Virus record (IMG/VR): IMGVR_UViG_2875713109_000008
Coordinates: 1 to 14,940 of that record
DNA length: 14,940 nucleotides
DNA from: a virus
Lineage: Duplodnaviria; Heunggongvirae; Uroviricota; Caudoviricetes
Direction: 5' to 3' (one strand)
Shown: positions 1 through 14,940 of the stretch, piece after piece
How the letters are laid out: each line of letters starts with the position of its first letter
Numbering within the stretch: position 1 is the stretch's first letter
The notes under the pieces: model-generated
Database searches by the model: none
Seen by the model: only the letters and a program-made list of their open reading frames with translations
Told to the model about the DNA's origin: nothing
Translations under genes and position numbers: made by a program

Positions 1-735
1 TTACTCCCTGACAGGGTTCGTAGGCCACTCAATATCAGGTGCAGTTGTTGTATTAACACGGTTCAGCAACACCCGATACTTTTTCCAGGCTTCCAGCAAC
101 GAGTTTTCTTCCTCCGTTGCGATTTCCAGATCTGCAGCATCCTGAAGTGGCGCAATATGCTCACTGGCTACCTGCATCAGGTTGTTTTTTGTTTCTTCCG
201 CCTCCCGGATCCGGAACAGTTTTTCTGCTTCCGTATCCTTCACCCAGGCTGTGCCGTTCCACTTCTGATATTCCCCTTCCGGCGATAACCAGGTGACATT
301 TTCCGGTAACGAGCCAAGTTCAGAAATAAATAACGCGTCGCCGGAAGCCACGTCATAGACGGTTTTTCCCCGATGATCTTCAACGAGATGCCACGATGCC
401 TCATCACTGTTGAAAACAGCCACAAAGCCAGCCGGAATATCTGGCGGTGCAATATCGGTACTGTTTGCTGGCAGACCTGTATGAGGCGGAATATATGCGT
501 CACCTTCACCAATAAATTCATTAGTTCCGGCCAGCAGATTATAAATTTTTATGGTCCGTGGTTGTTCACTCATTCTGAATGCCANNNNNNNNNNNNNNNN
601 NNNNNCGGTACTGTTTGCTGGCAGACCTGTATGAGGCGGAATATATGCGTCACCTTCACCAATAAATTCATTAGTTCCGGCCAGCAGATTATAAATTTTT
701 ATGGTCCGTGGTTGTTCACTCATTCTGAATGCCAT
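1..735 (-). CDS. tfa: Tail fibre assembly protein Tfa (lambda orf-194 family); reading frame carries an in-frame 129-bp repeat plus 21 N
   Basis: Translation [43 protein letters not shown]... matches lambda Tfa from memory. ATG at 735-733 overlaps the stf stop (TAATG). Natural length is likely about 194 aa once the duplicated block is removed. Confidence 0.85.
456..734. repeat. 129-bp exact direct repeat (456-584 and 606-734) bridged by 21 N (585-605); period 150 bp
   Basis: Seen directly in the sequence; copies are identical and the unit keeps the tfa frame (X run in the translation). Confidence 0.9.
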
Positions 736-3700
736 TATGCAAGCCTCACAATATAGTTAAATGCGATGTTTTTGACGGTGTTTTCCGCGTTACCAGCAGC
801 GTTAACGGTGATGGTGTGTCCATGTGAACCAATCGCAACGGAGTGCGTATGAGCACCAATACCGACAGTATGCGCGTGTGCACCTGCAGATGCTGCTGTG
901 CNNNNNNNNNNNNNNNNNNNNNTGACGGTGTTTTCCGCGTTACCAGCAGCGTTAACGGTGATGGTGTGTCCATGTGAACCAATCGCAACGGAGTGCGTAT
1001 GAGCACCAATACCGACAGTATGCGCGTGTGCACCTGCAGATGCTGCTGTGCCGGACAGTGAGTGGCTATGATTACCATCTGTACTGGTATTAGCTAACCA
1101 CCCCGTAGACATACCTACTGAGCCTTGTACACCCCAGGTATTTTGACCTGAGCTTGTATAACCATATTGATAAGTATCTTTAAAAACACTGGGGTTAAAT
1201 CGACGGCCATCTCTATGGCTGTGATTACCAGCTGCATTCGTGCTGCCACTTAAACTATGGGTATGCGCACCAGTGTTATTCGTGGATTTAGTGCCGTAAT
1301 CAAACGACGATGTGGTTTTCGTCCCCAAATCCGTACTGGATGCGCTGGCGCTGTGGGTATGCGATTTAATGCCATCCTGTTCCTGAGACAATACGGCACG
1401 ACCACTGGCGGGCTTGCCCTTAATCGTCCAGCCACGCATATCAGGGATCACGCCTGACGGATAAGCGGCTGCAAGTTTCGGGTAAGCAGATTTGTCAAAA
1501 GTCTGCCCCTGCATCAGGGCATAACCAGACGGAACGGTATCTGATGGCCACGGGATTGGTGCGCCGACTGGGTAGCTTTCTGGTGGAAGATTTTTCGAGG
1601 TATAAACTTCTGCCCAGTCTTCCTCAAAACCATAACCGTCTCTTGAAGAACGGTAGAACAGACCACCATTTCTGTAATGCGCCTTCATCTGCAAGGTCCG
1701 GCAACTTCCGACTCCGGTATAGAAGTTAACCAGAATATAGCTGTCGCCAGAGCGGGTGACATTATAAGCGCCTGATTCGGCATTCCAGGGAACGCCACCA
1801 TCCGCATCGGCATATGTATCCGTTGCCCTTCTGGCAAAAGCAGCCACATGCGCGGCGGTTAAAGTAATATCTTTGGAACCATCAAACTCAACACCAGAAA
1901 CCCGTCTTGGCGTTTGCAGCTTTGTTGCTGTTAATGCATTACCGTTCAGACTTGCGGACAGTTTGGTTCCAATAACCAGTTCGCCGGTTGCGTTATCAAT
2001 AGCAAACGGTCTTAATGTATTCCAGCCACCATAAACATCACCTTGATTGGTAAGCAGCAGGTAAGTTTTAGCGCCATCATTACGCCATAATGCCCCATAC
2101 TCCCCACCTATCATTCGAATCTGATTACCACCACGCGCTACAATTTCGTCTGTGGCAAAAAGTTTTTTGCACGACAAGTTATCGTTAACGATTAACGAAT
2201 GAGACTCATAAAAACCACGCCCACTCTTAAAATCAAGGATAACGTCCGCCGCGATACATTCAGTCGCCGGATTTGTTGCCCCAAACTTATAGGTCGTATC
2301 ATTAACAACGAGATCAGCACCAGGTGTGGATATTGACAGGCCATCTTCGATAAACGCAAAAACAGGGAAAGCAGCGCCATCAACATAGAACACAGAGCGC
2401 AAATCATCGCCCTTATTACTCATCATTATTGAGTGGATGGCTCGTTCATTGTTTTGATATTGCCAGAACATTCCATAAGCATAACGCCCCCTGTCAGTCC
2501 AGCCACCAGGCATAACAAATCCGTTAAACTCGCAGTTATTCATCGGATCGCCTGCGGTTCGCGTTGCCGTGGTGATAATGACCCTTGATGCCAGTTCGCT
2601 TACTGAGCCAGCAGAACGCATAACAACAACAGGGTAATATTTTCCAGATGTTGCACCTGCAGGAGCGTTAACCCGCACATAACGCATACCACGCTTATCA
2701 GCAAAGTCTGTTTTACTGACCGCGTTAATGTTGTTCAGGAAGCGTCCCTTATCGGGTATATCAGCGCCGTTCTGGTCTTTCTGCAGACGTTTCTCTGCAT
2801 TGTCATAGGCTGATTTTACTGCCTTTGGCGTTGCCGCCAGCGTTTCAGACGTACTGTTGGTCGCACTGCTGAGCTGTACTATCCCCTTTTTCGTCGTACT
2901 TGCATCCTCAAGCGCCACGGCGGATGCAATATCCTCTGCCCGTTTTGCCGCTGTCTCGGCGCGCGTTGCCGCGGATTCCGCCGTACTTTTGCTCTGTGCT
3001 GCCGCCGTCGCACTGCCAGCTGCCTCTGTCGCCTTCGTGGATGCTGTCGTGGCGCTGCCCTTCGCTGCGGACGCTTGTCTGGTCGCCTCATCTTTTGAAG
3101 CAGACGCCGATGATGCCGATGACGCCGCCGAACTGGCGGACGATGCGGCAGCCGTTTTTGAGGATTCTGCGCTGGTTTCCGACGCTTTCGCGTTCGTCTC
3201 GGATGTCTTCGCTGCGGAAGCAGACCTCGCTGCTGCGCTGGCCTGTTCAGTGGCTTCGCCAGCCTTCGTTGTGGCTGTTGAAGCAGACGATGCGGCACTT
3301 TCTGCCGATTTTCCGGCGGCGGTGGCACTGGCTGAGGCCTGCCCGGCACTTGTTGACGCGGCACTGGCAGACGACGCAGCCGCTGTTTTTGAGCCTGCCG
3401 CAGCCGAGGCGCTCTGTCCCGCTGCCGTTTCAGAAGACCTGGCGTTTGTCTCAGACGTCTTTGCCGCCTTCGCGGAATTGCCTGCCGCCGTTGCCGAGGA
3501 AGCGGCACTACTGGCGCTTGATGATGCGTTCGTTTCTGATGATTTCGCTGCCTCTTTTGAGGCCGCCGCATCCCGGGCTGAGGTGGCTGCTTCTGACGCC
3601 TTCGTGGTCGCGGCGGATGCAGAAGTGGCTGCTGATTGTTGTGACGCTGCCGCATTCGTTTCTGACGTTTTCGCCGCAGCGGCACTGGTAGCTGCCGCGC

Positions 3701-4283
3701 TTTTTGAGGACTCTGCAGCAGCAGCACTTTTCGATGCTTCACTGGCCTTTGTTGATGCCGTTCCTGCGCTGGAAGATGCTGACTGAGCCGACGACGCGGC
3801 CTGTCCGGCTGACGTGCTGGCTGCGCGTGCTGAGCCTGCAGCATCGGTTGCATGAGTTGCCGCCTCACTGGCAGATGTGCTGGCATCACTGGCTGACTTC
3901 TTCGCGGCTGCCGTGTTCTGTGCCACTGCGGACGCGTTACGCGCCACCTCTTCCACCATCAGTTCAAAACGTCGCAATGCCTCCGGACGGGCATCATCCT
4001 CCGTCATGGCACCGAGAAAATCATTCAGCGTACCGGGTTGAGAATCTTCATACACGGTAATGGTCCCGGCATGTGACGGCGGGAATCCCTCCACCAACAG
4101 AATAACGCTGTACTGCCCGTACTCAACGTCCATGCTGTAACGCCCGGCTTCATCCGGATTTTCTGAGGCCAGCGTGTTCACCACCACCGTGGTGCTGTTA
4201 CGTTTTGCTTTCAGCTGGATTGTGCAGTTCTGTACCGGTTTTCCTGTGCCGTCTTTCAGTACACCTGAAATCTTTACTGCCAT
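735..4283 (-). CDS. stf: Side tail fibre protein Stf (lambda Stf-like N-terminus, long Ala/Ser/Thr-rich central region, His-rich HxH C-terminal repeats)
   Basis: N-terminus [30 protein letters not shown]... and C-terminus ...[12 protein letters not shown] match lambda Stf from memory. ATG at 4283 is preceded by GGGGTG; the ORF track starts at a GTG at 4289. Contains the second N-bridged repeat. Confidence 0.88.
773..1051. repeat. 129-bp exact direct repeat (773-901 and 923-1051) bridged by 21 N (902-922); period 150 bp
   Basis: Seen directly; same architecture as the repeat in tfa. It duplicates the His-rich segment near the Stf C-terminus. Confidence 0.9.
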
Positions 4284-4294
4284 ATTCACCCCAC

Positions 4295-4320
4295 AAAAAA
4301 GCCCGCCTGAACCGGCGGGC
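4295..4320 (-). terminator. Rho-independent terminator between lom and stf on the minus strand
   Basis: On the minus strand a GCCCGCC/GGCGGGC hairpin (6-nt loop) is followed by TTTTTT, just upstream of the stf ribosome-binding site. Confidence 0.55.
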
Positions 4321-4347
4321 TGTCATAACACTGTGTTACCTGGCTAA

Positions 4348-4693
4348 TCAGAATTTATAACCGACACCCACGATGAAACCGTCAGTGCGCCAGTCACCAC
4401 TGCCGGAGCCTTCATAAGCAATATCAATGGCCACGGATTCGGTCGGGTTAAACTGCACGCCAGCCCCCCACGCCAGAGACGTGTTGCTGTGGCGACCGTC
4501 ATCACTTCCGGTCAGCACATCGTGCTTTTTCCCCTTGTTGTCAGTTACGCGAAGATAATCCCCGGAGAAAGTCGACACACGGCTGTAAGCTACACCCGCC
4601 ATCGCATACGCGCTGAACCATTCATTCACGCGCACAGACGGCCCCGCCATTACGCTGAACCAGCGGTTACGAACGGAATCTTCATGCCAGCGG
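4348..4693 (-). pseudogene. lom: 5'-truncated lom (Ail/Lom/PagC-family outer-membrane protein); only about the C-terminal 115 codons remain
   Basis: Translation ...RWHEDSVRNRWFSVMAGPSVRVNEWFSAYAMAGVAYSRV...GFIVGVGYKF matches the Lom C-terminus from memory. The frame stays open upstream but runs into cos-like sequence at about 4693, with no signal peptide or plausible start. Confidence 0.8.
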
Positions 4694-4890
4694 GTAACCT
4701 GTCGGATCGCCGGAAAGGACCCGCAAAATGATAATAATTATCATCTACATGTCACAACGTGCATCTACGCCATCAAACCACGTCAAATAATCAATTATGA
4801 CGCAGGTATCGTATTAATTGATCTGCATCAACTTAACGTAAAAACAACTTCAGACAATACAAATCAGCGACACTGAATACGGGGCAACCT
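4694..4890. other. Lambda right-end (cos-proximal) homologous region, reverse-complemented; homology stops at the cosN right terminus
   Basis: Minus strand reads ...GATCCGACAGGTTAC then lom sequence. Lambda's right end is recalled as ...GATCCGACAGGTTACG, and the downstream window sequence is collinear with the lambda right arm through bor. Confidence 0.6.
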
Positions 4891-4891
4891 C

Positions 4892-5086
4892 ATGTCAACG
4901 AAGAACAGAACCCGCAGAACAACAACCCGCAACATCCGCTTTCCTAACCAAATGATTGAACAAATTAACATCGCTCTTGAGCAAAAAGGGTCCGGGAATT
5001 TCTCAGCCTGGGTCATTGAAGCCTGCCGTCGGAGACTAACGTCAGAAAAGAGAGCATATACATCAATTAAAAGTGATGAAGAATGA
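4892..5086 (+). CDS. Small basic hypothetical protein (64 aa; Arg/Thr-rich N-terminus), conserved lambda right-end ORF (recalled as YlcI/DUF3950-like)
   Basis: ORF MSTKNRTRRTTTRNIRFPNQ... with a GGGG-rich region upstream of the ATG; position matches the lambda/DLP12 right-end gene set. Confidence 0.5.
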   Translation: MSTKNRTRRTTTRNIRFPNQMIEQINIALEQKGSGNFSAWVIEACRRRLTSEKRAYTSIKSDEE

Positions 5087-5250
5087 ACATCCCGCGTTCT
5101 TCCCTCCGAACAGGACGATATTGTAAATTCACTTAATTACGAGGGCATTGCAGTAATTGAGTTGCAGTTTTACCACTTTCCTGACAGTGACAGACTGCGT
5201 GTTGGCTCTGTCACAGGCTAAATAGTTTGAATGATTAGCAGTTATGGTGA

Positions 5251-5457
5251 TCAGTCAACCACCAGGGAATAATCCTTCATATTATTATCGTGCTTCACCA
5301 ACGCTGCCTCAATTGCTCTGAATGCTTCCAGAGACACCTTATGTTCTATACATGCAATTACAACATCAGGGTAACTCATAGAAATGGTGCTATTAAGCAT
5401 ATTTTTTACACGAATCAGATCCACGGAGGGATCATCAGCAGATTGTTCTTTATTCAT
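5251..5457 (-). CDS. Hypothetical protein, 68 aa (lambda p79 / YbcW-like)
   Basis: ORF of 68 aa at the position and size expected for the conserved small gene between bor and cos in lambda-like phages. Confidence 0.55.
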
Positions 5458-5742
5458 TTTGTCGCTCCATGCGCTTGCTCTTCATCTAGCGGTTAAAATA
5501 TTACTTCAAATCTTTCTGTATGAAGATTTGAGCACGTTGGCCTTACATACATCTGTCGGTTGTATTTCCCTCCAGAATGCCAGCAGGACCGCACTTTGTT
5601 ACGCAACCAATACTATTAAGTGAAAACATTCCTAATATTTGACATAAATCATCAACAAAACACAAAGAGGTCAGACCAGATTGAAACGATAAAAACGATA
5701 ATGCAAACTACGCGCCCTCGTATCACATGGAAGGTTTTACCA

Positions 5743-6153
5743 ATGGCTCAGGTTGCCATTTTTAAAGAAATATTCGATCAAGTGCGAAAAGATTTAAACT
5801 GTGAATTGTTTTATTCTGAACTAAAACGTCACAACGTCTCACATTATATTTACTATCTAGCCACAGATAATATTCACATCGTGTTAGAAAACGATAACAC
5901 CGTGTTAATAAAAGGACTTAAAAAGGTTGTAAATGTTAAATTCTCAAGAAACACGCATCTTATAGAAACGTCCTATGATAGGTTGAAATCAAGAGAAATC
6001 ACATTTCAGCAATACAGGGAAAATCTTGCTAAAGCAGGAGTTTTCCGATGGGTTACAAATATCCATGAACATAAAAGATATTACTATACCTTTGATAATT
6101 CATTACTATTTACTGAGAGCATTCAGAACACTACACAAATCTTTCCACGCTAA
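5743..6153 (+). CDS. Hypothetical protein (lambda p78 / YbcV-like); the longest ORF starts at a GTG at 5620
   Basis: ATG at 5743 is preceded by GGAAGG at suitable spacing and gives 136 aa; the 177-aa ORF from 5620 has no ribosome-binding site. Confidence 0.55.
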
Positions 6154-6443
6154 ATCATAACGTCCGGTTTCTTCCGTGTCAGCACCGGGGCGTTGGCATA
6201 ATGCAATACGTGTACGCGCTAAACCCTGTGTGCATCGTTTTTAATTATTCCCGGACACTCCCGCAGAGAAGTTCCCCGTCAGGGCTGTGGACATAGTTAA
6301 TCCGGGAATACAATGACGATTCATCGCACCTGACATACATTAATAAATATTAACAATATGAAATTTCAACTCATTGTTTAGGGTTTGTTTAATTTTCTAC
6401 ACATACGATTCTGCGAACTTCAAAAAGCATCGGGAATAACACC

Positions 6444-6737
6444 ATGAAAAAAATGCTACTCGCTACTGCGCTGGCCCTGCTTATTACAGGATGTGCTCAA
6501 CAGACGTTTACTGTTCAAAACAAACCGGCAGCAGTAGCACCAAAGGAAACCATCACCCATCATTTCTTCGTTTCTGGAATTGGGCAGAAGAAAACTGTCG
6601 ATGCAGCCAAAATTTGTGGCGGCGCAGAAAATGTTGTTAAAACAGAAACCCAGCAAACATTCGTAAATGGATTGCTCGGTTTTATTACTTTAGGCATTTA
6701 TACTCCGCTGGAAGCGCGTGTGTATTGCTCACAATAA
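6444..6737 (+). CDS. bor: Bor lipoprotein (serum-resistance-associated outer-membrane lipoprotein)
   Basis: 97 aa with lipobox LLITGC; MKKMLLATALALLITGCAQQTFTVQNKPAAVAPKE... matches lambda Bor from memory. Convergent with Rz as in lambda. Confidence 0.93.
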   Translation: MKKMLLATALALLITGCAQQTFTVQNKPAAVAPKETITHHFFVSGIGQKKTVDAAKICGGAENVVKTETQQTFVNGLLGFITLGIYTPLEARVYCSQ

Positions 6738-6743
6738 TTGCAT

Positions 6744-6769
6744 GAGTTGCCCATCGATATGGGCAACTC
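6744..6769. terminator. Perfect 26-bp palindrome (GAGTTGCCCATCGATATGGGCAACTC) between convergent Rz and bor; likely bidirectional terminator
   Basis: Seen directly: 11-bp arms around a CGAT core, overlapping the Rz stop codon. Confidence 0.45.
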
Positions 6770-6827
6770 TATCTGCACTGCTCATTAATATACTTCTGGG
6801 TTCCTTCCAGTTGTTTTTGCATAGTGA

Positions 6828-7144
6828 TCAGCCTCTCTCTGAGGGTGAAATAATCCCGTTCAGCGGTGTCTGCCAGTCGGGGGGAGGCTGCATTATCCAC
6901 GCCGGAGGCGGTGGTGGCTTCACGCACTGACTGACAGACTGCTTTGATGTGCAACCGACGACGACCAGCGGCAACATCATCACGCAGAGCCGTTCAGCGG
7001 TGTCTGCCAGTCGGGGGGAGGCTGCATTATCCACGCCGGAGGCGGTGGTGGCTTCACGCACTGACTGACAGACTGCTTTGATGTGCAACCGACGACGACC
7101 AGCGGCAACATCATCACGCAGAGCATCATTTTCAGCTTTAGCAT
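6828..7144 (-). pseudogene. Rz1: Rz1 o-spanin lipoprotein embedded in Rz; native frame is also broken by the 134-bp duplication
   Basis: Rz1 start MLKLKMM... is encoded at 7144-7124 and the Rz1 C-terminus ...[10 protein letters not shown] ends at 6828. The extra 134 bp (not a multiple of 3) separates them in frame. Confidence 0.6.
6857..7124. repeat. 134-bp exact tandem direct duplication (6857-6990 and 6991-7124), no N spacer
   Basis: Seen directly; the two copies are identical and adjoin head to tail inside Rz/Rz1. Confidence 0.9.
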
Positions 7145-7360
7145 CAGCTAACTCCTTCGTGTATTTTGCATCGAGCGCAGCAACATCACGCTGACGCATC
7201 TGCATGTCAGTAATTGCCGCGTTCGCCAGCTTCAGTTCTCTGGCATTTTTGTCGCGCTGGGCTTTGTAGGTAATGGCGTTATCACGGTAATGATTAACAG
7301 CCCATGACAGGCAGACGATGATGCAGATAACCAGAGCGGAGATAATCGCGGTTACTCTGT

Positions 7361-7858
7361 TCATTGCTGACCCCACAAACAGATTTCACGCTCAATCTCA
7401 CGACGAGTCATGAGACCTTTCCATTGCTTACCGCCAGCATATGTCCAGCGACGTAGCTGATCACATGCGCCTTTGATATCGCCCTGGTTTATTTTGCGAA
7501 GAAGCGTCGATGTTCTGAAATTGCCAGCACCCACGTTGTAAACGAATGAGTAAAGAGCGCCGCGCGTTGTTTCCGGTATATCGACTTTGATGTACGGGTT
7601 AATTTGTCTGGCGACAGTGGCAAGGTCTTTATTCAAGAGTGCTTTGCATTCTGCTTTGGTATACGTTTTACCGAGCATGATGTCTTTTCCGGTGTGTCCG
7701 TGACATACAGTCCATACGCCAACGATATCTTTGTATGGTACGTAGCTGACACCTTCCAGACCATCGTTACCACTTGGGCCAGTGATTAACACAGATGCTA
7801 TGGCAATAGCCCCGCCACCAATAGCAGCAGCAACGGCTTTTCGTAATGATGGAGGCAT
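7361..7858 (-). CDS. R: SAR endolysin, phage 21 R-type (T4-lysozyme-like muramidase with Gly/Ala-rich N-terminal signal-arrest-release segment)
   Basis: 165 aa, [44 protein letters not shown]...; start overlaps the S stop (TAATG). Confidence 0.9.
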
Positions 7859-8073
7859 TATTCACCTCTCGCAGCCTTGCGCTTATCTTCTTTAATCTTG
7901 AAATAAAGGTTTGTCAGATACGTCAGCAGGCCAAACACCAGACTACCCAGCACACCTATTGCCGCCCACTGTGAGGGCGTGACTTTATCGAGCAACTGTA
8001 AAAACCAGTACCCGGCACTACCTGCTGAGGTGCCATAGGCGACACCCGTTGTTAACTTATCCATGGATTTCAT
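7858..8073 (-). CDS. S: Pinholin, phage 21 S-type (71 aa, dual-start MKSM motif)
   Basis: [71 protein letters not shown]; GAGGTGGGG ribosome-binding site before the ATG at 8073. The ORF track's longer N-terminus has no ribosome-binding site. Confidence 0.88.
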
Positions 8074-8112
8074 AACCCCACCTCGCAGATGCGGGTGCTG
8101 TGTAATGGAAAT

Positions 8113-8135
8113 AAAAAGGCCACCTGACGTGGCCA
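8113..8135 (-). terminator. Rho-independent terminator right after the methyltransferase stop and before S
   Basis: On the minus strand a GGCCAC/GTGGCC hairpin (5-nt loop) is followed by TTTTTATTT. Confidence 0.55.
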
Positions 8136-8140
8136 CCAGA

Positions 8141-9193
8141 TTATTTCCCCACCAGCTCGTTTATCTCTTTCACTGTCTGGTTAAACCGCTCTGACTCAAG
8201 CTCAACACCTAAGGCCCGACGCCCCAGCGCCATTGCTGCTTTTATTGTGGAACCGGATCCCATAAAAAAATCAGCAACCAGATCACCAGGTCGACTACTG
8301 GCATTGATTATTTGCCTGAGCATATCCGCCGGTTTCTCACACGGATGTTTACCCGGGTAGAACTGAACGGGTTTATGCATCCAGACATCGGTATAAGGCA
8401 CGGAGACTGATACGGAGAAATAGCGCCGGAGAGATTTAAACTCATCCAGCAATTCAGAATATTTGCGATTCAGTGAATCATAAGATGCCACCAGCTGGTG
8501 GTGTGGTTGTTCCAGTTGTTGTTCCTGAAACTTCTCTGCCGCTATACGGGAAAACAGTGCCTGTAACTTCCGATAGTCAGCCTCATTCGGCAACTGCCAC
8601 TGACTGGCACCAAACCAGTGGGAAACCATATTTTTCTTACCTGTGGCTTCGGCAATTTGTTTTGCCGTTATACCCAGTTCGGCACGAGCATCCCTGAAAT
8701 ACGATATCAGCGGTGCCATTATGTGCTGTTTGAGTTCCCTTTCTTTTGCCGCATAGCCGTCACTTTTGCCGCGATATGGCCCCTGGTAATGTTCAGCAAA
8801 CAGAACGCGCTCTGTGGCAGGAAAATATGCGCGCAGACTTTCTTTATTACACCCATTCCAACGTCCGGACGGCTTCGCCCAGATGATATGGTTAAGCACG
8901 TTGAAACGTTCACGCATCATGATCTCAATATCAGATGCCAGGCGATGCCCACAGAACAGGTAAAGGCTTCCGGCAGGTTTCAACACCCGCCAGAACTGGG
9001 CCAGACAGTGGTCCAGCCACTTAAGGTAATCTTCGTCCCCTTTCCACTGATTGTCCCAACCGTTGGGTTTCACCTTGAAGTACGGCGGATCGGTAACAAT
9101 CAGGTCAATGGAATCATCAGGCAGGGACTGAATAAAATGCAGGCAATCAGCGTTGATTAAATCAACACTGTTTATTTTTACAGTATTTTTCAT
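8141..9193 (-). CDS. DNA methyltransferase, beta-class N6-adenine/N4-cytosine type (motif IV DPPY precedes motif I FxGxG); no restriction partner visible
   Basis: 350 aa with VTDPPYF near the N-terminus and FFMGSGST near the C-terminus. The start at 9193 has no clear ribosome-binding site. Confidence 0.82.
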
Positions 9194-9342
9194 GGATCAG
9201 TAAGCGTAACTCTGGTAGGCTCACTCTGCTTTTGCGCTAAAGCAGTGGGCCGTGGTTCGCTTGTGACCAGTAAGCATGAGCGAATGGCTGGCAGGTGCTA
9301 CCAACACCCACCAGCCGCCCATTTTCACAAATTAAAAGTCCT

Positions 9343-9561
9343 TCATAGCTGAAGGCGTCTGTAACAGCCGAACTGGTAATCTGCCAGCCCCGCCATAACC
9401 AACTGGGTCAGTATTAACTGACAGCGTTCGCGTGAAAGATATGTGTTTTGTGCAATCTCCCCGACTGTTGCCGGTTCGATGCTTAATTCATTAAAAACAA
9501 CTTTCGCCGTTTCTGTCATATCTTGCTGTTTTAACATGTCTTTTTTCCTTCTGGTTAACAT
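9343..9561 (-). CDS. Small hypothetical protein (72 aa), possibly helix-turn-helix-like
   Basis: ORF only; segment ATVGEIAQNTYLSRERCQLILTQLVMAGL resembles a DNA-binding helix pair. No clear ribosome-binding site, so start is uncertain. Confidence 0.35.
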   Translation of the reverse strand: MLTRRKKDMLKQQDMTETAKVVFNELSIEPATVGEIAQNTYLSRERCQLILTQLVMAGLADYQFGCYRRLQL

Positions 9562-9658
9562 GACATACCAATAACTCTTGTCTAAAAAGCCAGCAAGATA
9601 AAAAGTCAGTATTCACGACCACCAGCGTGTTTACCGTACTGCACCAGGTTTACAGGTA

Positions 9659-9685
9659 CAAAAAAACCCGCTCGACGGCGGGTTT
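9659..9685 (-). terminator. Strong rho-independent terminator on the late (minus) strand downstream of the antisense side of the OLD-like gene
   Basis: On the minus strand a CCCGC/GCGGG hairpin is followed by seven T; on the plus strand it is preceded by an A-tract, so it could act in both directions. Confidence 0.6.
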
Positions 9686-9788
9686 AAGTTGTGTGGCGAA
9701 GTAACCACTCTTGAGAGCATATCTGATTATTTACGATTGTAAATAATATATTCCCCCCCAATAATTAGATTGAGAAAACATTACCATA

Positions 9789-9817
9789 TTGATAATAAGG
9801 CAATTGACATAATTATA
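9789..9817 (+). promoter_or_regulatory. Candidate sigma70 promoter for the OLD-like gene (TTGATA, 17-bp spacer, ATTATA) in AT-rich leader
   Basis: Hexamers seen by eye in the AT-rich region; many alternatives exist there, so this is tentative. Confidence 0.25.
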
Positions 9818-9950
9818 AAAATCATTCTTGGTTGATTTTAAAACAACAAATGCACGATATTTACCCAATCATTGATGAATACATCTCTAAATGTTATAAA
9901 TTTATTGTTTTTCTAAAGATAACTCTCATTCATATCAGGAAAGATAAAAA

Positions 9951-11402
9951 ATGTCAGACATAAAAAATATACTAAAATGCATGTACTTTGATAAAAATAG
10001 ATACTCAAACTTTGGCTCCGTAATTAAAAGTCTAGAGATAAATGGATTTCGAGGAATAAAAAAACTAACATTAAATATAAATTTTCCGGTAACTGCAATA
10101 TCAGGGCTAAACGGCGCTGGGAAAAGCACTCTTGGGCAGTTAGCAATATGCGCATATAAAAAACCAGTTACAGCCCGTGAATATAAGAGATTATATATTA
10201 AAGATTTTTTCCCTGTATCTAAAGCCGATCCAGCCCCTTTCGATAATGACGCCAGTGTCATTTATAAATATGAAACAAATGATTCAACGAAAACACAAGA
10301 TGTGACTGTCACTCGCATAAAGTCTTCTTGGTCTGGATATAAAAGACAACCAGAAAGACACTGTTTTTACATTGGTTTTACTGTCTATATTCCAAAAGTA
10401 GAACGTAGAGATATAAGTGTTTATGGCGGTAAAGACTTTGATTTAACAGAGAGAAGAAGCGTCGACCATTCAGTAATATTGAAGATGGCAAAAATAATAG
10501 GTCATCCATATGATGATATCGCATTCCAAGGAATTTCTCATAGAGCACGTCGTTCAGAAATTGGTATTGTTGAAAGACTTGGGTATTCTTATTCTGAAAA
10601 TAACATGGGGTTTGGCGAAGGAAGAGTTCTTTATACGGTTGATATGCTTGAAACAGCTCCAGAGCAAAGTCTTTTCGTACTAGAAGAACCAGAAACATCT
10701 CTTCATGAAAGCGCACAGTATGAATTTGCAAAATATTTAATGGAAGTATGTCAACGTAGAAAACATCAAATAATATTATCAACACACTCAAGTGTGATAT
10801 TAAATGCTTTACCTCCTGATGCACGAAAATTACTTATTAGAGATCAGACTGGTGTCTATATCAAAGATGGAATTTCAACAACTCATGTGAGATCAATACT
10901 GTCTGATGGGCAGTTTAAAGGGCTGCATATTTGCGTAGAAGACCAGTTTGCAAAAGTTTTACTTAGTGAAGTAATTAGAGCAAAGCGGAGAGACATTCTT
11001 AAATCCATTCAAATCACTGATATTGGAGATAAAGATGCAGTCCGACAAGCAGTCGAGGTATTCAAGAAAGCAGGCCTTAATGTTATTGCCGTAAGAGATG
11101 CAGATGTTGGAGAAAACATTAAAGATGATTTATTTTCTTTCCCTGGCAATAGGCCACCAGAAGTAGAAGTATTTCAACATGAGGAAGTAAAAAAATTCCT
11201 CTACAAGGAGTATCATATTGATTTTGATTGGTTAATAAAAAAGGAAGGGATTAGTGATCATCACAATTACACTCAAGCAATTGCTAAAGAAGCAGAATGT
11301 GAGGAGGAAGTAATTAGAACTTTAGCAATTAAAAAATATATTGAAATTATTGATGAGAAATTTGACCCACTTATTACAAATATAGTAAGCAAAATAAAAT
11401 AA
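9951..11402 (+). CDS. OLD-family-like protein: N-terminal ABC-type ATPase fused to C-terminal TOPRIM-like domain; candidate defence or superinfection-exclusion nuclease
   Basis: 483 aa. Walker A GLNGAGKST (nt 10104-10130), Walker B LFVLEEPETSLH (from nt 10671), H-loop ILSTHSS, then ICVEDQ (Glu) and IAVRDADVGE (DxD) TOPRIM-like motifs. AGGAAA ribosome-binding site before ATG. Opposite strand to the flanking phage genes and much more AT-rich than them. Confidence 0.6.
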   Translation: MSDIKNILKCMYFDKNRYSNFGSVIKSLEINGFRGIKKLTLNINFPVTAISGLNGAGKSTLGQLAICAYKKPVTAREYKRLYIKDFFPVSKADPAPFDNDASVIYKYETNDSTKTQDVTVTRIKSSWSGYKRQPERHCFYIGFTVYIPKVERRDISVYGGKDFDLTERRSVDHSVILKMAKIIGHPYDDIAFQGISHRARRSEIGIVERLGYSYSENNMGFGEGRVLYTVDMLETAPEQSLFVLEEPETSLHESAQYEFAKYLMEVCQRRKHQIILSTHSSVILNALPPDARKLLIRDQTGVYIKDGISTTHVRSILSDGQFKGLHICVEDQFAKVLLSEVIRAKRRDILKSIQITDIGDKDAVRQAVEVFKKAGLNVIAVRDADVGENIKDDLFSFPGNRPPEVEVFQHEEVKKFLYKEYHIDFDWLIKKEGISDHHNYTQAIAKEAECEEEVIRTLAIKKYIEIIDEKFDPLITNIVSKIK

Positions 11403-11412
11403 CAAACCAGCA

Positions 11413-11447
11413 GGCGCTAATTACTAAAAACCTTGTACATTAGCGCC
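11413..11447. terminator. 9-bp perfect inverted repeat (GGCGCTAAT / ATTAGCGCC, 17-nt loop) between the convergent OLD-like gene and Q; candidate tR'-like or convergent terminator
   Basis: Seen directly; on the minus strand a T-rich tract follows (TGGTTTGTTATTTTATTTT); on the plus strand the U-tract is weak. Confidence 0.4.
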
Positions 11448-11574
11448 ACCCTCAAATAAATCAGTGGTTATTAAATCCCCACAAAAACATTAATATAAAG
11501 CACAAACAGTCCACCCTCCTTAATTTCATGCTAACAATACAAATTAAAAATCCAGATACTCATAAAATATCTTT

Positions 11575-11946
11575 CTAGATATTTGAGTCCATTTCCAATT
11601 CTATTTCTAACATTATCAACATACCTTCAATGATGCCTTCTGCCTTTTGCAATAAGCGCCCAACCCAGCAATCAGAACGCCCATGTTTACGGGCAAGCGC
11701 CATAAACGTCATACCACCTACATAATAATCTACTAATAAATCGTGCAAATCGCTGTTGTTCTTTTTCAGACGGGCCATGCACCCGCAAATGATCATCGCG
11801 TCATCGTCACAACATTGCGGGCGGGATTTTACTTTTGAAGGAAGTAATCCCTTAAAACCGGCAGCAATGGACGACCAGGTCACATCCTCATGATTATTAG
11901 CCGCCCATGCCCCCCAACGTTCAAGAACCATTTGAATATCACGCAT
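11575..11946 (-). CDS. Q: Late-gene antiterminator Q, phage 21/82 (QuuD-like) family
   Basis: [62 protein letters not shown]... with a cysteine-rich zinc-binding-like motif. GGAGG ribosome-binding site before ATG at 11946; an alternative upstream ATG at 11961 has none. Confidence 0.8.
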
Positions 11947-12091
11947 CAACTTCCTCCACAAAATCAGGCCAGCACGCCTATTGCCAACACACGGTCGATA
12001 AAACGAAATATCAGCTCCAGCTGGGAGCCATACTTCTCTTCAAATGCCACGGTATCCATTTTTCAACAATGTCACAGCAAGAGGTGAAATA

Positions 12092-12442
12092 ATGGAGCCA
12101 TACAGCCTCACACTCGATGAGGCCTGTCATTTTCTCAAGATATCCAGACCGACTGCCATTAACTGGATACGCACAGGGCGTCTTCAGGCAACACGCAAAG
12201 ATCCCACTAAGAATAAATCTCCTTACCTCACAACACGACAAGCCTGCATTGCGGCTCTTCAGTCTCCGCTGCATACTGTCCAGGTGAGCGCGGGTGATGG
12301 CATAACAGAGGAAAGAAAATGTCACTCTTCCGCAGAGGTGAAATATGGTACGCCAGTTTCACATTGCCGAACGGTAAAAGATTTAAACAGTCTCTTGGAA
12401 CAAAGGACAAAAGGCAGGCGACAGAACTCCATGACAAGCTAA
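12092..12442 (+). CDS. xis: Excisionase Xis, P22 type (116 aa)
   Basis: [38 protein letters not shown]... with GAGGTG ribosome-binding site; overlaps int by 124 bp. Confidence 0.8.
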
Positions 12443-13482
12443 AGGCTGAAGCATGGCGGGTCAGCAAACTTGGTGAAATACCTGATATAACGTTCGAGGA
12501 AGCGTGTGTCAGGTGGCTTGAAGAGAAAGCACATAAAAAATCACTGGACGATGACAAAAGCCGGATCGGATTCTGGCTTCAACATTTCGCAGGAATGCAA
12601 CTAAGAGACATTACTGAATCAAAAATTTATTCAGCAATGCAGAAAATGACGAACCGGCGTCATGAGGAAAACTGGAGACTCAGGGCAGAAGCATGCAGAA
12701 AAAAAGGGAAACCTGTTCCAGAATACACGCCAAAACCAGCGTCCGTTGCAACGAAGGCTACGCATCTTTCATTTATAAAGGCCCTACTAAGAGCCGCAGA
12801 GCGTGAATGGAAAATGCTGGATAAGGCACCAATTATTAAAGTGCCTCAACCAAAGAATAAACGGATCCGCTGGCTGGAGCCCCATGAAGCACAAAGGCTG
12901 ATTGATGAATGTCCGGAGCCATTAAAGTCTGTTGTTGAATTTGCACTGGCAACAGGCTTAAGACGCTCGAACATCATCAACCTTGAATGGCAACAAATAG
13001 ACATGCAGCGCCGGGTGGCATGGATAAACCCGGAAGAGAGTAAATCAAACCGCGCAATTGGCGTTGCGCTGAATGATACTGCATGTCGCGTTTTGAAAAA
13101 ACAAATCGGGAATCATCACCGTTGGGTATTTGTGTACAAGGAAAGCTGTACCAAACCAGACGGAACGAAAGCGCCAACAGTAAGGAAGATGCGGTATGAC
13201 GCAAACACAGCCTGGAAAGCGGCGCTGAGACGGGCTGGTATTGATGATTTCAGATTTCACGACTTGAGACACACCTGGGCAAGTTGGCTGGTTCAAGCCG
13301 GAGTCCCGTTGTCAGTGTTACAGGAAATGGGAGGCTGGGAGTCTATCGAAATGGTTCGTCGATATGCTCACCTTGCACCTAATCACCTTACCGAACACGC
13401 ACGGCAAATAGACTCGATCCTGAACCCATCGGTCCCAAATTTGTCCCAGTCAAAAAATAAGGAAGGTACTAATGATGTGTAA
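12319..13482 (+). CDS. int: Tyrosine integrase, P22 Int type (thrW-specific)
   Basis: 387 aa, [48 protein letters not shown]... with C-terminal catalytic region [10 protein letters not shown]...VRRYAHL; ends 14 nt from the tRNA-Thr 3' end. Confidence 0.95.
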
Positions 13483-13496
13483 CTTATTGATTTTAA

Positions 13497-13572
13497 TGGT
13501 GCCGATAATAGGAGTCGAACCTACGACCTTCGCATTACGAATGCGCTGCTCTACCAACTGAGCTATATCGGC
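13497..13572 (-). tRNA. thrW: tRNA-Thr (anticodon CGU)
   Basis: Minus strand GCCGATATAGCTCAGTTGGTAGAGCAGCGCATTCGTAATGCGAAGGTCGTAGGTTCGACTCCTATTATCGGCACCA folds as a cloverleaf with CGT in the anticodon loop and a CCA end. Confidence 0.9.
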
Positions 13573-13686
13573 CCTGAAAGGACATGTTCACGAACGTGAA
13601 TCACGGTGGACAAGGTTAAAACTAACCGGGCGATGCGTCAATGGCCTTGTGAATCAAATGGCTACTTTTGCATCACCCGGTTTTAT

Positions 13687-14940
13687 TTACGCACGAATGG
13701 TGTAATCACCAATGCCGATCCACTTGTAAGTGGTCAGTGCTTCCAGCCCCATTGGGCCACGCGCGTGGAGTTTTTGTGTGCTTACCGCCACTTCCGCACC
13801 CAGACCAAACTGGCCGCCGTCGGTAAAACGCGTAGAGGCGTTAACGTAAACAGCGGACGAATCCACTTCGTTAACAAAACGCTGGGCGTTGCGCATATCG
13901 CGGGTCAGGATCGCATCGGAGTGTTGTGTGCCGTGTTCACGAATATGGGCGATGGCATCGTCAAGATCGCTGACGATTTTGACGTTCAAATCTAATGACA
14001 GAAACTCATCGTCATACTCTTCGGCTTTAACAGCAACCACCTTCGCAGGGCCTGCCTGCAACTGCGCCAGTGCAGCTGCATCTGCGTGTAATGTCACGCC
14101 GCTTTCCGCCATTTGTTTGCTTAATGCGGGCAGGAAGCTATCGGCGATGTTTTTATTCACCAGCAACGTTTCAACCGTATTACATGTGCTCGGACGCTGA
14201 GTTTTCGCGTTGACGATCACTTTTAATGCTTCAGCGATCTCTACACTTTCATCAACGTAAATATGGCATACGCCTATACCACCTGTGATCACCGGGATTG
14301 TCGACTGTTCACGGCACAGTTTATGCAAACCAGCGCCACCACGCGGGATCAGCATGTCGATGTATTTATCCATACGCAGCATTTCACTGACCAGCGCACG
14401 GTCAGGATTATCAATCGCCTGCACGGCACCCGCCGGTAAGCCGCAGGATTTCAGGGCGTCCTGAATCACCGCCACCGTTGCAGCGTTAGTGCGACACGTT
14501 TCTTTGCCACCGCGCAGGATCACCGCATTACCGGTTTTCAGGCACAGCGAAGCGACATCAACCGTCACGTTCGGGCGCGCTTCATAAATCACGCCAATAA
14601 CCCCCAGCGGTACGCGACGACGCTCAAGACGCAGGCCGCTGTCCAGTACGCTGCCATCGATTACCTGCCCCACCGGATCGGCGAGGTTACACACCTGGCG
14701 CACATCATCGGCAATGCCTTTCAGCCGTGCGGGCGTCAGTGCCAGACGGTCAAGCATCGCTTCGCCAAGGCCATTGGCACGCGCGTCAGCAACATCCTGG
14801 GCGTTAGCGTTGAGGATGATTTCGCTTTGTGCTTCCAGTTCATCGGCGATTTTTTCCAGCACGCGATTTTTTTCGCGGCTGGAGAGTTGCGCTAATTTAT
14901 ACGAGGCTTGCTTCGCGGCAATGCCCATTTGTTCCAGCAT
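13687..14940 (-). CDS. proA: Gamma-glutamyl phosphate reductase (proline biosynthesis)
   Basis: Complete 417-aa [53 protein letters not shown]...; aldehyde dehydrogenase-like fold; start codon at the window's last base. Confidence 0.96.

What the first reader, a model, noticed from the sequence alone, without database searches (positions are those of the whole stretch)
4348..4740. Morphogenesis-region deletion with one breakpoint at the cos right terminus, fused into the middle of lom
Homology to the lambda right arm (bor, two small ORFs, right-end sequence) runs without interruption to ...GATCCGACAGGTTAC on the minus strand, which is where I recall mature lambda DNA ending. The next base begins the interior of lom. 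Everything from Nu1/A through J and the 5' half of lom is therefore missing, and the breakpoint coincides within a base or so with the terminase nick site. That placement suggests the deletion began with in situ cos cleavage of the prophage, followed by loss of the left-end side and end joining, rather than random illegitimate recombination.
Basis: partly seen in the sequence, partly recalled or inferred. Interest (0 to 1): 0.6.

Follow-up and report, generated by a model that had tools for sequence, protein, structure and literature searches.

The report
Prophage deletion scar at cos terminus
A decayed lambda-like prophage next to the thrW tRNA gene has lost about 19 kb of head and tail genes, and one edge of the deletion lies 1-4 bases from where the phage's own packaging enzyme cuts DNA, so this is probably, though not provably, a healed terminase cut.

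Summary
On the minus strand, homology to the lambda right arm (bor, ybcV, ybcW, ylcI, right end) runs to ...GATCCGACAGGTTAC. That corresponds to lambda base 48501 of 48502. Homology to the interior of lom starts within the same three bases, so TAC (window 4694-4696) is a 3-bp microhomology. The terminal G, the 12-nt cohesive end, cosB and about 19.2 kb (Nu1 to mid-lom) are absent.

The junction is real. It is identical in three other assemblies of the same thrW remnant that differ elsewhere. It is also rare: none of 5,426 complete E. coli genomes has it.

If the lom breakpoint is taken as fixed, about 300 of 22,400 possible left breakpoints would give 3 nt or more of microhomology. Landing on the cos terminus by chance is therefore roughly a 0.3% event.

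I favour a terminase-made end joined by E. coli microhomology end joining (confidence about 0.5). Three points weaken this:
- The right end is the nuclease-exposed end in known lambda biology, yet here it is the preserved one.
- No second cos-terminus scar was found.

This is a neat molecular fossil, not a new system.

The parts
4348..4696 (-). 3' fragment of a lom (Ail/Lom outer-membrane protein) gene. The 100-aa ORF at 4348-4650 plus 46 nt of in-frame lom sequence upstream. It has no start codon or signal peptide of its own, so it is a pseudogene.
   Evidence: 99.5% identical to Lom of PhiR34_1. Translation. PF06316 Ail_Lom is recorded for the identical 100-aa product.
4694..4696 (.). The deletion junction. 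GTA on the + strand (TAC on the - strand) is shared by both parents, a 3-bp microhomology.
   Evidence: Ungapped three-way alignment with an intact lom phage and an intact cos phage.
4694..4891 (-). Right terminus of a lambda-type genome, ending one base short of the mature 3' end of the l strand. It keeps the cosQ-like heptamer (AGGACCC on the + strand, 4716-4722; the identity of cosQ is from memory). It lacks the 12-nt cohesive-end sequence and cosB.
   Evidence: Matches J02459 to base 48501 of 48502. Intact relatives continue with CGGGGCGGCGACCT.
4892..6737 (.). Right-arm accessory genes, contiguous with the terminus: ylcI (4892-5086 +), ybcW (5251-5457 -), ybcV/DUF1398 (5620-6153 +), bor (6444-6737 +).
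   Evidence: Annotation of the homologous stretches in PhiR26_1 and NCTC9040. Pfam results.
1..4289 (-). Side tail fibre stf (735-4289) and tail-fibre assembly tfa (1-735), the genes that normally follow lom. Both ORFs are inflated by two assembly-gap duplications.
   Evidence: Pfam phage_tail_N, Gp34_trimer, Collar and Caudo_TAP. N runs and 129-bp duplicates.
11575..13572 (.). The other end of the remnant: Q antiterminator (11575-11961 -) abutting an xis-like HTH gene (12044-12442 +), integrase (12319-13482 +) and tRNA-Thr thrW (13497-13572 -). The whole early region is also deleted.
   Evidence: Pfam, ARAGORN, and comparison with the thrW prophage of strain OXA-181.

Best explanation
This is the scar of a terminase-made DNA end.

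Proposed sequence of events (inferred):
1. In an ancestor, the integrated and non-excising lambda-like prophage at thrW was nicked or cut at cosN. The terminase came either from the prophage itself or from a co-resident lambdoid phage with the same cos.
2. That left the l strand ending ...GGTTACG-3'OH.
3. The 5' overhang of the other strand was removed and the terminal G was trimmed.
4. The 3' end paired through TAC with single-stranded DNA inside lom, 19.2 kb downstream.
5. Synthesis and ligation, by E. coli's Ku-independent microhomology end joining or by microhomology-primed synthesis at a fork collapsed on the nick, sealed the chromosome.

The product lacks cosN and cosB, so it can never be cut again, and it has lost all head and tail-shaft genes.

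What is shown: the exact junction, the 3-bp overlap, what is missing, and that the junction is inherited in a lineage. What is inferred: that terminase made the end, and which repair pathway sealed it.
For: - The right-arm homology ends at lambda 48501 of 48502, within 1-4 nt of the l-strand nick.
- The same right end in a thrW prophage with a 99% identical integrase continues into intact cos and Nu1 (L006). So do PhiR26_1 and the sampled genomes carrying the identical ylcI protein. The ancestor therefore had a normal cos at this point.
- 115 of 120 sampled natural lom alleles read ACAG(C/T)GATA(C/T) before the junction. The other five lack the motif, and none reads GGTTAC. The microhomology is therefore only 2-3 nt, and the GGT upstream of it came from cos.
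- Chance estimate: 297 of 22,438 candidate left breakpoints give 3 nt or more of microhomology, and only about 4 of 22,438 lie that close to the nick.
- The junction is 100% identical in L019, L266 and L270, which differ from the window and from each other by other indels. It is therefore real and older than their divergence.
- E. coli native end joining gives 1-3 nt (model: 1-9 nt) of microhomology at every repaired break (10.1101/605246).
- Terminase makes staggered nicks at cosN (PMC4856287).
Against: - In known lambda biology the left end is protected in Complex I, and the right, cosQ-bearing end is the nuclease-sensitive one (PMC4856287). Here the right end is almost untouched and the left side lost 19 kb.
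- Four correctly oriented Chi sites lie only 3.4-4.9 kb inside the right end. Normal RecBCD processing would have removed ylcI to Rz, so RecBCD did not process this end in the usual way.
- Terminase genes are transcribed with the lysis genes (my knowledge), so a cell expressing them fully should die. Only leaky or trans expression would leave survivors.
- No independent second example was found in IMG/VR at either nick.
- The lom breakpoint is shared with deletions that have nothing to do with cos.
- The finding was picked post hoc because of the coincidence.
Confidence: 0.5

Rival explanations
1. Ordinary illegitimate recombination between two TAC trinucleotides, by replication slippage, template switching or repair of an unrelated break. 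It happens to lie beside cosN, and terminase played no part.
For: - Deletions removing Nu1...J or lom are common in this phage family and mostly have other breakpoints. Examples are Nu1 codon ~13 joined to the lom 3' end with cos retained (NCTC9040); Nu1 codon 159 joined to lom, and the Rz start joined to lom; J joined to lom; and others.
- The lom position is a recurrent breakpoint whatever the partner. The event may therefore have been driven from the lom side.
- Only 3 bp of homology are needed.
- The coincidence was noticed post hoc.
- No second cos-terminus scar was found.
Against: With the lom end fixed, about 1 in 300 microhomology-compatible partners, or about 4 in 22,438 positions, would fall this close to the nick. 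That remains only a few per cent after counting the roughly 9 junction types examined. cosN is the one place in the prophage where a site-specific enzyme makes an end.
Confidence: 0.35
2. The end came from an infecting, already packaged linear phage genome rather than from in situ cleavage. Its mature right terminus joined illegitimately to lom of a resident prophage, and a homologous crossover in the shared right arm completed the replacement.
For: It gives the same product and the same terminus. Right arms and lom-stf modules are shared at 95-99% identity among many lambdoid phages, so homology for the second crossover was available. The right end is the first DNA to enter the cell (my knowledge).
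Against: It needs two events instead of one. An injected genome normally cyclises through its cohesive ends. Nothing in the flanks marks a recombinant tract: the window is 99.1% identical to PhiR26_1 from the junction to 6990, but that is uninformative either way.
Confidence: 0.08
3. Assembly artefact: two contigs from different lambdoid prophages were mis-joined.
For: The window is a draft scaffold with artefacts. Two 21-N gaps are flanked by exact 129-bp duplicates. A perfect 134-bp tandem duplication is absent from relatives. Lom and right-end sequences are multi-copy in E. coli genomes.
Against: The junction has no Ns and no k-mer-sized overlap. It is identical in a 4.74-Mb contig (L266), a 226-kb contig (L270) and an IMG isolate contig (L019). 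These are separate assemblies that differ from the window elsewhere.
Confidence: 0.02

Closest known systems
Cryptic lambdoid prophages of E. coli that have lost morphogenesis genes (for example DLP12 with nohD-aaaD'-tfaD', Qin, Rac with lomR; from my knowledge of K-12)
   Same: An integrated lambda-like element reduced by large internal deletions. It keeps lysis genes, bor, ylcI, ybcV, ybcW and tail-fibre genes. Analogous deletions were seen here in NCTC9040, OXA-181, L263 and L264.
   Different: Those remnants keep cos and at least part of Nu1 or A, or else break elsewhere. Here the breakpoint is at the cos terminus itself, and cosN and cosB are gone.
E. coli alternative (Ku-independent) end joining, A-EJ
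   Same: Short microhomology at the joint (3 nt here, 1-3 or 1-9 nt reported), no inserted bases, and a large deletion (10.1101/605246).
   Different: A-EJ is described as needing RecBCD resection of the ends. Here one end lost at most 4 nt plus its overhang while the other lost 19 kb. Pathway dependence cannot be read from sequence.
Terminase cleavage of cos in unexcised prophage or chromosomal DNA (lambda doc particles; lethality of terminase in rec- cells with cryptic cos sites; both from memory and not found in the searchable library)
   Same: It provides the only site-specific break in a lambdoid prophage, at exactly the position where this homology stops.
   Different: Those are laboratory observations of cleavage and packaging. 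A fixed natural deletion scar at the nick is something I did not find described. That is a negative result from a limited library.

Membership tests
Lambda-type cos right terminus | Sequence colinear with the lambda right arm up to the mature 3' end of the l strand (J02459 base 48502) | tested here: met
   The match runs to 48501; the last base differs.
Lambda-type cos right terminus | A functional cos: the 12-bp cohesive-end sequence GGGCGGCGACCT and the cosB/Nu1 side adjacent | tested here: not met
   Absent from the window. The next bases are lom. Intact relatives have it.
Ail/Lom outer-membrane protein gene | Full-length ORF with signal peptide and eight-strand barrel | tested here: not met
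   Only the C-terminal 100 codons plus 15 more in-frame codons of lom remain, with stop codons further upstream in the right-end sequence. PF06316 hits the fragment.
Microhomology-mediated end-joining scar | 1-9 nt shared by both parental sequences at the joint, with no filler DNA | tested here: met
   TAC is shared, and there are no extra bases. Natural lom alleles confirm GATAC/GATAT at the site.
Microhomology-mediated end-joining scar | Dependence on RecBCD and LigA | not testable with these tools
   This needs genetics. The near-intact right end argues against classical RecBCD resection of that end.
Terminase-initiated (in situ cos cleavage) deletion | Breakpoint at one of the two cosN nicks | tested here: met
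   It lies 1-4 nt inside the l-strand nick. The chance estimate is about 0.3%.
Terminase-initiated (in situ cos cleavage) deletion | Recurrence: independent scars at the nick positions in other prophages | tested here: not met
   IMG/VR scans for all four end configurations found only L019, which is the same lineage, plus natural cos variants. The metagenome and genome-collection scans were uninformative.
Terminase-initiated (in situ cos cleavage) deletion | A terminase of matching specificity present in the cell at the time | not testable with these tools
   Nu1 and A were removed by the deletion itself. The rest of the genome is not available.

The most novel reading that the evidence does not exclude
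Natural populations carry healed terminase cuts. A locked-in lambdoid prophage was cleaved at cos in the chromosome, and the cell survived by joining the cos 3' end to a microhomology 19 kb away. One step thus removed all virion genes and the cos site. If so, prophage domestication can be self-inflicted by the packaging enzyme. The recurrent breakpoints in lom would then mark a preferred acceptor site.
Probability: 0.45. Interest if true: 0.45.

Novelty: new variant of a known kind. Interest (0 to 1): 0.3.

Why it matters
Large deletions are how prophages become cryptic, but what starts them is usually unknowable. A breakpoint at the exact terminase nick would be a rare case where the initiating lesion can be read from the scar. 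It would show that cos cleavage of unexcised prophages happens and is survived in nature, and that it immunises the remnant against later cutting by related terminases. It also gives a concrete and cheap hypothesis to test by pan-genome census or by expressing terminase in a strain with a locked-in prophage. If the coincidence is chance, this is an ordinary decay deletion.

Tried and rejected
1. Exact junction 30-mer against one genome per species: no hit.
2. The pattern GATCCGACAGGTTACNH against metagenome and genome collections was too short. Both capped scans were wasted.
3. IMG/VR scans for scars at the filled-in right end, the left end with overhang, and the recessed left end returned SNP or homopolymer variants and natural alternative cohesive-end sequences. 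One apparent junction (L378) belongs to an unrelated phage type.
4. Ten contexts of the identical ylcI protein: every one in which I located the right-end 15-mer (five of the six checked) keeps an intact cos, including the one with a nearby deletion (L382).
5. A hairpin as the cause of the lom hot spot: the DNA fold is no better than shuffles, z = -0.08.
6. Chi as a barrier defining the lom breakpoint: there is no Chi in the retained lom or stf. I did not scan the deleted half of lom.
7. In vitro origin. The junctions create GGTTACC (BstEII) and GGTACC (KpnI) sites, but neither parent sequence has the site, so restriction and ligation is excluded by inspection.
8. Literature searches for a described cos-terminus deletion scar, or for terminase lethality through cryptic cos sites, found nothing specific.

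Full report
**What the window is.** The window is a draft scaffold of an E. coli-type chromosome. It carries a heavily reduced lambda-like prophage at thrW.
- proA lies at 13687-14940 (-), tRNA-Thr(CGU) at 13497-13572, and an integrase at 12319-13482.
- An xis-like gene and Q abut each other, so the whole early region is gone.
- Next come an AAA ATPase gene, a DNA methylase, S, R, Rz, bor, ybcV, ybcW and ylcI.
- Then come the phage right end, the 3' half of lom, stf and tfa.
- No complete RefSeq E. coli genome matches more than about half of the window in one place.

**Checking the observation.** BLAST of 4300-5100 against phage records gives two abutting pieces. Window 4694-5100 matches the lambda right end, J02459 48095-48501, at 97.8%, and PhiR26_1 at 99.3%. 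Window 4300-4702 matches Lom genes at 99.3-99.5%.
- J02459 begins with the cohesive end GGGCGGCGACCT and ends ...GGTTACG. The right-arm match therefore stops one base before the mature 3' end of the l strand.
- In an ungapped three-way alignment with an intact-lom phage (PhiR34_1) and an intact-cos phage (PhiR26_1), lom identity runs to 4696 and right-end identity starts at 4694.
- The minus strand reads GATCCGACAGGTTAC|CCGCTGGCATG. The parents read GGTTACG|GGGCGG and GCGATAC|CCGCTGG, so TAC is shared.
- The crossover therefore lies 1-4 nt inside the nick.
- The terminal G, the 12-nt cohesive sequence, cosB and 19,243 bp are missing, measured in PhiR26_1 from cos through Nu1, A ... J and the first 251-254 bp of the 600-bp lom gene.
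- The lom remnant has no start codon or signal peptide.

**Is the junction real?** The scaffold has artefacts. Two 21-N gaps are flanked by exact 129-bp duplicates at 456-734 and 773-1051. A perfect 134-bp tandem duplication lies at 6856-7124 and is absent from relatives. I therefore checked the junction independently.
- The identical junction, embedded in 100% identical sequence, occurs in an IMG isolate contig (L019), a 4.74-Mb contig of GCA_963281235.1 (L266) and a 226-kb contig of GCA_050474305.1 (L270).
- These three differ from the window and from each other by other deletions and insertions. The junction is therefore genuine and older than their divergence.
- It is rare. None of 5,426 complete E. 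coli genomes has it, and neither does the one-genome-per-species collection.

**Ancestral state.** A thrW prophage with a 99% identical integrase region (strain OXA-181) has the same right end continuing into an intact cos, Nu1 and a truncated A. Its match to the window begins at exactly 4694. In the sampled genomes carrying the identical ylcI protein, every copy in which I located the right-end 15-mer has an intact cos. Of 120 sampled lom loci, 115 read ACAG(C/T)GATA(C/T) before the junction. The other five lack the motif and none reads GGTTAC. The GGT before TAC therefore came from cos, and the microhomology was only 2-3 nt.

**How surprising is the coincidence?** I used PhiR26_1 as a stand-in for the ancestor and held the lom breakpoint fixed. 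That gives 22,438 candidate left breakpoints between the S gene and lom, of which 297 give 3 nt or more of microhomology. Falling on the one at the cos terminus is about a 0.3% event. Without the microhomology requirement, lying within 4 nt of the nick is about 0.02%. I examined roughly nine distinct junction types, so a family-wise figure of a few per cent is fair.

**Mechanism.** The favoured reading is a terminase-generated l-strand 3' end. It lost its last base, paired through TAC inside lom, and was sealed by E. coli's Ku-independent end joining. Terminase's staggered nicking at cosN is established (PMC4856287). A variant I consider at least as likely is a single-strand nick at cosN turned into a one-ended break by a replication fork, followed by microhomology-primed synthesis. 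That would explain why the join is at the recessed 3'-OH rather than at the tip of the 12-nt overhang. All of this is inference.

**Evidence against, or unexplained.**
- After cos cleavage the left end is held in Complex I and protected, while the right, cosQ-bearing end is open to nucleases (PMC4856287). The scar shows the opposite asymmetry.
- The window has five Chi sites where 0.41 are expected. Four lie on the minus strand at 8149-9626, oriented to be read by RecBCD entering from the cos right end (the orientation rule is from my knowledge). Classical processing would have removed 3.4 kb or more of the right arm, which is still present.
- Four IMG/VR scans, designed to catch scars at each of the four possible end configurations, recovered only the same lineage, natural cos variants and one false lead.
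- The lom side is not random. The same position is the breakpoint of a ybcW-homologue::lom junction in a Rac/Qin-like prophage (L267, ATGGGTTACCC|GCTGG) and of a J::lom junction (L272, GCCGGTA|CCCGCTGG). Both are absent from complete RefSeq genomes.
- A second position about 40 nt upstream is shared by Nu1::lom and Rz::lom junctions.
- The L267 type could be a secondary ~0.7-kb deletion from a window-type junction between 7-8-bp repeats. GGGTAAC occurs at 4692 and 5369. The J::lom junction cannot be explained that way.
- The stretch between the two positions is a natural hypervariable cassette of lom with two allele classes.
- No stable hairpin is predicted there.
- An unbiased sample of 120 lom loci gave only two further junctions, at other positions.

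I cannot explain the recurrence. It suggests the lom site is a preferred acceptor or break site in its own right.

**Rivals.**
- Chance microhomology deletion: 0.35.
- The end came from an injected, already mature phage genome, plus a homologous crossover: 0.08.
- Mis-assembly: 0.02, contradicted by the independent assemblies.

**Comparison and novelty.** Deletions that strip Nu1...J from lambdoid prophages are commonplace. They were seen here with many other breakpoints, including one that keeps cos and 13 codons of Nu1 (NCTC9040). What is unusual is a breakpoint at the cos terminus itself. I found no description of such a natural scar in the searchable literature, which is a limited negative. 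I rate it a new variant of a known kind: a prophage decay deletion, here plausibly started by terminase. Interest is modest.

Noticed in passing
window 585-605 and 902-922, with 456-584 = 606-734 and 773-901 = 923-1051: Two runs of 21 N are each flanked by exact 129-bp duplicates. These are unmerged contig overlaps in a draft scaffold. They inflate tfa (244 aa instead of ~194) and stf (1184 aa instead of ~1134). The relative L019 has single copies.
   Followed up: yes
window 6856-7124: A perfect 134-bp tandem duplication (2.0 copies, 100% identical) inside Rz/Rz1. It shifts the frame and creates a 182-aa ORF that hits both the Rz and Rz1 Pfam families. It is absent from L019, L266 and L270. 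It is probably another assembly artefact, though a real recent duplication is not excluded.
   Followed up: partly
lom, at the positions equivalent to window 4693-4697 and about 40 nt further upstream in intact alleles (L004, L263, L264, L267, L272): Independent deletions with unrelated left partners (cos end, ybcW homologue, J; and Nu1, Rz) share two lom-side breakpoints to within 1-2 bp. The two positions bracket a natural hypervariable cassette of lom. No hairpin or Chi explains it.
   Followed up: partly
window 8149-9626: There are five Chi octamers (GCTGGTGG) in 1.5 kb, against 0.41 expected for the whole window. Four are on the minus strand, the orientation read by RecBCD entering from the cos right end. 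They lie in and just beyond the DNA methylase gene.
   Followed up: no
window 9951-11402 (+): A 483-aa ATPase (Pfam AAA_15, AAA_21, DUF2813; OLD/AbiEii-like) sits between Q and the methylase, so it is a candidate anti-phage defence gene. The sister assembly L266 has different DNA here. The OXA-181 thrW prophage carries Avs2 at its far end.
   Followed up: no
window 11575-12442: Q antiterminator and the xis-like gene are about 80 bp apart. A second large deletion has therefore removed the whole immunity, replication and nin region of the prophage. Its order relative to the cos::lom deletion is unknown.
   Followed up: no
L007 (E. coli NCTC9040) 3050-3300: A related prophage has a parallel deletion. 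It keeps cos and the first ~13 codons of Nu1 and joins them to the last few codons of lom. Loss of the virion genes with retention of the right arm and stf-tfa has therefore happened more than once.
   Followed up: partly

Follow-up and report, generated by a model that had tools for sequence, protein, structure and literature searches.

Has the lysis cassette of an E. coli prophage acquired a natural fusion of its two spanin genes, or did the fusion arise only when the genome was assembled? The question is raised by the window, i.e. the whole stretch of 14,940 nt analysed here, in which two exact copies of a 134-nt unit adjoin within Rz and Rz1, to our knowledge the only well-studied fully embedded gene pair, and link them in a single open reading frame (ORF). 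The window corresponds to positions 4346614-4361553 of the E. coli sequence CP035331.1 (GCA_004116875.1), a scaffolded chromosome of 4,818,513 bp that contains N runs and is absent from the RefSeq ‘complete genome’ set. The prophage it covers is defective and decaying, and resides at thrW/proA. A literature search returned nothing on CP035331, GCA_004116875 or QAU88808, the latter being the deposited product of the fusion frame; the similarly numbered accessions CP035325 (ST410) and CP035339 (ST224) serve as references elsewhere in the literature.

The repeat and its effect on the spanin genes

The locus is a lambdoid lysis cassette on the minus strand, composed of S, R and Rz/Rz1 and followed by the convergent bor gene (Table 1). 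TRF reported a single tandem array in the window (6856-7124; period 134, 2.0 copies, 100% matches, 0 indels), and a repeat search placed the two copies at 6856-6989 and 6990-7123 with 100% identity, in agreement with the original prediction of two identical 134-bp copies arranged head to tail. When checked directly, the period-134 identity extended over 269 nt, that is 2x134+1. The unit may therefore equally be written as 6857-6990, which places the predicted repeat start of 6857 inside a 1-nt phasing ambiguity, and the microhomology at the junction amounts to 1 nt only. In the coordinates of CP035331.1, the repeat spans 4353469-4353737 (derived by offset). An exact repeat of 134 nt is beyond chance, and it is present in the deposited record.

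Since 134 is not a multiple of 3, the Rz frame, after reading through copy 2 in the normal way, enters copy 1 in the Rz1 frame, giving a 178-aa product with two Pfam domains (PF03245 and PF06085). The translation agrees with the frame mechanics proposed beforehand and likewise with the proposed ORF length and its Rz1 portion (residues 8-60), whereas the Rz portion comprises residues 1-125 instead of 1-119, a figure that does not sum to 178. Similarly, the expected loss of the native Rz1 frame was borne out, yet not after about 51 codons: residues 1-52 are kept and extended by ‘SA’ to 54 aa, while the last 8 residues are gone.

Both parts of the product are recognisable as spanin components. 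PF03245 matched residues 29-128 (E 8.6e-40), and an N-terminal hydrophobic stretch, i.e. the transmembrane segment of an i-spanin, is visible in the translation. As to the o-spanin, PF06085 was found in the 54-aa ORF as well as in the tail of the fusion; besides, there is a lipobox (LVVVGC, with Cys20), and the Rz1 start codon lies inside Rz. What the record does not encode as deposited are full-length chains (Rz 153 aa, Rz1 60 aa), for Rz breaks after residue 125 and lacks 126-153, while Rz1 breaks after residue 52 and lacks 53-60. Thus, both spanin components are altered and the ORFs of S and R are whole, as had been anticipated. Full-length chains emerge only once one repeat copy is taken out: Rz then has 153 aa with 152/153 identity to lambda Rz (the sole difference being S2N at residue 2), and Rz1 is identical to lambda Rz1 at 60/60 positions.

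Table 1. Coordinates of the features discussed, given as positions in the window.
Feature	Position	Strand	Description
Contig overlap 1	456..734	.	129 nt + 21 N + same 129 nt; tfa/stf boundary
Contig overlap 2	773..1051	.	129 nt + 21 N + same 129 nt; 3' part of stf
bor	6444..6737	+	Lipoprotein gene, PF06291; convergent with Rz
‘Fusion’ ORF	6828..7364	-	178 aa; Rz 1-125 + Rz1 8-60; ATG at 7364; deposited as QAU88808.1 ‘lysis protein’
Second discriminating site	6841	.	149 nt left of inferred left-contig end 6990
Repeat copy 1 (134-nt unit)	6856..6989	.	Minus-strand reading: second, Rz1 frame; 100% identical to lambda's one copy
Rz1 remnant	6980..7144	-	54 aa = Rz1 1-52 + ‘SA’; ATG at 7144; signal peptide, lipobox Cys20 and proline-rich region kept
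Repeat copy 2 + shared extra base	6990..7124	.	Minus-strand reading: first, normal Rz frame
Allele-discriminating site	7140 (collapsed 7006)	.	76/80 IMG/VR Rz alleles differ; 149 nt right of inferred right-contig start 6857
R	7361..7858	-	165-aa phage lysozyme, rrrD / phage-21 type, PF00959; intact; DNA 100% identical to CP057555.1
S (essD)	7858..8073	-	71-aa phage-21-type holin, PF04971; intact
N6/N4 DNA methyltransferase	8141..9193	-	350 aa; PADLOC MTase_II, E 3e-152; immediately upstream of S
AAA_15/AAA_21 ATPase	9951..11402	+	483 aa; between Q and late genes, opposite strand

The junction in other sequences and the locus in relatives

If the duplication were genuine, its junction might be encountered in sequences obtained independently from this strain or from related ones. 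It was found in none of those searched. The junction 31-mer ATCATCACGCAGAGCCGTTCAGCGGTGTCTG had no exact match in IMG/VR, in the GTDB representatives (one genome per species) or in JGI metagenome contigs, and a 40-nt query centred on the junction, each half of which is too short to seed a match alone, went unmatched both in a set of 5,426 complete E. coli genomes and among 50,697 phage records. BLAST queries of 81 nt were uninformative, as each half aligned as a piece of its own and the pair was linked across 135 nt. At the protein level, QAU88808.1 is a singleton in its 90%-identity cluster within a set of ~15 billion proteins.

Comparison with the same locus in related genomes, which had been suggested as a check of the original prediction, returned one copy throughout and thus spoke against a real duplication. 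An uninterrupted, full-length Rz gene of 459 nt, i.e. a single copy, was present in 80/80 IMG/VR loci (the best 80 of 578 relatives), and the complete E. coli genomes gave the same picture: with one copy removed, the collapsed sequence of 1,367 nt aligned to many of them in a single piece at 99.6%. In the closest relative, CP057555.1, window positions 4694-6990 found a counterpart with 1 mismatch, and the 5,068 nt of 6990-12057 one with 0. On the subject sequence these two alignments share 135 nt; CP057555.1 therefore holds one copy, and across 7.4 kb the window differs from it by the extra 134 nt and one SNP only. That the nearest relative is single-copy and otherwise identical but for this SNP argues against a genuine duplication, as does the restriction of the junction to one record among the collections searched. 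Identical copies whose collapse restores collinearity with the closest relatives are, on the other hand, what an unmerged contig overlap should leave behind. The position of the repeat is also suggestive in this regard: the Rz segment occurs at a median of 2 places, and a maximum of 10-13, per E. coli genome, and a segment present in multiple copies is a typical break point in short-read assembly.

Two contig overlaps in tfa/stf

The original prediction had further pointed to two N-bridged repeats in tfa/stf. We recovered both, each consisting of 129 nt, 21 N and the same 129 nt again (Table 1). Against phage PhiR34_1, the subject ranges of the three pieces overlap by exactly 129 nt, and deletion of 585-734 and 902-1051 resulted in one collinear alignment of 4,381 nt. 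There is hence no real gap at either site; the contigs overlap, and the two N-bridged repeats are proven contig overlaps. The record therefore contains other joins of this kind, namely two 129-nt overlaps with 21 N each.

The contig ends at these joins are regularly spaced relative to sequence differences. Beyond its last mismatch to PhiR34_1, at 445, the left contig continues for 139 nt, to 584; likewise, 139 nt separate the start of the right contig, at 923, from its first mismatch, at 1062. The middle contig, 296 nt long, stops on either side 11 nt inside these mismatch sites, 445 and 1062. Such spacing would be expected if an overlap or de Bruijn graph built from 150-nt reads or k-mers reached 149 nt and 10 nt were trimmed from each contig end; the arithmetic is 149-20 = 129, and 129+21 N = 150. 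Identity to PhiR34_1 is 95.6% in the left contig (window 1-584) and 100% in the middle contig (606-901), so that contig ends coincide with switches between paralogous tail-fibre alleles. Strain OXA-181 was considered as a proxy for the co-resident tfa allele and dismissed: the contig ends 154 nt beyond the last mismatch to this strain (430), and further mismatches to it fall within the middle contig, whereas PhiR34_1 fits.

As deposited, stf and tfa are interrupted by Ns, and a 150-nt deletion per site would restore both. The scaffold may join tfa pieces from two prophages, resulting in a chimeric tfa gene.

A distance of 149 nt at Rz

In the comparison with 80 IMG/VR alleles, which represent the best of the 578 relatives, the Rz allele of the window differs from 76 at collapsed position 7006 and from 71 at 6766. 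In one of these loci, L055, the differences nearest to the repeat are at 6841 and collapsed 7006, with none between. Adding 149 to 6841 yields 6990 and subtracting 149 from 7006 yields 6857; these are the ends of the repeat under the alternative 1-nt phasing, and the resulting overlap is 134 nt. When symmetric offsets from 60 to 259 were scanned under both phasings, only 149 matched an observed allele (that of L055). The same distance is thus found on both sides at Rz (149 nt) and at all four N-bridged contig ends (139 nt plus 10 trimmed), although the fit was noticed post hoc, polymorphic sites are fairly dense and 6841 varies in only 1/80 alleles. For a genuine duplication, there is no biological reason to end exactly 149 nt from allele-discriminating sites.

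Other accounts of the repeat ends were rejected. With k = 127, a SPAdes-like de Bruijn model would give overlaps of 127 or 2k-M, in agreement with neither 129 nor 134. A mosaic boundary in Rz at 7117 was rejected as the cause, for it falls within the repeat, 7 nt from its right end, and predicts contig ends elsewhere. Likewise, a chimera of two prophages at the join was dismissed, as APEC O78 shows no identity switch at the repeat and its nearest mismatch is at 7312.

The mosaic boundary itself, at minus-strand Rz codon ~83, separates Rz allele families. Prophages with a 155-aa Rz (L003, L085, L087, L090, L092, L093) share 97-99% identity with the window to the right of 7117 (e.g. L003, L085, L087); to the left they are unrelated and lack bor.

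Origin of the repeat

Taken together, the Rz repeat very probably represents two overlapping contigs that were joined without trimming in a short-read scaffold, the real locus being ordinary. The sequence of events might be reconstructed as follows. With the Rz/Rz1 segment residing in several lambdoid prophages per E. coli genome, the assembly graph would break there. The bor-side contig would be extendable only 149 nt past its last copy-specific base, 6841, to 6990, and the R/S-side contig could reach back no more than 149 nt from its first copy-specific base (collapsed 7006, window 7140), which puts its start at 6857. An overlap of 134 nt between the contigs would follow, and they would have been concatenated with this overlap left in, such that copy 1 would be the untrimmed end of the left, bor-side contig, ending at 6990, and copy 2 the start of the right, R/S-side contig. 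The true sequence would accordingly hold a single copy and an intact embedded pair of Rz (153 aa) and Rz1 (60 aa). This scheme presupposes a second prophage with an L055-like Rz allele in the same genome; no such allele was seen in the 24.6 kb of it covered here. Given such a paralogue, the shared node would measure 164 nt and might be dropped by a common minimum-contig-length filter. The software step behind the Rz join could have been direct concatenation, or else gap filling that gave 10 nt back to each side.

The original prediction had taken the missing N spacer and the different unit length to mean that the repeat may be real. This argument lost its force in view of the proven overlap joins nearby, the junction being private to the record, the single copy in the nearest relative and the unit length of 134 nt, which follows from a reach of 149 nt. 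Yet, there are points that count against an untrimmed overlap. The Rz junction shows neither Ns nor the 10-nt trimming of the two proven overlaps, so that a different joining step must be assumed; and in a defective prophage, a real inactivating duplication would escape counter-selection.

The first of these points could be accommodated by a gap-closing artefact, a sub-variant of the overlap explanation that differs in the software route only. Here, an N-bridged overlap would have come first (ends at 6980 and 6867, with 21 N), to which a gap filler then added 10 nt per side, treating the gap as closed. The 20 nt between the trimmed ends (6981-7000) would correspond to the two 10-nt extensions, one base under the 21-N gaps. 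However, this purely inferential route leaves unexplained why the two other gaps stayed open, and we regard it as conceivable rather than likely.

A genuine, very recent 134-bp tandem duplication in the isolate, produced by replication slippage or illegitimate recombination and inactivating Rz in a decaying prophage, appears improbable. The repeat does stand in the record without Ns, with a length and layout unlike the two N-bridged overlaps; the prophage is devoid of head/tail and early genes when compared with CP057555.1 and CP123255.1, so that its lysis genes are probably unselected; and zero divergence between the copies is expected of a very young event, too. Small as it is, the 1-nt microhomology at the junction does not exclude a real event. 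On the other side, no more than this one nucleotide is shared, and we saw no inverted repeat that could drive template switching, as a scan around the repeat returned one weak pair (14 nt, 79%) away from the end points. In addition, two proven overlaps of nearly the same size lie 6 kb away. Together with the single-copy relatives and the 149-nt spacing, these observations favour the untrimmed contig overlap.

Further features of the prophage

Relative to CP057555.1, CP123255.1 and APEC O78, two regions are missing from the prophage: the nu1-terminase-head-tail block, located between ylcI and lom/stf, and the whole early region, located between Q and xis/int. The window has seamless joints at 4694-4702 and 12051-12057, where the flanking homologies overlap by 9 nt and 7 nt, respectively. 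Here the decaying prophage may have undergone real microhomology deletions, or the scaffolder may have skipped contigs.

Two accessory genes were noted in the same region (Table 1). The 483-aa ATPase had its best PADLOC match with the candidate defence protein HEC-04 (E 3.9e-47), and weaker ones with the ATPase-Toprim, AriA and GajA models. An identical protein is found in 803 blocks of a public collection, and the gene occupies the same place in many lambdoid prophages; it is probably a prophage-borne anti-phage gene. The 350-aa methyltransferase, with no restriction partner seen, is a putative orphan phage methylase.

Relation to known lysis systems and implications

The closest counterpart of the locus is the spanin of phage lambda, with Rz as the i-spanin and Rz1 as the o-spanin. 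Lambda DNA contains the 134-nt unit once, at 100% identity, and in both cases Rz1 lies in the +1 frame inside Rz (PMC5295617); it is only in the deposited sequence that Rz, deprived of its last residues, continues in the Rz1 frame. The gene order, in turn, is that of the DLP12 / phage 21-type cassette (essD-rrrD-rzpD/rzoD-bor) known from E. coli genomes and phage 21, with the difference that rzpD measures 462 nt in these relatives and the present record is longer by 134 bases.

Contig overlaps left unmerged are a known source of false duplications in scaffolded draft assemblies. The Rz repeat shares with this class of error the exact copies, the position in a multi-copy repeat, the restoration of collinearity and ORFs upon collapse, and the companion N-bridged overlaps; it differs in the absence of an N spacer at the join.

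Would the 178-aa frame have any significance of its own? With Rz1 in the +1 frame of Rz (PMC5295617), an ‘Rz-Rz1 fusion’ ORF will result from any -1/+2 frame error where the two genes are embedded; the fusion frame thus follows from their geometry and is no designed feature. When the 178-aa product served as the query of a homology search, it brought up dozens of frameshift-derived proteins of 132-134 aa that combine PF03245 and PF06085. According to the alignment, these slip from Rz into the Rz1 frame after residues 77, 103, 108 or 112. They differ from the product studied here in that they go back to single-base frame errors at various positions, stem mostly from ENA contigs of ~3.5 kb, and in no case carry the duplicated 45 residues; among the homology matches, only one (P0001) has 178 aa with 100% coverage. 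The 132-134-aa proteins (within P0010-P0120) include dozens of singletons and apparently derive from one repeatedly sequenced, error-rich construct or amplicon with the lambda lysis cassette. The same search context brought up Rz-like proteins of 264-285 aa (P0033, P0034, P0094) annotated in fungal assemblies (Neocucurbitaria, Fusarium, Anthostomella), which probably reflect contamination of these assemblies with E. coli or lambda DNA.

A single polypeptide that would touch both membranes might also call to mind the u-spanins (e.g. T1 gp11), which carry a lipoprotein signal at the N-terminus and a transmembrane domain at the C-terminus (PMC5295617). However, the ORF described here has the opposite order, its lipobox is internal and it lacks the CC2 domain of Rz. 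Signal peptidase II would presumably be unable to process an internal lipobox. The fusion ORF is thus neither a member of the u-spanins nor a functional analogue of them.

If the duplication were real after all, its consequences could be gauged from lambda, where nonsense mutations in Rz abolish lysis at every tested position up to codon 152, chain length being strictly required, while truncations of Rz1 are tolerated from codon 54 onward (I54X being the shortest tolerated variant tested, and I54N being defective) (PMC5295617). By this comparison, Rz would be non-functional, and Rz1, with 52 residues plus ‘SA’, would be just shorter than I54X and of uncertain status. The cell would be left with an inner-membrane-anchored Rz(1-125)-Rz1(8-60) chimera beside a nearly complete Rz1, a natural ‘disembedding accident’, which would merely add one more inactivating lesion to an already defective prophage.

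The value of the case lies mainly in quality control. The prophage regions of CP035331.1 hold unmerged contig overlaps with N spacers and, very probably, without them, and caution is due with tandem repeats of ~130 nt in this record, perhaps also in sister records produced by the same pipeline; such repeats should not be trusted. As a practical diagnostic, the 149-nt rule could be applied in such cases: a repeat that ends at a distance of one read length minus one from paralogue-specific SNPs points to an assembly artefact rather than to biology. QAU88808.1 itself is probably a database artefact and should not be taken as a natural spanin fusion.

Follow-up and report, generated by a model that had tools for sequence, protein, structure and literature searches.

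A predicted non-specific adenine methyltransferase, a winged-helix gene and a structured RNA leader in a phage late-operon cassette

The window, which is the whole 14,940-nt stretch of phage DNA that was analysed, carries a methyltransferase gene among the late genes of a prophage, with no restriction gene beside it. The locus raises the question of what such an enzyme modifies and how its expression is kept under control. The protein was found to belong to the family of M.EcoGII, a tool enzyme that is in wide use for chromatin, RNA and proximity-methylation mapping and that is notoriously toxic to express. The natural control elements of M.EcoGII are undescribed in the literature examined, where neither an upstream small gene nor a leader RNA is mentioned. 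In the present analysis the methylase was found to travel with a small winged-helix protein and a conserved structured RNA, together with a Com-like protein in some lineages. We read the whole locus as a Mom-like, late-expressed and tightly gated anti-restriction hypermethylation module, with a probability of about 0.7. The enzyme itself was already known; the leader RNA appears to be new. The cassette provides a testable model of how a phage might methylate DNA indiscriminately without killing the lysogen.

Layout of the cassette

The locus forms a self-contained unit within the late operon of the phage, and its elements all lie on the minus strand, in the order terminator, promoter-like block, 64-aa winged-helix gene, small hairpin, RNA leader of approximately 135 nt, methyltransferase gene, terminator and lysis genes. 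In agreement with the first-pass annotation, ORF and Pfam (PF01555) analysis confirmed a 350-aa beta-class methyltransferase with an ATG start (8141..9193, minus strand) between Q and the holin gene. The same annotation had called the gene an orphan, and this was upheld, since it is flanked by the winged-helix ORF and the holin gene and has no restriction partner adjacent to it. The adjacent cognate endonuclease that defines a Type II restriction-modification system was absent, and the sole nearby nuclease-like gene was not co-inherited with the cassette. The next late gene encodes a phage-21-type holin with a dual start (MKSM...; 7858..8073, minus strand; PF04971); a holin gene also lies directly downstream of the methylase in lambdoid, N15-like, Vibrio and Aeromonas phages.

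A scan for hairpins followed by a T run gave 10 sites in the region, compared to 3.5 expected from shuffled sequence. The upstream edge of the cassette is marked by an intrinsic terminator at 9664..9685 (minus strand; AAACCCGCC..GGCGGGTTT and then a T run), a position that was occupied in all of the genera aligned and that is annotated in phages SfV and Ayreon. At the downstream edge, the terminator previously noted after the methylase gene was recovered as a hairpin and T run at 8118..8134 (minus strand; GGCCACGTCAGGTGGCC then TTTTTATTT), and a terminator is annotated at the same position in SfV, Ayreon, N15 and phiKO2. The scan also identified a small hairpin over the stop codon of the winged-helix ORF, followed by a U-rich tract (9340..9355, minus strand), which is possibly a weak terminator or attenuator. 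Relatives have equivalent hairpins of different sequence, and in N15 and phiKO2 a strong terminator occupies the equivalent place, just 5' of the leader.

In its position the cassette resembles the morons of the lambdoid Q-to-S interval (stx, bor-type), being an extra, non-essential unit that is bracketed by terminators and inserted between conserved late genes. However, classical morons are expressed from the prophage, whereas M.EcoGII is reported to stay silent in the lysogen and to harm cells that express it (PMC5778455; PMC12707154). Since indiscriminate methylation harms the cell, the gene is expected to be gated, and the anatomy of the locus suggests one such gate: transcription would have to pass the terminators and so would need Q-modified RNA polymerase. 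In an inducible phage that bears the cassette, late lytic expression would lead to hypermethylated progeny DNA. On entering a new host, such progeny would be expected to resist many of the restriction systems that are sensitive to adenine methylation, a role that has been proposed in the literature.

The prophage in the window is a deletion remnant in which int-xis abuts Q and the head and tail genes are absent, so that this copy of the cassette may never come to useful expression. A search of 5,426 complete E. coli genomes, at a coverage of at least 80%, did not reveal this exact int-xis/Q arrangement.

The RNA leader and the winged-helix protein

A conserved structured RNA lies between the winged-helix and methylase genes; it had been missed in the first-pass annotation. 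The spacer between the two genes is 149 nt in the window and 142-154 nt in 19 species-level loci. The leader was assigned to 9194..9329 (minus strand), and a covariance model matched the window at 9185-9329. It comprises three helices, namely a long hairpin (P1), a second hairpin (P3) and a long-range helix (P2), the 3' strand of which (..GCUU..UGAUC) stops 1-2 nt short of the methylase AUG. The fold had a z-score of -3.4. On a plain MAFFT alignment 88.8% of the cells paired, compared to 28-42% when the partners were slid, and, by plain count, compensatory change was observed at 13 pairs. Pairing with compensatory change was also present in alignments fitted to the model. De novo prediction with RNAalifold recovered the same P1 and P3 helices; P2 did not emerge de novo from the alignment of greatest diversity.

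Among the 14 loci from Enterobacteriaceae genera, 13 had a spacer that was better conserved than the coding sequence on either side; in the five loci at the greatest distance (Proteus, Providencia, Plesiomonas), spacer and coding sequences were conserved about equally. Each locus had a single leader, located 5' of the methylase operon in every case. It was detected in 12 of 13 distant phages with the methylase, and the phages in which it precedes an M.EcoGII-family methylase include lambdoid, N15-like, Vibrio and Aeromonas phages. Neither window positions 9185-9342 nor the leader regions of six relatives gave a match in Rfam 15 at E <= 1, and the leader is a candidate RNA family for that kind of catalogue. 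Several other readings of the region were discarded. A small coding ORF was ruled out by 1-nt indels between close relatives and by substitutions that tracked pairing and not codons. A pseudoknot between the P1 loop (UUGGUAG) and a CUACCA junction, perfect in the window, was dropped because elsewhere the loop varies while the junction is constant. Finally, TGTGAAAAT at the 5' edge of the leader was inconsistent across lineages as an extended -10 promoter.

The small ORF upstream of the leader had been described as encoding 72 aa (9343-9561, minus strand) with a helix-turn-helix-like segment. The ORF exists, is of the winged-helix type and precedes the methylase, but its start required revision. 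A Shine-Dalgarno sequence and an ATG at 9537 are conserved in all relatives, while the ATG of the 72-aa reading (9561) is not, so that the gene probably starts at 9537 and encodes 64 aa (9343..9537, minus strand). Amino acid identity exceeded nucleotide identity in relatives that were at least 70% identical at the protein level, which indicated that this is a real coding gene. It was followed by the methylase in 20 of 20 informative species loci. The AlphaFold2 model (mean pLDDT 92) consists of three helices (residues 9-16, 25-32 and 36-48) and a beta-hairpin wing (residues 52-61).

A homology search of this ORF, which had been recommended earlier, assigned it to PHROG 331, and NCBI names it 'TrmB family transcriptional regulator'; the Pfam matches fell below the curated cut-offs (TrmB, 16.4 against 25.6 bits; DprA_WH, 17.2 against 22.9 bits). 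Matches to the long repeat proteins P0129, P0152 and P0167 were low-complexity artefacts. The protein is a bare 64-aa winged-helix domain, lacking the above-threshold domain and the dimerisation and effector regions of a TrmB- or MarR-type regulator. A Foldseek search of the model for a diagnostic relative yielded generic winged-helix matches only (O-methyltransferase N-terminal domains, MarR, IclR and the RNA-binding domain of SelB, all at E > 1e-3). The winged-helix protein is near-neutral or acidic, with a net charge of -4 to +4. Nucleic-acid binding is a candidate role for the modelled domain, not an established one, as the neighbours are generic and the charge is not basic. Neither the small ORF nor the leader RNA was found described in the literature searched, the coverage of which was incomplete, so that their novelty is unproven.

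The leader RNA probably controls the first ORF of the methylase operon, with a helix that masks in part the sequence immediately before the start codon. Calculations of thermodynamic accessibility gave modest, partial support for occlusion of the start region; this effect was absent in the N15-like members. Control through the leader may involve the winged-helix protein in the window and a Com-like zinc-ribbon protein in the Aeromonas and Vibrio relatives. In four Aeromonas/Vibrio phages a Com-like ORF lies between the leader and the methylase, and its AUG is inside the 3' part of the RNA. The Com zinc-ribbon motif was present in the ORFs of loci L108, L113, L114 and L118, the scan with PF10122 covering L108 only. 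The small ORF in the window has two Cys residues, does not match PF10122 and is without the Cys4 zinc ribbon of Com.

The logic of the cassette matches that of com-mom in phage Mu, in which a late and harmful DNA-modifying enzyme with broad anti-restriction activity has a small regulator gene ahead of it and structure in the mRNA near its start codon. The components differ, however. Mu Mom produces N6-carbamoylmethyl or acetamido-adenine and, unlike the window enzyme, is not a methyltransferase; the small protein of the window is a winged helix that does not have the Cys4 zinc site of Com; and the leader, at approximately 135 nt and three helices, is much larger than the Mu RNA and, in the relatives that have a com-like gene, is located upstream of it. 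There is precedent for Com together with a non-specific adenine methylase in the mom position, in Hin1523, Nma1821 and Hia5 of Mu-like prophages (Drozdz et al. 2012, PMC3299994). These share the functional idea with the cassette but differ in phage type and in methyltransferase sequence family, and sequences of this type have been called 'quite distinct' from M.EcoGII (PMC5778455).

By analogy with Mu, the leader might be a new class of cis-regulatory RNA that gates the toxic methylase, with the winged-helix protein as an RNA-binding translational activator that functionally replaces Com. This part of the model is tentative, and we regard it as rather unlikely. If it were true, the leader and the winged-helix protein would be a hypermethylation 'safety catch' common to temperate phages of several lineages.

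A different role for the small protein, which we consider somewhat unlikely, is that of a DNA-binding cassette regulator, similar to a restriction-modification controller (C) protein, that acts on a promoter-like block while the leader is a separate element or one concerned with stability or processing. Such a role would suit the winged-helix fold of the model and the presence of MarR and IclR among its structural neighbours. It would also suit the block itself (9561..9597, minus strand), which lies just upstream of the gene and is conserved from E. coli to Proteus, Providencia and Plesiomonas. The block consists of TTGCTG (9596-9591), a 17-nt spacer and TATTGG (9573-9568), followed by TATGTCA; it matches the sigma-70 consensus at 6 of 12 positions and was not called by a sigma-70 scan. 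It is similar in layout to the late promoter annotated in N15 and phiKO2 (TTGGCA-17-TATCTT), and in those phages the homologue of the small protein, gp51, is encoded directly upstream of that promoter. The block may be a weak promoter of the cassette (moron), an operator or an element of another kind.

Several observations argue against regulation of this kind. Inspection of the block revealed no palindromic, inverted or direct repeat operator, the protein does not have a basic charge and has only sub-threshold Pfam matches, and two alleles of it that are a mere 51% identical precede an identical leader and methylase. C proteins do resemble the winged-helix protein in being encoded by a small helix-turn-helix gene immediately ahead of the gene for a DNA-modifying enzyme, an arrangement that suggests timing control. 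In contrast to C proteins, which are Xre-type five-helix proteins with C-box palindromes and a restriction enzyme alongside, the window protein has three helices and a wing, does not match Xre/HTH_3, and is accompanied by neither a C-box-like repeat nor a restriction gene. RNAalifold predicted zero pairs in the block upstream of the small ORF.

The leader might instead be a metabolite riboswitch (for SAM, SAH or a nucleotide) or a site of autoregulation by the methylase, and not a target of the small protein. Many unpaired junction and loop nucleotides (AAUGGGCG, AAGGCCCA and GAGCCUA) are invariant across distant lineages, as is typical of RNAs that bind ligands or proteins. Furthermore, the upstream regions of the Aeromonas phages and VHML, both of which bear the leader, gave no winged-helix homologue, and M.EcoGII has been reported to bind and methylate RNA (PMC5778455). 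However, the leader was unlike any Rfam riboswitch, and no expression platform could be defined across all lineages; we judge this explanation to be unlikely.

Family and specificity of the methyltransferase

The methylase matched PF01555 (N6_N4_Mtase) with an E value of 2e-42 over residues 29-341. The DPPY sequence of motif IV (aa 35-38, nt 9091-9080) is ahead of the FxGxG sequence of motif I (F-M-G-S-G; aa 310-314, nt 8266-8252), which is the beta-class order; this order also fits a split alignment to the structures of RsrI, MboIIA and CcrM. When compared to M.EcoGII, the sequence of which was taken from a machine-read supplement (PMC11551740) and may contain a few reading errors, the protein was colinear and identical at 281 of 349 residues (81%, 2 gaps), with the recognition region (residues ~160-237) included. 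Residue 179 is Q in both proteins. The methylase was 89% identical to Anc291, a reconstructed ancestor that was active in assays (PMC11551740, Tables S1 and S3), 100% identical to a protein of phage cdtI and 53% identical to ARM81ld_p56; it was also 83% identical to L24 of phiP27, which is itself 67% identical to PhiOS31_p25.

M.EcoGII, PhiOS31_p25 and ARM81ld_p56 were all reported to be non-specific (PMC5778455; PMC7556043), and M.EcoGII methylates every adenine, whatever the sequence (PMC5778455). From the full-length identity to M.EcoGII and the three tested relatives that bracket it, we infer that the window enzyme is an M.EcoGII-family non-specific N6-adenine DNA (and RNA) methyltransferase, which would methylate adenine in any context. 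M.EcoGII and M.EcoGI of E. coli O104:H4 C227-11 are likewise prophage-borne beta-class PF01555 enzymes of 349-350 aa; M.EcoGII differs from the window protein at about 19% of residues, and the activity of the window allele is a prediction. An allele in E. albertii (locus L087) that is 95% identical to M.EcoGII lies in a cassette with the same three parts, the winged-helix gene, the leader and the methylase.

It is very unlikely that the enzyme is an ordinary sequence-specific orphan, either Dam-like or left over from a restriction-modification system, that recognises one motif, which was the implicit model of the first-pass annotation. Generic labels would favour such an enzyme: its PADLOC class is MTase_II, PADLOC and NCBIfam returned 'Type II methyltransferase' and 'adenine-specific DNA-methyltransferase', and some copies are labelled 'site-specific DNA-methyltransferase' in RefSeq. 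However, the NCBIfam scores were far under the cut-off (110 against 292 bits), the identity to M.EcoGII extends through the target-recognition region, and three of three tested family members, at 53-81% relatedness, are non-specific. Since these members are without sequence specificity, there is no discrete motif to expect. The earlier proposal to search the methylome for a modified motif, and to take its absence as refutation, was ill-posed for a gene of this family, which moreover is reported to be silent in lysogens; motif-based methylome screens would miss a non-specific methylase. In annotation, the enzyme should be called 'non-specific' and not 'site-specific', and the small ORF should be given as 64 aa. 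For N15 gene 52, the true start probably lies upstream of the annotated one.

We know of no in vivo phage demonstration of an anti-restriction benefit for the M.EcoGII family. The anti-restriction role suggested in the first pass is in agreement with the proposal made in the papers on this family, in which protection from restriction enzymes was demonstrated on plasmid DNA (PMC5778455, PMC12707154).

The neighbouring OLD-like gene

Outside the cassette lies a candidate defence gene that encodes an OLD-like ABC-ATPase (9951..11402, plus strand; PADLOC HEC-04 / ATPase-Toprim). The idea that the methylase shields the host or prophage from this nuclease, as a toxin-immunity or restriction-modification-like pair, can be dismissed as extremely improbable, for although the genes are ~750 bp apart, the OLD-like gene was present in only 3 of 85 close loci (those in which the methylase copy is truncated or is 98-100% identical) and in none of the 22 species-level loci from other species, and the methylase family is silent in lysogens, where a defence gene must be expressed. 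The distribution contradicts the coupling that had been floated in the first pass, and the differences in strand and composition recorded there were upheld (plus strand; GC content of 0.30-0.36 compared to about 0.48). The slot that adjoins the cassette is a hot spot for variable cargo, where phiP27 has a GIY-YIG gene and Ayreon has unrelated ORFs. In favour of a pairing, several E. coli prophages share the arrangement of OLD-like gene and methylase, at 98.7% identity.

A known methylase in a three-part late cassette

The methylase encoded at 8141-9193 (- strand) is a 350-aa protein with a PF01555 domain (E 2e-42) and the motif order of the beta class (DPPY at aa 35-38, FMGSG at aa 310-314); its nearest solved structures were beta-class adenine methylases, such as RsrI, MboIIA and CcrM. 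Terminator-like hairpins, each with a T run, were found on the late (-) strand at 8118-8134 and 9664-9685, and the window has no nuclease gene adjoining the methylase. These results confirmed the first-pass annotation of an orphan beta-class enzyme flanked by terminators on the late strand.

The protein belongs to the M.EcoGII family. It was 81% identical to M.EcoGII (full length, two gaps; reference sequence as printed in the supplement of PMC11551740) and its identity to the reconstructed ancestor Anc291, for which assays showed activity on DNA and RNA (PMC11551740), was 89%. M.EcoGII methylates adenine in any context and is prophage-borne, unexpressed in the lysogen and harmful once expressed (PMC5778455, PMC12707154). 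Two relatives, PhiOS31_p25 and ARM81ld_p56, have also been reported to be non-specific (PMC7556043). Since ARM81ld_p56 shared 53% identity with the window methylase, and phiP27 L24 was 83% identical to it and 67% identical to PhiOS31_p25, the tested members bracket the window allele, which would be expected to have non-specific adenine activity. The earlier proposal to search for a modified motif would consequently fail, as no motif is expected from a non-specific family.

Phages cdtI, mEp460, Ayreon and SfV (orf48) have an annotated methylase 98-100% identical to that of the window, and the Stx2c phages carry a version that is 85% identical. Given these copies and the described relatives of M.EcoGII, the enzyme is already known, and the novelty lies in its regulatory architecture. 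The first-pass annotation had correctly reported an enzyme of a known family at the position where such enzymes usually occur; what is added here is a conserved triad of winged-helix gene, structured leader RNA and methylase, above all an RNA motif that lies outside every Rfam family.

The winged-helix companion gene

The helix-turn-helix-like ORF reported previously upstream of the methylase is real, although its length of 72 aa was not upheld. A Shine-Dalgarno sequence and ATG at 9537 were conserved, whereas the ATG at 9561 was missing in most relatives, and the protein is therefore 64 aa long. Its AlphaFold2 model consisted of three helices and a beta wing (pLDDT 92). The protein is not basic, its Pfam matches were all below threshold, and a fold search returned generic matches only. 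It falls in PHROG 331, where no function is assigned, and the family is narrow: clustering at 50% gave 61 representatives, with several fragments or low-complexity artefacts among them.

In a survey in which one genome per species was scanned, 22 loci were found, and in 20 of these the methylase lay downstream at a fixed distance; the other two were a deletion remnant and a contig end. The winged-helix gene is thus a fixed companion of the methylase, and it is under purifying selection. Helix 3 (..RCQLILTQLVMAGLA..) was almost invariant, with identity in the remainder of the protein falling to 40-50%. More distant homologues preceded the methylase in phages of Hafnia and Morganella, as well as in N15, phiKO2, PY54 and PhiR46_1, where gp51 is annotated as a winged helix-turn-helix protein. 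In the IMG/VR loci L006-L085 the methylase and leader were 99-100% identical, yet two winged-helix alleles that were only 51% identical to each other were present: a 64-aa form identical to that of the window (9343-9537) and a 67-aa form as in phage Ayreon. The recombination joint of this mosaic falls directly after the winged-helix stop codon.

A block 5' of the small ORF (9561-9597, - strand; TTGCTG-N17-TAT(C/T)(T/G)G-TATGTCA) was retained from E. coli to Plesiomonas; it gave a weak sigma-70 promoter match only, and no RNA structure was predicted for it. Enterobacterial-type cassettes with proteins 79-94% identical were also found in two genome_contigs entries labelled as a Bacillus sp. MAG (L086) and Chryseobacterium sp. 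(L095), probably as a result of contamination or mis-binning.

The conserved leader RNA

The two genes are separated by 149 nt in the window and by 142-154 nt across 19 species-level loci, which range from Escherichia to Proteus, Providencia and Plesiomonas. In 13 of the 14 loci in Enterobacteriaceae genera this spacer was more conserved in nucleotide sequence than either of the coding sequences that flank it; in the five most distant loci its conservation was about equal to theirs. The spacer contains a leader RNA of approximately 135 nt (9194-9329, - strand; fold z = -3.4 in the window) with two hairpins, P1 and P3, and a long-range helix, P2. This structure was assessed on a plain MAFFT alignment (n = 20) of the same sequences from which it was derived: 88.8% of cells were paired, compared to 28-42% when the partners were slid, and the covariation score was 0.171, compared to 0.03-0.09. 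Both sides had changed in 13 pairs (4-8 in slid controls; 13 was reached by 1 of 500 shuffles); such counts, here and in the alignments below, ignore phylogeny, and many of the changes trace to a few deep splits. Support for P2 was limited to the Enterobacterales set.

A covariance model built from this alignment (R1) detected exactly one significant copy per locus, always between the two genes. In 12 of 13 distant phages the element directly preceded the methylase operon (25.7-104 bits), namely in N15, phiKO2, PY54, Kpn74, PhiR46_1, Hafnia yong2, Morganella IME1369_02, Vibrio VHML, ST2-1pr and Valp1, and Aeromonas phiARM81ld and PhAER-1; the one exception was the P2-like phage phiO18P. Compensatory changes occurred in 31 of 41 pairs in a model-fitted alignment of 16 diverse leaders. 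De novo folding with RNAalifold of an unfitted alignment of 18 diverse leaders recovered P1 and the base of P3, with 11 of 20 pairs compensatory. The structure is conserved. No Rfam 15 match was obtained in the window or in six relatives, and no published description was found in an incomplete coverage of the literature.

The leader invariably adjoins, with its 3' end, the start codon of whichever ORF comes first in the methylase operon. No Shine-Dalgarno sequence precedes the methylase of the window, where P2 reaches with its 3' strand (GCUU..UGAUC) to 1-2 nt before the AUG. Relative to shuffled leaders, predicted accessibility from -14 to +3 was reduced in most members from lambdoid, Vibrio and Aeromonas phages but not in the N15-like members, which makes simple occlusion of the start site plausible, though not universal. 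In N15 and phiKO2 the element directly follows an annotated late promoter with its terminator, and is there the leader of the entire late operon. In N15 (L109, AF064539; 1870-2235) the start of gene 52, at record position 41621, is probably annotated 234 nt too far downstream, since the ATG at locus position 2001 is indicated both by aligning the protein with the window methylase and by where the leader RNA ends.

In four Aeromonas and Vibrio phages (L108, L118, L113 and L114) a Com-like zinc-ribbon ORF of 36-71 aa (ELRCxxC...IKCxRCK) was present between leader and methylase, with its AUG within the 3' part of the leader. The L108 ORF, the one scanned, matched PF10122, and KT898133 carries the annotation 'translational regulator Com-like protein'; the ORFs are unannotated in PhAER-1 and ST2-1pr and only 'hypothetical' in Valp1. 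Com-like genes that control non-specific adenine methylases have a precedent in Mu-like prophages, with another enzyme family (PMC3299994). The cassette resembles Mu com-mom in its logic: expression of a broad-spectrum DNA modification enzyme that damages the host is confined to the late phase and placed behind terminators, and a small regulator gene and structured mRNA accompany the start of the modification gene. The leader RNA and winged-helix protein would be regulatory; the terminators would be passed by Q-dependent read-through, and the resulting methylation may confer an anti-restriction benefit.

Prophage setting and neighbouring cargo

The lambdoid prophage of the window is integrated at thrW and has been reduced to a remnant by deletion. 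From right to left, the window has proA (13687-14940, -), tRNA-Thr (13497-13572), integrase (12319-13482, +), an excisionase-like HTH_17 ORF (12044-12442, +) and a phage-82-type Q antiterminator (11575-11961, -; PF06530). The integrase and HTH_17 ORF lie 83 nt from the start of Q, which indicates that the whole early region is missing. Beyond the cassette, a phage-21-type holin, SAR endolysin, Rz, bor and a DUF1398 gene are followed at once by tail-fibre genes; early, head and other tail genes were absent from the window. This arrangement was not found at a coverage of at least 80% in the complete E. coli genomes of the collection.

The speculative coupling of the methylase to the OLD-like ABC-ATPase gene (9951-11402, +), which lies on the strand opposite to the cassette, was contradicted by co-occurrence: the gene was present in 3 of 85 close loci (methylase 98-100% identical, or a truncated copy) and was absent from all 22 loci of other species. 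It has a low GC content (0.30-0.36) and the RefSeq name 'ATP-dependent nuclease', and its best PADLOC matches were candidate HEC-04 (E 4e-47) and an ATPase-Toprim_I-B model. The slot behind Q, which separates it from the cassette, is a hot spot for cargo, with a GIY-YIG gene in phiP27 and two unrelated hypothetical ORFs in Ayreon.

A long hairpin (GGCGCTAAT...ATTAGCGCC; 11415-11460, -) with a U-rich run after it separates the end of Q from the 3' end of the OLD-like gene; it may be a terminator, either bidirectional or of the tR' type, missed by the simple scan. The 1184-aa tail-fibre gene (735-4289, -) includes a stretch, 2750-4250, whose composition sets it apart from the rest of the window: its GC content is ~0.6-0.64 and its AT skew strongly negative. 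Weak, sub-threshold isrG matches lie in this stretch. At the left end of the window, within the tail-fibre-assembly region, a full-length match to the Rfam small RNA IS009 was found at 44-242 (-), with 226 bits against a gathering score of 117.

Follow-up and report, generated by a model that had tools for sequence, protein, structure and literature searches.

A candidate one-gene anti-phage defence cassette of the HEC-04/IbfA family between Q and the putative late promoter of a thrW lambdoid prophage

PARIS is a two-protein system in which a sensor releases an effector, and Gabija requires the GajB helicase. OLD nucleases cut DNA and AriB cuts tRNA. Class 1 OLD systems are defined as lone genes encoding an ATPase followed by a TOPRIM domain in one protein (PMC10568477). 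The described system closest to the gene discussed here is HEC-04 (Hma-embedded candidate 04, E. coli MOD1-EC5853, WP_044502283.1), a defence system of one ABC-ATPase–TOPRIM gene that was validated in E. coli in 2024 (Payne et al., bioRxiv 10.1101/2024.01.29.577857). In E. coli, HEC-04 reduces plaquing of several phages and is toxic if over-induced, and its defence is lost with K62A and with E319A/D375A/D377A (10.1101/2024.01.29.577857). The IbfA paper, where it mentions HEC-04, names T4 and T5 as phages against which it protects (PMC12111858). IbfA itself, from IncI1 plasmids R64/pUA1135, is homologous to HEC-04 and makes infection by a P22-like phage abortive; that study found phage transcription altered and did not demonstrate nuclease action (PMC12111858). 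Here we describe an insert in a thrW lambdoid prophage that is most probably a one-gene anti-phage defence cassette. Its product would be a divergent HEC-04/IbfA member joining an SMC/Rad50/PtuA-like ABC ATPase to a predicted OLD/AriB-type TOPRIM metal-dependent nuclease and a C-terminal helical bundle.

The window, by which we mean the whole 14,940-nucleotide stretch of DNA that was analysed, is a lambdoid prophage remnant adjoining thrW and proA (Table 1). Strain H8 (NZ_CP010172.1) carries a complete thrW prophage with the same segment, and window positions 7117–12057 are 98.7% identical to it. An insert had been placed earlier at 9562–11574. Comparison with related prophages upholds the insert and moves its edges to 9744–11587, as set by alignment to L002, a related prophage without the ATPase gene; bases 9562–9743 (182 bp) belong to the phage backbone, being conserved in 1276 E. 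coli records. At the left edge, similarity in the boundary alignment returns exactly at TTTACA, the −35 hexamer of the putative late promoter and the first conserved block there. At the right edge it returns inside the last codons of Q, the last few of which differ from those of relatives without the ATPase cassette. Most related prophages have, in place of 9744–11587, a 603-bp cassette encoding a 148-aa protein, likewise on the opposite strand. Of 5426 complete E. coli genomes, 11 contain the full 2013-bp stretch, in every case annotated as "ATP-dependent nuclease," and a cassette present in so few of them gives no population-level sign of selection.

Table 1. Positions of the features of the locus within the window
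Feature	Position	Strand	Basis or remarks
DNA methyltransferase	8141-9193	-	Same strand as the holin, lysozyme and Rz genes
Intrinsic terminator (tR'-like)	9664-9685	-	8-bp GC-rich stem and T7; scan
Putative late promoter (PR'-like), TTTACA-16-TATGCT	9716-9743	-	Scan; conservation begins exactly at TTTACA
AT-rich leader with presumed own promoter	9744-9950	+	Consensus scan and direct reading
Exchangeable cassette	9744-11587		blastn against L001 and L002, boundary alignments
483-aa ABC-ATPase–TOPRIM gene	9951-11402	+	ATG start; ORF intact
ABC ATPase head	9951-10850	+	About residues 1-300
TOPRIM domain (predicted) and C-terminal helical bundle	10902-11399	+	Residues 318-483
Hairpin GGCGCTAAT...ATTAGCGCC	11413-11447		Just past the ATPase stop codon, where the ATPase and Q genes converge
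Antiterminator Q (PF06530)	11575-11961	-	Pfam E 1.8e-51; convergent with the ATPase gene
Integrase	12319-13482		
tRNA-Thr(CGT)	13497-13572		
proA	13687-14940		

The 483-aa ORF is a real gene and not a chance ORF, as its homologues and its RefSeq annotation in strain H8 as an "ATP-dependent nuclease" (WP_032083250.1) attest. A ribosome-binding site, AGGAAAG (9937–9943), lies 7 nt upstream of its start. Q and the methylase, holin, lysozyme, and Rz genes all read from the other strand, and the GC content of the 483-aa ORF, 0.342 (leader 0.329, trailer 0.331), compares with 0.444 for Q, 0.481 for the methyltransferase, 0.48 for the lysozyme, and 0.469 for the whole window. The earlier note had taken this AT-rich, opposite-strand ORF with its own AT-rich leader for an independently acquired cargo gene, a reading that the analysis supports; its GC content is 0.34 against 0.44–0.48 in the flanks. 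It had also seen no partner or helicase gene alongside. No second gene was found within the cassette, and the neighbors of the homologues differ from one another. Two antisense ORFs (9935–10261 and 10378–10824) were considered as second cassette genes and found no support. The neighboring methyltransferase was rejected as a partner because it is kept in relatives whatever cargo they carry. None of the sequenced phage isolates searched carries the ATPase gene; the nucleotide search matched only the 182-bp backbone, and all that the phage protein search yielded was a split gene pair of Burkholderia phage phiE094, at 30% identity. An Rfam search of leader and trailer gave no RNA family, and a literature search for the protein accession found nothing.

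Among the PADLOC models, HEC-04 (PDLC04149) is the best match of the 483-aa protein, with 159 bits (E 3.9e-47) over residues 5–410 of 483 and profile positions 7–403 of 494; residues 411–483 are left uncovered. This score is about twice that of any other PADLOC model, the next being ATPase-Toprim_I-B (77.7 bits), AriA (66.7), and NsnB (65.6), then HEC-01A and GajA. Homologues from Klebsiella and Pseudomonas and one more distant homologue score likewise. The tested HEC-04 sequence, for which the first 399 residues were taken from the supplementary table of the preprint, matches its own model with E 5.2e-53 and coverage of 80%/83%, comparable to the 84%/80% of the 483-aa protein. By BLASTP the two proteins are 26% identical (E 5e-30) and collinear over 1–402, with K58, E330, and D383/D385 aligned to K62, E319, and D375/D377 of HEC-04. 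The mutants that the earlier note had suggested, K58A and D383A/D385A, correspond to the K62A and E319A/D375A/D377A changes that abolished HEC-04 defence. A 521-aa plasmid protein (L003, CP098935.1, IncF replicon), presumed to be IbfA-like, is 23% identical to the 483-aa protein and 24% identical to HEC-04, and it scores 109 bits on the HEC-04 model against 159 for the 483-aa protein; by identity (26% versus 24%) the latter is as close to HEC-04 as the plasmid protein is. The 483-aa protein shows every testable feature of the HEC-04/IbfA family: the best profile match, the Walker A lysine, the Glu and DxD of the predicted TOPRIM domain, and no conserved partner. It is a divergent, distant member of a family that is already known and not a new kind of system. 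Its subfamily had been left unplaced and possibly new; the profile and structure comparisons and defence-model search proposed at that point led instead to HEC-04, which is already in PADLOC-DB v2 and experimentally validated, and to OLD/GajA-type folds in Foldseek.

Homologues are numerous. A word-indexed search returned 736 at E<1e-5, the best 120 of which are 57–78% identical, are nearly all 482–484 aa long, and come from Klebsiella, Vibrio, Pseudomonas, Aeromonas, Shewanella, Methylomonas, and Acidithiobacillus. When representatives of clusters at 50% identity were searched exhaustively, 3072 matched at E<=1e-3, of which 128 reached E<=1e-30. Across an alignment of 73 sequences reaching down to 22% identity, N54, K58, T60, G220, G222, E223, E246, H252, H279, S280, E330, D331, D383, and E404 are invariant, with D385 kept in 65 and H438 in 69. 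In Klebsiella, the homologue is 75% identical and belongs to a small integrative element that also encodes an integrase, AlpA, a putative AbiC, a HEPN protein, and a protease-capsid fusion. The Pseudomonas homologue adjoins a ThsB-TIR-like gene, and the one in Aeromonas lies in an integrative island beside a DUF3427/HNH gene. No neighbor is common to the E. coli, Klebsiella, Pseudomonas, and Aeromonas loci, and the gene is solitary in each, which would fit a self-sufficient single gene moving on mobile elements. The Klebsiella element looks satellite-like.

The motifs first read from the sequence are all in place and conserved across the family. In the ATPase head they are Walker A GLNGAGKST (52–60, K58), Walker B with the catalytic Glu, LFVLEEPE (241–248, E246), and the H-loop STHS (277–280, H279), and there is a signature-like MGFGEG at 219–224. 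Farther along are ICVEDQ (327–332, E330) and IAVRDAD (379–385, D383 and D385); in the model E330-D331 follow TOPRIM strand 1 and D383-x-D385 follow strand 3. E404 belongs to a conserved LPGxxPPE motif and may be a further metal ligand. The ATPase-TOPRIM architecture proposed from these motifs stands in the models as an ABC ATPase fused to an OLD/AriB-like TOPRIM domain, although by sequence the TOPRIM part stays below threshold. Pfam assigns the protein to ABC/SMC-type ATPase families only (AAA_15, AAA_21, AAA_23), OLD-like_TOPRIM (PF20469) reaching 13.0–14.3 bits against a cut-off of 23.2; among 41 C-terminal domains it appears in 16, each time below threshold. A PDB search with the C-terminal profile returned nothing significant, and with the whole protein it returned TsOLD as the sole significant match (E 5.8e-07), over the stretch from Walker B to the H-loop only. 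Because these PDB searches missed the C-terminal part, sequence by itself could not establish the TOPRIM domain; the assignment comes from predicted structures, the sequence evidence being weak. The full-length AlphaFold model has a pLDDT of 92.7, and its top whole-chain Foldseek matches are TsOLD (E 1.3e-13), GajA, and the retron Eco8 OLD nuclease.

When the C-terminal domain is taken in isolation, its best structural matches are AriB, BpOLD, TsOLD, and GajA. An unlikely but conceivable reading is that the protein works like a fused PARIS, the ATPase sensing a phage anti-restriction protein (e.g., Ocr) and the TOPRIM domain cleaving host tRNA rather than DNA, so that translation is shut down. 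The AriA-type ATPase with a DUF4435 TOPRIM effector by which PARIS is recognized was not found here. Less probable still is a strict Class 1 OLD nuclease like P2 Old, a DNA exonuclease or nickase that excludes lambda-like phages and is toxic in recBC mutants. Such a nuclease would agree with the architecture, which has the Class 1 pattern of a lone gene encoding ATPase and then TOPRIM, with the RefSeq name, and with TsOLD as both the best Foldseek match and the sole significant PDB sequence match. However, that sequence match is confined to the Walker B/H-loop region, and on the sequence models the protein falls outside the class: OLD-like_TOPRIM is below its cut-off, and PADLOC Old is absent from the 25 best models (all >=35.7 bits), against 159 bits for HEC-04. 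The protein is also 45–100 aa shorter than TsOLD (528 aa) and P2 Old. Where TsOLD has a helical dimerisation domain in its ATPase, as GajA also has, none is evident in the single-chain model, whose inserts (97–128, 164–215) are mainly beta strands with short helices only. A non-defence role in DNA repair or recombination (RecF/SbcC-like) or in prophage stabilisation is very improbable, given that the protein has neither a coiled coil nor an Mre11/SbcD or RecO/R partner and that its AT-rich gene occurs sporadically, has moved horizontally, and turns up in mobile elements and beside defence genes. RecF, Rad50, and MukB were themselves rejected as identities after NCBIfam gave fragmentary P-loop matches of 15–20 bits against cut-offs of 172–1087. 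The earlier note had named a confident place in a RecF/SbcC-type family with no TOPRIM fold as one outcome that would count against defence; the family matches are tiny, and the models contain the TOPRIM fold.

The cassette lies between the Q stop codon and the −35 hexamer of the putative late promoter, and the ATPase gene is divergent from that promoter. From its position, this promoter may be the Q-dependent late promoter PR' with a leader terminator. The terminator (−20.1 kcal/mol, z −2.5) lies about 25 nt past the presumed transcription start and carries a terminator annotation in phage Ayreon. Stx-type cargo sits downstream of the late promoter and terminator. If the promoter is PR', the comparison first drawn with the Q-to-S position of stx and nmpC does not hold, since the present cassette lies instead upstream of the putative late promoter and is divergently transcribed. 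Because of this placement and direction, expression of the ATPase gene should not depend on Q. In and around the leader, the scan offers candidate promoters at 9737–9765 and 9789–9816, and reading by eye offers TTGATG (9872–9877), 17 nt, and TGT-TATAAA (9892–9900), i.e., TTGATG...TGTTATAAA; all three are pattern matches, and promoter-like sites are not enriched over shuffled sequence (13 found, 9.5 +/- 3.0 expected). At the other end of the gene, the hairpin of Table 1 (−17.1 kcal/mol) has z −3.79 on the + strand, where it has no U-tract, and z −1.15 on the − strand, where it has a T-rich tail; it may act as a terminator.

To survey this slot, IMG/VR was searched for a 30-mer of the conserved leader sequence (window 9673–9702, − strand). 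The 30-mer was present in at least 120 contigs, and among the matches listed 108 had a PF06530-type Q upstream, at distances from 68 bp, an empty slot, to 3778 bp. The slot is hypervariable. These 108 viral contigs among the matches listed hold at least 20 cargo classes (90% identity, 80% coverage), the cargo being for the most part AT-rich and encoded on the other strand from Q, and the 483-aa cassette itself was found at 99.9–100% identity in at least 2 contigs. About a quarter of the cargo types among the matches listed match defence models. They include a different, 592-aa ATPase–TOPRIM protein beside a C5-methyltransferase (HEC-04, E 2.9e-34), a PDC-S60 match (E 2.6e-97), a DUF262 NsnA/PD-T4-2-like protein with a HEPN protein and a Dcm-type methylase, and a TIR-TM match (E 1.9e-57). 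The presence of such cargo in the same slot supports a defence role by association. The commonest cargo among the matches listed had no match in either profile library searched; it includes a 148-aa lipoprotein-like protein, one of 214 aa, and, in several versions, a small multi-TM protein followed by a protein of about 300 aa, the latter sometimes DUF6731 in the recurrent pair. Literature searches of incomplete coverage found no description of a Q-adjacent slot or defence hot spot. A bolder reading, tentative though by no means far-fetched, is that the 483-aa clade forms a separate branch of single-protein ATPase–TOPRIM immunity. The clade is very uniform in length (482–484 aa) and occurs across Gammaproteobacteria; on this reading it would have a C-terminal helical module, and presumably a trigger and a substrate, of its own, and the stretch from the Q stop codon to the late promoter would be a hot spot for defence genes in lambdoid prophages. 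If this is true, the unannotated slot cargo would include new defence systems, notably the pair of multi-TM and ~300-aa (sometimes DUF6731) proteins.

Returning to the one-gene defence cassette as the preferred reading, defence is the function that family placement, conserved catalytic residues, and a cargo slot shared with defence genes best support, in line with the original proposal of a candidate prophage-borne defence gene. This assignment draws on context and on relatives that are 23–26% identical, and at such distance neither phenotype nor phage range is transferable to the 483-aa protein. In a lysogen, the gene would be transcribed from its own leader promoter, divergently from the late promoter and with no need of Q. 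The ATPase head, with its family-specific inserts, may then sense an infection cue of a superinfecting phage, and ATP binding or hydrolysis may license the predicted TOPRIM site (E330, D383, D385, and probably E404) to cut nucleic acid. The incoming phage would thereby be stopped, possibly at the cost of the cell by abortive infection.

Taken on its own the gene adds only modestly: it brings a divergent, prophage-borne clade to a family known so far from a single tested protein of chromosomal origin and a single plasmid protein. The 483-aa protein is also a compact and confidently modelled subject for asking how one ABC-ATPase–TOPRIM chain senses infection, and it bears on whether the substrate is DNA, as for OLD, or tRNA, as for AriB. 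The context may outweigh the gene. In one group of lambdoid prophages, the short stretch that separates Q from the late promoter serves as an exchange slot for AT-rich cargo on the opposite strand, and Q on one side with the conserved 30-mer on the other provides a simple anchor for finding more prophage defence genes.

Set beside known systems, the 483-aa protein resembles Class 1 OLD, PARIS, and Gabija in architecture but falls outside their sequence-model definitions. With Class 1 OLD (P2 Old and Thermus scotoductus OLD, PDB 6P74) it shares the domain order and the lone gene, and P2 Old is a precedent for carriage by a prophage. It differs from PARIS AriA/AriB and Gabija GajA in that neither partner occurs in the cassette or by the homologues examined, no UvrD-like GajB helicase being present in the cassette or beside any of them. 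The likeness to HEC-04 goes further, to a single chain of about 480–490 aa with ABC ATPase and then predicted TOPRIM, catalytic residues in register, and no partner; set against this are the low identity and a location in a lambdoid prophage slot, whereas HEC-04 is embedded in an Hma system. IbfA and the 521-aa plasmid protein are likewise single-gene ATPase and TOPRIM proteins on mobile elements that match HEC-04, IbfA being carried by plasmids and the 483-aa gene by a prophage.

The cargo slot, bounded by the Q stop codon on one side and by the −35 element of the putative late promoter on the other, is hypervariable. Among the matches listed, 108 IMG/VR contigs have slots that range in length from 68 to 3778 bp and hold at least 20 cargo classes, and this cargo is mostly AT-rich and encoded on the opposite strand. 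Several of the cargoes match defence models, including PDC-S60, TIR-TM and NsnA/PD-T4-2 (the last together with HEPN and Dcm); a second protein of the ATPase–TOPRIM type, 592 aa long and encoded beside a C5-methylase, does so too. No account of the slot was found in the literature searched, the coverage of which was incomplete. The most frequent cargo among the matches listed is a 148-aa protein (5247-5693 in L002, a related prophage that lacks the ATPase gene; also present in L094 and 27 other contigs). This protein matches nothing in either Pfam or the PADLOC library of defence models, carries a lipoprotein-type signal (LLSATIISGC), and might act in surface exclusion.

Features of the window and of the slot in related loci
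Feature	Position	Strand	Remarks
Slot flanks	window 9664-9743 and 11575-11587		compared across loci L016-L135
Two-gene cassette versions	cargo region of L125, L090, L114, L106, L072, L073, L069; phage cdtI orf53/orf54, L015:3255-4643
N6/N4 DNA methyltransferase	window 8141-9193	-	PADLOC MTase_II, E 3e-152
bor	window 6444-6737
DUF1398 gene	window 5620-6153		AT-rich, GC 0.33
Lom-like fragment	window 4348-4650
Side tail fibre gene	window 735-4289	-	1184 aa
Rfam IS009 (RF02111)	window 44-242	-	full-length match, 226 bits; inside tail-fibre assembly gene

A DNA methyltransferase gene, flanked by the late-promoter leader and the holin gene, is kept in all relatives irrespective of the slot cargo. The methylase is probably an orphan that protects the phage rather than a partner of the 483-aa ATPase. 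Of the isolates in the phage collection, only Burkholderia phage phiE094 (L004, 2328-5677) has a relative of the ATPase gene. There, the relative takes the form of a pair of neighbouring ORFs, each an 'AAA family ATPase' (30% identity), that may be one gene split in two; they adjoin the integrase, and a gene for a 570-aa protein with a deaminase domain comes after them.

The complete prophage of strain H8, which carries the same ATPase segment, has early genes from DUF968 to xis, about 8.7 kb in all, that the window lacks. They are missing at about 12051-12057, where the integrase region meets the region upstream of Q. Among 5426 complete E. coli genomes, none was found to contain this junction as one contiguous stretch, so that it reflects either a misjoin in the assembly or a deletion specific to the strain. 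The window also diverges from the H8 prophage upstream of 7117 (region 4300-7120), where bor comes after Rz and the DUF1398 gene, the Lom-like fragment, and tail-fibre genes lie beyond. Because of this departure, and because no head or tail genes besides those for tail fibres were seen in the stretch after Rz, the prophage looks heavily deleted or mosaic. Within the tail-fibre genes, two 21-N runs (585-605 and 902-922) are each flanked by duplicated sequence, with an identical peptide stretch repeated on either side, and look like scaffolding or gap-filling artefacts rather than biology. The side tail fibre gene includes a long Ala/Ser/Thr-rich low-complexity stretch (2800-3900, GC 0.60-0.64); the long ORFs that it produces in other frames, such as 2857-3786 (+) and 2879-3889 (-), are spurious.

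At least seven sequence-diverse versions of one two-gene cassette occupy the slot in other loci, each encoding a 150-220-aa multi-TM protein and then a 270-340-aa soluble protein, which is a DUF6731 protein in the phage cdtI version. A PADLOC scan of two versions (cdtI orf53/orf54 and the 308-aa protein of L125) gave no match. These cassettes are candidates for unrecognised defence systems, and their gene order brings to mind Kiwa.

Follow-up and report, generated by a model that had tools for sequence, protein, structure and literature searches.

The element that we describe here is probably a lambdoid prophage in the thrW site of Escherichia coli that was made defective by one 9,708-bp deletion between short direct repeats, an event that would have orphaned its Q antiterminator gene and left the late genes gated off. 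The stretch of DNA that was analysed, called the window in what follows, is 14,940 nucleotides long and comes from the NCBI record CP035331.1 (GCA_004116875.1), an E. coli sequence whose locus is identical to the window; a literature search for the accession CP035331 found no paper.

At its right end the window enters the host chromosome. The host gene proA (13687-14940, minus strand) was recognized by its Aldedh match, and proA is annotated at the equivalent place in the two intact relatives that we used for comparison. Next to it lies thrW (13497-13572, minus strand), a tRNA-Thr gene with anticodon CGT that was found by ARAGORN and by the Rfam tRNA model (71.8 bits), and which is the integration site, here seen from the attL side. 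Both thrW and proA are on the strand of Q. On the other strand are int (12319-13482, plus strand), which encodes a tyrosine integrase of 387 aa (Phage_integrase PF00589, 3.5e-48; 386 of 387 residues identical to the relative in ATCC 43886), and a xis-like excisionase/HTH gene of 351 nt (12092-12442, plus strand; 116 aa, all of them identical to the same relative; HTH_17, 2.3e-8) that overlaps the start of int. The TIGR01764 "excise" match of the xis-like gene (1e-5) is below the family cut-off; its native start is the ATG at 12092, with GAGGTG just before it, which gives the length of the annotated homologues in both relatives. The element therefore adjoins a tRNA gene, with int and xis beside the junction described below, and the two intact prophages are arranged alike.

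The first of these relatives, in E. coli ATCC 43886 (our locus L002), is a complete prophage that occupies the same proA-thrW site. Window 7117-12057 corresponds to positions 9819-14758 of that locus at 98.7% identity and window 12051-14940 to positions 24460-27349 at 99.7%, and the offsets of the two matches, 2701 and 12409, mean that exactly 9,708 bp are absent from the window. The second, in JX21CE35 (L018), has an identical gene order at thrW, and in both relatives about 9-10 kb lie between Q and xis. That the immunity, replication and nin-equivalent regions are missing between Q and xis/int had been proposed from the sequence alone, and the comparison bears this out in both respects, the length lost against ATCC 43886 and the layout of JX21CE35. 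In ATCC 43886 the missing segment begins inside a DUF968 gene and ends where 41 nt are left before the start of xis. On the strand of Q it takes in the genes for DUF968, KilA-N, RusA, a LexA_DNA_bind protein, a Dam-type methylase, PerC, an HTH_36 replication-type protein, DUF4222, a CII (CP76) protein and a cro-like HTH protein; on the opposite strand it takes in a cI-like repressor gene (230 aa, HTH and Peptidase_S24), yfdP, yfdQ, yfdR, a phage protein gene and a yfdT-like gene. Both early promoters, where the early operons start, went with the immunity region and with the replication and nin-equivalent genes. What the window has in common with the two intact thrW prophages is the site, int-xis, Q, a nuclease gene, a 64-aa ORF, a methylase gene and S, with 98.7-99.7% identity at the DNA level and proteins that are mostly 100% identical. 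The intact prophages keep the 9-10-kb early region and a full set of head and tail genes, which the window element does not, and left of about 7117 the window departs from their type into a different sequence of lambda/DLP12 type. Rearranged early genes further left are improbable, as the standard gene order has no room for them; the attR side lies outside the stretch in view.

The scar of the deletion can be read to the base. Setting the window beside both parental sites of ATCC 43886 places the junction at 12051-12057, where the two matches overlap in a 7-bp microhomology, GGTATCC, which is present in the intact prophage at 14752-14758 and again at 24460-24466 and is found as a single copy in the window, with flanks that are otherwise colinear. 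These are the hallmarks of a microhomology deletion: a direct repeat at both parental edges, one copy left, and no other bases inserted or lost. By our own simple estimate, (k+1)(1/4)^k(3/4)^2 with k = 7, a microhomology of this length would occur at a random abutment with a probability of about 3e-4. Deletions between short repeats are a classical outcome of illegitimate recombination in E. coli, and the present case has the same clean loss between 7-bp direct repeats, one of them kept, as the known RecA-independent deletions of this kind, with the difference that the mechanism is here read from the scar alone. The result is that the divergent start codons of Q (ATG at 11946, minus strand) and xis (ATG at 12092, plus strand) are separated by 145 bp (11947-12091), as had been noted from the sequence. 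Based on the two match offsets, we could account for all of this spacer: 17 bp are the native spacer between Q and DUF968, 94 bp are the 3' end of DUF968 and 34 bp are the 3' end of the yfdT-like gene. The DUF968 remnant (11964-12057, minus strand) is the last 94 nt of the gene that precedes Q in the intact relatives, which in ATCC 43886 occupies 14665-15654 on the minus strand (the left match ends at 14758) and whose intact copy matches Pfam DUF968 at 2.5e-80. The yfdT-like remnant (12058-12091, plus strand) lies next to the start of the right match, at 24460 of ATCC 43886, and belongs to the gene that precedes xis in the relatives (a hypothetical gene at 24196-24501, plus strand, in ATCC 43886; yfdT at 25823-26128 in JX21CE35). 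For the spacer as a whole, the predicted folding is no more stable than that of shuffled sequence (z = -0.16), and Rfam gave nothing in the Q-xis region.

The deletion is recent and private to one genome. In a megablast search of 5,426 complete E. coli genomes with window 11300-12700, no place covers the junction: the best matches stop at 12057 when they come from the left or cover the right part only, and with a second query the right block starts at 12051. Exact patterns across the junction gave no match either, with 36 nt in species-representative genomes and with 24 nt in metagenome contigs, and the 132-aa ORF that spans the junction occurs on one contig only, CP035331.1. The two parental arrangements are both found among complete genomes: xis-int-thrW in 1,045, with yfdT in place among the best matches listed, and the module of Q and the nuclease gene in 11, with DUF968 in place in the ten full-length matches. 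The age of the event is read from the retained proteins, which are for the most part 100% identical to those of the intact relative in ATCC 43886. Since Q, S, the methylase, the nuclease and xis have not diverged, the intactness of Q, S and R says nothing about selection and reflects recency instead.

The Q gene itself (11575-11946, minus strand) is intact. It encodes 123 aa from its ATG, all identical to the Q of ATCC 43886, and is preceded by a GGAGG ribosome-binding site; the mechanically called ORF starts at a TTG and extends to 11961. The product belongs to the Phage_antitermQ family (PF06530; E = 1.8e-51), with 173.5 bits against a cut-off of 26 and coverage of profile positions 1-118 of 118. 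It also matches the phage 21 Q structures 6P18/6JNX (E = 2.7e-8), at low identity and over residues 8-90 only. Q closes a rightward early operon of about 6 kb in the intact phage, and therefore the deletion takes away its promoter. With no repressor or early promoter left, what could drive Q had been called unclear, and our scans agree: a consensus promoter scan of the Q strand over 11962-13490 found no sigma-70-like site with at least 9 of 12 matching positions, and what a looser scan upstream of Q added were poorly spaced sites with no more than 8 of 12 positions. We also asked whether the junction had given rise to a new promoter and set this aside, as the junction offers only 8-of-12 matches with 19-nt spacers. 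Upstream of Q on its strand come, in order, xis and int in antisense, thrW and proA.

The switch on which Q would act seems to have survived at some distance from it. We found a putative late promoter, equivalent to pR', at 9716-9743 on the minus strand (TTTACA, a 16-nt spacer, TATGCT), based on a promoter scan and on conservation, as each of the four fetched loci that have this Q subtype (L002, L004, L005 and L018) carries its exact sequence and none of the 14 other fetched loci does. A strong intrinsic terminator, equivalent to tR', follows at 9664-9685 on the same strand, where the terminator scan found AAACCCGCCGTCGAGCGGGTTT and then a T run, with 8 pairs, 5 of them G-C; it lies some 25 nt past the inferred start of transcription. 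The terminator is kept in the phages PhiR40_1, cdtI and Ayreon and is annotated as "terminator" in Ayreon, and the leader of the late unit is also kept in cdtI. The genes after the terminator are, in order, the 64-aa ORF, the methylase, S, R and Rz. We had also considered a late promoter directly downstream of Q (11400-11575), and rejected it: this stretch is not conserved with PhiR40_1, whose Q is nearly the same, and in cdtI only 23 bp separate Q from a convergent gene. Because the unit tracks the Q subtype and the stretch after Q is not conserved, we infer that the late promoter lies beyond the inserted nuclease gene and goes with this Q. S and R, which had been taken to be driven through Q, are not on the transcript of Q itself and appear to depend on a separate promoter-leader-terminator unit, retained in the window 1.8 kb downstream of Q. 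In having a promoter, a short leader and a strong terminator before the lysis genes, the window resembles the pR'-qut-tR' control of lambda and the Q control of phage 21; it differs from their layout in that the unit does not come directly after Q and lies 1.8 kb away, past a convergent inserted gene.

That inserted gene (9951-11402, plus strand), located between Q and the late promoter and convergent with Q, has a low G+C content (0.30-0.36) and encodes an ATPase/nuclease of 483 aa with AAA_15 and AAA_21 matches and PADLOC matches to HEC-04 (3.9e-47) and ATPase-Toprim (2.5e-22), which makes it a candidate defence gene. On the late side, the 64-aa ORF (9343-9537, minus strand) is the first past the terminator and is a hypothetical gene in the relatives. 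It is followed by a DNA methyltransferase gene (8141-9193, minus strand; 350 aa; N6_N4_Mtase 2.2e-42, PADLOC MTase_II 3.3e-152), located in the late transcript upstream of S. In number of residues identical to ATCC 43886, the nuclease (483/483), the 64-aa product (64/64) and the methyltransferase (350/350) are unchanged. S and R had been taken to be intact, and this stands: the holin S, of the phage 21/EssD type (7858-8073, minus strand; 71 aa, PF04971 at 3.6e-35, 71/71 residues identical), and the endolysin R, of the RrrD type (7361-7858, minus strand; 165 aa, PF00959 at 8.4e-46, 160/165 residues identical). Disruption is seen in the Rz/Rz1 spanin genes (6828-7364, minus strand), which give Rz and Rz1 Pfam matches in one ORF. 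A perfect 134-bp tandem duplication at 6856-7124 (Tandem Repeats Finder: period 134, 2.0 copies, 100% match) shifts the frame of Rz into that of Rz1, which, as seen from the alignment and the translations, fuses the two and removes the C-terminus of Rz. The duplication may be a real mutation or an unmerged assembly overlap.

These observations suggest the following course of events. One illegitimate, microhomology-mediated event would have taken everything from the gene upstream of Q to the gene upstream of xis, and Q, severed from its early promoter, would now sit behind the tails of two genes. Without Q, late transcripts are expected to end at the terminator (9664), which would leave methylase, S, R and Rz off or nearly off. 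The loss of a repressor would presumably be tolerable only if the same event disconnects Q and removes the early promoters and the replication genes, so that a deletion of this extent may be of the kind that survivors carry. Most likely, then, Q is orphaned and the lysis cassette largely silent, judging from the sequence.

A different outcome, which we regard as unlikely although it deserves the most attention among the alternatives, is that the host drives Q: read-through or a weak cryptic promoter would supply a little Q, some late transcripts would pass the terminator, and methylase, holin and endolysin would be made at a low level under host control. The arrangement of the locus allows for this. 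With thrW and proA on its strand, Q has thrW 1.55 kb upstream of it and proBA further upstream, and it has kept an intact reading frame with a good ribosome-binding site. Over the 120 nt that follow thrW, folding is no better than for shuffled sequence, and there is no G+C-rich hairpin with a U run behind it. The terminator-like hairpins between thrW and Q are all weak, those at 12030-12012 and 11988-11968 included, and the number of such hairpins in the scanned 4.8-kb region (8 found, 4.1 +/- 2.0 expected from shuffling) is not clearly above expectation. As no convincing intrinsic terminator follows thrW, some read-through from the thrW/proA side into Q is possible. There is also a precedent in the lysis operon of DLP12, considered further below. 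Against this, the RNA between thrW and Q would be 1.55 kb of untranslated int/xis antisense in which C exceeds G (plus-strand GC skew +0.06 to +0.11). Untranslated RNA with an excess of C over G is a likely substrate of Rho, which would be expected to act on this stretch. Furthermore, nothing in a private junction with undiverged genes indicates selection, a genuine 134-bp duplication would mean a disrupted Rz, and the output of Q cannot be high in a strain that is viable. A bolder version, in which the deletion accidentally wired the late switch to the host, with read-through from thrW/proBA setting a low, growth-linked level of Q and hence of methylase, holin and endolysin, appears very improbable to us; if true, it would be a newborn host-controlled lysis/vesicle circuit caught at its origin in one strain.

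The closest parallel to the remnant is DLP12, the cryptic lambdoid prophage at argU. DLP12 shares the end-state of the window element, that is, a tRNA gene, int, xis, little or no early region, a PF06530 Q (quuD) and an inserted gene on the opposite strand, and further S-R-Rz, bor/iss, the cos region and truncated structural genes. At least 12 complete genomes have DLP12 variants in which intD and quuD are about 1.1 kb apart and a porin gene, S-R-Rz and iss/bor come next; the porin gene between quuD and essD takes the place that the nuclease gene after Q has in the window. In an ETEC O6:H16 strain, which has a short form of DLP12, the integrase gene and quuD start about 1.1 kb apart, and of the genes between them rusA and ylcG alone are left. 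The differences are as clear: the window element is at thrW and not argU, its integrase and its Q subtype are others, its junction is tighter, with the nin region gone entirely whereas DLP12 keeps rusA and ylcG, and DLP12 is widespread and old whereas the present deletion is private to one genome. The DLP12 lysis operon has been reported to be under a Q-type antiterminator, RpoE and Hha, to be expressed with phenotypes and to affect vesicle production (PMC7918800). Envelope maintenance, vesicles and biofilm have been described for the module. On this precedent an orphaned Q need not be silent.

The sequence-only reading had raised the possibility that the Q-holin-endolysin module is kept because it was co-opted. 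This idea is not new, as the lysis module of DLP12 is already known, and it is unsupported in the present case: the junction is found in one genome only, and the retained proteins do not differ from their counterparts in an intact relative. With the architecture of the remnant on one contig only, the conservation across strains that is expected of a co-opted cassette is absent. What we see is ordinary prophage decay, a process whose course by deletion has been reviewed (PMC6379469), in a fresh instance of a known element that converges on the DLP12 layout. The direct significance of this finding is small. It does provide a clean, datable example of the passage from lambdoid prophage to harmless remnant, with intact parents at the same site for comparison, and it indicates that independent prophages converge on the same set of int, xis, Q, an inserted gene and lysis genes. 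It also advises caution, since the intactness of genes in a young remnant does not speak for domestication. Should host promoters transcribe Q, the strain would offer a convenient natural starting point for studying the host control of lysis cassettes.

The deletion could also be a product of the assembly, in which case the strain would still have its early region and two contig ends would have been misjoined at a short overlap. The left part of the window gives some reason for asking. The sequence is interrupted by 21 N at 585-605 and again at 902-922, and exact 129-bp duplications border both N runs, which is the mark of unmerged contig overlaps. The 134-bp duplication in Rz has to be counted with these defects; a lom-cos junction in the window is likewise private to the source genome. 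Genes of lambdoid prophages are repeated in E. coli genomes and often break short-read assemblies. The two visible joins, however, differ from the Q-xis junction, where Ns and duplicated flanks are both absent. The two sides of this junction share only 7 bp, far less than any k-mer or read overlap, and 9.7 kb is beyond what paired reads could bridge. The microhomology, improbable by chance and typical of real illegitimate deletions, argues in the same direction, and we consider a misjoin highly unlikely. Site-specific or IS-mediated loss, by aberrant Int/Xis excision or by recombination between IS copies or long repeats, might be suspected from the presence of int and xis next to the junction, and is still less credible, with the right endpoint 41 bp upstream of the xis ATG in the tail of a gene and not at the att site by thrW, and with GGTATCC as the only sequence shared by two edges that, in ATCC 43886, have no IS or long repeat.

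Finally, some observations concern the left part of the window. A DLP12/lambda-type segment (L015) matches window 4694-6990 at 99.9% identity, and the duplication in Rz sits where the window changes from the sequence of ATCC 43886 to this DLP12/lambda-like one. If that duplication is an unmerged overlap, the linkage of window 1-6989 to the thrW element is uncertain. If the linkage holds, the element has lost genes of the lytic cycle beyond its early region, as it lacks Nu1 through J and half of lom. An ORF of 244 aa for tail-fibre assembly contains an N run, and a look-up of a DUF3950 protein gave matches in other genomes.

The end-state reached in the window, with xis and int close to Q and the immunity and replication regions gone, is seen in other prophages as well. 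In E. coli O6:H16 2014EL-1346-6 (comparison locus L019, 6893-9571), a DLP12 variant at argU has the start of its integrase gene, intD, about 1.1 kb from the start of its Q gene, quuD, and only rusA, ylcG and fragments are left between the two. This short intD-quuD pattern was found in at least 12 complete genomes, and the short DLP12 variant at argU is a separate and widespread case of the same end-state. A further remnant, in E. coli TA8571 (L001, 11893-14864), adjoins a tRNA-Ser gene; it holds only four small early-left genes between quuD and xis-int, and here, too, immunity and replication regions are lacking.

On the other side of Q, the interval that separates this gene from the conserved promoter-leader-terminator unit, its presumed target (window 9685-11575; 3181-3778 and 3149-4667 in the comparison loci L005 and L007, respectively), is occupied by opposite-strand genes that differ between phages. 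In the window this is a gene for a 483-aa ATPase/nuclease (9951-11402, + strand) of low G+C content (0.30-0.36), in PhiR40_1 a single 148-aa ORF, and in cdtI two ORFs. Similarly, in DLP12-type elements a porin gene sits between quuD and the holin gene essD. The interval behaves like an insertion slot. The best PADLOC matches of the 483-aa protein were HEC-04 (3.9e-47), a candidate defence family, and ATPase-Toprim, and the Q-plus-nuclease module is present in only 11 of the 5,426 complete E. coli genomes.

The public gene call of xis starts at an upstream ATG at 12044 (12044-12442) and spans the deletion junction, giving a 132-aa product found in the source genome only; the native start is at 12092.

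A second junction, private to the source genome, lies at lom (4348-4702), of which only the C-terminal half remains. The gene is joined at 4694 to sequence beginning GTAACCTGTCGG..., which starts 1 nt into the mature right cohesive end, and the 12-nt cos overhang sequence is missing, as are all genes from Nu1 to J. Because the deletion edge is exactly at the terminase cut site, it suggests either a cos cut repaired in place or a contig ending at the terminus of phage DNA.

Rz/Rz1 carries a perfect tandem duplication of 134 bp (6856-7124), a segment that is single-copy in relatives. The duplication moves the Rz frame into that of Rz1, with loss of the Rz C-terminus, so that both Pfam matches (Rz and Rz1) fall on one ORF. 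It is positioned at the switch point, near 7117, from ATCC 43886-like to DLP12/lambda-like sequence. It may be a genuine mutation, or else an overlap between contigs that was never merged.

At the left end, two runs of 21 N each (585-605 and 902-922) sit within the tail-fibre-assembly and tail-fibre genes, and each is flanked by exact duplications of 129 bp. These sites have the look of contigs joined end to end with their overlaps left untrimmed, which makes the source "chromosome" a scaffolded assembly. Inside the tail-fibre-assembly gene, there is a full-length match to the Rfam RNA family IS009 (44-242, - strand; 226 bits).
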